DNA from: Thermoplasmata archaeon | Lineage (GTDB): Archaea; Thermoplasmatota; SW-10-69-26; JACQPN01; JAJPHT01 | Assembly: GCA_034667685.1 (NCBI GenBank) | Contig: JAXDQU010000008.1 | Location: forward strand, 1 to 64,000 | Direction of reading: 5' to 3' | DNA: 64,000 nucleotides | Shown: in pieces, positions 1 through 64,000 of the stretch | Layout: each line of letters opens with the position of its first letter | Numbering within the stretch: the stretch's first letter is position 1 | Made by a program: the position numbers and the translations under genes | Notes under the pieces: model-generated | Seen by the model: the letters and a program-made list of their open reading frames with translations, nothing else | What the model was told of the DNA's origin: nothing | Database searches by the model: none

Positions 1-87
1 TCGTTCCTCCGTGACCTCGGGGTCCTCCGTGGCTGGAGGCGGCGCTCACTCTGATATCACCAATCACGCTCACTGAGGGGAACAAAC

Positions 88-2685
<2,598 letters not shown>

Positions 2686-2686
2686 G

Positions 2687-5035
2687 CTAGTAGCGCACGC
2701 TCCGGTCGTATCGCCAGATGCGGTATCCGCCGGTGGACGGGTCCCAGTCGAGGACGCGGTCCCCTTCGAGGTCGATCAGCCTGTGGCGACCCCGGATGGT
2801 GTGCCATTGGCCGCGAACGAGCGGGTCCCCCGGGAACGGATCTCCCGACCCCGTGACGCCCGGATCGTACCGCCAGATGCGGTACCAGCCGTTGTCGGCG
2901 ACCCAGTCGAGCACGGTGTCGCCCCCCAACGGGATCAGCTCGTGGCCCGTGCGGATCGTGGACCAGCCGTGATCGACCAGGGGGCTCGCGGGGACGAAGG
3001 GATCGCCGTGCGTGACGCTCCGGTCGTAGCGCCAGATGCGGCAACGGCCGAAGAACGGGTCCGGCTCCCAGTCGAGCACGTGGTCGTTGCCCAGGTACGC
3101 CAGCTCGTGGTTCCCGCGGATCGTGCTCCATTGCCCGGCGGTCACCGGATTGCCCGGGAAGGGATCGCCGTTCGTCACGGAACGATCGTACCGCCACACG
3201 CGGTAGTTGCCCGAGGCGGGCTCCCAGTCCAGGACGCGGTCGCCGCCCAGGTAGATCAGCTTGTGGCCCAGGCGGATCGTCGTCCACTGCCCGGCCGTGA
3301 CGGGGCTTCCCGGGAAGGGGTCGCCGTTCGTCACGGACCGGTCGTAGGCCCAGATCCGGTAGTTGCCCGTGAAGGGCTCCCAGTCCAGGACCCGGTCGCC
3401 TCCGAGATAGACCAGCTCGTGGCCGTCGCGGATCGAGCCCCAGACCCCCTCGGTCTGCGGGTCGCCGGGGAACGGATCCGCGTGCCCGAAGATGCACGTC
3501 CGATCAACGTTCGACCAGTATCGTTGCAGGACGTAGCCGTCGCGCGGCGCGTTCCCTTCCTGCTCGCAGAGGTCGCCGATCTCGCATCCGTGCGCCCCCG
3601 TCCATCCGTTGCCGGAGCGGTCCGTGAACGCCTCCGCCATCTCGTGGCAGAGGAGGCCCGACGTGTTGGCCAAGGAGCCCCTCATGGGGACGACCGCGAA
3701 GAACAGGTTGCTCTTCCCCAGGAGCTTCCGGTAGTGGCCCCAGCTGTGATATCCGCCGAGGTTCCTCTTGCTCGAAAGGTCCCCGAGCGTGATCTCCGTC
3801 TCGCGCGGCGTCACGATGACGTAGAGCAGGTCCGTCTCGGACGAGGCCGGACGCGGGGCGACGGCGCCGGAGTCAAGCCACGCGGTGAGTCGATCCTGCA
3901 CGTCCGACTCCGAGAGCTTCTTCGGGTGGGGATCGCGGACGACGAAGGATCCCTCGAAGCGCGCCTCCCCGACGCCGTACTGCGCGAGGCCGGCCCGCCA
4001 TGGGCTGCCCACGAGGTACCGGAAGAAGCCGTCGAAGTCGGAGGCGGCCTGCGACCGGGCCGCGTCGATCGGGTCTCCGGGGAACGGGTCGCCCCGGGTG
4101 ACCGTCCGGTCGTATCGCCAGATGCGGTACGTGCCCGTCGCGGGCTCCCAATCCAGGACGGCGTCTCCCCCCAGGTACACGAGGCGGTGCCCCGTCCGGA
4201 TGGTGCCCCAGCGGCCTGACGTCACGGGATCTCCGGGGAACGGATCGCCGGAGGTCGTCGCGCGGTCGTAGCGCCAGATCCGGTAGTCTCCGGTGGCGGG
4301 CTCCCAGTCCAGCACGGCGTCGCCCCCCAGGTGGACGAGGAAGTGGCCGGCCCGGATCGTCTCCCAGCGGCCGGAGGTCAGCGGCCCGAGGAACGGATCG
4401 CCCGAGGTCACGGTGGGATCGTAGCGCCAGACGCGGAACTCCCCCGTGGCCGGAACCCAGTCGAGCACGTGGTTCCCGCCCAGCGAGACGAGCTTGTGAC
4501 CCGTCCGGATCGACTGCCACGCGCCCGAGGTGATGGGCACGCCGGGCAAGGGGTCGCCTTGCGCCTGCGTGCTGTCGTAGGCCCAGACGCGGTAGTCGCC
4601 AGTCGCGGGGACCCAATCCAGGACGCGGTCGGTCCCGAGCCAGATGAGCTCGTGCCCAGCCTTGATCGAGGACCACTTGCCCGAGGCGAGCGGCTCCCCG
4701 GGGAACGGATCGCCGTTGCGGACGCCCGGATCGTAACGCCAGACGCGGTATTGGCCGCTCGAGGGGACCCAGTCCAGCACCTGGTCGCCGCCCACGTGGA
4801 CGAGCTGGTGGCCCAGGCGGATGGTGGACCAGTGGCCCGGCTCGAACGCGTCGTCCCAATAGACGGCGACGACCCGCGGGTTGTGGAGGACGGCCCCGCT
4901 CCCTTCGGTCACGCCGTCGGTGTTGCCGTGGCATTCGTCGTTGACGTCACCTTCGACGTCGCGGGCCTGGACTTGCCGCGGCAGCTTCGGGTGGTGGAGG
5001 CTTTGCTTGGTCCGCGGACGCTTGGGCTTGCCCAT
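2687..5035 (-). CDS. Repeat protein: 5+5 Trp-rich ~52-aa repeats (putative beta-propellers) with a Phi-1/EXORDIUM-like domain
   Basis: Repeat GxWxxIRxGHxLxxLGGDxVLDWxPxxGxYRxWRYDxxVTxGDPFPGxP occurs 10 times; central region has GGYHS, CHEMAEAFTD, EIGDLC, QRYWSN; start uncertain (5035 or 5113). Confidence 0.7.
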   Translation of the reverse strand: MGKPKRPRTKQSLHHPKLPRQVQARDVEGDVNDECHGNTDGVTEGSGAVLHNPRVVAVYWDDAFEPGHWSTIRLGHQLVHVGGDQVLDWVPSSGQYRVWRYDPGVRNGDPFPGEPLASGKWSSIKAGHELIWLGTDRVLDWVPATGDYRVWAYDSTQAQGDPLPGVPITSGAWQSIRTGHKLVSLGGNHVLDWVPATGEFRVWRYDPTVTSGDPFLGPLTSGRWETIRAGHFLVHLGGDAVLDWEPATGDYRIWRYDRATTSGDPFPGDPVTSGRWGTIRTGHRLVYLGGDAVLDWEPATGTYRIWRYDRTVTRGDPFPGDPIDAARSQAASDFDGFFRYLVGSPWRAGLAQYGVGEARFEGSFVVRDPHPKKLSESDVQDRLTAWLDSGAVAPRPASSETDLLYVIVTPRETEITLGDLSSKRNLGGYHSWGHYRKLLGKSNLFFAVVPMRGSLANTSGLLCHEMAEAFTDRSGNGWTGAHGCEIGDLCEQEGNAPRDGYVLQRYWSNVDRTCIFGHADPFPGDPQTEGVWGSIRDGHELVYLGGDRVLDWEPFTGNYRIWAYDRSVTNGDPFPGSPVTAGQWTTIRLGHKLIYLGGDRVLDWEPASGNYRVWRYDRSVTNGDPFPGNPVTAGQWSTIRGNHELAYLGNDHVLDWEPDPFFGRCRIWRYDRSVTHGDPFVPASPLVDHGWSTIRTGHELIPLGGDTVLDWVADNGWYRIWRYDPGVTGSGDPFPGDPLVRGQWHTIRGRHRLIDLEGDRVLDWDPSTGGYRIWRYDRSVRY

Positions 5036-5233
5036 GCCTGTTCGGCCCGTCGAACGCGTCCGCCACGGAATAACATGTCGGGGTCGTGAGCGCGGATCAC
5101 GCGAACCGGACACGGTCGGCCGAGAGCACCGAGCACCCGCAGGCGAGCAGTCCGCAGTGGGGGCAGCATCCGGTGGAGGTGGCGAGGAGCCCGAAGCGCA
5201 GTTGCATGGCTGCGAGCACGTTGGTTCCGCGCT

Positions 5234-6769
5234 TCAACCCGTATCGCCCACCGCAGGGGGTGGTCCCGCGGCGAGCGCATCGGCGTCCTGCACGGGCACG
5301 TCGCGCGTCGTGGAGGCGAGCGGCAGGCGCAGGACGAAGGTGGTGCCCGCCCCGACCTCCGTCTCGAAGCGGACGGCGCCGCCGTGCACCTCGACGATGC
5401 GCCGCGTGATGGCGAGGCCCAGCCCCGTGCCGTCGGGCTTGGTCGTGAAGAACGGGTCGAAGATCCGCTCGCGCACCTCGGGCGCGATGCCGGTGCCCTC
5501 GTCGGCGACGGCGACCTCGGCCTGCTCGCCCACGGCGCGCGTCTCGACGCGGATCGTGCCGCCCTCGGGCATCGCCTCGGCCGCGTTGACGAGCAGGTTG
5601 ATGACGACGCGCTGGAGCGCGCCGCGGTCCGCCAGCAGCGGGCCGGTCGGATCGAGCTGGGAGACGACCTCGACGCGGCCGCGGGTCGTGGCGCGGAAGA
5701 GCTCGACGGCGCCCCCGACGATCTCCTCCAGCCCTGGCTGGGGGCGCAGGCCCGTCTCGCCGCGCGCGAAGGGGCGCAGGTCCTTCACGAGCGAGTTGAT
5801 GCGCTCGACGCCTTCCAGCGCGGCCTCGCCGTGGCGGGCGATGTCCTCGACGAGCGGCGCGAGGCGCGGGTCCTCCTGCGCGGCCTGGGCGAGGCGCCGG
5901 TTGAGGAGGAAGATGTTGTTGGAGAGGTAGGTGAGCGGCGTGCGAAGCTCGTGCGCCACGCCCGAGACGAGCGTGCCCAGCGCGCTGAGCTTCTCCGCGA
6001 GCGCGAGCTGCTTGCGCGACTCCTCCAATTCGGCCTGCGCGCGGAGGCGCTCGCGCTCGTCGTGGAGCGCCAGGACGACGCCGCCCGTCGCGGGGCTGGG
6101 CGCGAGGGTGAGCGCGAGGCTGAGCGTCTCGCCGCGCGCGCCGGCCATGGTGGCGCGCTCCAGCCGCGCGGGACGCCCGACCCGGACCGCCTCCTGGATG
6201 CGCGCGAGGTCGGGGCCGCGCAGCAGCGCGTCGAGCCGGAGGCCGACGCATCCGCCCTGGGGTGATAGCATCGCGTCGGCGGCGGCGTTGGCGAACGTGA
6301 CGACGCCCTCCTCGTCGAGCGCCAGCACGCCCTCGGCGAGGCTGTCGGTGATGGCGCGCGTGAAGGCGAGCTGGCGGCGCGCGCTGGACTCCGCGGCCTC
6401 CAGCCGGACGGCGTTGCGCACGCACTGCGCGAGGCGCTCGGGCGAGGCGAGCGCCTTGGGCAGGTAGTCGGTGGCGCCCGCCTTCATCAGCTCGACGGCG
6501 AGCGCCTCGTCGCCCTGCCCGGTGAGGATGACGATCGGCGAGGCGATGTCCGCGGCGCGCGCCTCGACGAGCAGGTCGCGTCCGTTGCCGTCGGGCAGCA
6601 TGTAGTCGAGGAGCACGACGTCCGCGGGCTTGCTGCGCAGCGCCGCGAGCCCCTCGTCGCAGCGGCGCGCCTCGCGCACGCTGGCCGCCAGGCCCGAGGC
6701 GCGCAGCGCGCGCTTCACGGCCAGGCGGTCCACGTCGTCGTCGTCCACGACCAGCACGTCGAGGATCAT
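5234..6769 (-). CDS. Hybrid sensor kinase (REC-PAS-HisKA-HATPase)
   Basis: N-terminal VLVVDDD..LLDY..LTG..YLPK receiver; GVAHELRTPL H-box; NLLVNA, DEGTGI, FFTTKPDGTGLGL; ATG overlaps upstream TGA. Confidence 0.92.
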   Translation of the reverse strand: MILDVLVVDDDDVDRLAVKRALRASGLAASVREARRCDEGLAALRSKPADVVLLDYMLPDGNGRDLLVEARAADIASPIVILTGQGDEALAVELMKAGATDYLPKALASPERLAQCVRNAVRLEAAESSARRQLAFTRAITDSLAEGVLALDEEGVVTFANAAADAMLSPQGGCVGLRLDALLRGPDLARIQEAVRVGRPARLERATMAGARGETLSLALTLAPSPATGGVVLALHDERERLRAQAELEESRKQLALAEKLSALGTLVSGVAHELRTPLTYLSNNIFLLNRRLAQAAQEDPRLAPLVEDIARHGEAALEGVERINSLVKDLRPFARGETGLRPQPGLEEIVGGAVELFRATTRGRVEVVSQLDPTGPLLADRGALQRVVINLLVNAAEAMPEGGTIRVETRAVGEQAEVAVADEGTGIAPEVRERIFDPFFTTKPDGTGLGLAITRRIVEVHGGAVRFETEVGAGTTFVLRLPLASTTRDVPVQDADALAAGPPPAVGDTG

Positions 6770-7227
6770 CAGGGCAGCTCGCTCAGGGTCCAGTACTTGT
6801 TCAGCGCCGCCATCGTCTCGATGAAGTTGGCGAGCGTGACGGGCTTGAGGATGTAGCCTGCGACGTTGAGGTTGTACGCCTCGACGCGGTCCTTGTCGTC
6901 GTTGCTCGTGGTGAGGACGACGACGGGCGTGCCGCGAAGCTCGGGGTCGGCGCGCAGCTCGCGCAGGAACTCGATCCCGCCCATGCGGGGCATGTTGAGG
7001 TCGAGCAGCACGAGCCGCCGGTTCGGGGGCATCTGGCCGCTGCGCAGGATCTCCAGCGCGTCGAGCCCGTTGCCCGCGAGGTGGAGCGGGTTGGCGATGT
7101 TGTTCTTCTTGAACGCGCGCTGCACGTTCATCACGTCGACCTCGTCGTCCTCGACGAGGAGGATGTTCGTCTCGCGCGGGTCGGCTCCGCCGGCCCGAGG
7201 CTCCTGGGAATCGATCTGCAGCTTCAT
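6769..7227 (-). CDS. Single-domain response regulator (Rcp1-like)
   Basis: ILLVEDDEVD, LLDLNMPRMGG, VVLTTS, YILKPV; ATGA overlap with kinase stop. Confidence 0.92.
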   Translation of the reverse strand: MKLQIDSQEPRAGGADPRETNILLVEDDEVDVMNVQRAFKKNNIANPLHLAGNGLDALEILRSGQMPPNRRLVLLDLNMPRMGGIEFLRELRADPELRGTPVVVLTTSNDDKDRVEAYNLNVAGYILKPVTLANFIETMAALNKYWTLSELP

Positions 7228-9527
7228 GGTCTCTCCCCTTTGGGCCAGGTGAACGAGAAGGTCGCGCCGCGGCCCTCCTCCGAGGCGAGCGAGACCTGGC
7301 CGCCCGCGGCCTCGACGATCTTCTTGACGAGCGCCAGGCCGATGCCCGTGCCCTCGACCTTGTCGCGCGCCTCCAGCGTCTGGAAGATGACGAAGACGCG
7401 CTCGTGATATCGCGCCGCGATGCCGGGCCCGTCGTCCTCGACCTCGAAGCGCCAGCGCCATCCCTCGTCCTTCGCGCGGACGCGGACGCGCCCCTCGCTC
7501 TTCCGGTGGTGGTGCTTGATCGCGTTGCCGATGAGGTTGAGGAGGACCTGGTGCAGGCGGAGGCGCTCGGCGCGCACGACGGGCATGTCGGGCGCGACCT
7601 CGACGACGAAGCCCGGGGGCGGGTCGAGGAGGTCCACGAGCTCGGCGACGAGCCGGCCCGTGTCGACGTCCTCCAGCTTGCCGCGCACGCGGCCCACGCG
7701 CGAGTATTGCAGGATCGCGTCGATGAGCGACTCCATCCTGGAGACGCGGCCGCGCAGCAGCTCGAGGTGCTCGCGCACGCCGTCGGTGACGTGCTCGCCC
7801 ATGTCCTCCTCGATCCAGCGCGAGAGGTTGGCGATGCCGCGCAGGGGCGCCTTGAGGTCGTGGCTCGTGACGTAGGCGAACTGGTCGAGCTCCTTGATGG
7901 TGCGCCGCAGCGGCGTGACGTCGCGATAGCACCAGATGCGCCCCACGAGCGCGCCGTCGGCTAGGCGCACGGGCGCACCGTAGCGGTCGAGGATCGTGCC
8001 GTCGGCCAGCTCGACCTCGTCGCGCAGCGTCGCGCCGGAGAGGTCGCCCTCGTAGTAGCGCGTGCCGGCGAGGAAGGCGTCGCGGCTCCTGACGCGGGAG
8101 AGCGCGTAGCCGCGGCACGCCTCGACGTCGCGCAGCGCGATGACGTCCTCGGGGATGCCCCAGACCTCGGTGAAGCGCTTGTTCCACGAGAGGATCCTGC
8201 CGTCGAGCCCCACGACGAGGATCGCGTCGAGCACGCTCTCCATCTGCGCCTCGAGGAGCGCGCGCTGGAGCTGCTCGTTGGCCTGCGCCCGCTTCTGGGC
8301 GGAGAGGTCGCGCACGAAGCCCGTGAAGGTCGGGGCGCCTTCGCCCGGGAGCCGGAGGATGGCAAGCTCGGCGGGGAAGCGCTCGCCGTCGCGGCGGACC
8401 GCGGGCATCTCCAGGCGCTGGCCGGCGACCTTCGCATTGCCGGTGGCGACGTAGCGCTGGAGCCCCTGGCGGTGCGGCTCGCGGAGCTCGGGCGGGACGA
8501 TGAGGTCGGCCATCTCGCGGCCCAGCGCCTCCTCGCGCGTCCAGCCGAACGTGCGCTGCGCGGCCGGGTTCCACGCCAGGATGCGCCCGGCCTCGTCGAG
8601 CGTGACGATGGCGTCGAGCGCGGCGTCGACGACGGCGCCCGCGCGCGCCGCGGCGTCGTGCCGGGCGTCCTCCGCGGCCGCGCGCTCGACGAAGAGCCCG
8701 ACCTGCGCGCCGATGGCGTCGAGCACGCGCACGAGCGCCGCGTCGGGGGCGCGCAGGTCGCGCGCGAGGAGCTCGATGACGCCCGCCACGCGCCCCGAGA
8801 TGCGCAGGGGGAACGCGACCGCGCCGCGCGGGCCTGCGCCGCCGGCGGCATCGCGCGCGTCCGCCGCGGAGTCGGGGATCCACTCGGGCGCGCGGCTGGC
8901 GAGCACGCGGCCTGGGAGCCCTTCGCCCTTCGCGAGGCGCGCGCCCTGCGTGGCGTCCACGAACGCCTGCGCGTCCGCGCCCGGCGCGCGCCACGTGGCC
9001 GTGCACACGAGGCCGGCGTCTTCCGGGAGCCAGAGCGCGCCGGCGTCCCAGCCCAGGCTCTCGCCCAGCGCGGCCAGCAGGCGCGGCACCACCTCGGCAG
9101 GCGGGAGCGCCTCGGCGAGGACGCGCGCGAGGGCGTTCTGCGCCTCCTGGCGCTGCGCCGCGCGGCGCGCCTCGGTCACGTCCTGGAAGAGGTTGAGCGC
9201 GAGGGGCGCGCGCGTGCCCAGGGGCGAGGACCTCACGAGCGCCCAGCGGTCCTCGCCGGTCGCGCGGACGTGGAAGCGGAGCAGGCGGTCGCGCCGGACG
9301 CCCTCGGCGAGCGCGCCCGGAGGGAGCGGCGCGCCCGACTCGTCGAACGCCTCCGCGCGGGTGAAGGGCTCCGCCGCGGCGTTCGCGTAGACGATGCCGG
9401 CGGGCGATTGCACCGTGACGCCCTCGGCGAGCGCGCCGAAGAGCGCGTCGAGCCCCGCGGGCGAGGCGAGCGCGGCCAAGGGGTCTGCGCCCTCGTCGAC
9501 GGGCACGCTGCGAAGCTCCAACGCCAT
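7224..9527 (-). CDS. PAS-GAF-PAS-PAS sensor histidine kinase
   Basis: FAYVTSHDLKAPLRGI H-box, NLIGNAIKH, DDGPGI, GTGIGL; PAS motifs WNPAAQRTFGW and WNKRFTEVWGI; GAF motif GEGLPGRV; start may be 9563. Confidence 0.9.
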   Translation of the reverse strand: MALELRSVPVDEGADPLAALASPAGLDALFGALAEGVTVQSPAGIVYANAAAEPFTRAEAFDESGAPLPPGALAEGVRRDRLLRFHVRATGEDRWALVRSSPLGTRAPLALNLFQDVTEARRAAQRQEAQNALARVLAEALPPAEVVPRLLAALGESLGWDAGALWLPEDAGLVCTATWRAPGADAQAFVDATQGARLAKGEGLPGRVLASRAPEWIPDSAADARDAAGGAGPRGAVAFPLRISGRVAGVIELLARDLRAPDAALVRVLDAIGAQVGLFVERAAAEDARHDAAARAGAVVDAALDAIVTLDEAGRILAWNPAAQRTFGWTREEALGREMADLIVPPELREPHRQGLQRYVATGNAKVAGQRLEMPAVRRDGERFPAELAILRLPGEGAPTFTGFVRDLSAQKRAQANEQLQRALLEAQMESVLDAILVVGLDGRILSWNKRFTEVWGIPEDVIALRDVEACRGYALSRVRSRDAFLAGTRYYEGDLSGATLRDEVELADGTILDRYGAPVRLADGALVGRIWCYRDVTPLRRTIKELDQFAYVTSHDLKAPLRGIANLSRWIEEDMGEHVTDGVREHLELLRGRVSRMESLIDAILQYSRVGRVRGKLEDVDTGRLVAELVDLLDPPPGFVVEVAPDMPVVRAERLRLHQVLLNLIGNAIKHHHRKSEGRVRVRAKDEGWRWRFEVEDDGPGIAARYHERVFVIFQTLEARDKVEGTGIGLALVKKIVEAAGGQVSLASEEGRGATFSFTWPKGERP

Positions 9528-9631
9528 CGGGACACCCGGCGCGCGAACGAGCCCCCGAGGCATCTTATGCGTGTCGCCTACGCGCCCGCCTGCAACAAAC
9601 GCCAAATACGCCGCGCTCGGGTCCGCCCTCG

Positions 9632-10681
9632 ATGCGTCCGCTGCTCCTCGTCGTCCTCGCCGGTCTCCTGGCGCCCGCGCTCGCGGGCTGTGTCAACGCC
9701 CCCGGCGCGACGACCGCGGGCGCGCCCAGCGCCATGGACGCGGCGATGGCGATGAACGTCACGCCGCCCAAAGCAACGGACGTGCTCGCCGCGCTCAAGG
9801 GCTTCAGCGAGGCGTACCCGTACCGGCAGGCGGCCACGCCCAACCACCTCGCGGCGCGCGACGCGCTGGAGAAGATGATGAAGGACGCCGGCCTGGAGAC
9901 GGAGCGGCAGGACTTCGACACGACGGGCGTCGTCTCCGCGGTTCCCGCGACGGGGCAGAACGTCATCGGCATCAAGTGGGGCCAGGACCGCGAGCGCTGG
10001 GTCGTCGTGGGCGCGCACTACGACGTCACCGAGGGCGCGGTCTACGGCACGTACGACGACGGGAGCGGCACCATCGACGTCGCCATGCTCGCCAAGGCAC
10101 TCGCGCACGTCAACACCACGCGCACGATCGCGTTCGTCGAGTTCGACCAGGAGGAACGCGGCCTCGTGGGCTCGCACGCCTTCGTCGAGGCCGTCACGAA
10201 GGGGACGTTCAAGCACAAGATCACGGTGGACGCGATGCTCGACCTCGACATGGTGGGCATCACGTGGCCGCACCCGGCGAACCTCATCTGCTGGCAGAAC
10301 AGCCCGAGCCTGGAGAACGAGACGCGCACGCTCGCCAACGCCAGCAAGATCCCGGCGGACCACCTGGAGTTCCGCAAGCCCAAGGGCGGCAGCAGCGACG
10401 GCGCGTCGTTCATCGCGGCGGGCATCGCGACCGCGTACTTCTGGAGCGACTGGGACGAGTACGTCCTGCCGGACGGCCAGGTGGCGCCCGTGACGTCCGG
10501 CTACGTCGGCACCTACCCCTGGTGGCACAAGGTGGACACGTACGACACGATGGTCGCGAGCGCCGGCGACGAGGCCACGCTCGCGGCGGGCTTCCAGACC
10601 ACGCTGAACCTCGTGACGCCGCTCATCCTCTACATGGCCGGCCCGACGTTCACGCCCGATGGCGTGCAGCCGGCGAAGTGA
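9632..10681 (+). CDS. M28 family Zn-peptidase, lipoprotein
   Basis: Lipobox LAGC; GAHYD, DDGSG, FDQEERGLVGS, LDLDM, SSD, WHKVDT. Confidence 0.85.
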   Translation: MRPLLLVVLAGLLAPALAGCVNAPGATTAGAPSAMDAAMAMNVTPPKATDVLAALKGFSEAYPYRQAATPNHLAARDALEKMMKDAGLETERQDFDTTGVVSAVPATGQNVIGIKWGQDRERWVVVGAHYDVTEGAVYGTYDDGSGTIDVAMLAKALAHVNTTRTIAFVEFDQEERGLVGSHAFVEAVTKGTFKHKITVDAMLDLDMVGITWPHPANLICWQNSPSLENETRTLANASKIPADHLEFRKPKGGSSDGASFIAAGIATAYFWSDWDEYVLPDGQVAPVTSGYVGTYPWWHKVDTYDTMVASAGDEATLAAGFQTTLNLVTPLILYMAGPTFTPDGVQPAK

Positions 10682-10721
10682 GCCGCACGCTTGATGCGGT
10701 GTCGCGCGGTTGCGCGCCGCG

Positions 10722-10943
10722 ATGCGCGTCCTTCTGCCGCTCGTCGTCCTCTTCGCCTTCGCGGCGCTCCCGCTCGCCGGCGCCTCCACGCCGGTCCACG
10801 CCCCCACCTCGATCTGCCACGGGGAGCGCGTCGGCTTCGAGGGGTACGAGGAGTGGTGCGTCAATCCGACGGACCCGCATTGCCTCATCGAGGAGAACGT
10901 CTGGACCGGCGCCGACGGCTTCTCGTACTGCACGGGCGTCTGA
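10722..10943 (+). CDS. Small secreted Cys-containing protein
   Basis: Signal peptide ending LAGAS, 4 Cys, host-like codons, fills the gap between co-oriented genes. Confidence 0.6.
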   Translation: MRVLLPLVVLFAFAALPLAGASTPVHAPTSICHGERVGFEGYEEWCVNPTDPHCLIEENVWTGADGFSYCTGV

Positions 10944-10948
10944 GCCCG

Positions 10949-11965
10949 ATGGCCGACCTTCCCACCGCGCGCCTGGGCGGCTCGGGCGCCCGTGTGACGC
11001 GCCTCGCCCTGGGCTGCATGGGCTTCGGCAGCAAGGCGTGGCGCCCCTGGGTCGTGGAGCGCGCCGAGGCGCTGCCCATCCTCCGCCGCGCGCTCGACCT
11101 GGGCGTCGACTTCCTCGACACCGCCGACATGTACAGCCTCGGCGAGAGCGAGCGCATCGTGGGCGAGGCGCTCGAAGGCCGCCGCGAGGACGTCGTGCTC
11201 GCCACGAAAGGATATCACGCGATGGGCGCCAGGCCAAACGACAAGGGGCTCTCGCGCAAGCACCTCGTCAGCGCGATGCGCGCCTCGCTGGAGCGGCTGC
11301 GCACGGACCACGTCGACCTCTACCAGATCCACCGCTTCGACGAGGAGACGCCCGCGGACGAGGCGCTGCGCACGCTCTCCGGCTTCGTCGACGAGGGCAA
11401 GGCGCGCTACCTGGGCGCCTCCACCATGTGGGCCTGGCAGTTCGCCCTTTTGCTATCGCGGCAGCGCGAGCGCGGCTGGCACCCGTTCGTGACGATGCAG
11501 AACCACTGGAACCTCGCCTACCGCGAGGAGGAGCGCGAGATGGTGCCGCTCTGCCGCCACGAGGGCGTGGGCCTGATCCCGTGGAGCCCGCTGGCGCGTG
11601 GCTTCCTGGCCGGGCGCGAATCGCGCGAGCGCGGCGCGAGGCGCGCCTCGGACCACGGGCGCTCGTTCTACGATGACAAGGCCAGCCACGAGATCGCGCA
11701 GCGCGTCGACGAGCTGGCCGCGCGCAAGTCGGTGACGCCGAGCCAGATCGCCCTCGCGTGGCTGCTCCACCAGCCCGGCGTCGTCGCGCCCATCGTGGGC
11801 GTCACCAGGATGCAGCACCTGGAGGAGGCCGTCGCCGCGCTGCACGTGCGCCTCGCGCCGGATGAGCTTCGCTCGCTGGAGGAGGCGTACCGCCCCCGGC
11901 CCGTCGCGGGGTGGTTCCGCTCGGGAGGCGTGCCGCGCGAGCACCTGCACCCGGACGAGCCCTGA
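10949..11965 (+). CDS. Aldo/keto reductase
   Basis: LGCMGFG, DTADMYSLGESE, LATKG, DLYQIHRFD, MQNHWNL, PWSPLARG. Confidence 0.93.
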   Translation: MADLPTARLGGSGARVTRLALGCMGFGSKAWRPWVVERAEALPILRRALDLGVDFLDTADMYSLGESERIVGEALEGRREDVVLATKGYHAMGARPNDKGLSRKHLVSAMRASLERLRTDHVDLYQIHRFDEETPADEALRTLSGFVDEGKARYLGASTMWAWQFALLLSRQRERGWHPFVTMQNHWNLAYREEEREMVPLCRHEGVGLIPWSPLARGFLAGRESRERGARRASDHGRSFYDDKASHEIAQRVDELAARKSVTPSQIALAWLLHQPGVVAPIVGVTRMQHLEEAVAALHVRLAPDELRSLEEAYRPRPVAGWFRSGGVPREHLHPDEP

Positions 11966-12034
11966 GCGTTTCCGGTCGAGACTTTCTCGCAAACGGGCGC
12001 GGCCCTTATCTCTTGCCGCCGCTTGGCTCGCAGC

Positions 12035-13300
12035 ATGAAGGGAAGGCTGCTCGCCGCTTTACTCGTCATCCTCATGCTCGCCGCCACGCTCCCGGCCATG
12101 GCGCGCGATCGCCCCGCCGCGCTGGACTTCGCCCTCGGGCCGCACGTCGCGCGCGCGGCGCCCTTCGCATCCTCCTCCTTCGTGGACGCCGGGGGCGCGG
12201 AGCCCAGCGTGCTCGTGGACCGCGTCACCGGCGTCGTGCTCGAAGGCGACGACCTCGGCGTCCACCGCCTCGACGCCACCACCGGCGCGTGGACCGACGT
12301 CACGCCCCTCTTCATCCCCGGCACCATCAGCACGCCCGTCGTCTCGGGCGGCATCTCGGACGGCTGGGCGCTCGCGCAGGACGCCGCGGGCCGCGTCTAC
12401 ACCTCGACGACCGACGGGCCGATCGTCAACGTCGCCTCCACCACCGACGATGGCACGACGTGGACCGTCCTCCCGGGCATCGTCACGCGCGCGGACGGCG
12501 TCACCGACCGCCCGTGGCTCGCGACGAACGGCGCGGGCAAGGTCGCCGTCATCGACAACGCGCTCGTGGGCGAGGAGTGCTCCTACTCGACCGACTCGGG
12601 CACGACGTTCCTGACGAGCACGATCCCGTTCATCAACGACCTCACGCCCAACGCCGGGAGCGCGAGCTTCGACTCGGCGGGCCACCTCTACTTCGCCATC
12701 GCCGGCTCGCTCCAGCGCTGGACGACGCCCTGCGGCGGCGCGATCCAGACGCGCGCGCTTCCGGCCCAGGGGGCGCAGATCCTCACGCAGGCGGGCGTCA
12801 TGGACAACGACTCCATCTACGTCGCGCAGCCCACGGCGAGCAACGGCAAGATCCAGATCGTCGGCTTCGGAAGCTGGACGGGCGCGCAGAAGACGCTCGA
12901 CGTCTCCCTCTCCAACCTCTCCAGCAACACGTTCGCGGCCATCGCCGTCGCGCACGACCACCTCGCGGTCTCGTGGTACGGCTCGACCTCGTCGGGCGAC
13001 CCGTCCTCGTCCTCCTTCTCGGGCACGTGGAACGTGTACGTCGCCCAGGTGCGCGGCTTCTGGAACGCGACGCCCAGCGTCACCGTGACGCAGGTCACCA
13101 GCGCGGGCAACCACGCGGGCTGGTTCTGCATGGGCGGCACGGGCTGCGGCGTGAGCAGCGGCTCGAACGACCCGCGCGACCTGCTCGACTACCAGGGCGT
13201 CACGTTCGACGCGGCCGGCAACGTGCACCTCGTGTACGGCCAGGACGACCTGACCGACAACAACCCGACGGTGCGCTACGCGGTCGTTCCGGCGTCGTAA
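12035..13300 (+). CDS. Secreted BNR/Asp-box beta-propeller (sialidase-like) protein
   Basis: Signal peptide; GGAEP, TDDGTTW and STDSGTTF Asp-boxes, DRPWLA, RDLLDY; paralog of 15528-16868. Confidence 0.72.
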   Translation: MKGRLLAALLVILMLAATLPAMARDRPAALDFALGPHVARAAPFASSSFVDAGGAEPSVLVDRVTGVVLEGDDLGVHRLDATTGAWTDVTPLFIPGTISTPVVSGGISDGWALAQDAAGRVYTSTTDGPIVNVASTTDDGTTWTVLPGIVTRADGVTDRPWLATNGAGKVAVIDNALVGEECSYSTDSGTTFLTSTIPFINDLTPNAGSASFDSAGHLYFAIAGSLQRWTTPCGGAIQTRALPAQGAQILTQAGVMDNDSIYVAQPTASNGKIQIVGFGSWTGAQKTLDVSLSNLSSNTFAAIAVAHDHLAVSWYGSTSSGDPSSSSFSGTWNVYVAQVRGFWNATPSVTVTQVTSAGNHAGWFCMGGTGCGVSSGSNDPRDLLDYQGVTFDAAGNVHLVYGQDDLTDNNPTVRYAVVPAS

Positions 13301-13481
13301 GCGCCAAACTCACGAAAGGAGGCGCGCACGCCGTTTCCGTTGCAGGGCAGTTCCGCGCCGGTGACGTCCTGCGCGGACCGCCTACACCCGGCGGAGCCTC
13401 GTCTCGTTGCGGGTCGGCGCCATGCCATAGTTTCGGGAATGGTTCGCGCTCATTCAAGCCCCCGAAGCCGCTCGTGCGCGT

Positions 13482-14417
13482 GTGCGCGTCCGATCGGCCA
13501 GCGGGGTTGTGGACGCCGGCAGAACTCCGTCTGGGCGTTTCTGGGTCCATGCCCCAGCGGTCGATGAAGTCCCTTCGGAGCTCGTGGCGATTCACACAGA
13601 TTGGCGCCACCCGCTCCTCCGCCCATTCGTCAAGCCGTCGCTGCGTCTCCCTTTGGGACTTGTCCGGTACGGCTTCTTGGTGCAGGCCAACTCCTCCATG
13701 CGCCGCATTTGCTATGCCCTCATCTACAACGGGCTTACCAATTCACGCGAGCGGATTCTGATTTTCCCCGGCATGGAGCCTGGGCTCTGGCAGCAGCGTG
13801 AAGGAGGCGAGCCGTTCAGACTTGACCATGTGACGGTTGACATCCAAGACGACCGCTTCAGCCTCCACTTGTCGGAGCCCAGGCCGCCGGGGGCGAAGAA
13901 AGTACGCCGGCCTGCCAAGAAGATCCACCTTCCCCAAGATCGGCATGGAAACGTGAACCTGGGGGCACTCATGTTGCGTGACGCCGACTCCATCGCAACG
14001 GCGGGCATCGCGGTTACCAACGCGCGAGGGACGTTGGCTCCAGGGGGGCCGATCGGCGAGAAGGAGCTTGAGGAATCCGTCCGTGGAATGCATCCCGCGC
14101 ACATCTTCGTCGGCCATTGGCCCGCCACGCGGCATCTTGAGCTGAACTTCATCCTCGCCAAGGGTCCTCCGGCATCGGGGCGCTTGCCAGGGCTTCTTCA
14201 TGCCGCGCGCGAAGCCAAAGAATCCGGCAGCCGCGAAGGAATCTACCCGGTGAGTCTCGTCGGCCTACAACTCGGCTCTCGTTGGCTTCACATCGGGGCG
14301 GGATTCGCACAGGGACGCCTCATGCATCCCGCGGGCTGGCTCGTCGGAGAGCCGCGCCCCAGTTGGGCCACCGGATTGCCCTCGGAGGGAGTTGACGCAG
14401 CGCTCTCGATATGGTGA
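13482..14417 (+). CDS. Hypothetical protein with atypical, lower-GC codon usage
   Basis: Long ORF in a compositionally distinct segment; start uncertain (ATG at 13698 also possible). Confidence 0.4.
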   Translation: MRVRSASGVVDAGRTPSGRFWVHAPAVDEVPSELVAIHTDWRHPLLRPFVKPSLRLPLGLVRYGFLVQANSSMRRICYALIYNGLTNSRERILIFPGMEPGLWQQREGGEPFRLDHVTVDIQDDRFSLHLSEPRPPGAKKVRRPAKKIHLPQDRHGNVNLGALMLRDADSIATAGIAVTNARGTLAPGGPIGEKELEESVRGMHPAHIFVGHWPATRHLELNFILAKGPPASGRLPGLLHAAREAKESGSREGIYPVSLVGLQLGSRWLHIGAGFAQGRLMHPAGWLVGEPRPSWATGLPSEGVDAALSIW

Positions 14418-14424
14418 ACTCGGC

Positions 14425-15417
14425 TCAGCCCGTCAGCACCTGCGCGCTGGTCACCCACACGCCGGAGCCGTCGGCGAAGCCCAGCGCGTCGTGGCCGAGC
14501 ACGACCTGGACGGTGTGCGCGCCGGTCAGCAGCGCGAGGTCCTGGGGCGCGACGGTGGCGCGGTAGGCGGGGATCTCGCCGACGCCGGTGTGGACGCCGG
14601 CGAGGTCGAGAGCCTGCTGCGCGGTCCACCACATGACGCTGGCGATCGTCTGGTCCTGCGCGGTGCCGGTGCAGCCGGGGCCGTCGCAGAAGCCGAGGAA
14701 GGCGTAGGTGTACGGCATCGCCACCGCGCTCGCGATGGGCTGGCCGTCCACGAGCAGCGTGAACGTGGGCGGCGACTCGGGGTAGAGGAACCAGTCCTCC
14801 TGGTCGCCGTGGCCGCTGGCGAGGAACTCGACCGTCGCGCTCTGCGGGACGGTGGCGCCGAAGTCGATCGTGGTGGCGGGGCCGCTGCCGCCGATGCCCA
14901 TGCCGGCCATGCGCTGGACGCCGAAGACGTGTGCGGCGGGCGCCTCGACGGCGGCGGCGCTCGGGTCGTCGTAGAACGCGAGGGAGAGCGTCACGACCTG
15001 CCCCTGGCCGACCCACGAATCGGCGTAGCCTTCGACGAGCGCGCTGCCGCCCGCGGGGAGGAGCGCCGCATAGCGCGTCACGTCCTTCGTCACGGTGAAC
15101 TCGGTGCGGGGAGTCGTGCCGCGCAGGACCTCGACGCCGCCGATCGACGCGCTGAACGTGCGGTCCCACGGATCGTCGATGGGCTTCTGGCTCCACGTCA
15201 GCACGACGCGGTTCCAGGCGCCCGCGGGGACGTTGATTGTCTGGCCCTGCCAGGAGGCGCCGGTGAAGCGCGCGTGGTCGAGCACGACGATCGTCGCGAC
15301 GGGCGCGGTGGCCGCGGGCACGTCCGGCCCCTCCTGCGGGAGCGCGGGCGAGGGGATGGCGCCGACGAAGGGGAGCGCGAGCAGGGCGAGGAGGACGAGG
15401 CCGGCGAGGGCTTTCAT
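14425..15417 (-). CDS. Secreted peptide-N-glycosidase A-like (peptide-N4-asparagine amidase) protein
   Basis: Signal peptide; DPWDR...GGVEVLRGTTP...VTKDVTRYAALL and SGHG-E motifs resemble the PNGase A family. Confidence 0.6.
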   Translation of the reverse strand: MKALAGLVLLALLALPFVGAIPSPALPQEGPDVPAATAPVATIVVLDHARFTGASWQGQTINVPAGAWNRVVLTWSQKPIDDPWDRTFSASIGGVEVLRGTTPRTEFTVTKDVTRYAALLPAGGSALVEGYADSWVGQGQVVTLSLAFYDDPSAAAVEAPAAHVFGVQRMAGMGIGGSGPATTIDFGATVPQSATVEFLASGHGDQEDWFLYPESPPTFTLLVDGQPIASAVAMPYTYAFLGFCDGPGCTGTAQDQTIASVMWWTAQQALDLAGVHTGVGEIPAYRATVAPQDLALLTGAHTVQVVLGHDALGFADGSGVWVTSAQVLTG

Positions 15418-15527
15418 CGCCGCGCCAGCGCGCCCGCCCGGCTTGGCCGTTCTCGCGAGACCCTGTGCGCCAAAGCCCGCATGCTCTGAGGAGAACCATG
15501 AAGCCGCGCGAGGGCATCGGCCCGCGC

Positions 15528-16868
15528 ATGCGCCTCGTCCTGGCCCTCGTCGCCGTCGCCCTCTTCGCGCTGCTCGGCTGCGTCTCGCCCGCCGCCACCC
15601 CCGCCCCCGCGGCGCCCCCGGCCGGCGGCGCGGCGCAGGACCCGCACGCGAACCTGTGGCTGCTGGATGGCGCGCGCCCCGCGCTCGACTCGCGCGTCTC
15701 GCAGGGGGGCGCCGAGCCGGCGATCCTCGTCGACGCGCTGGGCCGCTCGATCCTCGTGGGCGACAACGCCGGCGTCCACGTGAGCACGGACCACGGCGCG
15801 ACGTGGACCAAGGTCTGGGTCCCCTTCGTGCCCGGCGCGACGAACAACCTCCCGAGCACGCCCGTCGTCACCGTCGGCGTCGGCAACACCGGCATCTCGG
15901 ACGGCTGGGTCTTCGCGCAGGACGCCGATGGCGCCATCTACGCCTCGACCACCGACGGCGCGCTGATCAACGTCGGGCGCAGCCTGGACGGGGGCCTGAC
16001 ATGGGACGCGACGCCGAGCACGATCGCCACCGACGCGGGCCCGGTCGCCGACCGCCCCTGGCTCGCCGCGCACGGCCACGGCCAGGTCGCCGTCATCTGG
16101 AACGTGGGCGGCACCGACGAGGCGTGCAGCTTCAGCAGCGACGGCGGCACCACGTTCCCGCACAAGACGATCCCCACCTCGGGCACGTCGGGCAACGGCG
16201 TGCCCATCGGCGGGCGCGCCGAGTTCGACCCGCAGGGACGTCTCTACTACTTCGGCAACGGCGGCGGGACCCTGTACCGCTACGACCAGGCGCCCTGCGG
16301 CAACCTGCTCAGCAAGCTCGACATCCCCGCGCACGGCGCGCAGCTCTCGCTCCAGGCGACGACGGACGACACGGGCCACGTCTACACCGCCGTCCCCAGC
16401 GCGGGCAACGGCGCGATGCAGGTCTGGGGCTGGAACGGCACGCGCGGCGCCACGCTCAAGACGCTCACCATCAGCGACCCCTCGCTCCAGGAGAACACGT
16501 ACGGCACGATCCACCAGCAGGGCGGCGAGATCGTCGCGGCGTGGTACGGCAGCTCGACGGCGGGCGACTTCCTGGGCCCCTCGTTCCACGGCGAGTGGAA
16601 CGTCTACGTGGCGCAGGTCCGGAACTTCTGGACCGCCACCCCCAGCGTCACGGTCACGCGCGTCTCGACCGAGCCCAACCACGTCGGTGGGTTCTGCTTC
16701 GGCGGCACGAGCTGCGACACGGGCCAGACCTCGGGCGACCGCGACCTGCTCGACTACTTCCAGGTCACGCACGACGCGCAGGGCAACGCCCACGTCGCCT
16801 ACGCGCACGATGGCGCCACGAGCAGCGTCGAGGTCCGCTACGCGATGGTGCCCGGCACGTCCCCCTAA
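15528..16868 (+). CDS. BNR/Asp-box beta-propeller (sialidase-like) lipoprotein
   Basis: Lipobox LLGC; STDHGATW, SLDGGLTW, SSDGGTTF; paralog of 12035-13300. Confidence 0.72.
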   Translation: MRLVLALVAVALFALLGCVSPAATPAPAAPPAGGAAQDPHANLWLLDGARPALDSRVSQGGAEPAILVDALGRSILVGDNAGVHVSTDHGATWTKVWVPFVPGATNNLPSTPVVTVGVGNTGISDGWVFAQDADGAIYASTTDGALINVGRSLDGGLTWDATPSTIATDAGPVADRPWLAAHGHGQVAVIWNVGGTDEACSFSSDGGTTFPHKTIPTSGTSGNGVPIGGRAEFDPQGRLYYFGNGGGTLYRYDQAPCGNLLSKLDIPAHGAQLSLQATTDDTGHVYTAVPSAGNGAMQVWGWNGTRGATLKTLTISDPSLQENTYGTIHQQGGEIVAAWYGSSTAGDFLGPSFHGEWNVYVAQVRNFWTATPSVTVTRVSTEPNHVGGFCFGGTSCDTGQTSGDRDLLDYFQVTHDAQGNAHVAYAHDGATSSVEVRYAMVPGTSP

Positions 16869-16886
16869 GGCCGATGCCGTTCGCGG

Positions 16887-17009
16887 GGCGCGACGTGGGA
16901 CGTCTACCTCGTGCGCATCACGAGCTTCTGGACGACCTCGCCCACCGTCACGACCAGCCCCGTGCACATGGGCCCCATCTGCCTCGACGGGATCAACTGC
17001 AACGGCGGC
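16887..17009 (+). pseudogene. Fragment of a third BNR-propeller paralog
   Basis: GATWDVYLVRITSFWTTSPTVTTSPVHMGPICLDGINCNGG aligns with GEWNVYVAQVRNFWTATPSVTV...HVGGFCFGGTSC of the upstream gene. Confidence 0.6.
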
Positions 17010-17049
17010 GTAGAAACGTCCAAGCGAAGCGCCTCGCCTCCCGCGGCCG

Positions 17050-17793
17050 ATGACGGACGTCCCGAGGACGCACCCGCGCTACGAGTCGCTGATGACCCGC
17101 GCGCGCATCGAGGAGGGCGTCAAGGAAGGGCTCGTCGCCACGCAGGGGCTCATCGCCCACGGCCGCGGCGAGGCGTTCGACTACCTGCTGGGCGAGGCCA
17201 CGATCCCGCCCGCCGCGGAGGCCGAGCGCGCCGCCGCCGCGCACCTGCTCCTGGCGCGCAACCCCGTGCTCTCGGTGAACGGCAACACGGCCGTGCTCGT
17301 GCCCGACGAGCTCGCCGCGCTCCAGAAGGCGCTCCGCTGCAAGGTGGAGGTCAACCTCTTCCACCGCACCGAGGCGCGCGTCGAGAAGCTGACCGCGTGG
17401 CTGGAGAAGCACGGCTGCACGAACGTGCTCGGCCGCGGCGCGCAGCCCACCATCCCGGGCCTCGACCACGACCGCGGCCGCAGCACGATCGAGGGTATCT
17501 TCAGCGCGGACGTCGTGCTCGTGCCCCTGGAGGACGGCGACCGCTGCCAGGCGCTGCGCGCCATGGGGAAGACCGTCATCGTGGTGGACCTCAACCCGCT
17601 CAGCCGCACGGCCAAGAGCGCGTCGGTCAGCATCACCGACAACGTGCGGCGCGCCGTGCCGGCCATCACGCGCGAGGTCGGTGTGCTATCAAAGTCCGAG
17701 GCGCAGAAGGTCGCGGCCTCCTTCGACGCGGCGCGGAACCTGCGCGAGACGCTGGACTTCATCGCGCGTCGGTTGACGACCTTGTCGGGTTGA
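17050..17793 (+). CDS. Archaeal phosphopantothenate synthetase (4-phosphopantoate--beta-alanine ligase)
   Basis: HPRYESL, GLIAHGRGEAFDYLLGE, SVNGN, EVNLFHRT, VPLEDGDR, DLNPLSRT. Confidence 0.95.
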   Translation: MTDVPRTHPRYESLMTRARIEEGVKEGLVATQGLIAHGRGEAFDYLLGEATIPPAAEAERAAAAHLLLARNPVLSVNGNTAVLVPDELAALQKALRCKVEVNLFHRTEARVEKLTAWLEKHGCTNVLGRGAQPTIPGLDHDRGRSTIEGIFSADVVLVPLEDGDRCQALRAMGKTVIVVDLNPLSRTAKSASVSITDNVRRAVPAITREVGVLSKSEAQKVAASFDAARNLRETLDFIARRLTTLSG

Positions 17794-17806
17794 GCGGGCC
17801 GACGTC

Positions 17807-17882
17807 AACACGAAGGCACGAAGCCACGAAGACACGAAATTTCTGAATCTTCGTGCTCTTCGTGGCTTCGTGCCTTCGTGTT
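17807..17882. repeat. Palindrome built from CACGAAG units (26-bp perfect arms) between convergent genes
   Basis: aacacgaaggcacgaagccacgaaga ... tcttcgtggcttcgtgccttcgtgtt. Confidence 0.85.
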
Positions 17883-17902
17883 CCAGCGGCCGCGGAAGAA
17901 AA

Positions 17903-18493
17903 TCAAGCCTGGAGCAGGTGCCCCATCAAGTCGCGCTTCGTCTCCAGGTAGAAACGATTCGCGTCGTTCTCGCCCGCGATGTGCGGGAGGCGCGCCACGA
18001 CGCGGATGCCGTGCGATTCGAGCGCCGCGACCTTCGCGGGGTTGTTCGTCATGAGGCGGACGCTGGCGACGTCGAGCGCGCGCAGGATGTCGGCGGCCTC
18101 GTCGTAGCGGCGCGCGTCGGCGGGCAGCCCGAGGTTGAGGTTGGCTTCGAGCGTGTTGGCGCCGCGGTCCTGCTCGTGGTAGGCGCGGATCTTGTTGAAG
18201 AGGCCGATGCCGCGCCCCTCCTGCTGGAGGTAGACGACGACGCCGCGCCCCTCGGCCTCGATGCGCGCGAGCGCGAGGTCGAGCTGTGGGCCGCAGTCGC
18301 AGCGCGCGCTCCCGAGGACGTCGCCGGTGAGGCACGACGAGTGCACGCGCGCGAGCACGTCGCGCCCCGCGAGGTCGCCCTTCAGGATGGCGAGGTGCTC
18401 CGCGCCGGAGGGCGCGCGGAACGCGACGACCTCGAAGGCGCCCCACCGGGTGGGAAGCTGCGCGCGGGCGGTGCGGGCCAGGGGCTCGCTCAC
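17903..18493 (-). CDS. ribA: GTP cyclohydrolase II
   Basis: RVHSSCLTGDVLGSARCDCGPQL, QEGRGIGL, LMTNNPAK, YLETKRDLMGH; GTG start inferred. Confidence 0.93.
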   Translation of the reverse strand: MSEPLARTARAQLPTRWGAFEVVAFRAPSGAEHLAILKGDLAGRDVLARVHSSCLTGDVLGSARCDCGPQLDLALARIEAEGRGVVVYLQQEGRGIGLFNKIRAYHEQDRGANTLEANLNLGLPADARRYDEAADILRALDVASVRLMTNNPAKVAALESHGIRVVARLPHIAGENDANRFYLETKRDLMGHLLQA

Positions 18494-18647
18494 GAGGCAG
18501 GCGAAGCCAGGCCCGGCCTTGAAGCTTCTGGATTCTACCCACTCTTGGGTTTGCGAATCGCTCGGGGAACTCTCGTCTCGTGCGTTCCATCCCGCGGCTG
18601 GGTTGCCGGCCCAAAGCCTGAACCCGGCGCGCGGCGCTGCGGGGAGC

Positions 18648-19964
18648 GTGCCCCGGCTCGCGGACCCGATGCGCCTCGGAGAGCGCGAGGTCCGCAATCG
18701 GCTCTACCGCGCGCCGGTGCTGGAGGTCGCGGGCAACGGCCCGGACGCCGCGCGCATCCTGCGCCGCGAGCTGGAGCCCAGCGCCGCGTCCGGCGTCGGC
18801 CTCGTCTTCCAGGGCGCTTGTCTCGTGACCCCCAGCGGAGGCCGGAGCGCGCCGGGCCTCTCGCGCGTGCACGACCGCGCGTTCGTGCAGTCGCTCAAGC
18901 CCGCGGTCGACGCGGTGAAGGCGCACGGCGCGCTTCTCCTGATGCAATTGGGCCACGGCGGCCTCCAGACGATGGAGCTGTGGCACCATGCGTACCGCGA
19001 CGCGCACCCCGACGTCGAGACCCTCGCGGTCAGCGAGCCCCCCTGGTGGTTCCGCGCGCTCTCGCCGCTCCTGGACCTCTCGCGCGTGCGCGTGATGTCG
19101 GACGACGAGCTGCGCGGCCTCGCGGCGGCGTTCGGGCGCGCGGCGTCGCACGCGGCCGAGGCGGGCTACGACGGCGTGCACCTCGCGGGCGCCAACGGCA
19201 GCATCTTCCAGCAGTGCTGGAGCCCCGTCTTCAACCGCAGGACGGATGCGTTCGGCGGCGATGATATCAACGGCCGATCGGCCTTCTTCCGTCTGGTGGT
19301 CGAGGAGATCCGCCGCAGCACGCCGCGCGGCTTCCTGCTCACCACGAAGATCCCCGCCGAGACGGAGGCGCCGTTCTTCGTCCGCGGCGCGCTCTCGCTG
19401 GAGGAGGGCGTGCGGATCGCGCGCGTGGCCCACGACGCGGGCGTGGACGCCATCGCGCCGGTGCGCGTGGGCGTCACGCGCGACCAGGCGACCGCCCGGG
19501 GAAAGTTCCCGGCGCTCGCGTGGAAGGACCCGCGCTGGCAGCGCGGCTACGACGCCGCGTTCGGCGGACCGGCGCGCAAGGCCGTCGTCCGCGAGGCCAA
19601 CCGCGCCGCGGCTCGCCTGGTCCCCTTCGAGCCCGCGTGGAACGCGCGCTTCTGCACGATGGTGAAGGGGGCGGTGCCCACGCCCGTGCTCTGCGAGGGA
19701 GGCCTGCGCGACAAGGGGCAGATGGAGGCGCTGCTCGCCAACGGCGCGTGCGACATGGTCGGCATGGCGCGCCCCTTCTACGCCGAGCCGCGCCTCGCGT
19801 GGCGCCTGCTCCACGAGCCCGAGGGAGCGCGGCTGCTCTGCGAGAGCTGCAACAACTGCGCCATCCCGCAGGTGACGGGCGCGCCGGGCGTCTGCCGCAC
19901 GCCGAAGATCATGGCGAAGCGCGGAGCGCTCGCCAAGCGCGGCGCGTACGGCGAGCCGCCTTGA
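18648..19964 (+). CDS. NADH:flavin oxidoreductase (old yellow enzyme-like)
   Basis: VRNRLYRAP, QLGHGG, AGYDGVHL, NRRTDAFGG, GMARPF, C-terminal CESCNNC. Confidence 0.85.
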   Translation: MPRLADPMRLGEREVRNRLYRAPVLEVAGNGPDAARILRRELEPSAASGVGLVFQGACLVTPSGGRSAPGLSRVHDRAFVQSLKPAVDAVKAHGALLLMQLGHGGLQTMELWHHAYRDAHPDVETLAVSEPPWWFRALSPLLDLSRVRVMSDDELRGLAAAFGRAASHAAEAGYDGVHLAGANGSIFQQCWSPVFNRRTDAFGGDDINGRSAFFRLVVEEIRRSTPRGFLLTTKIPAETEAPFFVRGALSLEEGVRIARVAHDAGVDAIAPVRVGVTRDQATARGKFPALAWKDPRWQRGYDAAFGGPARKAVVREANRAAARLVPFEPAWNARFCTMVKGAVPTPVLCEGGLRDKGQMEALLANGACDMVGMARPFYAEPRLAWRLLHEPEGARLLCESCNNCAIPQVTGAPGVCRTPKIMAKRGALAKRGAYGEPP

Positions 19965-20041
19965 GCGCGGCCCGTCGTCCGCCTGCCCGGCCGTGGACAG
20001 CGCTTCATAGGCCTGGAGCCGATAGGGCGGGGAGGGAACGG

Positions 20042-20413
20042 ATGCACCTGCTCTTGGCCGACGACGACGAGGGGACGCGTTTCGTGGTCAAACGCACGCT
20101 CGCCGCGCTGGGCATGGCCATCGACGTCCACGAGGCGCGCGACGGCAAGGAAGCCCTCGACCTCCTGGAGGCACGGCGCTTCGACGCCATCCTCACCGAC
20201 TACCGGATGCCGCACGCGACGGGCGTCGAGGTCCTGCATCGCGCGATGCAGATGCAGCCCCACGCGCGCCGCATCCTCATGAGCGGGACGCTCCACGAGG
20301 CGATCCTGCGCGACGCCGTCGCGCCCGGCTGCGCCGACTTCTGCTTCGAGAAGCCCATGCGTCGCGACGAGTGGCTGCGCCTCCTGCGCATCGGGCTCGT
20401 GCTCGAAGCCTAG
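20042..20413 (+). CDS. Single-domain response regulator
   Basis: LLLADDD, ILTDYRMP, LMSG, FEKP. Confidence 0.88.
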   Translation: MHLLLADDDEGTRFVVKRTLAALGMAIDVHEARDGKEALDLLEARRFDAILTDYRMPHATGVEVLHRAMQMQPHARRILMSGTLHEAILRDAVAPGCADFCFEKPMRRDEWLRLLRIGLVLEA

Positions 20414-20549
20414 AACCTGTTTCATAACCTCCTCCATTGCTGCAAGGTTTTTCTGTTTATCTTCGTGCGGCGCGAAGCCGCGGCCCAAACAGGGCGCAAC
20501 CACGGGGAGAGGATTCTACGCGACTGCGACGGAGGTTGTGAAACAGCCT
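20414..20549. mobile_element. MITE-like non-autonomous element with CTAG direct repeats
   Basis: Terminal inverted repeats aacctgtttcataacctcc / ggaggttgtgaaacagcct, flanked by ctag at 20410-20413 and 20550-20553. Confidence 0.65.
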
Positions 20550-20735
20550 CTAGCGCTGCCACGGCTCCCGGGCGTCGGCGGGGAACGGCGCAGCCGCGCG
20601 AGATGCAGAGCGTGGGAGAGCCGGTCGCGCGCGGCAGGACCCATGCGCCGGGGGCCAGCAGCGCGACCGCGCCGGCGAGCGTGAGCGCCACGTTCCCGCG
20701 CCGGAGCGGGGACGATCTGGAAAAGGCTCGCATTG

Positions 20736-20834
20736 CGTGACCCCGGAAAAACCCGAGAACCCGACGACCCGAGAACCCGGCCCGAAGATTCGGGTTCTCG
20801 GGTCGTCGGGTTCTCGGGTTTTTCCGGGGTCACG
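20736..20834. repeat. Perfect palindrome, 44-bp arms with 11-nt loop, made of (A)CCCGA(G) units
   Basis: cgtgaccccggaaaaacccgagaacccgacgacccgagaacccg followed by its exact reverse complement. Confidence 0.9.
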
Positions 20835-20891
20835 AATCAGACGCGAAGCCTCACGACGTGCGCCGGGCCGCAGCCCGTCGTGTCGTCGGCT

Positions 20892-22970
20892 TCAGACGCG
20901 AAGCCTCACGACTTCGCCGCGCGCGACGGCATCGAGCACGCGTTCGCCCGCGTCGCTGCCGCGCGAGATGCGGATCTCGCCCTTGCCGCCCACGGTGGCG
21001 CTCATGACGACCTCGTCGTCCAGGACGACCTCGGCGCGCGTGCCCACGAGGCCGCGGTCGACCAGGAGCACGACGTTCTTCTTGCTCTTGCGCAGCTCGG
21101 GCGTGATCTCGGCGTAGCGGCGCTCGTCCGATCCCGAGTCCGCTTCCGATTCCTCTTCCGCGTCCTCGTCTTCGTCCACGCGCCCGGGCGCGTCGCGGCG
21201 CAGCGGACGGTCGGGGTCGAAGCGGCCCTTGGACTGGCCGAACGCCTTGGGCGACTTCCCACGCGCGCCGGCATCCCAGCCCTTCTTGCTGCTCATGGGC
21301 CTGATATCGAATTTGATGCCGAGGGCTTCCTCCATCTGGCGGACGTTGCTGCCGCCCTTGCCGATGAGGGCGGGGACGTCGCGCTCGGGCGCGTAGAGCG
21401 TGGCGCTGCCGTCGCTGGTCATCTGGACGTCGAAGGGCCCGTCGACCCAGCGGCGCAGGGCGTGCTTGAGCTGCTCGCCGGCGAGCTTGTCGCGCGCGCT
21501 TCCTCCGCGCGTGGCGTTGGCGCTCTCCAGGGGCATGACGACGACCTGCTCGCCGTAGGTGTAGATCTCGTGGGTGGCGTGCTTGGTGATGAAGTCGCGC
21601 ACGACGATGACGGGGCGCGCGAGGTCGGCTTCCGTCATGCCGGCGGGCGTCTTGACGGTGAACTGCATCTCCAGGACCTGCTGGACCTTGCCCTTCTCGA
21701 TGTGGATGACGGTGTCGACGACCTGCGGGATCATGCCCAGCTCGACGCGGCCGATGAGGCGTTGGACGGCGTCGATGGCGCGGTTGGCGTGCGTGACGCC
21801 CACGAGGCCCACGCCCGCGAGACGCATGTCGGCGAAGATCTCGAAGTCCGCGGTCTTGCGGACCTCATCGTAGATGACGTAGTCGGGGCGGACGAGGAGC
21901 AGCACGTCGCTGGTGAGCGCCATGTCGCGTTCGAGCGGCGCGTACTGCGTGATCTCGTCGCTGACCTGGAGGTCGCGCGGGCTCTCCATGGTCTTGATGA
22001 TGACGTTCTTCTGGCGGAGCCACTCGGCGACGGCGGTGACGAACGTGCTCTTGCCGCTGCCGGGCGCGCCGCTGACGAAGACGCCGCGCTGGTAGTCGGC
22101 GAGCCGGTCGCGCAGCTCGTCCGCGATGTGGTACTGCTCCAACGTGAGCTGGGCGACGGGGCGCACGGCGGTGATCTCGATGGCGTCGCTGAACGGGGGC
22201 TGCGCGATGGCGATGCGCATGTTGCCAAGCTGCACGACGGTGGCGCCCTCGCGCTCGATCTCGATGAAGCTGTCCGCGTCGCGCTTGGCGGCCTCGATGA
22301 TCTCGCGGCGCATGCGCGTCAGCTCGCGCATCTCCAGGGGCTTCTCGGAGAGCCGGACGAGCTTCTTGCCCGCGGGCGTCCCCTTCTTCGCGAGGGGGAC
22401 GACGTTCTGCTTGAGGTGGACGCTCATGGTCTCCTTGTCGAAGAAGCTCATGATGCGCAGGCTGCCGATGTCGGCCTCCCACTCCTTCGGGTCGGTGACG
22501 GGGCGGACCCACTCGACGTCGAGGCCCAGCGCGCGGGCGACGTGCGCCTGCACGCGGTCGCTCGTGAGGAGGCGCGCGCGGTGGTCGACCGCGACCTGGC
22601 GGATCATGGCGTCGATCTCCCCCGCCTTGGCCAGCTCGATCGCGTCGGGCGAGGGGCGCGGGCCGACGAACACCAGCTCCAGGTCGGCCGTCTCGCGCAG
22701 CTCCTGGAGCTTGACGACCTCGTCGAGCCCGGAGAAGCCCGACTCGCGGCCGCGGTTGGCCTGGAACTCCAGCTCCGCGATGCTGGCGTTGGCGATGTAG
22801 ATCGTCGCGCCGGCGAGGTCGCCGCGCTGGATGCGCGCGGTCAGGCGCCCATCGACCAGGACGCTCGTGTCGGGCACGAGGACCTGGGGTTCGGGCGGGC
22901 CGAGGTCACGCGGCGCGGACGAACCCGTGGCCCGTTCCGCGCGCTTCGCCGCTTTCTTCGCCGGAGGCAC
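20892..22970 (-). CDS. PIN-domain ATPase with KH domain (PINA / PINc-VapC ATPase)
   Basis: VPDTSVLVDG PIN start; Walker A GAPGSGKST; TMESPRDLQ, YDEVRK, GVTHA; KH motif LIGKGG; GTG start inferred. Confidence 0.92.
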   Translation of the reverse strand: MPPAKKAAKRAERATGSSAPRDLGPPEPQVLVPDTSVLVDGRLTARIQRGDLAGATIYIANASIAELEFQANRGRESGFSGLDEVVKLQELRETADLELVFVGPRPSPDAIELAKAGEIDAMIRQVAVDHRARLLTSDRVQAHVARALGLDVEWVRPVTDPKEWEADIGSLRIMSFFDKETMSVHLKQNVVPLAKKGTPAGKKLVRLSEKPLEMRELTRMRREIIEAAKRDADSFIEIEREGATVVQLGNMRIAIAQPPFSDAIEITAVRPVAQLTLEQYHIADELRDRLADYQRGVFVSGAPGSGKSTFVTAVAEWLRQKNVIIKTMESPRDLQVSDEITQYAPLERDMALTSDVLLLVRPDYVIYDEVRKTADFEIFADMRLAGVGLVGVTHANRAIDAVQRLIGRVELGMIPQVVDTVIHIEKGKVQQVLEMQFTVKTPAGMTEADLARPVIVVRDFITKHATHEIYTYGEQVVVMPLESANATRGGSARDKLAGEQLKHALRRWVDGPFDVQMTSDGSATLYAPERDVPALIGKGGSNVRQMEEALGIKFDIRPMSSKKGWDAGARGKSPKAFGQSKGRFDPDRPLRRDAPGRVDEDEDAEEESEADSGSDERRYAEITPELRKSKKNVVLLVDRGLVGTRAEVVLDDEVVMSATVGGKGEIRISRGSDAGERVLDAVARGEVVRLRV

Positions 22971-23053
22971 GCCCCCGGATCGGCGCGGGTCGGCTAAAGA
23001 CAATCGCCTCGTCCGTCGGCCCTGCCTCGGCTTCCGGTGCGGCCGCTGCGTCC

Positions 23054-23224
23054 TTACGGCTTCTCGCCCTTGTCCATCAGGCGGCCCTGGGCCTCCTTGC
23101 CGTCGGCGGCCGTCTCCTGGAGGCGTCCCTTCTGCTTGCGCTCCGGGTCGTTCGTCAGGTCGCCCACGACCTCGTTGGCCTTGCCCTTGACGCGCTGCCA
23201 CGCGCCGCTTTCCTCTTCGGTCAT
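23054..23224 (-). CDS. CsbD-like stress protein
   Basis: WQRVKGKANEVVGDLTND..KQKG..Q pattern. Confidence 0.75.
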   Translation of the reverse strand: MTEEESGAWQRVKGKANEVVGDLTNDPERKQKGRLQETAADGKEAQGRLMDKGEKP

Positions 23225-23586
23225 GCGGCCGAGCTTGGCGGCGAGCCCGGTTGATGGCTCTGGCCGATCGCTCCATGCGTGAGCGTCGCCACGAGGACGA
23301 GCGCCCAGAGGAGCAGCGCCACGCCGGCGAGCAGCAGCCCGATCCGCGACGCGCGGTGCGCCTTGCGTTCCGGGCTCGCGCGCGCGTACACGACCACCGC
23401 GGCCAGCGCGACCAACGGCGTGCCCCACAGGACGTAGGGCGTCGCGACGAGCCCCGCCGTCCGATCCCTCGTCACGAGCGGCGCCAGGATGAAGCCCAGC
23501 GCGATGGGCGCGTTCGCCACCAGCGCGAGCGCGAGCACCTTGCCCGGCGTGGTGTCGGTCTGGAGCGCCTTGCGTCCGCGGGCCAT
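23221..23586 (-). CDS. Small membrane protein (about 3 TM)
   Basis: Three hydrophobic segments; stop overlaps the next ATG. Confidence 0.65.
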   Translation of the reverse strand: MARGRKALQTDTTPGKVLALALVANAPIALGFILAPLVTRDRTAGLVATPYVLWGTPLVALAAVVVYARASPERKAHRASRIGLLLAGVALLLWALVLVATLTHGAIGQSHQPGSPPSSAA

Positions 23587-23590
23587 GCGT

Positions 23591-24076
23591 TCACCCCGCG
23601 GCGTGCTTGCCGCGGCGCTTGGGATCGTGGGCCTCGTCGCGGCAGTGCGTGCAGATGTCGAGCTCGCACTTCGCGCAGGTCGTGAAGCAGGCGCTGCACG
23701 TGGGATACTGGCAGTCGTCGCACCAGTCCATGTGCTCGGGGCACAGGCTGCGCACCTTGCACGTCTCGCACGTCTCGAAGCAGCGCCGGCAGCCCACCTT
23801 CTTGCACTGCTCGCAGTCCACGAGGCAGCGCGGGCACGTCGCCTCCTGGCAGGCGGAGCAGACGGCCGTGCACGCGGCGCACGTCTTGTCGTGGCAGGTG
23901 CGGCACTTGGCGAGCTCGCCGTAGAGCGCCTCCTTGCCGCACGACTCGCAGCGGTAGATCAGCTCCTCCAGGTGCAGCCGCGGCCGCGCGCCCTCGGCCC
24001 GCAGCTCCGCGCCGCACGCGGGACAAAAACGCATCGCCTCGGTGACGGCCCCGCCACAGGCCGTGCAATGACCCAT
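23591..24076 (-). CDS. Cys-rich multi-CxxC zinc-binding protein
   Basis: N-terminal zinc ribbon (CTAC...FCPACG), then about six 15-aa CxxC-x4-CxxC units. Confidence 0.75.
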   Translation of the reverse strand: MGHCTACGGAVTEAMRFCPACGAELRAEGARPRLHLEELIYRCESCGKEALYGELAKCRTCHDKTCAACTAVCSACQEATCPRCLVDCEQCKKVGCRRCFETCETCKVRSLCPEHMDWCDDCQYPTCSACFTTCAKCELDICTHCRDEAHDPKRRGKHAAG

Positions 24077-24289
24077 GGAATCGGCCTACCCTGCTCATCG
24101 GATAAAAGCTTCTTCGGGCGGGGTGCGCGGCTCGGGCCCCGGCTCCGATGCGCCGACCGAGAGCCCGGCGCTTTGGAGGCATTCAGGCGGAGCCGGGGCC
24201 CGCGAGGGCGCCGCTGCAAGATCCATCCTGCAAATGGTCTTCTCGGCGCGCTCCATCGTGCGTCGGGCGCTCGCGCCCAGGAACATTCC

Positions 24290-24643
24290 ATGCGAAGGAC
24301 TCTCGTCGTCTCCCTCTTCCTGCTTGCCGCCGCGTTCGTCGCGATCGTGCCTTCGGCGTCCGCGCTCGGATGCAGCACTGACCTTTCCGATGCCTCGTGC
24401 GCCGCAGGCTGCGCCGACGCCGCCCCGACCTGTGGCCTCGTGCCCGCGTCCCCCGTGCAGATCCAGACCTGCTTCTCCCCGGCGAACGCGCTGTCGGCGC
24501 CGGTCCCCGGCGGGGCGTGCGGCGGCGTGGGCGGCGGCGAGCCCGCGAGCATCATCTGGCTCGACTGCAATCACGTGGGCGGCGGCGTCTACTCGTGCTG
24601 GCTCTACACGGACTCGGGTGGCTGGACCCACTTCTGGATGTGA
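24290..24643 (+). CDS. Small secreted Cys-rich protein
   Basis: MRRTLVVSLFLLAAAFVAIVPSASA signal peptide; about 8 Cys in the mature part. Confidence 0.65.
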   Translation: MRRTLVVSLFLLAAAFVAIVPSASALGCSTDLSDASCAAGCADAAPTCGLVPASPVQIQTCFSPANALSAPVPGGACGGVGGGEPASIIWLDCNHVGGGVYSCWLYTDSGGWTHFWM

Positions 24644-24661
24644 GCCCGCCTTAGCATCGCA

Positions 24662-26527
24662 TCAGTCGCGCGCCCGCTCGTCGTCGAACCCGAGGCGCTT
24701 GCGCGCGGCCTGCCAGCGCTCCTTGAACGTGCGCGGGGCGAGGAATCCGTCGGCGCGCTCTTCCTCCGCGAGGAGGCGGCGCTCGACGCCCACGAGGTCG
24801 GTGCGCGTGAGGATGCCCACGAGCCTGCGGCGGTCCTTGGCGTCCACCACGGGGAGGTGGCCCACGTCGAGGTGCACCATCTCGGTGAGGGCCTCGTGGG
24901 CGCTCGCTTCGCGCGTGACGATGCTCGGGTCGGGCGTCATGAACTCGCGGACGGGCTTGTCGAGGTCGTCGTCCTTGACCTTCCTGCGCATGTCCGTGCT
25001 CGTCATGATGCCCACGAGCCTGCTCTCGGCGTCGACGACGGGATAGCCCTGGTGGCCGGTGGCGAAGCGCTTCTCGACGAGCGCGCGCACGGGCGCGTCC
25101 TCGCGCACGGTCTCCACGGGCGCGGACATGATCTCGCCCACGGTGACGAGGTCGAGGATGTTGGCGCTCGCGTCGGCCTCCAGGCTGCGCTCGCCGGCGT
25201 GCCCGCCGCGGAAGTAGGCGGGGGAGCCGTAGGCCTTGGCGAGGGCGTCGGCGACGACGATCGCGATCATGAGCGGGATGACGATGCTGAAGCTGTGCGT
25301 CATCTCGTAGAGCATGACGAGCGCGGTGAGGCTCGCGCGCGTGACGGCGGCGTAGACGGCCGCCATGCCCACGAGCGCGTAGGCGCCCGCGGTGCCCGTC
25401 CAGGTGGGGAAGGCGATGTGGACGAGCGCGCCGAAGATCCCGCCCAGCGCGCTGCCCAGGAAGAAGCTCGGGCTGAAGGCGCCGCTGGAGCCCGACGAGC
25501 CGCGCGTGATGGCGTAGGCGACGAGCTTGGCGAGGACGACGCCCGCGAGGAGCGTGACGACGAAGTTGCCTTGCAGCACCTCCTCGACGGTCTCGTAGCC
25601 CACGCCGAAGACCTGCGGCGCCAGGAAGCCCACGAGGCCGATGAGCAGGCCGCCCCAGACGTGCGCGAGCCACTCGGGGCCCGGCAGGCTGGCGAAGAGC
25701 ACGTCGGAGGCCGCGAGCAGGCGTGATAGCAGGATGGCGAGCAGGCCGCAGAGGATGCCCAGCAGCACGTAGAGGAACAGCTCGCGGCCGCTGACCAGCT
25801 CGTAGGCGGGGATGGGGAACGCGGGCTGGTCGCCCAGGAAGTGCGTCGCGACGAGCGTGCCCATCGCGCTCGCCACGGTGAGCGGGATGAAGGCGCGCGT
25901 GCTCCACTCCAGGAGGATGACCTCCATGGCGAAGATGACGCCGGCGATGGGCGTGTTGAACGTCGCGCCGATGGCCGCCCCGCCGCCAGCGGCGAGCAGG
26001 AGCTTGCGGTGCCGCGCGCTGGCGCCCACGGCCAGGCTCGCGACCATCGCCAGCGCGGCGCCAAGCTGCACCATCGCCCCTTCGCGCCCCGCGCTGCCGC
26101 CCGTGCCCACCGAGAGGATCGTGCCCGTCGCGTGCCCGACGACCTTGCGCGGAGAGACCTCGCCGCGCTGCATCGCGACGCTGCGCACCACCTCGCTGCT
26201 GCCGCGGATGCGGTGGTCCTGCGAAAGGAATCGGACGACGACGTACGCCAACAGCGCGCCCACGGCGGGCACGAAGACGATCCAGAGGCCCAGCGCGTTG
26301 TCCACCGGGCTGCGGAACGTCAGGTCGACCTCGTCGCGGAACGCCACGTTCGTCACGAAGGCGATCGCGAGGCGCACGCCCACCGCGATCAGGCCCGTGC
26401 ACGCGCCGATCAGCGCCGCCAGGAGGCTCGTCTCGGCCAGGTCGCGCAGGTACGCGGTGCCCGTCAAGGGACCCCGCGTCGTGCGCGCCACGCCGGCCAT
26501 CACGCGGGCATTGCGGGGGGCCGGCAT
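24662..26527 (-). CDS. CLC family chloride channel/antiporter with CBS domains
   Basis: GGSAGREGA, FNTPIAGVIFAME, GAFSP, C-terminal CBS pair; start uncertain (26500-26542). Confidence 0.92.
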   Translation of the reverse strand: MPAPRNARVMAGVARTTRGPLTGTAYLRDLAETSLLAALIGACTGLIAVGVRLAIAFVTNVAFRDEVDLTFRSPVDNALGLWIVFVPAVGALLAYVVVRFLSQDHRIRGSSEVVRSVAMQRGEVSPRKVVGHATGTILSVGTGGSAGREGAMVQLGAALAMVASLAVGASARHRKLLLAAGGGAAIGATFNTPIAGVIFAMEVILLEWSTRAFIPLTVASAMGTLVATHFLGDQPAFPIPAYELVSGRELFLYVLLGILCGLLAILLSRLLAASDVLFASLPGPEWLAHVWGGLLIGLVGFLAPQVFGVGYETVEEVLQGNFVVTLLAGVVLAKLVAYAITRGSSGSSGAFSPSFFLGSALGGIFGALVHIAFPTWTGTAGAYALVGMAAVYAAVTRASLTALVMLYEMTHSFSIVIPLMIAIVVADALAKAYGSPAYFRGGHAGERSLEADASANILDLVTVGEIMSAPVETVREDAPVRALVEKRFATGHQGYPVVDAESRLVGIMTSTDMRRKVKDDDLDKPVREFMTPDPSIVTREASAHEALTEMVHLDVGHLPVVDAKDRRRLVGILTRTDLVGVERRLLAEEERADGFLAPRTFKERWQAARKRLGFDDERARD

Positions 26528-26548
26528 GAAGGGCGCTCCCACGCGCCG

Positions 26549-26611
26549 GGGCTCGGGGCTCTGGACTCGGGGCTCCGGAGCCCCGAGTCCTGAGTCCAGA
26601 GCCCCGAGCCC
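26549..26611. repeat. Palindromic REP-like repeat, copy 1 (copy 2 at 33967)
   Basis: gggctcggggctctggactc ... gagtccagagccccgagccc. Confidence 0.85.
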
Positions 26612-26658
26612 AAGCGCCCGGCGATGCCTTCATGATGCAATCCCCGTCTCGCCGCGCC

Positions 26659-27138
26659 ATGCAGAGCCCCGGCCACAGCAGCGAGTTCGAGACGGTGGAC
26701 CCCGCGCCCCTGGCGCCCGAGACCACCGTGCCGGAGCTGGAGGCGCGGCTCTTCGACACCAGGCTCAGCATGTTCCAGCGCTATCGCGCGCTCTTCTCGC
26801 TGCGGCACGTGGGGACCGAGGACGCGATCCGCGTGATCGCCCGGGCGATGTTCGAGGACGAGAGCGCGCTGGTGCGCCACGAGGCGGCCTACGTGCTCGG
26901 GCAGCTCCAGGGCGCGAAGGCGATCCCGTTCCTCGCGCGCCAGCTGGAGGAGGACCCCTCGCCGATGGTGCGCCACGAGGCGGCCGAGGCGCTGGGCAAC
27001 ATGTGGGACCAGACGGAGAAGGTCATCCCGATCCTGGAGAAGGCGCGCCAGCACGACCCGGCGCGCGAGGTGCGCGAGAGCTGCGAGGTGGCGCTCGACA
27101 ACATCGCGTACCTGAAGGACCCGACCCAGTTCGACTGA
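26659..27138 (+). CDS. HEAT-repeat protein resembling one half of deoxyhypusine hydroxylase (DOHH)
   Basis: VDPAP, RYRALFSLR, SALVRHEAAYVLGQ, PMVRHEAAEALG, VRESCEVALD. Confidence 0.75.
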   Translation: MQSPGHSSEFETVDPAPLAPETTVPELEARLFDTRLSMFQRYRALFSLRHVGTEDAIRVIARAMFEDESALVRHEAAYVLGQLQGAKAIPFLARQLEEDPSPMVRHEAAEALGNMWDQTEKVIPILEKARQHDPAREVRESCEVALDNIAYLKDPTQFD

Positions 27139-27186
27139 TACTCTCTAACGAGAAACGAAAAGCGGCGCGCGCCCGTCGAAGCGCGC

Positions 27187-27654
27187 ATGATGGGACGCCC
27201 CCTCCTCGTCATGCTGGCGCTCGCCGCGCTCCCCCTCGCCACGGCCGCGCCGCCCGAGGTGTACGCCGGCGAGGGGCCGCTCCACGGCAAGGCGTACTTC
27301 GACCCGCAGCTCACGTACGACGTCGCCTACACAGAGCCGGGCTCGACGGGCTGCGTCGCCCCGGTCTACCTCCAGTGCATCGTGGAGGGGCAGGTCACCG
27401 ACATCAAGTGGATCCGCATCGACATCGAGGGCAAGGGGAGCGCGGACTTCTTCGCCGACGCCGGCGCCAACACGCCCACCCTCGCCTACGGCTCGTGCGC
27501 CTCCACGCTGACCTACGCGATGTGCATCTTCCCGCTCCGGCACGAGACGTGGGGCAATCTCCGCATGGTCGTCGACTCCACCAACGGCCAGGCGGGCACC
27601 GTCATCTCCGTCTACGCGGAGTCGGGCGCGACGCTCTTCGGGCAGATGCTGTAG
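27187..27654 (+). CDS. Secreted hypothetical protein
   Basis: Signal peptide ending ATA, 4 Cys, host-like codons. Confidence 0.65.
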   Translation: MMGRPLLVMLALAALPLATAAPPEVYAGEGPLHGKAYFDPQLTYDVAYTEPGSTGCVAPVYLQCIVEGQVTDIKWIRIDIEGKGSADFFADAGANTPTLAYGSCASTLTYAMCIFPLRHETWGNLRMVVDSTNGQAGTVISVYAESGATLFGQML

Positions 27655-27815
27655 GGTCACGCGAGGGAGCCGCAGTCCGAGCAGACCAGGCCGCGGCATT
27701 GGCCCATCTCGCAATCGGCGGGCAGGATCGGCGCACGACAGCAGCGCGAAAGCATCGGACGAAGGAAGCTGCCGCGCCATCTTGGGCGCGAACGGGGGGC
27801 CCCGCCGAATCTACC

Positions 27816-28787
27816 TCAGAACCCGCGCGTCCGGGCCCAGCCGTTGAGCGCCAGGAGCGTGCGCTTGGCGTCGGTCTCCGGCAGGGGCGCGAGCGCGTCG
27901 GCGGCGGCCTTGGCGTGCTCGTCGCGCAGCGCCTCGGCGGCGGCGAGCGCCCCGCACGCGCGCATGGCGTCCACCGCGGCGCGGACCTGCGCGTCGGTCG
28001 CGTCGTGCCGGCCCAGCGCGGCGCGGATCGTCTCGCGCTGACGTCCGTCGGCGCGGGCCAGCGCCTCCAGCACGAGGATGGTGCGCTTGCCGGCGCGCAC
28101 GTCGCTGCCCCACGGCTTGCCCATCTTCTCGCTGGGCGCCGTGACGTCGAGCAGGTCGTCGGCGATCTGGAACGCCATGCCGAACGCCTCGCCGAAGCGG
28201 TCCAGCGATTCGATGTGGGGCCGGCTTGCCCGGCGGTGCGCGAGCGCACCGCCGTGGCAAGCCGCCGCAAACAAGATGGCAGTCTTGCCGCGGATCATGT
28301 CGAGGTACGCCGCGACGGTGACGTCGTTCTCCCTCTCGAACGCGACGTCCATCGCCTGCCCCTCGCAGAGCCGGCGGATCGCGGTGGAGAGCAGGCGGCT
28401 CGCCTCCTGGTGCGCGGCCGGGTCGGGGATGCGCGCGAGCACCTCGAAGGCGCGCGCGAAGAGCACGTCGCCCGCGAGGATCGCCGTCGCCTCGTCCCAC
28501 TTCGTGTGCACCGTCTGGCGGCCGCGTCGCGTCGCGTCGCGGTCCATGATATCATCGTGCACGAGGCTGAAGTTGTGCACCAGCTCGACGGCCAGCGCGA
28601 CGGGGAGCGCGTCGTCCGCGCTGCCCCCCGCGGCCTCGCACGCCAGGAGCGCCATGATCGGGCGCAGGCGCTTGCCGCCGGCCTCGGGGTACCACATGGT
28701 CGCGTCGTGCAGCGCCTGCGGCCGGATGCCGTCGAAGCACGATGGCAGGGCCTGGTCCACGACCTTCCGATGGCTTTCCAGATTCAA
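27816..28787 (-). CDS. idsA: Geranylgeranyl diphosphate synthase (archaeal short-chain prenyltransferase)
   Basis: GGKRLRP; FARM NFSLVHDDIMD with Phe at -5; RRG, GQAMD, KTA; SARM FQIADDLLD; overlaps the RNase J stop. Confidence 0.92.
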   Translation of the reverse strand: MNLESHRKVVDQALPSCFDGIRPQALHDATMWYPEAGGKRLRPIMALLACEAAGGSADDALPVALAVELVHNFSLVHDDIMDRDATRRGRQTVHTKWDEATAILAGDVLFARAFEVLARIPDPAAHQEASRLLSTAIRRLCEGQAMDVAFERENDVTVAAYLDMIRGKTAILFAAACHGGALAHRRASRPHIESLDRFGEAFGMAFQIADDLLDVTAPSEKMGKPWGSDVRAGKRTILVLEALARADGRQRETIRAALGRHDATDAQVRAAVDAMRACGALAAAEALRDEHAKAAADALAPLPETDAKRTLLALNGWARTRGF

Positions 28788-30148
28788 GGCTTCCCACCGA
28801 GCTTGTGCTTCTGGCCGTTGCGCAGGATGTGCACGCTCTCGTTGAGGCGATAGCCTTCGCCGGTGGCAAGCTCCACGAACTCGCTCTGGAGGTCGATGCC
28901 GCCGTGGTTGGGGAAGAGGTGCGTGGGCTGCACGAGGCGCAGGAGCTCCTGGTGGTCGACCTTGCTCGCGTGGCCCGAGACGTGCGCGCCCTTGATGATC
29001 CGCGCGCCGCGCATCTTCAGCTTGGTCTCCAGCACGTAGCGGTTGGCGACGTTCTGCGGGTGCGGGATCGTGTTCGCGCTGAAGATGACCTCGTCGTTCT
29101 TCTCGACCTTGTAGTCGAACTCGCCCGAGGCCAGGCGCGGCAGGAAGCTGTCGGGCTCGCCCTGGTGGCCCGTGCCGATGAGCAGGAACTGGTCGCGGTC
29201 CTTGGCGACGCGCTTCAACGCCTGCGCCGTGGCGCGCGAGTGGCCCGCGATCTCCGTGGTGGCCGGAAGCTGGATGAGGCCCAGGTCGCGCGCGAGGCTC
29301 GTGTACTTGTCCATGCTGCGGCCCAGCAGGAGCGGCGTGCGGCCCAGCTCGTCGGCGAACTCGCAGATGCTCTGGAGGCGCGCGATGTGGCTGCTGAACG
29401 TGGTGACCACGATGCCGGCGCCCTCGTTCTCGACGCCGAAGAGGAAGTCGGCGAGCATGTCGCGCGCCACCGTCTCGCTGGGCGTCTTGGTCTCCTTGCC
29501 CGCGTTGGTGCTCTCGATGACCATCGCCGCGACGCCCTCGTTGGCGAGGCTGCGGAAGCGCTTGTAATCGGGCTTCTTGCCGATCACGGGCGCGTTGTCG
29601 AGCTTGTAGTCGGCCGCGTAGACGATCGCGCCCGCGTCCGTGTGCAGCACGGGGATGGCGCTCTGGACGATGCTGTGCGTGACGTGCACCAGCTCCAGCC
29701 CGATCGACTTGGAGATGGGCAGACGCTCGCCGGTGGGAAGCTCCACGAGCTTGTTGGGGATGAGGCGGCGCTTCTTGCCGCCCTTCTCGAAGTGCGTCGT
29801 CTGGTTCTCGATGAAGCGGATCGTGTAGGGCGTGCCGTAGATGGGCGCGTCGGGGAAGTGCCCCGCGAGCTTGGGCACGGCGCCCACGTGGTCGAGGTGC
29901 GCGTGGCCGATGACGATGGCGACGACCTTGGCGCCGAGGTCCTTGAGCACCGAGTCGTCGGGGATGGCGCCCAGGCGCTGGAGGTCGACGGGGTGCATCT
30001 CATCGAACACGTTCTCCTCGTCGAGAAGGATCCGGTCGAGCCGGATGCCCATGTCGAGGATGACCGCTTCCCGTCCGATCCGGATGCAGGTCATGTTGCG
30101 CCCGAAGTCGCTGTATCCGCCCACGGGGCGGATCTCGATGTCTGCCAT
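28784..30148 (-). CDS. rnj: Archaeal ribonuclease J (beta-CASP metallo-beta-lactamase)
   Basis: VGGYSDFGRNMT, HAHLDHVG, THSI, ESTN, TTFSSHIAR, TGHQGEP, HVSGH. Confidence 0.92.
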   Translation of the reverse strand: MADIEIRPVGGYSDFGRNMTCIRIGREAVILDMGIRLDRILLDEENVFDEMHPVDLQRLGAIPDDSVLKDLGAKVVAIVIGHAHLDHVGAVPKLAGHFPDAPIYGTPYTIRFIENQTTHFEKGGKKRRLIPNKLVELPTGERLPISKSIGLELVHVTHSIVQSAIPVLHTDAGAIVYAADYKLDNAPVIGKKPDYKRFRSLANEGVAAMVIESTNAGKETKTPSETVARDMLADFLFGVENEGAGIVVTTFSSHIARLQSICEFADELGRTPLLLGRSMDKYTSLARDLGLIQLPATTEIAGHSRATAQALKRVAKDRDQFLLIGTGHQGEPDSFLPRLASGEFDYKVEKNDEVIFSANTIPHPQNVANRYVLETKLKMRGARIIKGAHVSGHASKVDHQELLRLVQPTHLFPNHGGIDLQSEFVELATGEGYRLNESVHILRNGQKHKLGGKP

Positions 30149-30210
30149 GCTGGTCGCGGCAAGCCGGCCCTCGCGTTTGAGCGTGTCGGACAAAGCGGAG
30201 GCATTCATGT

Positions 30211-31002
30211 ATGGTGGCGCCAGATGCGGGCCCCGTGGCGTTCATCGTCCGGCTCGCCGTCCAAGGCGTCCTGGCCCTTGTGACGGGCCTGCTCTACGCC
30301 TACGTCGCGCGCCTGGTGTTGAGCCGCTCCGTCTCGCCCGAGGCGCAGCGCGCGAACCACGCCTTCGCATTCTGGTGGGCCGCCTTCGGGGCGGTCGAGT
30401 TCCTCGCGGGCGCCTACAACATCCCCTCCGCGTTCGGCTACCGCGACCTGGCGATGGTCACCACCGTCATCAACGTCCTGCTCTTCCTCATCGCCGCCGC
30501 CATCGGCGGGCTCGTCTACTACCTCGTGTACCTCTACACGGGCAATCCCCGCTGGTTCTGGCCCATCGTCACGTTCTACCTCGCGCTCGGCCTCGCCATG
30601 CTCTACCTGATCGCGTGGCTCGATCCCATCGGCTACGACGAGAGCTCCTCCACGCTCCAGCTCACGTACCGGAACCAGCTGGGCGCCACGCCCTCCATCG
30701 CCCTGGGCCTCGTGCTGGCGCTTCCGGTCGTCCTCGCCGCGCTGGGCTACGGCTCGCTCTACTTCCGCGCGCGCGACCCGCCCCAGCGCTTCCGCGTCGG
30801 CCTCGTCGCGGGCTCCTTCCTGGGGTGGTTCGGCTGGTCGAGCGTGAGCACGGTCCTCCAGCTCCAGCAGCGCTTCCCCGACTCGGTGGGGCTCGCCACC
30901 CTCAACGCGGTCATCGCCATCGCCGCGCCGCTGCTCGTCATCCTGGCCTTCCGTCCCCCGCGCTGGATCCGCGCGCGCTGGAACGGGGGCATGGCGGCCT
31001 AG
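30211..31002 (+). CDS. Integral membrane protein (about 7 TM)
   Basis: Seven hydrophobic segments, host-like codons. Confidence 0.7.
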   Translation: MVAPDAGPVAFIVRLAVQGVLALVTGLLYAYVARLVLSRSVSPEAQRANHAFAFWWAAFGAVEFLAGAYNIPSAFGYRDLAMVTTVINVLLFLIAAAIGGLVYYLVYLYTGNPRWFWPIVTFYLALGLAMLYLIAWLDPIGYDESSSTLQLTYRNQLGATPSIALGLVLALPVVLAALGYGSLYFRARDPPQRFRVGLVAGSFLGWFGWSSVSTVLQLQQRFPDSVGLATLNAVIAIAAPLLVILAFRPPRWIRARWNGGMAA

Positions 31003-31619
31003 CGCGGCGCGAAGCGCAGGAGCACGCCACTCCCGAGCGGCGTGGATTCGACGAGCTTCATGCGCAGCACATGCGCTGCGTCGACGGCGCCGGGCCCCTC
31101 CACGAGGCTGGGCGCGCCGCCGCCCACGACCAGGGGCGCCACGAAGATCGACAGCTCGTCGACGAGGCTCGCGCGCAGGAACGCGCCGATGATGGTGGCG
31201 CCCCCTTCGACCATGACGCTCTGCACGCCGCGCGCCGCCAACTCGCGCAGCGCCAGGCGCAGGTCGACGCGCCCCTCGCCGGCCTCGACGCACTCCGCGT
31301 TGGGCATGCGGCGCTGGTTCCCCTTCGCCACGAAGACGAGGGTCCGCGCCTGGCCGTTGAGCACGCGCGCGTTGGGCGGCGTCTGCCCCTTGCTGTCGAG
31401 CACGACGCGCATCGGCTGCTTCGCGGCGCCGGGCGCTTTCGTCAGCAGGCTCGGGTCGTCGGCGAGCACGGTGCCGATGCCCACGAGGATGGCGTCGCTG
31501 CGCGCCCGGAGGTCGTGCACGCGGCGCAGGTCCGCCTCGTCGGAGATCGCGAGCGGATTGCCGCCGCGCAGGGCGATCTTGCCGTCCGCGCTCATGGCCG
31601 CGTTCACGACGACGCGCAT
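30999..31619 (-). CDS. 2,5-diamino-6-ribosylamino-4(3H)-pyrimidinone 5'-phosphate reductase (stand-alone RibD-C / Rib7 type)
   Basis: NAAMSADGKIA, VHDLRARSDAILVGIGTVLADDPSL, MVEGG. Confidence 0.9.
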   Translation of the reverse strand: MRVVVNAAMSADGKIALRGGNPLAISDEADLRRVHDLRARSDAILVGIGTVLADDPSLLTKAPGAAKQPMRVVLDSKGQTPPNARVLNGQARTLVFVAKGNQRRMPNAECVEAGEGRVDLRLALRELAARGVQSVMVEGGATIIGAFLRASLVDELSIFVAPLVVGGGAPSLVEGPGAVDAAHVLRMKLVESTPLGSGVLLRFAPR

Positions 31620-31689
31620 ACGACCTCAGACCCCGGTGGCGGTATATGGAGGAAGCGGAAAAATCAGGCCGTGACCGGCCCGGTCCCTG

Positions 31690-31785
31690 CGCTTCGCATC
31701 GCCGCCAACACGCGAGCACGCCATCACGCCAGCCCGACCGCGCTCGTGTGTTGGCGTGTCCGCGTGTTGGCGGCGATGCGAAGCG
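31690..31785. repeat. Long intergenic inverted repeat (about 34-bp arms)
   Basis: cgcttcgcatcgccgccaacacgcg ... cgcgtgttggcggcgatgcgaagcg. Confidence 0.85.
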
Positions 31786-31795
31786 ACGGCCAGCG

Positions 31796-33064
31796 TCATG
31801 GACGCCCCAGCATCGCGCGCAGCGAGCCGGTGAGTTCGGGCCGCGCGAAACGATAGCCCGCGGCGAGGAGCTTCGTGGGCCTGGCGCGGCAGCTCGCCAG
31901 GAGCAGCTCGTCCGCCATCTCGCCCAGGCCCAGGCGCAGGGCGAAGGCGGGCTCCGGCAGGATCGCGGGCCGGCGCAGCGCGCGGGCCAGCGCGCGCGTG
32001 AAGTCCGCGTTGCGCACGGGGTGGGGCGCGACGACGAGGACGGGGCCCTCCAGCGCGGGCTCGCGCAGCGCGAAGGCGAGCGCGCCCACCACGTCCTCCA
32101 GGTCGACCCAGCTCCACCACGCGCGGCCCGACGCGATGCGCCCGCCCGCGCCCAGGCGGAAGGGCAGGAGGAGCTGCTTGAGCGCGCCGCCGCGCGGTGA
32201 TAGCACGATGCCGAAGCGCGCCTGGACGACGCGCACGCCCATCCCCTCGGCGCGGCCGGCCTCGCGCTCCCACGCCTCGACGACGTCGGCCAGGAAGCCC
32301 GCGCCGCGCGGCGAGGTCTCATCGACCTCGGCTTCGCCCCGGTCGCCGTAGAAGCCGATGGCCGAGGCCGTGACGAGCGCGCGGACGCCGCTCCCCGCGA
32401 GGGCGTCGACGAGCGCGCGCGTGGGCTCGACGCGCGAGGCCAGGATCTCGCGCTTGCGCGCCTTCGTCCAGCGCTTCGAGATGCTCTCGCCCGCCAGGTG
32501 CACCACCGCGTCGAGCCCCGCGAGGTCCGACGCGCCCACGCGCCGCGGCAGCCGCACGACGCGGTGGCCCTGCCCGAGCAGGTGCGCGCGGAGCGCCGCG
32601 CCGATCATGCCGTGCGAGCCGGTGATGCCGATCGCCTGGGGCGCCACGCGCACGCCGGCCTCGCGCGCCGTCTTCTCGTGGCGCCAGCGGAACATGCGGT
32701 CGAGCCGGCGCCGGACGAGCGAGGGCGGGAGGAGCGACGACCACGCGATGCGGTCCTCCAGCCAGGTGCCGCCCGCGCCGTCGCTTCGGAACGTGTGCTC
32801 GTGGCGCCAGCGCCGGAACGGGCCGCGCGCCTGCTCGTCCACGAAGCCGTCGGGAATCGGCTCGTGCCGCGCGACCCACCGGAATCGGAGCGGGCCCGCG
32901 TGGACGCGGAACGCCGCCTCGCCCGCGAGGCCCGCCGCCTCCCGCTCCACGTCCACGCGCTCCCAGGGCGGCGTCAGGCGCTCCAGCGCGCCGGGGCGCT
33001 CGTGCCACGCGCGGACGGCCTCGGGCGACGCGTCGAGGCGCGAGCGCAGGGTGAAGACGGGCAT
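31796..33064 (-). CDS. TIGR01777-family NAD-dependent epimerase with N-terminal SRPBCC domain
   Basis: WHERPGALERLTPPW, GPFRRWRHEH; ITGSHGMIG, HLAGESI, SAIGFYG, GFLADVVEAWE. Confidence 0.88.
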   Translation of the reverse strand: MPVFTLRSRLDASPEAVRAWHERPGALERLTPPWERVDVEREAAGLAGEAAFRVHAGPLRFRWVARHEPIPDGFVDEQARGPFRRWRHEHTFRSDGAGGTWLEDRIAWSSLLPPSLVRRRLDRMFRWRHEKTAREAGVRVAPQAIGITGSHGMIGAALRAHLLGQGHRVVRLPRRVGASDLAGLDAVVHLAGESISKRWTKARKREILASRVEPTRALVDALAGSGVRALVTASAIGFYGDRGEAEVDETSPRGAGFLADVVEAWEREAGRAEGMGVRVVQARFGIVLSPRGGALKQLLLPFRLGAGGRIASGRAWWSWVDLEDVVGALAFALREPALEGPVLVVAPHPVRNADFTRALARALRRPAILPEPAFALRLGLGEMADELLLASCRARPTKLLAAGYRFARPELTGSLRAMLGRP

Positions 33065-33213
33065 GCGGCCGGATATGCTGGGGGCAGAAAGAATCAGCCG
33101 CCTCGGAGCGTTCGGCGCGCATGCGGCTCGTCAAGGTCGTCGCGTCGTGGAACCCCGGCGAGGGGGGCCATTGGCCCGTCAGCCTCACGTGGCACCTCGA
33201 CCCTTGGGGGCGC

Positions 33214-33957
33214 GTGCGGCGCCTCGCCCTGGCCCTTGCCCTCGCTTTCCTTGCCGGCTGCGCCTCGGCGCCCGCGCCCGCCGCGAGGACGTGCGCGCCC
33301 GCCTCCACCGAGCGCGGCGGCGGGCAGGGCGTCTGCGCGATCACCACCGACGGCTGGATCCTCCAGGGCGCCGCGTGGAACCCCGACAACCCGAGCGCGC
33401 CCAGCGTGATGCTCGTCCACGGCCTCAACGAGGACCGGCACAGCTACGACGCGCTCGCCCACGCGCTCGCCGCGAAAGGATATCGCGTGCTCGCGTTCGA
33501 CTCGCGCGGCATGGGGCTCTCGACGAATCTCACCGACGGCTCCACGCGCACGCTGGCCTCCTTCAACCAGCAGGACGTCCTGGCGATGCCGCACGACATG
33601 GCGACGATGGGCGCCTCGTTCCAACCCACCGCCATCGTGGGCGCGAGCGTCGGCGCCAACGAGGCCATCGCATACGCCGCGCTCTCGCCGGGCGTCCGCA
33701 CCGTCGTCCTCCTCTCGGCGGGCGAGAGCTACCAGGGCCTCGACGCGACCGCGCCCGCCGCGAAGTACGGCGGCTCCATCCTGTTCGTCGCCTCGCAGGG
33801 CGACACGTACGCCGCCGGCAGCGCGCAGGACCTCGCCTCGCGGCACCACGGCGAGCACCAGGTGGACGTCGTGGGCGGCAGCGCGCACGGGACGAACCTT
33901 CTCGCCGACCCCACGATCCAGGGCGCCGTGGTGGCGTGGCTGGGCCAGCACCGGTGA
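33214..33957 (+). CDS. Alpha/beta hydrolase lipoprotein
   Basis: Lipobox LAGC; LVHG, FDSRGMG, nucleophile GASVG, His in AHGT; GTG start inferred. Confidence 0.82.
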   Translation: MRRLALALALAFLAGCASAPAPAARTCAPASTERGGGQGVCAITTDGWILQGAAWNPDNPSAPSVMLVHGLNEDRHSYDALAHALAAKGYRVLAFDSRGMGLSTNLTDGSTRTLASFNQQDVLAMPHDMATMGASFQPTAIVGASVGANEAIAYAALSPGVRTVVLLSAGESYQGLDATAPAAKYGGSILFVASQGDTYAAGSAQDLASRHHGEHQVDVVGGSAHGTNLLADPTIQGAVVAWLGQHR

Positions 33958-33966
33958 TATCACGAA

Positions 33967-34035
33967 GGCTCGGGGCTCTGGACTCAGGACTCCGGGCTCC
34001 GGAGCCCTGAGCCTGGAGTCCAGAGCCCCGAGCCC
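33967..34035. repeat. Palindromic REP-like repeat, copy 2
   Basis: ggctcggggctctggactc ... gagtccagagccccgagccc, same ends as 26549-26611. Confidence 0.85.
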
Positions 34036-34073
34036 TCGATAGGTTCATGGCGGCGCCCCACTTCGGCAGCAGC

Positions 34074-35411
34074 ATGGCGCGCGACGACGAGGAGGCGACC
34101 TTCGACGACCTGCCGCTCTCCGAGCGCGCGCGGGAGGCGGTGCACCGGCTGGGCTGGCGCGCGCCCACGCCGATCCAACGACTCGCCGTGCCGCAGCTCG
34201 CGATGGGGCGCGACGTCATCGGGCGCGCGCAGACCGGCAGCGGCAAGACCGCCGCGTTCGGCCTCGTGCTCACCGACCAGGTGAAGGCGCCCGGCGTCCA
34301 GGCGCTCGTGCTGGCGCCCACGCGCGAGCTGGTCGTGCAGATCGCGCGCGACCTCAACGCGCTCGCGGAAGGCGCGCCGTTCCGCGCGGTGCCCGTCTAC
34401 GGCGGCGTGCCCTACGACGAGCAGATCGCCGCGCTCGCCGACCCGGCGACGACGTGCATCGTCGCGACGACCGGACGGCTCCTCGACCTCCTCGCGCGCC
34501 GCCAGGTCCTCCTCGACCAGGTGCGCTTCGTCGTGCTCGACGAGGCCGACCGCATGCTGGACCTCGGCTTCCTCCCCGAAGTCGAGCGCGTCCTCAAACT
34601 CATCCCCGGCGGGCGGCAGACCGCGCTGTTCACGGCGACGATGCCCAGGAAGGTCGCGCTCCTCGCGCACCAGTACATGGCCCACCCGCGCGAGGTCGAG
34701 GTCGGCCCCCAAACGCCGCTCACCGCGGAGCACTACCGCGTGGACGTCGCGAGCACGCACCGCCACGCCGCGCTCGCCGCGCTCCTCGCCAAGGAGAAGC
34801 CCGCCCGCTGCCTCGTCTTCGTCCGCACGCGCGAAGGCGCCGCCAAGCTCGCGCGCGAGCTGGTCGAACAAGGCGTCCTCGCCACGCCGCTCCACGGCGA
34901 CCTCACGCAGCCCCAGCGCGAGCGCGTCGTCGCGTCGCTGCGCGAGGGCCGCACCGCGCTCGTCGTCGCCACCGACGTCGCCGCGCGCGGCCTCGACTTC
35001 CCCGCCATCTCGCACGTCGTCAACTTCGAGGTGCCCGAGGAGGCCGACCAGTACGTCCACCGCGCCGGCAGGACCGCGCGCGCCGGCCGCGAAGGGCGCG
35101 TCTTCACGCTCGTCACCGAGAACGACGGGCGCGCCCTCGAAGCCGTCCAGCGCGCCGCCAAGGTCGCGCTCCAGCCCTACGCGCTATCATTCTTGAGCGC
35201 GCAGGGCGACGTCGTGGACACCGCGACGACGCCGCTGACGCCCCCCAAGATGGAGATGCCCGGCGGCAACGCCCGCGGCGCGCGCCGCCGCGCCAAGCCC
35301 ACGCCGCCCAACCCGCTCAGCAAGCTCGTCGAGGAGCCCGAGCCGGAGCCCGAAGCGAAGGGACCGGAGAACGACCTTCCCCCCTCGCGGCGCGAGCGAC
35401 GACGGACGTGA
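34074..35411 (+). CDS. DEAD-box RNA helicase
   Basis: PTPIQ, AQTGSGKT, PTREL, DEAD, ARGLD, HRAGRTAR; start 34047 or 34074. Confidence 0.95.
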   Translation: MARDDEEATFDDLPLSERAREAVHRLGWRAPTPIQRLAVPQLAMGRDVIGRAQTGSGKTAAFGLVLTDQVKAPGVQALVLAPTRELVVQIARDLNALAEGAPFRAVPVYGGVPYDEQIAALADPATTCIVATTGRLLDLLARRQVLLDQVRFVVLDEADRMLDLGFLPEVERVLKLIPGGRQTALFTATMPRKVALLAHQYMAHPREVEVGPQTPLTAEHYRVDVASTHRHAALAALLAKEKPARCLVFVRTREGAAKLARELVEQGVLATPLHGDLTQPQRERVVASLREGRTALVVATDVAARGLDFPAISHVVNFEVPEEADQYVHRAGRTARAGREGRVFTLVTENDGRALEAVQRAAKVALQPYALSFLSAQGDVVDTATTPLTPPKMEMPGGNARGARRRAKPTPPNPLSKLVEEPEPEPEAKGPENDLPPSRRERRRT

Positions 35412-35560
35412 AACGTTCGCGTGAAACGTGGGACAGGATCGACGGCTGCTGCAGGATTCCCTACCGGCCCTCGTGCGGTTGCCTGTGGTAACTGTTCTTG
35501 TCACGAGTTTGCTCCGCAATCCATTTCCTCCAATGGTTGTTAGGTCGGGTCCGTTCACCC

Positions 35561-36697
35561 ATGACACGACGTAGTCTGCCATTCGCCCTTGCCCTCGTGG
35601 CGTTCCTCTCGGCAGCAGACCTTTGCCCCATCGCGGTTGCTGAGGATATCTGTGCCGATGTGTTCCACGGCCCCTGCCCCCGCGTCGCGATCCCCGTCGT
35701 CATCCCTGTTGGTATCCCCGTTGGCATCCCCATTGTTACCCTTGACTATGGAAGCCCGGGTACCTGGTGTGGCGCAGCCGAGGAAACCTATCCGGCCGGA
35801 GCCGTTTCGGGCCCTGCTTACGAATCCGACTGGTACTCGCACACGGCTGTCGTCGCTACGACCTATGCCCTGAGCGCGAGTGGCCACGGGGGCTTCACTG
35901 TCTACAGCGACGATTGCGGGAGCTGGCTTTGCTCGGGGTCTGATTCGTCACCGTGTACGGTCGAGGGCACCGGCAAGTTCTACATCAATGTCTTTGCATC
36001 CAACGCCTACACGCTCGCGTTCGCCCCATCTGCGCCCGTAGGGTGCCTGCAGGCCGCGGATGTGACCACGCTTAACGCCTGCGGCGTCGGTCCAGCTTGC
36101 CCTTCAGGTCTAACAAGTCCTCCCGGGCCAGGCCAAGTTGGAGTCGTTTGCGGGCTTCCCGTGCCGCGTCCCGGAACGCCCGCCGGCGTGGCTTCGTGCG
36201 CGACGTACAACGCGAACTTCAATTCCCCCTATCCGGGGCAAAACCAGGGGGTCGTGATCGAGTTCGATCCGCCTGGACCGGAGGGAGACGTGGCCTTCTG
36301 CGCGGGCACCCTCACGGGCGCGCCTTGTGCGCCCGGTCAACCTGGCGTCATGCTCAACAACGATCCCATCTGTGCGCCCGGGTGCTCCCAAGGGGTAAGC
36401 CCCCAGACGGTGAGCGCTTGCGGTTTCGGACCCTTCTGCCCATCGGGTGTTACAAGCCCGGCCGGGCCGGGACAAGCCCTTGTGATCTGTGGGCAAGGTG
36501 TCTCGGCGTGTAGCCTGACCGGGGCGGGTCCCGGCGCAGGTTGGGGCGTGGGCGCCAACGACGCCTGCATTGGCCTCCCGTGGGCAGCCCAAGGAGCGGC
36601 CTCACCTTGTCCGGCGACCGCGACGCTCAACTTGCGCATCTACTGGGGGACGACGCCCGCGTTCGCGCCGGGCAGCTACTTCGACGTCTGCTTCTGA
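35561..36697 (+). CDS. Secreted Cys/Gly/Pro-rich protein with internal duplication, lower GC
   Basis: Signal peptide; ACGVGPACPSGLTSPPGPGQVGVVCG repeated as ACGFGPFCPSGVTSPAGPGQALVICG. Confidence 0.6.
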   Translation: MTRRSLPFALALVAFLSAADLCPIAVAEDICADVFHGPCPRVAIPVVIPVGIPVGIPIVTLDYGSPGTWCGAAEETYPAGAVSGPAYESDWYSHTAVVATTYALSASGHGGFTVYSDDCGSWLCSGSDSSPCTVEGTGKFYINVFASNAYTLAFAPSAPVGCLQAADVTTLNACGVGPACPSGLTSPPGPGQVGVVCGLPVPRPGTPAGVASCATYNANFNSPYPGQNQGVVIEFDPPGPEGDVAFCAGTLTGAPCAPGQPGVMLNNDPICAPGCSQGVSPQTVSACGFGPFCPSGVTSPAGPGQALVICGQGVSACSLTGAGPGAGWGVGANDACIGLPWAAQGAASPCPATATLNLRIYWGTTPAFAPGSYFDVCF

Positions 36698-36720
36698 CGC
36701 GGGCGCGGCGCCGGGCCCGT

Positions 36721-38418
36721 TCAGCTCGGACAAAACCCAAGCCCGTCGTCGTAGCAGTCGACGTCGCGCAATTGATAGCTGTCGCCCGGCGCGGCGCCCA
36801 GGGGGTTGCCGTCGGTGTAGCGCGGCATGTCGTCGTGGCCGCCGAGGTCCTTCCACCAGAGGGCGGGGTCGCAGGTCCAGCCGTGGTCGTTGGGCGCGCC
36901 GGCGCCGACGCTGCCTTCGCAGGCTTCCGCGCCGTAGGTGCCCGCGCCGTTGGGAAGCTGGTAGCCGGGCATGTCGATGGCGGCGTAGAAGCTGAACCAC
37001 GTGGAGCCGGTGAGCGTGAGGTCGCGCCGGAGGAGCGGCGGGTTGACGACGGGCGCGTGGAGGCTCGTCCAGATGGGGCCGCCGTACTGGTTGCGCAGGT
37101 AGGGCGTGCCGAAGTCGCTGGGGAAGCGGCCGCTCTCCAGGATCGGGTCGACGCTCGGGTCGAGGCCGCGGTAGCCCTCGTCGAACTGGAAGACGACGTC
37201 GTTGGTCGCGCGGTCGCCGCCGCCGAAGCCGACCTGGCCCTCGACGTCGCGGCCCACGTAGAAGCTGGAGGCGGGGCTCGCGGTGCTCGCGTCGCAGTCG
37301 CCGTGGGGGCCGTCGAGCGCGTACTCCGCCGCGTCCCAGTACGATCCGCGCGCGTCGTGGACCTGCGGCGAGGGCTCGGGGGCCCAGACGAGCTGGCCCT
37401 GCGCGTTGCCCGGCGCGGGGCGCCAGTCGCCGTTGCCATCGAAGACCTCGGTGGGTCCCACGACCGGTGTCGGCTGCGGGCCGGAGAGCTCGCCGCCGCT
37501 GGGGTCCTGGAGGGTGGTCGACTCGATGGCGCCGCCGGTGGGGTCGCCCACGCCCAACGCGGTCGGGCGCGAGCAGTCCCAGAGCGTGGCGGCGGGGTCG
37601 CCCGAGCCCTCCTGCGCGAGGCCGGCCTGGCCGCTGACGGGGTCGCCGAAGGCCGTGACGAGGAAGGCAGCGTCCAGCGTGGGGCCCGCTTCGGGCGCGA
37701 GGGCGTCGAGCGTGGCGCGGGCGTCGCCGCCGTCCTCGCAGTCGACGACGCGCAGCAGGCCGCCCACGCTCGAGGTCGCGCCGCGCGGGAGCGGAGCGGC
37801 GGGGCAGTTGGCGGGGGGCGCGTCGGCGGGCGCGCCGAAGTCGCCCCAGATGCGCACGCCCTGCGCGTAGAGCGCGACCGGGTCGCCGTAGTAGGCGTGG
37901 TCGCCCGGCGTGGGCGCCAGCGTCGCGCCCAACGAGGACTGCGCGGGGCACGTCGCGGCGTCGTACTGGTACTCGCACGGGTCGACGCTGCCGATCATGA
38001 GCAGCTCGGTGGCCCACTGGCCGTCGTTGTGCGGGCCGCCGATGGGGCACGCGACGTGGTCCGTCACGAGCTGCGCGGGGTAGTCCATGAGCGCGCCCTC
38101 GGCGGTGCCCACGTAGCCGTCGCCGTTGCAGTCGACCCACGCGCCCAGCAGCGCGTTGAACGAGTCCGGGCCGGGCGCCACGAGGCGCGTGCCCAGCGTC
38201 GCGCTGTTGGGGTTGACGACCGTGCCGTCGAGCGAGGGGAACGCGTCGAAGTAAAGGCGCATCGTCGCGCCCGCGGGCGGCGCGGTCTGCCACATCGGGC
38301 CGGTGCGGTCCTGCGGCGTGCTCGGCTCGGCGCTGCCCGGGCCCCCGCCCCAGCCGAATGCGGCTGGCGAGAGGGACGCGAGCGCGAGGAGCAGGACGGC
38401 GACGCGGGAGGCGCGCAT
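36721..38418 (-). CDS. Secreted acidic hypothetical protein
   Basis: MRASRVAVLLLALASLSPAAFG signal peptide; DCNGDGYVG Ca-binding-like motif; several Cys. Confidence 0.7.
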   Translation of the reverse strand: MRASRVAVLLLALASLSPAAFGWGGGPGSAEPSTPQDRTGPMWQTAPPAGATMRLYFDAFPSLDGTVVNPNSATLGTRLVAPGPDSFNALLGAWVDCNGDGYVGTAEGALMDYPAQLVTDHVACPIGGPHNDGQWATELLMIGSVDPCEYQYDAATCPAQSSLGATLAPTPGDHAYYGDPVALYAQGVRIWGDFGAPADAPPANCPAAPLPRGATSSVGGLLRVVDCEDGGDARATLDALAPEAGPTLDAAFLVTAFGDPVSGQAGLAQEGSGDPAATLWDCSRPTALGVGDPTGGAIESTTLQDPSGGELSGPQPTPVVGPTEVFDGNGDWRPAPGNAQGQLVWAPEPSPQVHDARGSYWDAAEYALDGPHGDCDASTASPASSFYVGRDVEGQVGFGGGDRATNDVVFQFDEGYRGLDPSVDPILESGRFPSDFGTPYLRNQYGGPIWTSLHAPVVNPPLLRRDLTLTGSTWFSFYAAIDMPGYQLPNGAGTYGAEACEGSVGAGAPNDHGWTCDPALWWKDLGGHDDMPRYTDGNPLGAAPGDSYQLRDVDCYDDGLGFCPS

Positions 38419-38582
38419 GGTCTCGGCCGCGCGAGCCGACTGGGGGACTTGAGCTTGCTGGTGAAGATGGCTCCGCGAGCGCCGCGGATGCGCGGAGTTG
38501 CGGAACGGGCCTCGTTGCCGCCGGCTCGGTTCGGCAGAGCCTTCTAGCGAAGCCGACTCAACACGAATCGGATGGATGCACC

Positions 38583-38852
38583 ATGATGACGGCACGTTTC
38601 GAGAAGCGCGATTTCAAGAGGATCTTCCTCTACCTGGACATCCTCGTCATGGGGATCTTCGCCGTGAGCCTCGTGGTGCTCGTGCGCGACGCCTACGTGG
38701 CCGGGTTCTACGAGCAGCGCGTCGACACCCTCTACAGCCTGAACTTCTGGGCGATGCTCCGCGACGCGGTCTTCGTCGTGGGCAGCCTCGCGTGGATGTT
38801 CTTCCGCTACTTCCGCACGCAGGTCGCCGCGTTCCAGGACCCCTGGAGCTGA
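38583..38852 (+). CDS. Small 2-TM membrane protein
   Basis: Two hydrophobic helices, host-like codons. Confidence 0.7.
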   Translation: MMTARFEKRDFKRIFLYLDILVMGIFAVSLVVLVRDAYVAGFYEQRVDTLYSLNFWAMLRDAVFVVGSLAWMFFRYFRTQVAAFQDPWS

Positions 38853-39020
38853 GCCCGCCCTTTTCTGGCGCCGCCACGTCGACCTACGGTGGACGGCGCC
38901 CAGGTCCTTCTCTTCGCCCGCTGGGCCACGCTCGGCTCCGCGCGTGCCCGGGCTCGGGGGAAAGGCGCGTCTGAAAAGAAGGAAGACGGGGGGCGGCGGG
39001 CGCCGCGCCCCGCGGGAAGC

Positions 39021-39485
39021 TCATCCCGAGATCGAGGGCAGGGCGTACATGACGTAGGCGCTGAGGTCCTTCGCGTTCAGGCCGAGCGACCCGTTGAGCC
39101 AGTCGCCGCACGTGAACAGCACGCTCTGGGAGCTGCCGTCGTGGTACGGCTTGACCCAGCCCTGGTCGTCGGTGGGGTCGCCGTTGCCGAGCGTGCACTT
39201 CACGCCGCAGTTGTCCCTGCTCCCGGACACCTCGTCGACCGAGAACGAGGTCTGCTTGCCGTTCCAGTCGAAGCTTCCGATGACGTGGTCGTCGCACGCG
39301 TTGCCGCCGCAGCCATCCACCCAGTCGCCCTTCGCGCTCTTGGGATCGTCGGTGGACGAGAACCACACCTGGCCCGTCCCCGGGCCGAACGACTCGCTGT
39401 GGCACGAGCTGCCGGCAGCGGCGGTGGGAAACGGCAGGAGGCTGAGCAGCGCGAAGGCCGCCATCACGATTCGCATCTTCATCAT
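39021..39485 (-). CDS. Small secreted Cys-containing protein
   Basis: Signal peptide ending PTAAA, 6 Cys; followed by a GC stem and pyrimidine tract. Confidence 0.7.
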   Translation of the reverse strand: MMKMRIVMAAFALLSLLPFPTAAAGSSCHSESFGPGTGQVWFSSTDDPKSAKGDWVDGCGGNACDDHVIGSFDWNGKQTSFSVDEVSGSRDNCGVKCTLGNGDPTDDQGWVKPYHDGSSQSVLFTCGDWLNGSLGLNAKDLSAYVMYALPSISG

Positions 39486-39717
39486 GGGTCTCACGTCGCC
39501 GCGCGAGGCGGCAACCCGTCCACGCCCCCGGCGCCGATACGTCGTGGCTCCCCGCGCGAGGATGGGAAGACCCGTGCGTCCGCGTGACGGGTCCACGTGA
39601 GCCTTGCGGCGCGGCGAGGAACGCCGCCCGCCCCTGGCCCCCTGGCCCGAAGCCATGAAATAGGGGGTCCACGTTGTTCGCGTCGCCCCCGGGCACGCCC
39701 GGAGGTCGGCGCAAGCC

Positions 39718-39790
39718 GGGCGCTTAGATCAGCTGGTAGATCGCGTCCTTCGCAAGGACGAGGCCGGGGGTTCAAATCCCCCAGCGTCCA
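39718..39790 (+). tRNA. tRNA-Ala(CGC)
   Basis: Acceptor GGGCGCT/AGCGTCC with G3:U70; anticodon arm cgtcc-TTCGCAA-ggacg; T-loop GTTCAAATC; no encoded CCA. Confidence 0.95.
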
Positions 39791-39871
39791 CTTTTCGAGA
39801 CGCCGTCACCCCCGCGGGTGAGGCGAGCATCTTCATGGCGCGAGGCGCATGCCCGGCGCGAGGCTTCCCCC

Positions 39872-40159
39872 ATGCGCAGCATCCTTCTCGTCGCGGCCGC
39901 CCTCGCCGTGACGCTCGTCGCCCTGCCCGGCCACGCCGGCACGGCCCCCTGCTACACGACCTCCGAGCCGACCCAGGCGTTCGCGGTCAACGGCCAGCTC
40001 TACTATGCCGTCGTCGACCAGCACGGCGCGCCCGACCTCTACGTTTACCAGGAGACGAACGGGATCGACGGCCTCCAGCGCCACGACGACCGCGTGGACG
40101 ACCTGGGCAGCTGCCGCGACGGCACGCCCGGCGACACGTGGGCCTTCTCCCTCGTCTGA
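39872..40159 (+). CDS. Small secreted protein (YQETNGIDGLQR motif)
   Basis: Signal peptide, 2 Cys, lies between the two tRNAs. Confidence 0.7.
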   Translation: MRSILLVAAALAVTLVALPGHAGTAPCYTTSEPTQAFAVNGQLYYAVVDQHGAPDLYVYQETNGIDGLQRHDDRVDDLGSCRDGTPGDTWAFSLV

Positions 40160-40200
40160 GGAAAGGATCATAGCCGGGAGCATGGCTCCCCGCGCGCCAC

Positions 40201-40274
40201 GGGCGCGTAGGCTAGCTTGGATAGACTTCGGGCCTCCGGAGCCTGAGACTTGGGTTCGAATCCCAACGCGTCCG
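40201..40274 (+). tRNA. tRNA-Arg(CCG)
   Basis: Acceptor GGGCGCG/CGCGTCC; anticodon arm cgggc-CTCCGGA-gcctg; GTTCGAATC; no encoded CCA. Confidence 0.95.
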
Positions 40275-40505
40275 CTTCTCGCTTCGCTCGAAGCGTCCAC
40301 GTCGTCTCGGCACCGAGACGGCTCGCTTCGCTCGCCTCGTGCGACGACGTGCCTGCAGGCACTCCGTCGCACGCTCGGCGCCGATCCCAACGCGTCCGCT
40401 CACCCTTCTTCTCGTCTCGGCCGATGCCTTTCCCCGCGGCCGGGACAACCGAAGCTTGATATTCGAACATGGGGACACGAACACAGTTTCTGGAGGCTCG
40501 GAGAC

Positions 40506-41672
40506 TTGAGGTTCCCCATCGTCGCGACGCTCGTGGCGCTCAGCAGCGTCGCGGGCCTGGCTGCCGCGGCCGCGCCGCTCTCCTTTGACGTGACGCACGC
40601 GCTTCCCGCGCTGCCGGCGCTGCCCACGGCGCCTGCCGCGCCCGACCTGGCCGGGACCGTCGCGCCGCGCGTCGAAGCGCCGCTCCCCGCCGCCGGCCTC
40701 GCCATGGCCGCGCGTCCCGTGGCGCCCGAGGCGCCCAGCGCGCCCGTGCTTCCGGCCTCGGCCGACGTCCCGGTGCTCCTCCTTCCCGACGGCTTCGCGT
40801 TCCTGGCGCCCGGCGCGCCCGCGACCGCGGCCGGCGTCCGCCTCGGCGCCGCCGCGCTGCCCGCGGCGCCCCGCGCGAGCGCCCCCGACGCGCCCCTTGC
40901 GCCGTCCCTGCTATCAAACGCCGAGGCGCAGCGCCTTCCGCCGCGCGAGGCCGCGCCCGTGGCCGCCGCCGCGCCCGTCCCGGACGCGCAGACCGCCTCC
41001 TCCCACGTCTTCGTCGCCTCGCCCGGCACGGCGCGCGTCGCGCAGGCCGCCGCCGCGGGCGCCCTCGTCGCGCTCGCGGGCGTGGGCGCCCTCGCGCTCT
41101 ACCACCGCATCCGGCCGCACGCCGCGCTGGAGAACGACACGCGCAAGCAGATCTTCGACGCCGTGTGCGGCAACCCCGGGCTGGGCGTGCACGCGATCGC
41201 GTCGCGCGCCGGCGTCTCGTACAGCACGACCACCTACCACCTGGAGCGCCTCGTGGCCGCGGGCATGATCGTGATGACGCCGGATGGCAACAAGCTCTGT
41301 TACTACAAGAACGGCGGCGCGTTCACCGAGGCCGAGCGCAGGATCCTCCCGCTCGTGAAGAACGACGAGGCCGCGAAGCTCCTCGAGGCGATCCTCGACT
41401 CGCCCGGCACGTACCGCGCCGCGCTGGCCGAGCGCCTCGGCGTCACCGCCACCACGATCAACTGGCACCTGCGCCGCCTGCGCGAAGCCGGCCTCATCGA
41501 CGAGGTCCGCCAGGGGCGCAACGCCTACCTCCACGTGCGCCTCGGCACGGTGCGCGAGAGCTTCCTCTCGCTGGCGGGCAAGGTCGACGCGACCGACGGC
41601 GCCGTGGCCGAGAGGCTGCGCCGCTTCGCCGCGTTCGACCTCCGTCCGTCGGGCCTCAGCTCGGGCGCGTGA
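40506..41672 (+). CDS. Membrane-anchored double winged-HTH transcriptional regulator
   Basis: Signal-like N-terminus, Ala/Pro-rich linker, TM helix, then two wHTH (NPG...TTTYHLERL; SPG...TINWHLRRL); TTG start inferred. Confidence 0.72.
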   Translation: MRFPIVATLVALSSVAGLAAAAAPLSFDVTHALPALPALPTAPAAPDLAGTVAPRVEAPLPAAGLAMAARPVAPEAPSAPVLPASADVPVLLLPDGFAFLAPGAPATAAGVRLGAAALPAAPRASAPDAPLAPSLLSNAEAQRLPPREAAPVAAAAPVPDAQTASSHVFVASPGTARVAQAAAAGALVALAGVGALALYHRIRPHAALENDTRKQIFDAVCGNPGLGVHAIASRAGVSYSTTTYHLERLVAAGMIVMTPDGNKLCYYKNGGAFTEAERRILPLVKNDEAAKLLEAILDSPGTYRAALAERLGVTATTINWHLRRLREAGLIDEVRQGRNAYLHVRLGTVRESFLSLAGKVDATDGAVAERLRRFAAFDLRPSGLSSGA

Positions 41673-41709
41673 AGCTCAGCGCAGCCACGCTGCCGCGCCA
41701 TGCGTGGCC

Positions 41710-42045
41710 TCACTTCCTTTTGCGATCGTCTTCGAGCATCGCTTCGAGCCGGTCGAGCATGCGCTCCCATTGGAGGCGCGTGGACTTGAGCCACCCCTCC
41801 GCGTCGTCGAAGGCGCGCGCTTCGAGCTTGCACTTGTGGACGCGCCCCTCGCGCCAGCGCCGCACCATGCCGGCCGCCTCCAGGACCGCGATGTGCTTCG
41901 AGACGGCCGGGAGCCCCATGTCGTGGGGCGCGGCCAGGTCGCCCACCGTCGCCTCCCCGCGCGCGAGGCGCTCGAGGATGGCCCGGCGCGTGGGGTCGGA
42001 CAGAGCATGGAAGCGCACGTCGAGCGCGGCGGGCCTCGCCGCCAT
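41710..42045 (-). CDS. ArsR/SmtB family transcriptional regulator
   Basis: FHALSDPTRRAIL, AVSKHIAVLEAAG, REGR. Confidence 0.9.
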   Translation of the reverse strand: MAARPAALDVRFHALSDPTRRAILERLARGEATVGDLAAPHDMGLPAVSKHIAVLEAAGMVRRWREGRVHKCKLEARAFDDAEGWLKSTRLQWERMLDRLEAMLEDDRKRK

Positions 42046-42046
42046 C

Positions 42047-42484
42047 TCACCCCTCCAGCGCGGCGGGCAGCCGCGCGAGGCAGCCCTCCCAGCCTTCGGC
42101 GTGCTGCTTCGTCGAGTCGGGGCCCGCGAAAAGCTCGTGGGTGAGGAGCATCTCGCAGCCGCCGCGGATCGGCGTGAGCTCGATGCGCACGATCGTCTCC
42201 TCCGGCGAGCCTTCCCATCGCCACGTGAACACCAGGAGGTCGGGCCGACGGAGCTGCGTGTACGTGCCGTGGAGCCGGTTGGGCGGCCCGGTGGGCGGCA
42301 CCATGTCCACGCGGTAGCGGCCGCCCTCGCGCGCGTCGAGCTCGTGCACGACGGTGCGCCAGTCGTCCATCGGCGCGAACCAGCGCGCGAGGCGGGCGGG
42401 ATCGGTGAACGCGTCGAAGACCTTCTCGGGCGGAACGGGCAGGCGGCGTTGCAGGAGCAGCGCCTCGGAGGGAGACTTCACCAT
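42047..42484 (-). CDS. SRPBCC (AHSA1-like) domain protein
   Basis: VFDAFTDP..LARWF, DAREGGRY, LVFTWRW, HAEGW. Confidence 0.88.
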   Translation of the reverse strand: MVKSPSEALLLQRRLPVPPEKVFDAFTDPARLARWFAPMDDWRTVVHELDAREGGRYRVDMVPPTGPPNRLHGTYTQLRRPDLLVFTWRWEGSPEETIVRIELTPIRGGCEMLLTHELFAGPDSTKQHAEGWEGCLARLPAALEG

Positions 42485-42583
42485 CTGGTGAAGTAGCGCG
42501 CCATGCTTCACCTTTTGGGAAAGTCTCGGCGGGGAGCAAACCTATTTCTCCGAGCCCCAGCCTGTGGGCGCCATCCACCCCGC

Positions 42584-42900
42584 CTGGACGCGGGGCGAAA
42601 GGCACCGGCTAGGCTGGGGGGCCAGGCCTCCCCTGTCACCTGACACGGCCTTCATGCAGGAGCTGACACCCCGGGGCGGCGGCCCCAGGGCGGCCGGGAG
42701 CCCGGAACCGACAATGAGACTTCGTCCCTCGTGGTCCGGGGCGCAAAGCACGCGCAAGCGGAAGCTTGCCGGGCGTGCCTTGCCACGGGAACCGGGTCAG
42801 GCGCGGAAGCGAGCAGCCTCACCGTGGACCAAGGACGTTCGTGGGGTCGCGGGGTCGAGAGAGTTCCGGGGTCACTCCCGTCCGTCGCTGACCGTCCACC
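42584..42900 (+). ncRNA. ffs: Archaeal signal recognition particle (7S) RNA
   Basis: Alu-like GGCTAGGCTGGGGGG...CCCCTGT; helix-8 GGGTCAGGCGCGGAAGCGAGCAGCC near 42794-42818; about 300 nt; ends approximate. Confidence 0.88.
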
Positions 42901-42966
42901 CGGGAGGTCGATGCCCGTCAAAACGCGTCCAAGCGGGGGGTCTGGGGGCTTTGCCCCCAGCCCAGA

Positions 42967-43476
42967 TCACCCGCACAGGTAGTCCACGAATTTTGATAGC
43001 GGGAGGCCCTCGTTCCAGCGCAGGACGTAGTTGCCTTTCTCGGTCTTGCCGACCTTCGGGAGGCGGTCGTAGAGGACGGCGATGCGCGGGGGGAGGTTCT
43101 CGGTGGGGAGCGTGTGGACGCGCCACGAGTCGCCGCGGACGCCCTTCCGCCGGAACGCGTAGAGCGGGATGACGCTGGCGCGGCTGCATTCGGCGCGCAT
43201 GGCCTCGGCCTGCTCCTGGTTGCGCTTGCTGCCGTCGGCGAAGTGGATGACGTCGGCGCTGGCGCTCTTGACCTCGATGGGGAAGCTGACGTCGCCGCGG
43301 AGCGCGACGAGGTCGACGCCCAGCGAGCCCGCGCCGCGCACCACGAGGAAGGGGCGGTGGCGCGCCTTGAGGTAGGCTGCCTGCTCGTCGGGCGAGCACG
43401 TCTTGATCGACCGGCGGATCGCCTCCTCGTCGCCCGAGAGGATCCCTTTCAGCTCGCGCTCGTAGGTGCTGCTCAT
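42967..43476 (-). CDS. hjc: Archaeal Holliday junction resolvase
   Basis: YEREL, VVRGAGS, VDLVA, IEVKS (PD-(D/E)xK Hjc signature). Confidence 0.8.
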   Translation of the reverse strand: MSSTYERELKGILSGDEEAIRRSIKTCSPDEQAAYLKARHRPFLVVRGAGSLGVDLVALRGDVSFPIEVKSASADVIHFADGSKRNQEQAEAMRAECSRASVIPLYAFRRKGVRGDSWRVHTLPTENLPPRIAVLYDRLPKVGKTEKGNYVLRWNEGLPLSKFVDYLCG

Positions 43477-43583
43477 CCCGTTGCCTGGCAGCGGGGAGCC
43501 TCTGCATGGCCTTTGAGGAGGGGGGAGCGAAACTGCGGCGGAAGCCTATTTGCACGCTCGCGGGGCATGCTCGCGGGAGCCCG

Positions 43584-44363
43584 ATGCAAGCCAAGGACGT
43601 CATGACGCGCACGCCCATCACGATCGACAAGGACCAGCGGCTCGACCACGTGCTCGAGACCATGCGCAAGAGCCGCGTGAGCAAGCTCGTCGTCGTCGAG
43701 AAGGGCGCGGTCGTCGGCCTCCTGGTGGACGGCGACATCGCCGACGAGCTGGGCGCCATCAAGAACCGCGGCGTCCCGGCGAGCCACCTCCACGTGAGCA
43801 GCGCGATGCGGCGCCGCTTCGAGGTCGTCGCGCCCGACACGGGCTTGGAGCAGGTGCGCGAGCTGCTCCTCGACGGCAACGCCGGCCTCGTCCCCGTCGT
43901 CCACGACCAGACCTGCGTGGGCGTCGTCACGTGCAGCGACATGCTCGCGCGCGTCGACTCGACGAAGACGATCGAGGAGATCATGACCAAGGCGCTGCAC
44001 GTCGTCGCGCCCAGCGACCGCGTCATCCATGCCCGGCGCATGATGGTCGACCACCGCGTCGAGCGCCTCCCCGTCCTCGATGGGGGCAAGCTCGTCGGGA
44101 TCGTCGGCGAGATGGACGTCGCGCTGGGCCTCGCGCGCTTCAAGGACACCGTCGCCGACAAGCACCAGCCCGCCGCCCTCCAGCGCTTCCTCGTCGAGGA
44201 CGTCATGACGCGCACCCTCACCACCGGCCGGCCCGAGATGACGCTCACCGAGGCCGCGCGCCTCATGAAGCAGAACGACGTGGGCTGCCTCCCCGTCCTG
44301 CGCGGCGAGCGCTGCGCCGGCATCGTCACGCGCGGGGACCTGATCCGCTTCGCGAAGCCGTGA
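43584..44363 (+). CDS. Tandem CBS-domain protein (4 CBS)
   Basis: DVMTRTPITI, RLPVLDGGKLVGIV, VGCLPV...GIVTRGDL. Confidence 0.88.
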   Translation: MQAKDVMTRTPITIDKDQRLDHVLETMRKSRVSKLVVVEKGAVVGLLVDGDIADELGAIKNRGVPASHLHVSSAMRRRFEVVAPDTGLEQVRELLLDGNAGLVPVVHDQTCVGVVTCSDMLARVDSTKTIEEIMTKALHVVAPSDRVIHARRMMVDHRVERLPVLDGGKLVGIVGEMDVALGLARFKDTVADKHQPAALQRFLVEDVMTRTLTTGRPEMTLTEAARLMKQNDVGCLPVLRGERCAGIVTRGDLIRFAKP

Positions 44364-44369
44364 ATCGTC

Positions 44370-44762
44370 ATGGCCCGCCGCGACGCGCTCCTCGTCGCCG
44401 CCCTGGCCGCCCTCGTCACGGCGGCGGGCGTCTTCTCGTGGATCATGCGCAACGGGTGCGCGGACTGCGGCAACGACGACTTCCGGCCGCCCTCGATCGA
44501 GCTGCGCGTCGTCAACCTGACCGCGCAGGCCGAGACGCTGGAGGTGACGTTCGTCTCCCGCGTCGCCCACTTCGACGACCTCCAGCTCCAGGTCGACGGC
44601 GCGAACGTCACGTGGCACGCCGAGCGCCCGCCGGGCACGCCCCTCGGGGGGCGCACGCCGCCTCTGGCGCGCGACCTCGTGGTCGTCGCCGCCTCGCAAG
44701 GCACGCTGCGCATCGTGGGCGTGGACTGCCGGTGCGTCGTCGCGACCTACGCATTGGGGTAG
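44370..44762 (+). CDS. Membrane-anchored hypothetical protein
   Basis: N-terminal hydrophobic helix followed by a beta-rich domain. Confidence 0.6.
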   Translation: MARRDALLVAALAALVTAAGVFSWIMRNGCADCGNDDFRPPSIELRVVNLTAQAETLEVTFVSRVAHFDDLQLQVDGANVTWHAERPPGTPLGGRTPPLARDLVVVAASQGTLRIVGVDCRCVVATYALG

Positions 44763-44792
44763 CCTGATAAGCCGGCGGGGGGCTCGCGCCTC

Positions 44793-45251
44793 GTGGCCGA
44801 GCCGCCGGCGCCGCGCAAGCGCGTCAAGGACGAGGAGGTCGTGGCGCTCCTCGTGAAGGTCATCCTGGAGGAGGGCACCGTCTCCTCCCAGTCGCGGCTC
44901 GCGGAGCTGGTCAACCGGCAGCTCAAGCGCCGCGGCGCCACCGTCACCCCCGCGCGGGCGCGCGTGCTCGCCGTGCGCAGCGGCCTGGTGGGCATCCACG
45001 TCCGCACGCGCGCGGGCGGCCCGACCCCCGACCTCGCGCGCTGCCCGGTGTGCGGCTCGAAGCTGCGCCGCACCGCGAACCGCACCCTCACCGGGAGCAC
45101 GGCCCAGACGGGTTACAAGTGCACGCGCTGCCCCTGGTGGACCGGCCGCGAGCTTCGCGTCCCGCACCACTACGTCTTCCAGGCCAAGGTGGCGCGGCTC
45201 GAAGGTGGAAACCCGGGCCAGCTCTCCTTCCTCCCGACGCGAAGGAGCTAG
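44793..45251 (+). CDS. Basic Zn-ribbon protein, probably nucleic-acid binding
   Basis: CPVCG ... YKCTRC; Arg-rich; HTH-like N-terminus. Confidence 0.7.
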   Translation: MAEPPAPRKRVKDEEVVALLVKVILEEGTVSSQSRLAELVNRQLKRRGATVTPARARVLAVRSGLVGIHVRTRAGGPTPDLARCPVCGSKLRRTANRTLTGSTAQTGYKCTRCPWWTGRELRVPHHYVFQAKVARLEGGNPGQLSFLPTRRS

Positions 45252-45299
45252 CCTTCCGGGGGGCAAGTTCTCCTCCCAAGGTCGTTCGCCGGCGCTCCT

Positions 45300-45378
45300 T
45301 TCCCAACACCGCGAATCCCCGAATCCGCGGACGACCCGGATCCCGGTGTCAGGAAGGGAGCGCCACGAAGACGCCCAT
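45300..45378 (+). repeat. Dispersed ~80-bp hairpin repeat, copy A (inverted copy at 59057-59136)
   Basis: ttcccaacacc...gaatccgcgga...ggtgtcaggaagggagcgccacgaagac matches the reverse complement of 59057-59136. Confidence 0.8.
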
Positions 45379-45441
45379 CGGGGCAGGAGCTCGCCCTCGC
45401 CCCCGGAAGGCTCATCACGGGTCGCTCCGGTGGCGGTCACG

Positions 45442-46071
45442 ATGGCCAGGCCCAAGGATCCCGAAGAACGCCGACGAATCGTCCAAGCCGCGGAGCGCCG
45501 CGAGCGCACGCAGCGCTACTCGCGCATCGCGATCATCGCGGTCGTCGCGATCGTCGTGATCGCGGGCGTGGCGTACGGCATCAGCAAGATCCCCAAGCCC
45601 CCCGGCCAGGTCCACTGGCACGCCACCTACGACATCTACGTCAACGGCGAGCGCGCGAACATCGCGCCGGCCACGGCCATCAGCCTCTTCTACGAGGGGG
45701 GCGACAACTTCCTCCCCGCGCACCTCCACCAGGGCTGCCCGACCATCATCCACAACGAAGGCACCGAGGGCAAGGGCTCCCTCCAGACGCTCTTCAACAA
45801 CGGCTGGGTCAAGCAGGGCGGCAAGCTCTCCAACGATGAGATGGTGATCCCGCCGGGCGCCTCGATCTCGGGCGACTTCAAGACGGACGCCACGCACTCG
45901 CTGCGCCTGTTCATCAGCCACAACAACGGCACCTGGGAGGGTCCGGTGGACGTGGGCACCCCGCTCCAGGACCACATGCGCTACCTGCTCGTGTACGGCA
46001 ACGAGACCGCCGACCAGGTCGCGGCGTACGAGAACGTGACGCCCCTCTTCGACCAGAAGATGGTCTGCTGA
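45442..46071 (+). CDS. Membrane-anchored extracellular protein with His motifs
   Basis: Basic N-terminus, TM helix, HWHA...HLH...IIHNE. Confidence 0.72.
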   Translation: MARPKDPEERRRIVQAAERRERTQRYSRIAIIAVVAIVVIAGVAYGISKIPKPPGQVHWHATYDIYVNGERANIAPATAISLFYEGGDNFLPAHLHQGCPTIIHNEGTEGKGSLQTLFNNGWVKQGGKLSNDEMVIPPGASISGDFKTDATHSLRLFISHNNGTWEGPVDVGTPLQDHMRYLLVYGNETADQVAAYENVTPLFDQKMVC

Positions 46072-46168
46072 GCTCACCCCGCCCGCGCCACGCCGGTCCG
46101 TCAGAAACGACGGATGGGATGGGATGCACGCGACGGACTCGTGCGGCGCGGGCGAGGATGAGAGGGAA

Positions 46169-46402
46169 CTAACCGGCGAAGGCCTGCTCGCGCTCCGCCT
46201 TCGCCACGCTGATCTCCAGCATGGCCTGGTTGACGTCGGCCTCGAACTCGCGCCGCGCGAGGGCCAGGACCGCGTTGCGGAACGCCTCGGTCATCGCGTA
46301 GCGGGGGCAGAGGAACTCGCCGGCCGCGGGCTCCATGAGGAGCGCGCAGCCCGAGTCCTTGCGGTGGGCGCAGTTGTCGCAGCTTGCGAGCAGGATTGCC
46401 AT
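46169..46402 (-). CDS. Small Cys-motif protein
   Basis: CDNC..C..C pattern, host-like codons. Confidence 0.55.
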   Translation of the reverse strand: MAILLASCDNCAHRKDSGCALLMEPAAGEFLCPRYAMTEAFRNAVLALARREFEADVNQAMLEISVAKAEREQAFAG

Positions 46403-46611
46403 TGCCAGTCTCTCCCGGTGGGCGAACCCATCGGCTGCGGGCGCGTTCCACGCGTCCAGCCTCACCGCATGGGTCGGGAACCTGCCATAACCCTTCGCAT
46501 CTCGATCCCGGCATCAATCCCCTCGTTCCGCCGGGGCCTCGTTGCCGGCCTTCCTGGGGGCGCGGCCGGGCGGCCGGAAGCGCTTATGCCGGAGGCGCGT
46601 GTGGCCCAAGC

Positions 46612-47877
46612 ATGGACCGCCTCGCCCTGCTGGCACGCCTCGCCCGACCGGGCGAAGCGGCGGTCCACCTCGCGGCGCAGGACCTCGTCGCCGCGCTGCC
46701 GGCCGCCTCGCTCGCCGTGCGCGAGGGCGTGGCGTGGCGGCGCGAGGCGGGCGGCGCGTGGCGCGCGACGGACGAACCCGCGTGGGAGGCGATGCGCGCG
46801 TTCCTGCGCGGGCCGGGCTGGCGCGTCGCGCTCCTCGGCTATGACGCAGGCCGTCTCGTCGAGCGCCTTCCTTCCCTCGCGCGGGACGACACGCGCCTCC
46901 CGCAGGTCCTGCTCCATCGCTTCGAGGCGGCATACGTCGCGGGCGACCTGCGGGCGGTGGACGACGCGGCCGGGCTGCGCCTGGCCGAGCGCGCGAAGGC
47001 CGATCCGCCCCCGCGCGCCGCGGGCCGCGCCGGGCCCCTCGCGCCCAGCCTGCCCCGCGCCCGCTTCGAGCGGATGGTGCACGAGGCGAAGGCGCACGTG
47101 CGCGCGGGCGACGTCTTCCAGGTCAACCTGAGCCATCGCCTCGAAGGGGATTGCGATGCCGACCCGGTGGCGCTCTACGCGCGGCTCGCGCGTGCGAACC
47201 CCGCGCCGCACGCCGCGTTTCTCCAGAGCGGGCCGCTGCCCGAGGACGCGGAAGGGTTCGTGGTGCTCAGCGCTTCGCCCGAGCGGCTCGTCCGGGTCGC
47301 GGATGGCCGGATCGAGGCGCGCCCCATCGCCGGCACGCGGCCGCGCGGCGCCGATCCGGAAGAAGACGCTGCGTTGGTCGAGGAGCTGCGCCGCGATGGG
47401 AAGGAGCAGGCGGAGCACGCGATGATGGTGGATCTGGCTCGCAACGATTTGGGCCGGGTCGCCGCGTTCGGCAGCGTGTGCGTGCCGCGCCTCGCCGACG
47501 TCGAAACGTACCGCAGCGTCCACCACCTGGTGAGCACGGTCGAGGCGCGCCTGCGGCCGGGCGCCGACGCGGTGGACGTGGTGCGCGCGCTCTTCCCGGG
47601 CGCCACGATCACCGGTGCGCCCAAGGTCCGCGCGATGGAGGTCATCGAGGCGCTGGAGCCGGTGCGCCGCGGCGTCTACACGGGCTCGCTGGGCGCCCTC
47701 ACGTCCGAGGGCGAGCTCGACCTGAACATCCTCATCCGCACGTTCCTCCTGCGCCGCGGCCGCCTGCACCTGCAGGTGGGGGCCGGCATCGTGGAGGAAA
47801 GCGATCCGGCGCGCGAGTGGGACGAGACGCTCGCAAAGGCCAAGGGGATGCTGCTGGCGCTGGAGGACGTCGCGTGA
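46612..47877 (+). CDS. pabB: Aminodeoxychorismate synthase / anthranilate synthase component I family
   Basis: GDVFQVNLS, SASPERL, PIAGTRPRG, EHAMMVDLARNDLG, ITGAPK; coupled to a class IV aminotransferase. Confidence 0.8.
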   Translation: MDRLALLARLARPGEAAVHLAAQDLVAALPAASLAVREGVAWRREAGGAWRATDEPAWEAMRAFLRGPGWRVALLGYDAGRLVERLPSLARDDTRLPQVLLHRFEAAYVAGDLRAVDDAAGLRLAERAKADPPPRAAGRAGPLAPSLPRARFERMVHEAKAHVRAGDVFQVNLSHRLEGDCDADPVALYARLARANPAPHAAFLQSGPLPEDAEGFVVLSASPERLVRVADGRIEARPIAGTRPRGADPEEDAALVEELRRDGKEQAEHAMMVDLARNDLGRVAAFGSVCVPRLADVETYRSVHHLVSTVEARLRPGADAVDVVRALFPGATITGAPKVRAMEVIEALEPVRRGVYTGSLGALTSEGELDLNILIRTFLLRRGRLHLQVGAGIVEESDPAREWDETLAKAKGMLLALEDVA

Positions 47878-48737
47878 GCTTCGACGTCGTCCACCTGAAC
47901 GGCCGGCTTCTCCCGAGGTCGGAGGCGAAGGTCGGCGTCGACGACCGCGGCTTCCTCCTGGGCGACGGCCTCTTCGAGACGATGCGCGCCTACCAGGGTA
48001 GACCGGCGTTCCTCGGCGAGCACCTCGCGCGGCTGCGCCACGGCGCCGCGGCGATGCGTCTCGCCTTGCCCGACGACCTCGCGGCGCGCGTGGCGGCCAC
48101 GCTCGCGGCGAACGGCATGCCCGACTGCGCGGTGCGCGTCACGGTCACGCGCGGCCCGGGCGGGCGGGGCGCCTCGCCGCGCGGCGCGGGGCCGCCCACC
48201 GTGCTCGTCGCGCTCTCTCCCATCCCTTACGCGGAGGAGCTTTACTCGTGCGGGCTGGCCGCCGTGACCGCGCCGGCGCCGCCCTCCCTGGGGCTGAAGG
48301 CCACGAGCTACGCGGCCCACGTGCTCGCGCGGATCGCGGCCGACGACGCGGGCGCCGACGAGGCCATCCTGGTCGACGGGACGGGCGCGCTGCTGGAAGC
48401 GACGCAGGCGAACGTCTTCCTCGTGCGCGGCGACGAGCTGCTCACGCCGCCCGCCGTTGGCGTCCTGCCCGGCGTGACGCGCGCGACGTTGCTGCGGATC
48501 GCGCCCGAGGCCGGCCTCACGCCGCGCGAGGCGCGCCTCACCCCGGCCGACGCGCGGGGGGCCGACGAGGCGCTGCTCTGCGCGAGCGTGCTGGAGGTCG
48601 CGCCCGTGGCGAGCCTCGATGGCGCGCCGCTGCGCCGGGGCGACGTCGCGGACCGCTTGCGCCGGCTCTACCGGCTCCACGCGACGCGCAGCGGGGAAAC
48701 CTCACCAAGCGAAGGGCTCAAGCACCACGTCGGCTGA
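47874..48737 (+). CDS. pabC: Class IV aminotransferase / aminodeoxychorismate lyase-like
   Basis: DRGFLLGDGLFET, HLARL, LK, EATQANVF, LPGVTR; GTGA overlap. Confidence 0.75.
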   Translation: MSFDVVHLNGRLLPRSEAKVGVDDRGFLLGDGLFETMRAYQGRPAFLGEHLARLRHGAAAMRLALPDDLAARVAATLAANGMPDCAVRVTVTRGPGGRGASPRGAGPPTVLVALSPIPYAEELYSCGLAAVTAPAPPSLGLKATSYAAHVLARIAADDAGADEAILVDGTGALLEATQANVFLVRGDELLTPPAVGVLPGVTRATLLRIAPEAGLTPREARLTPADARGADEALLCASVLEVAPVASLDGAPLRRGDVADRLRRLYRLHATRSGETSPSEGLKHHVG

Positions 48738-48802
48738 GTGCCCGGCGGGGCCTCGGCCCCAAAACGGTGGGATTGCATTTGCAGAACAACGTCTCTCAGC
48801 TC

Positions 48803-48937
48803 ATGCTGGAACGCAGGATGACGATTCCGGTCGACGCGCCGCTCAAGCTGGTCGAGGACATCGAGGCCTACAGCGCCCTCGTCGAGATGCAGGCGCGCAT
48901 GACGGGCCCGGCGTCATGGTACCAACGTCTCGCTTAG
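48803..48937 (+). CDS. Possible 44-aa small protein
   Basis: MLERRMTIPVDAPLKLVEDIEAYSALVEMQ..., host-like codons in a short gap. Confidence 0.4.
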   Translation: MLERRMTIPVDAPLKLVEDIEAYSALVEMQARMTGPASWYQRLA

Positions 48938-51900
48938 GCCAGAATGACCGGCGAGTACGACGTCTCGGCCCCGGCGACCTCGGTGTCGGCTCCGTAGCTG
49001 CCGGGGAGCGTCGCGCTCGCCTCCACGTAGTGCGTGCCGGGCAGGTCGCCCGTGGGCAGGTCCTGCGGGAGGGGCGCCACCGCCACGCCGTCGCCCCGCG
49101 TCGTCGCGCTCACGGTGTGGAGCACGATGCGCGAGAGGCCCGGCGCGGGCGCCCAGGTCACGTTGACCGTGACGCCGTGGAACGTCAGCGGGCCGAACGG
49201 GTCGTCGCGCAGCGAGACGATCGCCGTCGCCACGCCCGAGGAGGCGACGCTCGCGATGACGCCCACGTTCAGGTGGTCGTCCACGAGCATCGTGGCGTTG
49301 GCGTAGGCGACGAGCCCCGCCTGGTCGGTGACGCGCACCGTGACGACGATCGGGCCCACCGCGCTCGCGCGCCACGAGACGTTCATGCCCGTGGCCTGCG
49401 CCTGGAAGCCGTCGGCCGGGTCGAAGTCCCATGCATACTGGAGCTTCGCGTCGCTTCCGTCGGCGTCGTGGCTTCCATACGCGGATAGCAGGACGGGCAC
49501 GCCGGCCTCCGCGGCGGCGGGGACCGCGATCGCGGCGGAGGGGGGCGCGTTGGCGCCGAGCGTGACGTTGAGCGCCGCGTCCGCGGTGAGGTTGCCGTCG
49601 CTGACGACGACGTCGAGCGCGTAGGCGCCGGCCTGCGCGGCGCTCGTGGCCCAGACCAACGTCGCCCCCTGGAAGGCGAGGCCCGCGGGCGCGCCCGGGA
49701 CGCTGAAGCGGAGCGCGTCCTTGTCCGGGTCGCTCGCGTGGAGCGCGACGCGCACCGTGTCGCCCGCGACCGCGCTGACGTCGGGGATCGGCTGGAGGAT
49801 GGGCGCGCGGTCGGCGTCGGCGACGACGAGCCGGCCCACGGCGCTCGCGCTGAGCGTGCCGTCGTTGGCGAGGAACGTCACGTTGTATGCGCCGGCCTGG
49901 AGGTAGCCGGGCACCCAGCGGAGCACCTGGTGCGCGGCGTCGAACGTCGCGCCGGCGGGGAGGCCGCGCGCGCTGAACGAGACGGGGTCCGCGTCGGGGT
50001 CGGTGGCGGAGACCTGGATCTGGAGCGGCTGCCCCTCGATGCCGTAGGCGGTGGGGATCGAGGCGAAGACGGGCGCGCGGTCGACGTTGACCACGTGGAG
50101 CGTGATCGTGCTCTCGGTCAGGTTCTGGGCGTCGCTCGCCTGGAGCGTGATATCATAGTCGCCGGCCTGCGTGAAGTCGGGCGTCCACGCGAGGCGCGCG
50201 GTGCCGTTGCCGAAGTCGACGAACGAGGCGCCCACGGGAAGCACGGTGGAGAAGAGCGAGACGGGATCGCCGTCGACGTCGCTCCCGCGCACGAGGAACG
50301 AGAGCGGCTGCCCCTCCCGGCCCGAGAGGTTGCCCTCGATCGCCATGCCGGGCGGCGCGTTGCTGTGGCCCACCGTGATCGTGATCGCCTGCGAGTCCGT
50401 GCGCCAGCCGTCGGTGACGGAGACGTCGATCGGGCCGTACGTCCCCTCCTGCGCGAAGCCGGGGCGCCAGCGGAACGCGCCGGTCGCGTTGTCGAACGTC
50501 GCGCCCGCGGGCAGCGGCGCCATGGCGAACGTCACGTTGTCCTGGTCGGGGTCGCTCGCGCCCACGCGGAAGGCGAGGTCGTGGTCCTCCGCGACGACCT
50601 GGTCCGCGAGCGGCAGGAGCACGGGCGCGGCGTCGAGCACCGGCACGTCGCGCGTGAGCGTCGAGGTCCAGCCGTCCGCGTCCGTGACCGCGAGCGTCGC
50701 CTGGTACGCGCCGGGCGCCGCGAAGACGTGGCTCGCCGTCGCGCCGGTCGCGCTCCCGCCGTCGCTGAACGACCAGCTCCACGCGGCGAGGTCGCGGCCG
50801 TTGCCCTGCGAGGCGTCCGCGAACGCGATCGGCCGGCCCCACGTCGAGTTCGCGATGGTGAACGAAGGCGTGGGCGGGCAGACCTCGCGCGTCGGGATGC
50901 TGTCGAGGTAGCAGCGCGCGTCCACGCCGTTGCCGCTCCCCGCGTCGGCGATCGAGGCGAGGATGGCGGCGCGCGAGTAGACGCCCCAGTCGTTGTGGCG
51001 CGCGTCGAGCGCCAAGCCGTGCACGCCGGGCCCGAGCGCGAGCGTGGTCGCGCCGCGCAGGTGGTTGTGGCCGAACGTGGCGTTGGTGATATCATCGAGG
51101 GTCACGGCGGTGGTCGTGCCGCTGCCCACGACGTAGTCGTTCCAGAGGGTGGGCGAGCCGCCGCGCACGGCGATGGGAAGCGTGGCGGTGAAGACGTCGG
51201 CCGTGGACGAGGCGGGACCGGTGAGCGTCATGTCGAGGCCGCGCTCGAACCCGGTGAGGCCGTTGTTGGAGAGCGCGAAGCCCTGGCCCACGAGCAGGAT
51301 GCCCAGGGGCGCCTTCGCGCTGAAGGAGGAGGACTGGAGCACGTTGCCCGAGACGTTGGCGCCGTCCGCCACGACGCGCACCGCGATCGCGTCGAGGGGA
51401 GCGGTGCTGCTGTTGGCGGGGACCGTGACGAGGTTGCCGTGGATCCACGCGTCGGGCGCGGCGACGTCGATCGCGCGCAGCGGCGTGGTGGCGGCGGCAA
51501 GGTTGATGCGGTTGCCTTCGAGCCGCACGTCCGCGCCGGTGATCTCGAAGCCGACGTCCGCGGCGCGGCGTCCGAGCGAGGCGGCCTGGGCGCCGAGGTT
51601 GCGCAGCGTGGCGCCCTGGACGACGTCGCGGTCGCCGGCGACCTGCACGAGGCTCGCGGTGACGTCGGCGCCGGTGGCGGTGAGGTTGGGGTTCTGCACG
51701 ACGAGCCCGCGCAGCGTCGCGTCGGGCGCCAGGAGACGCACCGTGGCGAGGCGCGAGGCGGGGCCGTCGACGACGACGTCCTGCCGGTCCTGGCACGTCT
51801 CGCCGCCGGGCGCGGTGGCGCAGACCGTGACGCCGCTGGTGATATCAAAGCCCGCGTAGGTCCTCGGGGCGAGGAGGACCGTGGCACCGGCCGGGGCGCA

Positions 51901-52572
51901 GGCGAGCGCGTCGGCGACGGTGGCGTAGGCGCTCCCGCCGCAGGCGTCGGGCGAGACGCGGATCGCCGCGACCGCCACCGACAGGTCGTCCACGAGCACG
52001 GGGGCGCCCTGGGGCCACGCGCCGGGCGAGGCGACGAGCGTCTGGATGGCGAAGCTGACGAGGTGCGCGCCGGCCGGCATCGTCGCGGGGCCGCTCCCGT
52101 CGCATGCTTGCAGGGGCGCGGCGAGGTCCACGCTCCACGCGGCGTAGGTCGTCTGGCGGGCGAGCGCGTGCGGCGCGGTGGCGAGGCACGTCCCGTCGTC
52201 GAGCTGGAGCACCTCCTGGAGCGAGATCGGCTGCGGGAGGGTGGGCACCTCGAATTGATAGCGCAGCGCGACGAGCGAGGCGACGACGGGCGGCGCGGCC
52301 GGGAACGCGATCACCTCGCCCAGCGCGAGGGAGGGCTGCGGCGCGGCGCCCCCCTTGGCGAGGTCGACGGCCTGCGTGCCGCCGCGCGCGAGGGGGCTCG
52401 TCTGCGCGCCCGCGTAGGCCAGGACGAAGCCGTTGGCCTGCGAGGGGCTGCCTTCGAGGCCGGGATCGAGCAGCGCCTCCACGCTGGGCGGGGGCGTCGC
52501 GGCGCCGGAGGCCGGGGCGATCCAGGGTGCGCCCACGAGGACCAGGGCGACCAGGACGGTGATGGGCCTCAT
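48934..52572 (-). CDS. Large secreted surface protein: beta-helix, PKD and tandem Ig/cadherin-like repeats
   Basis: Signal peptide; parallel beta-helix-like region; PKD WSWSFSDG; ASDPDxD...LPAGATFD...W.P repeats. Confidence 0.8.
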   Translation of the reverse strand: MRPITVLVALVLVGAPWIAPASGAATPPPSVEALLDPGLEGSPSQANGFVLAYAGAQTSPLARGGTQAVDLAKGGAAPQPSLALGEVIAFPAAPPVVASLVALRYQFEVPTLPQPISLQEVLQLDDGTCLATAPHALARQTTYAAWSVDLAAPLQACDGSGPATMPAGAHLVSFAIQTLVASPGAWPQGAPVLVDDLSVAVAAIRVSPDACGGSAYATVADALACAPAGATVLLAPRTYAGFDITSGVTVCATAPGGETCQDRQDVVVDGPASRLATVRLLAPDATLRGLVVQNPNLTATGADVTASLVQVAGDRDVVQGATLRNLGAQAASLGRRAADVGFEITGADVRLEGNRINLAAATTPLRAIDVAAPDAWIHGNLVTVPANSSTAPLDAIAVRVVADGANVSGNVLQSSSFSAKAPLGILLVGQGFALSNNGLTGFERGLDMTLTGPASSTADVFTATLPIAVRGGSPTLWNDYVVGSGTTTAVTLDDITNATFGHNHLRGATTLALGPGVHGLALDARHNDWGVYSRAAILASIADAGSGNGVDARCYLDSIPTREVCPPTPSFTIANSTWGRPIAFADASQGNGRDLAAWSWSFSDGGSATGATASHVFAAPGAYQATLAVTDADGWTSTLTRDVPVLDAAPVLLPLADQVVAEDHDLAFRVGASDPDQDNVTFAMAPLPAGATFDNATGAFRWRPGFAQEGTYGPIDVSVTDGWRTDSQAITITVGHSNAPPGMAIEGNLSGREGQPLSFLVRGSDVDGDPVSLFSTVLPVGASFVDFGNGTARLAWTPDFTQAGDYDITLQASDAQNLTESTITLHVVNVDRAPVFASIPTAYGIEGQPLQIQVSATDPDADPVSFSARGLPAGATFDAAHQVLRWVPGYLQAGAYNVTFLANDGTLSASAVGRLVVADADRAPILQPIPDVSAVAGDTVRVALHASDPDKDALRFSVPGAPAGLAFQGATLVWATSAAQAGAYALDVVVSDGNLTADAALNVTLGANAPPSAAIAVPAAAEAGVPVLLSAYGSHDADGSDAKLQYAWDFDPADGFQAQATGMNVSWRASAVGPIVVTVRVTDQAGLVAYANATMLVDDHLNVGVIASVASSGVATAIVSLRDDPFGPLTFHGVTVNVTWAPAPGLSRIVLHTVSATTRGDGVAVAPLPQDLPTGDLPGTHYVEASATLPGSYGADTEVAGAETSYSPVILA

Positions 52573-52646
52573 GCCTGCCAGCCTCGCGGGTCGGAAGAGA
52601 GGAAGAAAGGGGGTGAGCCTTCGGTGTCACCCCCGGAGGTGACCGC

Positions 52647-55600
52647 CTACGGGCCCGGGAGCGCGGGGCCCACGAGCACGTACACGATCTCCGTGCTGCT
52701 GGCCAGGCCCGCCTCGTTCGTGGCCGTCGCCTGGAGCTTGTAGATGCCCGGCGTCAGGCCGGACGTGTCGAAGCCGTAGGCGAAGCCGTCGCTCGGGTCG
52801 GTGTCCTGGTGGACGACCACGCCGTCCACGAGGAAGTCGACCTCGGTGACGGGCGAGGCGTCGTCGCTGGCCGCGACGGTCATGGGCACCTGGGCGCCCG
52901 CGCTGAACGCGCCGCCGATGGGGCCGGCGAACTGCGGGTTCGTGAACGCCACGTCGGGCGCGCTGGTGTCCACCTGCACGGTGCGGGTCGTGGCGGACTC
53001 GACGTTGCCGGCGAGGTCCACGCTGGCGACCGTGATGGTGTGCGCGCCGTCGCCGCCGATCGTGCCGTTGACGGGCCCGGCCTTGCCGAACGTGACCGTC
53101 TTGCCGTCGACCGTGACGATCGTGCTCAGGATGCCCGCGTTGTCGTCCGAGCGCGCGACGCTGTACGCGATGGGCGTCGCGGACCACGTGCCCGCGGAGT
53201 AGCCGCCCAGGTCGAGCGTCGAGGTGGGCGCGACGGTGTCCACGTCGGTCGTCGCCTGCGCGACGCTCGTGGCGCCATCGGCGTCCGTGACCTGGACCCA
53301 GACCGTGATCGGGCCGTCCGCCGCGGGCGTGACCGCGTAGAGCGCGCTGGCCGAGGGCGCGAAGGTCGCGCCGTCGGTGCTGAAGGCGTACGCGTTGGCC
53401 GGGAGCGCGGCGTCCGGGTCCACGCTCGCGGAGGCGTCGAAGACGACGCTCGCCGCGTTCGTGAAGGCGGGCGCCTTGAGCGCAGCCTGGGGCGCGACGT
53501 TCTGGACGGTGAACGAGTGGCTGACGCTCGCGGTCTCGCCGCCGTTGTCCATGATCGTCTCGGTCATCGTGTACGCGCCAAGCTGGAGCGGCTTGTAGCT
53601 CACCGAGGTCGCGTTGTTGCCCACGCTGCCGAAGCTCACCGTGGTGGCGTCGGGGAGCGCGAGGCTCCAGGAGCGCGTCTGGACGCTGCCGTCGTTGTCG
53701 TGCGACGCGTCGCTGAACGTGACCGTCGTGGTGCGCACGATGCCGCTGGCCGGGCTGGAGGAGAACGCCGCGAAGGGCACGACGTTGTCGAGGCCCAGCG
53801 CGAAGGACGTCGCGGACTCGACGAAGGTGCCGTGGTCGGCGACGACCTCGACGCCGTACGTGCCGGTGGTCGCCTTCAGGTTGTCAAGGTCGGCCTTGAG
53901 CAGCGTGAAGCTCGCCGAGCCGCCCTGCGCGGAGACCGTGGCCGAGCAGCGCGCGACGTTGCTCGCGCACGCCGAGACCGTGGGGTTCGCGGAGGAGACC
54001 AGGCGGAGCGCGACGGGCTCGACGACGCGGCTCGCGGAGGCGTAGGTCGCCAGGAGCGTCGGGTTGTTGTTCGTGCTCGCGGCGCACGTGCTGCCCGCGC
54101 TCGCGGCGGGGCACGTCAGCGCCACCGTCGCGGGGCTCGCCAGCGAGAGGCCGGAGGCCTTGCCGGAGAGCGCGAAGGGCGTGACCTGGTAGTCCATCGC
54201 GTCGGCGAGGCTGAAGGGCGCCATCGCGTTGCGCGCGGGGCTGTAGTAGCCGCTCACGGGGCCGCTCACGGCGTTGACCATGCTGTCGGTGGGCACGTAG
54301 CCGGGGCCGAGGTTGGCGTAGCCCCACGCGGAGACCGCGGGCGCGCGGGTCGTGACCTGGTCGGCGGGCGCCACGACGAGGACGTGGTCGCTGCCCGCGA
54401 GGGTGAAGGCCGTCTGCGTGGCGAAGCCGTTCGCGCCGCCGCTGCGCGGGGTGCTAGCGTCGGTCGCGTCGAGGACCTCGAAGAGCGTCTGGACGCCCGC
54501 GAGCGGGACGGAGCGCGCCGAGCCGCCCGTGTAGTCCGCGGCCGAGAGGTCGTAGACGTACGCGGTCTTGCCGGCCGCGAGCTGCGTGAGCCCCTGCACG
54601 AGGCCGTTCTGCTCCGTCGCGGCGAGCGCGTAGGGCTGGATGAAGAGCGAGTAGCCGTCGTCCAGGTCGTTCTTCGCGGAGACGCCGGGCACGAGGTCGA
54701 AGCCCGAGAGCGCGACGTTGTCGATCTGCAGGCGCTGCCCTTCGGGCATTGCGTAGTAGAAATTAAAGAAGAACTCGCGGATGGCCTGGCCGCCCAGGTC
54801 GGCGTTGTCGTAGGCGAGGCAGTAGTGGCGCCACGCCCAGTCGGTGGGCAGCGTGGCGACGGCCTGGTTCGCGGCCTGGACGGACGAGCCGCCGGCGGCC
54901 TTGAACACGTTCGCCGTGAAGGTGACGCTGCCCGCGGAGCTGAAGCCGGCGCGCGCGTCGAAGCAGACCTGGATGGGCGAGCCGACCGAGTTGCCGGTCC
55001 ACGTCATGCCGTTGGGCGCGCCGATCTCCTGCACGAGGGCGAGGTGCTGGCCGTCGTCCGCGGCGTCGTAGACGAGCGACATGTAGCCGCCCGAGGTGCC
55101 GTTCGAGGTGGAGTAGTGGTGCGCGGAGGCGGGCGTGATGCCGGGCGGCGCGTCCGCGAGGTAGTCGCGCAGGTACCAGCCGGGGAAGGCGACCTTGACG
55201 CCCGGGGGATAGCTGCCGCCGGCCTGGGCGACGGACTCGGAGCCGTCGGAGTAGCCGAGCTCGAAGCCCGCGTCCACGAGGGGATTGCCGGGCTGGATGA
55301 GGCCCTCGGGCTGGCCGTCGAGGAGCATGAGGGGCGTGCCGGCCTGGTCGGCCTGGTCCGCCTGGGCGAAGCTGCCCTGGTCGATGAGCGAGTTGGCCGC
55401 GAGGCTGAAGTGGCCCGTGGGACAGGCGCCGCCGCCGGAGGCCAGCTCGCAGAGCGTGACGTAGACGTTGACGCCGTTGCCGGGCAGGTCGCCCATGAAG
55501 TTGATCGCGCCCGCGGGGACGCTGAAGGAGAAGCTGGAGACGGGCGTGGACGAGGAGCCGCCGTCCGCCCAGAGGCACATCGTGGAGCCGCTGCCCGCGC

Positions 55601-55904
55601 AGTGGCCCGTGGAGCCGCCGAAGGAGCTGTCGAGGCTCTCGAGGACGTAGCCCCAGCTCGTGACGGTCTTGGGAGCGCCGGTCGCGTCGAAGAGGCTCAC
55701 GTCGAAGGTGTACTCGTTCGCCGCCGGCGCCATGAGGGCGCTCTGGCCCTGGGCGACCGCGTTGCGCGGCACGATCTTGACGACGACGCCGTCGCCGGCC
55801 GAGGTCTCGTCCGACGCGTGGACGAGGGTGAAGGGAAGCGGACTGACGAGAAGCGCCAGGACGATGACGAGGATCGTCCACGTACGGTTGAGCTTGTGCT
55901 GCAC
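52647..55904 (-). CDS. Large secreted surface protein with PKD/Ig-like domains
   Basis: Signal peptide; DASHDNDG, FDASASVDPD, DLAGNVE; C-terminal Ig-like domain; GTG start inferred. Confidence 0.8.
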   Translation of the reverse strand: MQHKLNRTWTILVIVLALLVSPLPFTLVHASDETSAGDGVVVKIVPRNAVAQGQSALMAPAANEYTFDVSLFDATGAPKTVTSWGYVLESLDSSFGGSTGHCAGSGSTMCLWADGGSSSTPVSSFSFSVPAGAINFMGDLPGNGVNVYVTLCELASGGGACPTGHFSLAANSLIDQGSFAQADQADQAGTPLMLLDGQPEGLIQPGNPLVDAGFELGYSDGSESVAQAGGSYPPGVKVAFPGWYLRDYLADAPPGITPASAHHYSTSNGTSGGYMSLVYDAADDGQHLALVQEIGAPNGMTWTGNSVGSPIQVCFDARAGFSSAGSVTFTANVFKAAGGSSVQAANQAVATLPTDWAWRHYCLAYDNADLGGQAIREFFFNFYYAMPEGQRLQIDNVALSGFDLVPGVSAKNDLDDGYSLFIQPYALAATEQNGLVQGLTQLAAGKTAYVYDLSAADYTGGSARSVPLAGVQTLFEVLDATDASTPRSGGANGFATQTAFTLAGSDHVLVVAPADQVTTRAPAVSAWGYANLGPGYVPTDSMVNAVSGPVSGYYSPARNAMAPFSLADAMDYQVTPFALSGKASGLSLASPATVALTCPAASAGSTCAASTNNNPTLLATYASASRVVEPVALRLVSSANPTVSACASNVARCSATVSAQGGSASFTLLKADLDNLKATTGTYGVEVVADHGTFVESATSFALGLDNVVPFAAFSSSPASGIVRTTTVTFSDASHDNDGSVQTRSWSLALPDATTVSFGSVGNNATSVSYKPLQLGAYTMTETIMDNGGETASVSHSFTVQNVAPQAALKAPAFTNAASVVFDASASVDPDAALPANAYAFSTDGATFAPSASALYAVTPAADGPITVWVQVTDADGATSVAQATTDVDTVAPTSTLDLGGYSAGTWSATPIAYSVARSDDNAGILSTIVTVDGKTVTFGKAGPVNGTIGGDGAHTITVASVDLAGNVESATTRTVQVDTSAPDVAFTNPQFAGPIGGAFSAGAQVPMTVAASDDASPVTEVDFLVDGVVVHQDTDPSDGFAYGFDTSGLTPGIYKLQATATNEAGLASSTEIVYVLVGPALPGP

Positions 55905-56053
55905 AGGATGGCCTCCGGGCTGGCTCCAGGCCGCCCGAAACCGGGCTGCAACAAGGCCTTTTTCCCCAGACCCTGTCTGGATGCACCCGATCGGCTGCAC
56001 GGCGGCGCCGGCGGACCGGAACGTTTTCCCACCCGGCCGACCGAGGCGCCCCC

Positions 56054-56341
56054 ATGCCCCCGGTGATCGACCCGCGCCATCTCGTGGGCCTCCTGGGGAG
56101 CGCCGGCAAGTCGCTCGCCCGCGTCCCGGAGGCCGAGCGCGTCGGCGAGCGGCTGCGCGACGCGCGCTCCCCCGCCGAGCTGGCCCGCCTCCTCGCGCCG
56201 CTCGACCTCGGGCTCGCCCCGCCGGCGCGCCGCGTCGTCGAGCAGGGGCTCGCGCAGGGTCCGCATTGGGAAGAGCGGCGCGCGGCCCTCCTCCACAGCT
56301 TCGATCTGGCGCACGCCGAGCGGTTCGAGAGCGGGGCGTAG
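56054..56341 (+). CDS. Hypothetical protein
   Basis: 95-aa ORF with host-like codon usage. Confidence 0.5.
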   Translation: MPPVIDPRHLVGLLGSAGKSLARVPEAERVGERLRDARSPAELARLLAPLDLGLAPPARRVVEQGLAQGPHWEERRAALLHSFDLAHAERFESGA

Positions 56342-56416
56342 CGTCGTCAAGCGCGAACGGGGAAAAACGGCGGGCGGGGTGGACGCCCGCGTGGAAAGGA
56401 TCTCGGCGCGCTGCGC

Positions 56417-56674
56417 CTAGAGCAGGCAGGTCCAGACGCCGGTCGACAAGTAGACGGCGCAGAGGTGGTAGTTACAGGTGCCCTCGTAGCCGCAGTCGCC
56501 CGGGCCGTAGCCGGTGCACTCGACGCTGGCGGGACCGGTGCAGTAGCCGCCGACATGCTGGACGTCGATGCAGGTCGAGCCGTTGATGCAGACCACGCCA
56601 GCGGAGGCGCCGGGGAGGGCGACGAGGGCGAGTCCGGTCACGAGGCAAATGGCTGAAATCATCGCGAGCTTCAT
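56417..56674 (-). CDS. Small secreted Cys-rich peptide
   Basis: Signal peptide ending GASA; 8 Cys in a ~60-aa mature part. Confidence 0.7.
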   Translation of the reverse strand: MKLAMISAICLVTGLALVALPGASAGVVCINGSTCIDVQHVGGYCTGPASVECTGYGPGDCGYEGTCNYHLCAVYLSTGVWTCLL

Positions 56675-56848
56675 GGTATCACTGGGGGCCGCGAAGAGCA
56701 TTGGGCTTAAGCCGATTGGCGCCCACTCAGAGTTGTTACTTAGGCCGCGCCACGGCAGGATCGGAGAGTAGGAGCGCGACGCTCGCTCGAAAAAGAAGCG
56801 CTCGAAGAAAAGGCGCGCCCCCGATTCAGGGCGCGTCGTGGGGGCGGA

Positions 56849-57055
56849 TCAAATGGGGTGGCAGACCGTGATGACGCGCTGGATCACTTCGCAGTCGATG
56901 TACGATTGGTAGTCGGCTGCGCAGGTGAGGATCCCGTTGTCGAGGACGCAGAGAGGGTCGATGCCGCCATCGATGCTGCTCGCGGACGCGGTAGGGGCGA
57001 GGGGGATAATCAGGGCGAGGGCGCAGGCGATGATCGCGAGGTGGAGGAACTTCAT
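56849..57055 (-). CDS. Small secreted peptide, GGIDPLC family copy 2
   Basis: MKFLHLAIIACALALIIPLAPTASA-SSIDGGIDPLCVLDNGILTC...Y..YIDC...C. Confidence 0.72.
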   Translation of the reverse strand: MKFLHLAIIACALALIIPLAPTASASSIDGGIDPLCVLDNGILTCAADYQSYIDCEVIQRVITVCHPI

Positions 57056-57078
57056 GGGGACACCAGCAGAGGTCGACG

Positions 57079-57330
57079 TCAGAGCGGGTTGTACTGGCAA
57101 AGGGCGATGGTAACGACGGAGTCGCGCAGGGCCTTGACGGTGCCGGGCTCGTACTGGCGGTAGGTGCACTGGACGTACATCTCGTACTCGTGCTCGCAGT
57201 AGAGGGCGCCGTTGCCCAGCGCGCAGAGGGGGTCGATGCCGCCGCTGCCCACGGCGCTGGCCGAGACAAGGGGAAGAAGAGCAAGGGTCGGGACGAGGAG
57301 CACGGCAGCGAGGACGAACGCGGTTCTCAT
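57079..57330 (-). CDS. Small secreted peptide, GGIDPLC family copy 1
   Basis: Signal peptide, then AVGSGGIDPLCALGNGALYC...Y..YVQC...C. Confidence 0.72.
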   Translation of the reverse strand: MRTAFVLAAVLLVPTLALLPLVSASAVGSGGIDPLCALGNGALYCEHEYEMYVQCTYRQYEPGTVKALRDSVVTIALCQYNPL

Positions 57331-57437
57331 GGTGTTTTCTCCGGGCCAGACGGCCCAGAGCGGCCCACCCGAGGACGGTAGAAAGGAGGTTCCGCCAACC
57401 CGTGGTGAGTACGCCCGACCTGGCAGTTACGGTAACG

Positions 57438-58226
57438 TTACTTTCCGCCCACGCTGCGCAGATCTGCGCGGTCGTCGCCATCGAAGGCGTCGGGAATGGC
57501 GCCGTCGCGGAGGAAGTAGTCGCGCAGGCCCTGGCACGTGTCGATGGACCAGTACATGACGCTCCCCTTGTTGGGCGAGTGTCCCGGATGCGCGCCGTCC
57601 TCGTGGTTGCTCACCATCGAGATGCCGTTGTCCACGAGGCCCATCGCATGCCCGACCTCATGGAGCAGGGTGGACCGCTCGATCCGCCCGACGGCCTGGG
57701 TCGGCTGGTCCACGGGCAGGGGGACGCTTCCGCCGGGAGTGTCGACGCACGAGCTTCCCCGGATCGTGTCGAGGAAGATCGTCACGGGGCCAAGCTGGGT
57801 GCCGCCGATGGTGACTCCCGCGATGTCGTTGCCTCCCCCGCTCTTCTCGTACGAGCCGCTCGGGTAGAGGACGTGGAGCAGCGCATGGGGCGCCTGGTGG
57901 GTGTGGCGACGGCTCGTCTGCTCGAGGCGGAGCAGCTCGTCGCTTGACCAGACCTTGTTGGGGGTGTCTGCCAGCGACTGGTTGACGTCGAGCTCCACAT
58001 CCTGCTTCGACGTGACATCGCGGAGCGTCGTGAGCAGATGGTCCAACGCCGCGGCGCCTGGGCTGTGGCCGGGAGCGTAGTCGACCTCCACGACGAGCTG
58101 CGGCCAATCGGGCCCGACGACCTGACGTGGGTAGGAGGGCGCCGCGCCCAAGGATGGGCCTTGCAGCATGCAGCCTGCGGAAGCGAGGGCCAGCAACAGC
58201 CCAAGGAGAACGACGGCCCACCGCAT
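57438..58226 (-). CDS. Zinc metalloprotease lipoprotein (metzincin-like)
   Basis: Lipobox SAGC; LLHEVGHAMGL; downstream His and SVMY Met-turn. Confidence 0.8.
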   Translation of the reverse strand: MRWAVVLLGLLLALASAGCMLQGPSLGAAPSYPRQVVGPDWPQLVVEVDYAPGHSPGAAALDHLLTTLRDVTSKQDVELDVNQSLADTPNKVWSSDELLRLEQTSRRHTHQAPHALLHVLYPSGSYEKSGGGNDIAGVTIGGTQLGPVTIFLDTIRGSSCVDTPGGSVPLPVDQPTQAVGRIERSTLLHEVGHAMGLVDNGISMVSNHEDGAHPGHSPNKGSVMYWSIDTCQGLRDYFLRDGAIPDAFDGDDRADLRSVGGK

Positions 58227-58308
58227 GATCGGCGGCTTGCCCCGTCGATTCCTTGGACTTTGCCATTCCGGCGGGAAGACCCTCGATGCTTCCTGCGCGA
58301 CAGGTCAG

Positions 58309-58632
58309 TCACGCCTGCGTAGGTGGCGCGCTGGCGGATTGCTGCCTCGCCCGGTCCCACGCCTCGATCATCTCGAAGCCCTGGAGCCCCACCATGCCCA
58401 TCGCGGAGGCGAGGCTCGCCACCCCGACGAACACGGCCCACGAGGTGCTCATGATGCCGACCGCGGCGAAGCGCACCTGCAGGATGGTGATGACGACGAG
58501 GAAGACGCAGAGCGCGGCGAGGCGCAGCCATTCGAGGATGTGCCGCCGCGCGAGCCCTTCGCGGCGGCCGACGCGGTAGACGCCATAGACCGCCCCGAGA
58601 AGGAGCGGGTACGCGAGGAGCGCGCCGACCAT
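58309..58632 (-). CDS. Small membrane protein (about 3 TM)
   Basis: Hydrophobic segments; N-terminal AYPLLLGA. Confidence 0.6.
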   Translation of the reverse strand: MVGALLAYPLLLGAVYGVYRVGRREGLARRHILEWLRLAALCVFLVVITILQVRFAAVGIMSTSWAVFVGVASLASAMGMVGLQGFEMIEAWDRARQQSASAPPTQA

Positions 58633-58658
58633 GCTCGTGGCTCTCCGTCAGGCCCTAT

Positions 58659-58970
58659 TCAAACCCTGCGCAGGAGGACCGGGGGCCAGTCGAACCGCGG
58701 CGCGTGGAGATGGCGGGTCAGGCGCGCGTGCAGGTGCACCGTCGCCAAGGCGTACGCGCCCACGAGGCTCGCCACGCCCAGCACGAGCGCGGCCGTGAGC
58801 CCCGTCGCGATCACCATGCCGACGAACGCCGCAGTCGCCGTGCCCAGGAGCAGCCCGGCCACGGCGAGACGGATGTCCTCGAAGAGGCCGTCCCGGCTGC
58901 GCCCGAGGAACAGGATCCCGCAGAACGCGCCCAGGAGGATGGGGTAGGCCTCCAAGCCATCGAAAGCCAT
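58659..58970 (-). CDS. Small membrane protein (about 3 TM)
   Basis: Hydrophobic segments; N-terminal AYPILLGA, shared with its neighbour. Confidence 0.6.
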   Translation of the reverse strand: MAFDGLEAYPILLGAFCGILFLGRSRDGLFEDIRLAVAGLLLGTATAAFVGMVIATGLTAALVLGVASLVGAYALATVHLHARLTRHLHAPRFDWPPVLLRRV

Positions 58971-59056
58971 GGTCTGGGTCTCTGCAACAGGGGGGATTTG
59001 AGGTTTCGGAGGGCCCCTTCAAGATGGGGCCGCGAGCACGCGCAAGCGCCCGGACC

Positions 59057-59136
59057 ATGCGTGTCTTCGTGGCGCTCCCTTCCCGACACCGCGCATCCGA
59101 GCCATCCGCGGATTCCGGGATTCTCGGTGTCGGGAA
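59057..59136 (-). repeat. Dispersed ~80-bp hairpin repeat, copy B
   Basis: Reverse complement of 45300-45378 with a few substitutions. Confidence 0.8.
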
Positions 59137-59203
59137 CGGATCGGCTGGCCAACGACCGCGGGCCGGCGCGAGCCTTATCCGGGCTCGCGGTGTGCGCGGC
59201 CCC

Positions 59204-59968
59204 ATGCAGGCCATCGGGGCGGGCGACCTCGTCGCGCTCATGGACGAGGAGGGCACGCGCACGCTGGTCCGCGCGGAGGGGGCGCCGCAGAAGCTGCGCG
59301 GCGTGGGCATCCTGGCCGGCGAGCGCCTCGTGGGCCTCGCATGGGGCGCCGCGTTCGCGCACGGGAGCAAGACGTTCCGGCTGCTCCGCCCGGGTGTCGG
59401 CGACCTCACGATGGGCCTGGCGCGCAAGGCGCAGATCGTGCTGCCCAAGGACGCGAGCCGCATCCTCTTCGAGTGCGACGTCCGGGCGGGCGCGCGGATC
59501 GTCGAGGCGGGCATCGGAAGCGGCGCGCTCACCACCGCGCTCGCCTGGGCCGTCGCGCCCACCGGCCGCGTGTTCACCTACGAGATCCGCCCCGACTTCA
59601 TCCAATGGGCCCAGCGCAACCTGGACGAGAGCGGCCTCTCCGCCTTCGTCGAGATCAAGGAGGGTGATATCACCAAGGCCATCGCGGAGCGCGACGTCGA
59701 CGCGGTGATCCTCGACCTTCCGAATCCCTGGGACGCGGTCCCCGTCGCCAAGGCCGCGCTGCGGGGCGACGGCCACCTCTGCGCCTACTCGCCCCTCGTC
59801 TCGCAGGTCGAGCAGACGCACGCCGCGCTCCGGCAGCACGGCTTCGTCGACGTCCGGACGCTGGAGATCATCGAGCGCCGCTGGACCGTGGGCGAGCGTG
59901 GGAGCCGGCCCGACCACGAGATGCTGGGGCATACTGCGTGGCTCACGTTCGCGCGGAACGCGGTCTGA
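59204..59968 (+). CDS. trmI: tRNA (adenine-N1)-methyltransferase
   Basis: RKAQIVLPKD, EAGIGSGALT, TYEIR, LDLPNPW, YSP...Q, RP...GHT. Confidence 0.92.
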   Translation: MQAIGAGDLVALMDEEGTRTLVRAEGAPQKLRGVGILAGERLVGLAWGAAFAHGSKTFRLLRPGVGDLTMGLARKAQIVLPKDASRILFECDVRAGARIVEAGIGSGALTTALAWAVAPTGRVFTYEIRPDFIQWAQRNLDESGLSAFVEIKEGDITKAIAERDVDAVILDLPNPWDAVPVAKAALRGDGHLCAYSPLVSQVEQTHAALRQHGFVDVRTLEIIERRWTVGERGSRPDHEMLGHTAWLTFARNAV

Positions 59969-59986
59969 TGACGGGTCGCCTCCGGC

Positions 59987-60058
59987 GGGAAAGGGCGGAA
60001 TCTCAGGATCTCGGAAATCTCCGCCTGATTCTGAGATTCGGAGATTCCGTCCTTTCCC
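59987..60058. repeat. Intergenic inverted repeat with (A)ATCTC units
   Basis: gggaaagggcggaatctc ... gagattccgtcctttccc. Confidence 0.75.
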
Positions 60059-60127
60059 ACGCGGAGCGCGCCGGGGCCTCACCGCCCGTGCGCAAAACGT
60101 GATACGGCACCCCCATTTCGCGCGCAC

Positions 60128-61945
60128 GTGGCCGACTCGGCGCACAAGGACCGCCTCCGCGACTTCTCCACCGACAAGCGCACGCTGCTCCTGTGCGCGC
60201 TGGCCCTCGTGGTCGGCCTCGCCGCGACGCTGCTGGCCTTCGCCCTCTCGTGGCTGATCGGCACCGTCACCAACCTCGTCTTCTACCAGCGCTGGCGCCA
60301 CGACCTCGTCTCGCCGGGCGACGCGCACCTCGGGCTCTGGATCCTCGTCATTCCCGTGCTGGGCGGCCTCGTCATTGGCCTCATGGCGCGCTACGGCAGC
60401 GAGAAGATCCGCGGCCATGGCATCCCGGAGGCGCTGGAGAGCATCCTCCTGCGCGGCAGCCGCGTCGAGCCGAAAGTAACAGTCCTCAAGCCCGCGAGCG
60501 CCGCGATCAGCATCGGCACCGGCGGCCCCTTCGGCGCGGAAGGCCCCATCATCATGACGGGCGGCGCCTCCGGCTCGCTCTTCGCGCAGTTCCTCAAGCT
60601 CACCGCCGCCGAGCGCAAGACGCTCTTGGTCGCGGGCGCGGCGGCCGGCATGAGCGCGACGTTCGGCGCCCCCCTCGCCGCGACGCTCCTGGCCGTCGAG
60701 CTCCTTCTCTTCGAATGGAAGCCGCGCAGCCTCCTGCCCGTCGCGCTGGCCAGCGTCGAGGCGAGCCTGCTGCGCGTGCCGCTCCTGGGCCCGGGCCCGC
60801 TCTTCCCCGTCGCCGCGCACGCCGCCGTCCCCTGGCAAGGCGTCGTCCTCGCGCTGGGCCTGGGCGTCGCCGCCGGATTGCTATCAGCCCTCCTCACGAA
60901 GCTCGTCTACCTCTTCGAGGACCTCTTCCAGAGGCTTCCGATCCACTGGATGTGGTGGCCCGCGATCGGCGGCCTCGCCATCGGGATCGGCGGCCTCGTC
61001 GAGCCCAAGGCGCTCGGCGTGGGCTACGACGTCATCGGCGGAATGCTATCCGGAAGCCTCCTGGGCACGGCGATCCTCGCCCTTCTCGTGACGAAGGTGC
61101 TCATCTGGAGCTTCTCGCTGGGCAGCGGCACCTCGGGCGGCGTGCTCGCACCGCTCCTCATGATGGGCGCCGCGCTGGGCGCTCTCCTGGGCCCGCTCCT
61201 GCCGGTGGGCACGCCGGCGATCTGGGCGCTCGTCGCGATGGCGGGCATCATGGGCGGCACGATGCGCGTCCCGTTCACGGGCGTCTTCTTCGCGCTGGAG
61301 CTGACGCACGACTGGACGCTCGCCGTGCCGATCTTCGTCGCGTGCCTCGCCGCCTACGGCACGACCGTGCTCCTGGTGCGCCGCAGCATCCTCACCGAGA
61401 AGCTCGCGCGCCGCGGCCACCACGTCATGCGCGAGTACGTCGTCGACCCGCTCGACATGCTGCGCGCCCACGAGGTCATGACGCCGGACGTGCAGGCGCT
61501 CCCCGCGAGCATGCCCGTCGCGGACGCGATCGACTTCTTCCGCGGCACCGAGAAGGAGCCCGGCCGCCGCCCGCGCGTCCACCAGGGCTACCCCGTCGTC
61601 GACGCCGAGGGACGCCTCGTCTCCGTCGTGACGCGCCGCGACGCGCTCGAATGGGCGCTCCAGCCCGTGCGCGCGGGCGAGACGCTCGCCGACCGCGCGC
61701 CCCCGCGCCTCCACACCATCGCCTCCGGCGCGCCCGCCAGCGAGGCCGCCAGCGTCATGGCGCGCGCCGGCGTCGGCCGCCTCCCCGTCCTCGACGAGCA
61801 GGGCAAGCTCGTGGGCATCCTCACGCGCACCGACCTCCTCGAAGGCCGCCTGCGCCGCATCCTCGAAGAGACGGACCGCGAGCGCGTGCTCAGGACGGGT
61901 GTTTCCGTGCTGCGCGATCGTTACCTCAAGCCGCTCGTGGAGTAG
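60128..61945 (+). CDS. CLC family chloride channel/antiporter with CBS domains (second paralog)
   Basis: RGHGIPEA, GGPFGAEGP, GTSGGVLAP, CBS pair. Confidence 0.92.
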   Translation: MADSAHKDRLRDFSTDKRTLLLCALALVVGLAATLLAFALSWLIGTVTNLVFYQRWRHDLVSPGDAHLGLWILVIPVLGGLVIGLMARYGSEKIRGHGIPEALESILLRGSRVEPKVTVLKPASAAISIGTGGPFGAEGPIIMTGGASGSLFAQFLKLTAAERKTLLVAGAAAGMSATFGAPLAATLLAVELLLFEWKPRSLLPVALASVEASLLRVPLLGPGPLFPVAAHAAVPWQGVVLALGLGVAAGLLSALLTKLVYLFEDLFQRLPIHWMWWPAIGGLAIGIGGLVEPKALGVGYDVIGGMLSGSLLGTAILALLVTKVLIWSFSLGSGTSGGVLAPLLMMGAALGALLGPLLPVGTPAIWALVAMAGIMGGTMRVPFTGVFFALELTHDWTLAVPIFVACLAAYGTTVLLVRRSILTEKLARRGHHVMREYVVDPLDMLRAHEVMTPDVQALPASMPVADAIDFFRGTEKEPGRRPRVHQGYPVVDAEGRLVSVVTRRDALEWALQPVRAGETLADRAPPRLHTIASGAPASEAASVMARAGVGRLPVLDEQGKLVGILTRTDLLEGRLRRILEETDRERVLRTGVSVLRDRYLKPLVE

Positions 61946-62128
61946 GGTCCCTTCCGCTCCCGAGTCCTCTTCCACTTCGTCGGAGCCTGGAAGCGAAGAA
62001 TGAGGGGGGCTATCCCAGTCGAAGGCGAGGTTCAAGGCGTTCCAGGAGAAGACGACCATCCCTGTTGTAACTTCATCAAGCCAACGGTAAGTATCAGATG
62101 CTCAGGCGGTCATCCACGATTGTTTCTC

Positions 62129-62554
62129 ATGTGGCGGGGCGAAAAGAAGCGAATTACACTGAAGGACGACCTCACGCGCTACCATTCTCACCTCAAGCCG
62201 GGCGTTCGCGGCTGGCTTCTGCCGAACGTGAGGGTCGGCGAGTGGGGCGGCTTCGATCATTTTGGGGCCGTGGAGTTTGATTGTTGCAGCGCTCGGCTCG
62301 ACGTGGTCCTGAGGGGACTCGATATCGAAGGTGCCGAAGCAGATGCGGCCGCGCGAGAAGCCAAGTTCCGCGAAGAACTCAAGACCACGACCCGTGCCAT
62401 CCTCACGGTCGGCCCGCGCGGTGGTTTCCGCTCCCTTAGCGTCGAATACTCCGGAGGCCATCTCGGAATTGGCTTCCGCGAGAAAGGCGAACGCACGCTC
62501 CAAATCCTCCAGGAACATGGAATCAAAGTCGAGCGCCGGGTCGAACCGAAGTAG
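62129..62554 (+). CDS. Hypothetical protein, lower GC
   Basis: ORF in an atypical-composition segment; start uncertain (62000 possible). Confidence 0.5.
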   Translation: MWRGEKKRITLKDDLTRYHSHLKPGVRGWLLPNVRVGEWGGFDHFGAVEFDCCSARLDVVLRGLDIEGAEADAAAREAKFREELKTTTRAILTVGPRGGFRSLSVEYSGGHLGIGFREKGERTLQILQEHGIKVERRVEPK

Positions 62555-62662
62555 GACGCAGAGCCAACCCCGTCTTTGTGTTCGGCCTGGACCGCGCTCG
62601 GAATCGGAAGAGGAATCGGAATCGGACAGAACCCTTTTGACCTGGACTCCGGTGGGGTCTTC

Positions 62663-63922
62663 ATGACCCCGGTGAAGCGTTTCCCCGCCGCGACCCGCCT
62701 GCGCCACATGGAGGCGCCCATCCGCGACGTCCTGGGCCCGGCGCGCGAGCTGGAGCGCCAGGGGCACAAGGTCCTCAAGCTCAACATCGGCGACCCGGAC
62801 GCCTATGATTTCGTCCCGCCCGTTCCGCTCTCCGACGCGCTGCGCGACGCCGCGACCCTCGGACGCTACGCAGACAGCGAAGGGCAGCCGGACGTGCGCG
62901 TGGCCATCGCCAAGTACGAGAAGGAGATGCGCGGGCTGGACCTGAAGCCGGAAGATATCATCTTCACCGCGGGCGTCAGCGAGGCGCTATCGTTCCTCTT
63001 CGGCGCGCTCCTGGAGCCGGGCGACGAGATCCTCGTGCCGGGCCCCGCCTACCCGCAGTACCTGGGCGTCACGTCGTTCTACGGCGCGGTGCCCGTCGAG
63101 TACCCCAGCACGCCGCAGAACGGCTGGCTCCCCCGGATCGAGGAGATCGCCGCGCGCGTCACGCCGCGCACCAAGGCCATCGCGGTCATCTCGCCCAACA
63201 ACCCGACCGGGTGCGTCTACCCCAAGCCGCTGCTCGCGCAGATCGCCAAGCTCGCCCGCGAGCGCAACCTCGTGCTCATCTCGGACGACATCTACAGCGA
63301 GCTGGTCTTCGAAGGCGAGGTCGCCCCCTCGCTCGCCCAGGAGCCCGGCCCGTGCATCATCCTCAACGGCTTCAGCAAGAATTGGCTCGTGCCCGGCTGG
63401 CGCGCGGGCTACGTCGCGTTCAAGGACGAGGACGGCTCGCTCGCTGATATCAAAGAAGGCGTGCTCAAGCAGGCGCGCTCCCGCCTCTCGGCGAGCTACC
63501 CCATCCAGATCGCGCTGGCCCACGCGCTCCAGGCGCACGCGGCCCACGTGCCCGACCTGCGCCGCCGCCTGCGCGAGCGCGCCGAGATCGTCGTGAAGCG
63601 CGTCGCCGAGACGGACAACCTCGCGTTGGCCCGGCCGCAGGGCGCCTTCTACGCGCTCGTGGGCATCCGCGGCCTCTACCCCGAGCAGGTCATGGAGGGG
63701 GACGCCGCGCCGGCGAAGCCGTGGAAGCCGCACAACGACTTCCCTACCGACAAGGAGTGGGTCCTCGGGCTGCTGCGCGAGGAGAAGGTGCTCGTCGTGC
63801 ACGGCAGCGGCTTCGGCCAGAGCGCCGCGGGCCACTTCCGCACCGTGATCCTGCCCCCGCCCGAGACGCTCCACGAGGCGTTCGACCGCATCATCCGCTT
63901 CGCGAACAAGCACGCCAAGTAG
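62663..63922 (+). CDS. Class I/II PLP-dependent aminotransferase (AlaA-like)
   Basis: LKLNIGDP, GVSE, PNNPTG, SDDIY, NGFSKNWLVPGWRAG, VHGSGFG, FR. Confidence 0.92.
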   Translation: MTPVKRFPAATRLRHMEAPIRDVLGPARELERQGHKVLKLNIGDPDAYDFVPPVPLSDALRDAATLGRYADSEGQPDVRVAIAKYEKEMRGLDLKPEDIIFTAGVSEALSFLFGALLEPGDEILVPGPAYPQYLGVTSFYGAVPVEYPSTPQNGWLPRIEEIAARVTPRTKAIAVISPNNPTGCVYPKPLLAQIAKLARERNLVLISDDIYSELVFEGEVAPSLAQEPGPCIILNGFSKNWLVPGWRAGYVAFKDEDGSLADIKEGVLKQARSRLSASYPIQIALAHALQAHAAHVPDLRRRLRERAEIVVKRVAETDNLALARPQGAFYALVGIRGLYPEQVMEGDAAPAKPWKPHNDFPTDKEWVLGLLREEKVLVVHGSGFGQSAAGHFRTVILPPPETLHEAFDRIIRFANKHAK

Positions 63923-64000
63923 GTCAGACGGCCCCGCCGCGCGCGGGCGCCTTGACGTGGAGCGCCGCGCGCAGCACGACCGCGGTCGCCTCGGCGACGA

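Follow-up and report, generated by a model that had tools for sequence, protein, structure and literature searches.

Deoxyhypusine hydroxylase (DOHH), the enzyme that completes hypusine on the translation factor IF5A, has been described from eukaryotes, in which the human protein carries iron on residues H56, H89, E90, H207, H240 and E241, according to the part of PMC3306375 that deals with the metal site. The excerpts of the 2012 to 2021 literature drawn on here (PMC3306375, PMC5178350, PMC6105217, PMC8153317) report no DOHH orthologue found in archaea, in agreement with the statement of the initial annotation that no archaeal DOHH is established, and they treat it as open how, or whether, archaea hydroxylate deoxyhypusine. 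In the relevant section of PMC5178350, the cultured Euryarchaeota that were assayed contained mostly deoxyhypusine. As sources of hypusine without a canonical DOHH, a bifunctional DHS/DOHH of Trichomonas vaginalis and an unknown hydroxylating activity of Sulfolobus have been proposed, as excerpted from PMC6105217.

The gene considered here lies in the window (the whole stretch of DNA that was analysed, 64,000 nucleotides of one contig of a Thermoplasmata archaeon), and its product would be the first archaeal candidate for DOHH. We read it as a single-half, homodimeric di-iron DOHH acting on deoxyhypusyl-aIF5A, and from sequence and models we give this reading a probability of about 0.68. The same idea of a single-half DOHH had been put forward in the initial annotation, and it is now supported in silico by DOHH-specific homology, the tree, the retained ligand residues, the fold, the single copy, the wide conservation of the half-size form, the dimer model and the genes of the substrate pathway. 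The features of the locus are as follows:

26543..26617, no strand assigned: intergenic G+C-rich palindrome between the DOHH-like gene and the divergently oriented ClC channel gene
26632..27138, plus strand: gene of the half-length DOHH-like protein, from the list of open reading frames, with its stop codon at 27136-27138
26695..26709, plus strand: codons V22-D23-P24-A25-P26 of the VDPAP arm, a conserved N-terminal segment
26878..26883, plus strand: first His-Glu motif by alignment, H83-E84 in the 168-aa numbering and H74-E75 in the 159-aa numbering
26974..26979, plus strand: second His-Glu motif by alignment, H115-E116 in the 168-aa numbering and H106-E107 in the 159-aa numbering, within PMVRHEAAEALG

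The open reading frame has two in-frame ATG starts, at 26632 (168 aa) and at 26659 (159 aa), the latter being the start used previously. The translation contains ETVDPAPLAPE, RYRALFSLR, SALVRHEAAYVLGQ, PMVRHEAAEALG and VRESCEVALD, so that every string quoted in the initial annotation is present in it, and the two His-Glu motifs stand 32 aa apart, as described there. A Pfam scan of the protein returns the generic HEAT_2, HEAT_PBS and HEAT families only. The host assembly comprises 3.48 Mb in 124 contigs with 71% G+C, is 99% complete with 1.29% contamination, and encodes an archaeal-type primase small subunit and aIF5A, both of which mark the host as an archaeon; the neighbours of the gene on the 64-kb contig encode a ClC channel, a polyprenyl synthase and an RNase J-like protein. 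A search for CuMMO (PF02461), intended to place the organism, matched neither the genome nor the controls and is given no weight. The palindromic element upstream is an inverted repeat with 36-nt arms that are 86% complementary. Across the genome, a 16-mer from its core recurs at 26 places spread over 22 contigs; the element is thus a repeat dispersed through the genome, and probably has no particular tie to the DOHH-like gene. A scan of the locus for sigma-70 promoters gave no match, the sigma-70 model being one that does not apply to archaea. In one soil metatranscriptome run (0.05 of words), a 151-nt contig aligns to 26996-27140, differing at 4 letters and by 2 gaps, and the rest of the gene has no coverage in that run; it was rejected as evidence of expression, because DNA carry-over or a relative may explain the match.

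The likeness to DOHH is specific, both by sequence and by structure. In a phmmer search against the PDB, the best match is human DOHH (4d4z, E 1.6e-53), followed by a synthetic alphaRep protein (1.8e-31), and both halves of 4d4z are matched by the protein, with 87 and 98 bits. The motifs SVDPAPPA, RYRAMFALR, SALFRHE, PMVRHE and VRESCEVALD stand in the alignment with 4d4z_A, which bears out the C-terminal-half motifs (VDPAP, RYRAMFALR, SALFRHE, PMVRHE, VRESCEVALD) listed in the initial annotation. Among 5.8 billion proteins, after archaeal proteins of about 160 aa, the best named matches are eukaryotic DOHHs at 41-54% identity; the best 150 matches listed from the large profile search are mostly full-length DOHH and giant HEAT proteins. 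The AF2 model of the monomer (pLDDT 93.1) is all-helical, with four HEAT hairpins made of eight long helices and with short terminal helices in addition, and when this model is submitted to Foldseek, the top match is again 4d4z_A (E 1.7e-9, TMq 0.79, 46% identity, rmsd 2.4 over 144 columns), with alphaRep proteins as runners-up (1.7e-4). Automatic pipelines already name some of the relatives deoxyhypusine monooxygenase (JGI and ESM-Atlas), and NCBI titles relatives 'HEAT repeat domain-containing protein'. In the tree, the archaeal halves and the eukaryotic N- and C-halves form a single clade (SH-aLRT 99) on a stem of 2.45; the outgroup consisted of 12 generic HEAT segments of the 14 extracted, as P0376 and P0250 were left out for poor scores. 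By phmmer, NCBIfam scores and tree alike, the protein thus sides with the halves of DOHH rather than with generic proteins of the HEAT/PBS-lyase type, the alternative against which the initial annotation had proposed to check it.

None of the 100 archaeal sequences compared, which are 42-89% identical to the window's protein, departs from either His-Glu pair. The first pair aligns with human H56-E57 and H207-E208, i.e., with the first motif of each DOHH half, and the second with H89-E90 and H240-E241 (human residue numbers follow PMC3306375, and their shift of 5 relative to the 4d4z chain index is our own count from the alignment). In the 159-aa numbering, H74, H106 and E107 align with the human DOHH iron ligands and do not vary in any of the 100 sequences. 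In the VDPAP arm, D and P are invariant across the same number of archaeal sequences and V, A and P are nearly so, and the arm aligns with SVDPAPP of 4d4z, which is the inter-domain linker preceding the C-terminal half of eukaryotic DOHH. Also conserved in the archaeal alignment (n=100) are E75 and G81, which adjoin the putative iron ligands and whose equivalents we take to have a role in binding the deoxyhypusine substrate.

Each chain consists of one domain with four repeats and two His-Glu motifs, and four motifs are possible only as a homodimer. A genome search found one copy of the half-size gene in the host, so that a heterodimer would lack its second half. The protein is not a fragment, as all 92 of the fetched loci hold one single-domain open reading frame of about 160 aa with its own start and stop, and no fused archaeal form occurs among the named longer proteins. 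The half-size form is widely conserved: it is present in 107 of 401 sampled genomes of the phylum Thermoplasmatota, namely in Poseidoniales-type families and in the window's own class, and in all four other genomes of the host's genus. Every one of the best 80 of 402 genome matches traces to Thermoplasmatota-type contigs, and on viral contigs 36 pattern matches yielded no confirmed relative. With respect to oxygen, 13 of 14 gene-bearing relatives also carry a haem-copper oxidase and only 1/19 oxidase-lacking genomes has the gene, an association that lends indirect support to an O2-dependent activity but is not an independent test, because the genomes are kin. The gene is missing from 9/22 oxidase-bearing relatives, and is therefore dispensable for aerobic life in the group; loss of DOHH is likewise tolerated by yeast, as stated in the section of PMC5178350 used here.

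A homodimer is what the structure predictions point to. The homodimer model reaches an ipSAE of 0.90 (0.90, 0.91 and 0.89 in the separate runs) versus 0.00 for the best of 3 controls, although, as the prediction tool itself cautions, the predictor may simply remember the two-domain DOHH structure that has been solved; in calibration, 20 of 30 proteins with known paired structures attained the mark used, against 1 of 23 whose structures are single chains. Partner pLDDT is 90 or higher, and 79% or more of the contacts recur from run to run. The modelled interface (159-aa numbering) includes H74, M103, H106, E110, the arm at residues 5-18 and the C-terminus at 158-159. H74, M103 and H106 of both chains belong to it, with predicted cross-subunit contacts 103-103 and 106-103, and, likewise at the interface, the C-terminal end of one chain adjoins the N-terminal arm of the other. 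Of the 159 residues, 50 are at the interface, and these hold 25 of the 48 conserved columns (Fisher one-sided p 2.9e-4). The homodimer anticipated in the initial annotation is thus predicted at the level of a model in which each chain brings both of its His-Glu motifs to the contact surface, and the iron site is probably restored when two copies come together.

The genes of the hypusine pathway, which it had been suggested to look for (dys and aIF5A), are both present in the host genome. The aIF5A gene lies on contig C39 (G000:C39:21095-21472), scores 160 bits with TIGR00037 (cut-off 75.45) and encodes the target lysine loop TSKPGKHGASK; TIGR00037 replaced Pfam PF01287, which had no match in the genome and matched only 3 control archaea. 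Deoxyhypusine synthase is encoded by two genes (PF01916, 336 and 283 bits). The second copy, DHS2, was considered as a co-evolving partner and rejected, as its orthologues are found in genomes that carry the DOHH-like gene and also in genomes that lack it.

According to the preferred reading of a single-half DOHH, the chain of about 160 aa would form one domain of four HEAT repeats, with the two His-Glu motifs on the concave face and the VDPAP arm at the N-terminus, and two such chains would associate into a two-fold symmetric homodimer reproducing the pseudo-symmetric two-domain architecture of the eukaryotic enzyme of about 300 aa. Two His and one Glu from each chain would bind one iron, and with one iron per chain a di-iron centre would therefore be placed at the dimer interface. 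With O2, the deoxyhypusine that deoxyhypusine synthase has placed on the conserved lysine of the aIF5A loop would then be hydroxylated to hypusine. Dimerisation is modelled here, and binding of iron, O2-dependent activity and aIF5A as the substrate are what we infer.

The most serious competitor, in our opinion an unlikely one, is that the protein, a di-iron oxygenase of the DOHH kind and probably dimeric as well, acts on a different substrate in these archaea; this could be a menaquinone- or respiratory-linked step of Poseidoniales, another aminoalkylated lysine or a free polyamine. It draws on gene order. In Poseidoniales, 61 loci have an MqnD-like gene (PF02621, E 5.8e-63) on the same strand whose end is only a few codons upstream of the DOHH-like gene, which hints at another role, and MqnA-like and MqnC/E-like genes are also close by; no DHS paralogue or aIF5A lies within any of the 92 loci examined, a point that weighs against the preferred reading too. 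However, the Mqn link is found only in Poseidoniales (0 of 27 non-Poseidoniales loci), the Mqn genes of the host genome are on other contigs (C79 and C25), and PF02621 is absent from 5 of 14 gene-bearing relatives, including one genome of 100% completeness (G006). The futalosine route is not known to need an O2-dependent hydroxylation, and the identity of 41-54% to eukaryotic DOHH halves, together with the conservation of E75 and G81 by the iron ligands, also speaks against another substrate. As the primary function, menaquinone linkage was rejected in favour of the DOHH reading and stays as a rival.

We regard it as very improbable that the protein merely resembles DOHH and serves, without catalysis, as a HEAT-repeat scaffold or binding protein like those of the PBS-lyase, CpcE/NblB or YibA type. 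The generic Pfam assignments and NCBI titles would suit it, as would the generic HEAT clusters of similar size that the ESM Atlas holds for other archaeal phyla, but no phycobilin lyase or NblB cut-off of NCBIfam is reached by the protein, whose scores of 15-25 bits compare with cut-offs of 220-600 (NblB 24.5/300, CpcF 19.6/220, CpcE 15.5/330, CpeY 15.9/600). The stem of 2.45 between generic HEAT segments and the DOHH-type clade, the metal-ligand His-Glu pairs kept throughout the archaeal sequences, and DOHH as the top match by sequence and by structure all oppose a scaffold. Still harder to credit is an artefact, whether contamination from a eukaryote or the remnant of a full-length gene, truncated or decayed to a pseudogene, that binning wrongly assigned to an archaeal assembly. 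One could point to the nearest named full-length relatives, which are all eukaryotic, and to the bacterial titles on 2 of the best 80 related records. Against this, the gene sits inside a 64-kb archaeal contig of a genome with little contamination, the open reading frame is complete at every fetched locus and recurs throughout the genus, and the archaeal sequences fall outside the crown clades of both eukaryotic halves; of the two 'bacterial' records, L092 has the primase PriS and Poseidoniales gene order, and L015 has a profile score equal to that of L004, the locus of genome G003.

As to the origin of the half-size form, a tentative possibility is that these proteins are survivors of a pre-duplication homodimeric DOHH, and that such a gene was duplicated in tandem and fused to yield the eukaryotic enzyme, with the VDPAP arm of one subunit becoming the inter-domain linker. 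The trees allow the archaeal sequences to form a single clade that lies outside the two eukaryotic half-clades (AU p 0.82), and it is this value, together with the adjacency of C-terminus and N-terminal arm in the dimer model, that allows a pre-duplication origin; the data fit equally well if a piece resembling the C-half was transferred long ago out of a stem eukaryote. When rooted with generic HEAT segments, the tree leaves the base of the DOHH clade as a polytomy and has outgroup branches of 1.9-5.2; with such very long branches and the basal polytomy, no polarity is readable from it. Where the consensus of N-half and C-half differ, the archaea match N at 4 columns, C at 2 and neither at 1, which is too few to separate the scenarios and shows no more than that the archaea do not nest within crown C. 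In the trees, the N-halves of two plants (Cuscuta and Genlisea) fell inside an archaeal clade with a branch of about 2.0; this placement is treated as long-branch attraction, and both were left out of later trees and of the AU test, a choice made after seeing the tree. If a pre-duplication origin were true, aerobic Poseidoniales-type archaea would make true hypusine with an O2-dependent di-iron enzyme, and hypusine hydroxylation would not be a eukaryotic invention.

A DOHH homologue carried by archaea that rank among the most abundant of the plankton provides a concrete candidate for archaeal hydroxylation, and the single-half DOHH reading predicts hypusine in the gene-bearing lineages. From the half-size form one would further expect a symmetric homodimer in which each chain binds one iron. 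Such a dimer would be a simpler system for peroxo-di-iron chemistry, a peroxo-di-iron(III) species being reported for human DOHH, and the half-size form may show how the pseudo-symmetric eukaryotic enzyme arose.

Compared with eukaryotic DOHH (EC 1.14.99.29; human PDB 4D4Z; yeast Lia1), the archaeal protein has the same HEAT-repeat fold, with the identity given above to either half, the His-Glu iron-ligand motifs in the same repeats, the VDPAP segment and the C-terminal ESCEVALD helix, and its genome likewise encodes the substrate protein and DHS. It differs in being one domain of about 160 aa with two motifs, whereas the eukaryotic enzyme has two fused domains, about 300 aa and four His-Glu motifs; its di-iron site is predicted to require a dimer, its host is an archaeon, its activity is putative, and the VDPAP segment, an internal linker in eukaryotic DOHH, is a free N-terminal arm. 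The generic HEAT-like PBS-lyase proteins (CpcE/CpcF, NblB, E. coli YibA, MTH187 and the alphaRep template) share the repeat type (HEAT_2/HEAT_PBS) and are the next-best matches after DOHH in sequence and structure, but the segments used here as outgroup have no conserved His-Glu pairs at the aligned positions and form a separate clade. EpmC (YfcM) of Escherichia coli, which hydroxylates beta-lysyl-EF-P, is a functional analogue in that it carries out the final hydroxylation of an extended lysine side chain on a factor of the EF-P/IF5A family, although it is of an unrelated fold and family and belongs to a bacterial pathway. In T. vaginalis and Sulfolobus, the hydroxylation is ascribed to DHS itself or to an unidentified enzyme, whereas here it would fall to a true DOHH homologue; this gene is found only in Thermoplasmatota-type genomes (among the best 80 of 402 matches and in 107/401 genomes), and the hypusine of Crenarchaeota is therefore a matter apart that it does not explain.

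The gene of the half-length deoxyhypusine hydroxylase (DOHH)-like HEAT protein, hereafter the DOHH-half gene, lies in the window as follows:

26632..27138, +, open reading frame of the DOHH-half protein, 168 aa (ORF list of the window)

An in-frame ATG at 26659, the start taken in the initial annotation, gives a 159-aa protein, and since the N-terminus is variable among the relatives, the starts 26632 and 26659 are left as alternatives. The translated ORF contains the motifs that had been quoted (ETVDPAPLAPE, RYRALFSLR, SALVRHEAAYVLGQ, PMVRHEAAEALG and VRESCEVALD), as well as the two His-Glu pairs, H83-E84 and H115-E116, 32 residues apart. Pfam reports generic HEAT families only (HEAT_2, 4e-21; HEAT_PBS; HEAT), and the NCBIfam models of phycobilin lyases and NblB reach 15-25 bits where their cut-offs are 220-600. 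Among all PDB chain sequences, the top match is human deoxyhypusine hydroxylase 4d4z (E 1.6e-53), followed by synthetic alphaRep proteins from 1.8e-31, and the same order is obtained with structure: the AlphaFold2 model (100-sequence alignment) is all-helical with a mean pLDDT of 93.1, and Foldseek ranks 4d4z_A first among PDB structures for this model (E 1.7e-9, TMq 0.79; 144 columns aligned at 46% identity), with alphaRep proteins next at 1.7e-4. The archaeal protein is a true DOHH homologue. Some short relatives already carry the automatic JGI name "deoxyhypusine monooxygenase", and ESM Atlas clusters named "Putative deoxyhypusine monooxygenase" are 100% Archaea.

One soil metatranscriptome run yielded a 151-nt contig that spans 26996-27140, at the 3' end of the gene, and differs from it in 4 letters and 2 gaps; the remainder of the gene has no coverage in that run, and as evidence of expression this single contig in one soil RNA library is negligible.

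The half-size gene is a conserved gene and not a fragment. It is present in exactly one copy in the window's genome (3.48 Mb, 99% complete, 1.29% contamination, 71% G+C). A search of 5.8 billion clustered proteins, for which figures refer to the 120 matches listed, returned 62 proteins of 134-192 aa, with P0001-P0058 at 70-97% identity to the query and P0084, P0100, P0107 and P0109 at 59-62%; one short match is titled [quoted passage not shown] at NCBI. The other 58 measure about 260-294 aa, and wherever they carry a name it is that of a eukaryotic DOHH (41-50% identity). In a search at 295-2000 aa, the named matches were all eukaryotic DOHH, with no fused archaeal form among them. Across 185,579 species genomes, a pattern scan turned up 402 loci that encode a relative, and 78 of the best 80 of these have archaeal titles (Thermoplasmatota, Poseidoniales, Poseidoniaceae, Thalassarchaeaceae, "Euryarchaeota", "Methanobacteriota"). 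The two bacterial titles, Proteobacteria and Deltaproteobacteria, belong to L015 (JAJPHT010000023.1) and L092 (JAOMAZ010000001.1), which carry an archaeal DOHH-half gene in archaeal context; L015 has the same profile score as the locus of the same-genus genome G003 (L004), L092 has the Poseidoniales gene order and archaeal primase PriS, and both look like mislabelling. All 92 fetched loci (L003-L094) have one ORF with a single DOHH-half domain, of about 154-187 aa (one is cut by the contig end), and removal of duplicate-fetched genomes left 82 distinct sequences besides that of the window. The viral contig collection contains no relative. In a sample of 401 genomes of the phylum, the gene was present in 107.

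Presence of the DOHH-half gene by family (f) in the phylum sample, scored at E <= 1e-20
Families with the gene: f28 51/58; f30 18/19; f11 22/36
Window's own class: f1 6/8; f2 1/1; f3 3/3; f5 1/1; f6 2/6
Not found: f7 0/14; f8 0/48; f18 0/53; f20 0/24; f23 0/9; f25 0/10

One copy in a Poseidoniales-type genome (G266:C122:4341-4784) has two in-frame stops (one TAG, one TAA) and a much weaker score (E 2.7e-22), and may be a pseudogene. The ESM Atlas also has Bathyarchaeota and Nitrososphaerota clusters of HEAT-repeat proteins that are similar in size (164-170 aa) and score 0.96 by language-model features.

The trees include 38 archaeal sequences along with both halves (N and C) of 27 eukaryotic DOHHs, picked from the named matches for diversity. 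When 12 generic HEAT segments serve as outgroup, the DOHH-type sequences all fall in a single clade (SH-aLRT 99, stem length 2.45), which answers in favour of DOHH the question of grouping raised by the initial annotation. The eukaryotic C-halves are monophyletic without any archaeal sequence (support 96; 88 in the HEAT-outgroup tree; 92 with two plant N-halves left out), and the N-halves are monophyletic (92) after the same two very long-branched sequences are left out. These N-halves come from P0113 (Cuscuta) and P0080 (Genlisea); their branch is very long, at about 2 changes per column, and in two trees they fall inside an archaeal clade, while the C-halves of the two proteins are normal; we read this placement as long-branch attraction. 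A free quick search splits the archaeal sequences into a Poseidoniales clade and a second clade with the window; the tree holding all 38 together has a log-likelihood 30 units above it and is not rejected (p-AU 0.82). The trees support a picture in which archaeal, eukaryotic-N and eukaryotic-C sequences are three groups joining at an unresolved centre, and with this picture a recent transfer from a crown eukaryote is ruled out. Of the two origins that had been offered, a relative of the pre-duplication ancestor or a eukaryote-derived transfer, the second survives only in its ancient form, and the archaeal genes may equally descend from a pre-duplication lineage or from a transfer out of the eukaryotic stem. 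The archaeal profile scores the C-half above the N-half in 27/27 eukaryotic DOHHs, much of the difference being the VDPAP segment, which is absent from N-halves; among the columns that distinguish the two halves, archaea agree with N at 4, with C at 2 and with neither at 1.

The target proposed for the enzyme is aIF5A carrying deoxyhypusine, and the genes to be looked for were those of aIF5A and deoxyhypusine synthase (DHS). The window's genome (G000) has aIF5A (TIGR00037, 160 bits; loop TSKPGKHGASKARI) and two DHS paralogues, 26% identical to each other:

G000:C12:49778-50644 (L001:1492-2448, -), DHS paralogue of 319 aa, SWGK lysine motif kept
G000:C2:4029-4922 (L002:1411-2574, -), DHS paralogue of 388 aa, SWGK lysine motif kept

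Orthologues of the longer paralogue (at least 53% identity) occur in 20/20 other genomes sampled from the class, several other families have more distant ones (39-52%), and our guess is that the longer paralogue may be a homospermidine-synthase-like enzyme. The second DHS paralogue is found in genomes both with and without the DOHH-half gene. In none of the 92 loci is the gene close to aIF5A or DHS. A haem-copper oxidase is present in 13/14 gene-bearing relatives, and only 1/19 oxidase-lacking genomes has the gene (these genomes are kin and not independent); such tracking is what is predicted for an O2-dependent enzyme. We put the probability that the protein hydroxylates deoxyhypusyl-aIF5A, its most likely function, at roughly two in three. 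What was first observed is confirmed, and its interpretation is borne out in silico.

The main rival, action on a different substrate, we consider unlikely, and it draws on the gene neighbourhood. In 61 Poseidoniales loci, the DOHH-half gene follows an MqnD-like gene (PF02621) at a distance of a few codons, in the same strand and frame, with MqnA-like and MqnC/E-like (radical-SAM) genes and primase PriS nearby, for example among L028-L094:

L032:5038-5958, MqnD-like gene
L032:5971-6456, DOHH-half gene, directly downstream

This pairing is an operon-like link to the futalosine menaquinone pathway, absent from the window's clade. However, we do not take it as the function, since the arrangement occurs in 0/27 non-Poseidoniales loci, the Mqn genes of the window's genome are on other contigs than the DOHH-half gene, and PF02621 is missing from 5/14 gene-bearing relatives, one of them 100% complete. 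The neighbours in the window are a divergent ClC channel, a small protein, a polyprenyl synthase and an RNase J-like gene. A 155-aa ORF just downstream (27187-27654, +) matches no Pfam family; its N-terminus (MMGRPLLVMLALAALPLATAAPPE) is hydrophobic and signal-like. The ClC channel and DOHH-half genes diverge, and the space between them is filled by a G+C-rich palindrome (26543-26617; 36-nt arms, 86% complementary). A 16-mer from its core recurs at 26 sites, spread over 22 contigs of the genome, which marks the palindrome as a dispersed REP-like element.

The earlier statement that no archaeal DOHH is established agrees with the available text of PMC3306375 (2012), PMC5178350 (2016), PMC6105217 (2018) and PMC8153317 (2021), according to which no orthologue of DOHH is known from archaea, and the available text of a 2026 review (PMC12856214) names no archaeal hydroxylase. 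No paper describing the archaeal DOHH-half protein was found in the full-text literature, as covered without most subscription journals and supplements; the two papers that name hypusine-pathway and archaeal terms together do so in unrelated contexts. According to PMC5178350, Euryarchaeota including thermoplasmales have deoxyhypusine and little or no hypusine; several Crenarchaea have hypusine, which the DOHH-half gene does not explain.

The DOHH-half protein aligns with both halves of human DOHH, at 87 bits with the N-half (chain positions 9-138) and at 98 bits with the C-half (148-284), where all the motifs listed earlier for the C-half are found. By our own count, the 4d4z chain index equals the published residue number plus 5, which places the archaeal His-Glu pairs opposite human H56-E57 / H207-E208 and H89-E90 / H240-E241; the iron ligands given in the available text of PMC3306375 are H56, H89, E90, H207, H240 and E241. 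With two motifs per archaeal chain and a second half absent from the genome, a homodimer is the only route to four. Prediction with two protein copies, two Fe and a 98-row alignment gave ipSAE values of 0.90, 0.91 and 0.89, versus 0.00 for the best of three controls; partner pLDDT did not fall below 90, and the runs had at least 79% of contacts in common. In the calibration of the method, the passing mark is reached by 20/30 proteins solved as pairs and 1/23 solved as single chains, and a pass can stem from likeness to a solved structure, the two domains of DOHH being such a case. In 159-aa numbering, where the two motif histidines are H74 and H106, both chains contribute H74, M103, H106, E110 and G113 to the predicted interface, and residue pairs 103-103 and 106-103 touch across the axis. 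The N-terminal arm (residues 5-18) and C-terminal residues 158-159 also belong to this interface. The model is consistent with the homodimer that had been proposed to bring the motifs together. Its 50 interface residues of 159 hold 25/48 invariant or nearly invariant columns (one-sided Fisher p 2.9e-4). The C-terminus of one predicted chain adjoins the N-terminal arm of the other, a placement suited to a duplication-fusion, which would turn this arm into the eukaryotic inter-domain linker. Measured against the definition of DOHH as one chain with eight repeats and four motifs, the archaeal chain falls short; as a homodimer, it most likely has the features of that definition.
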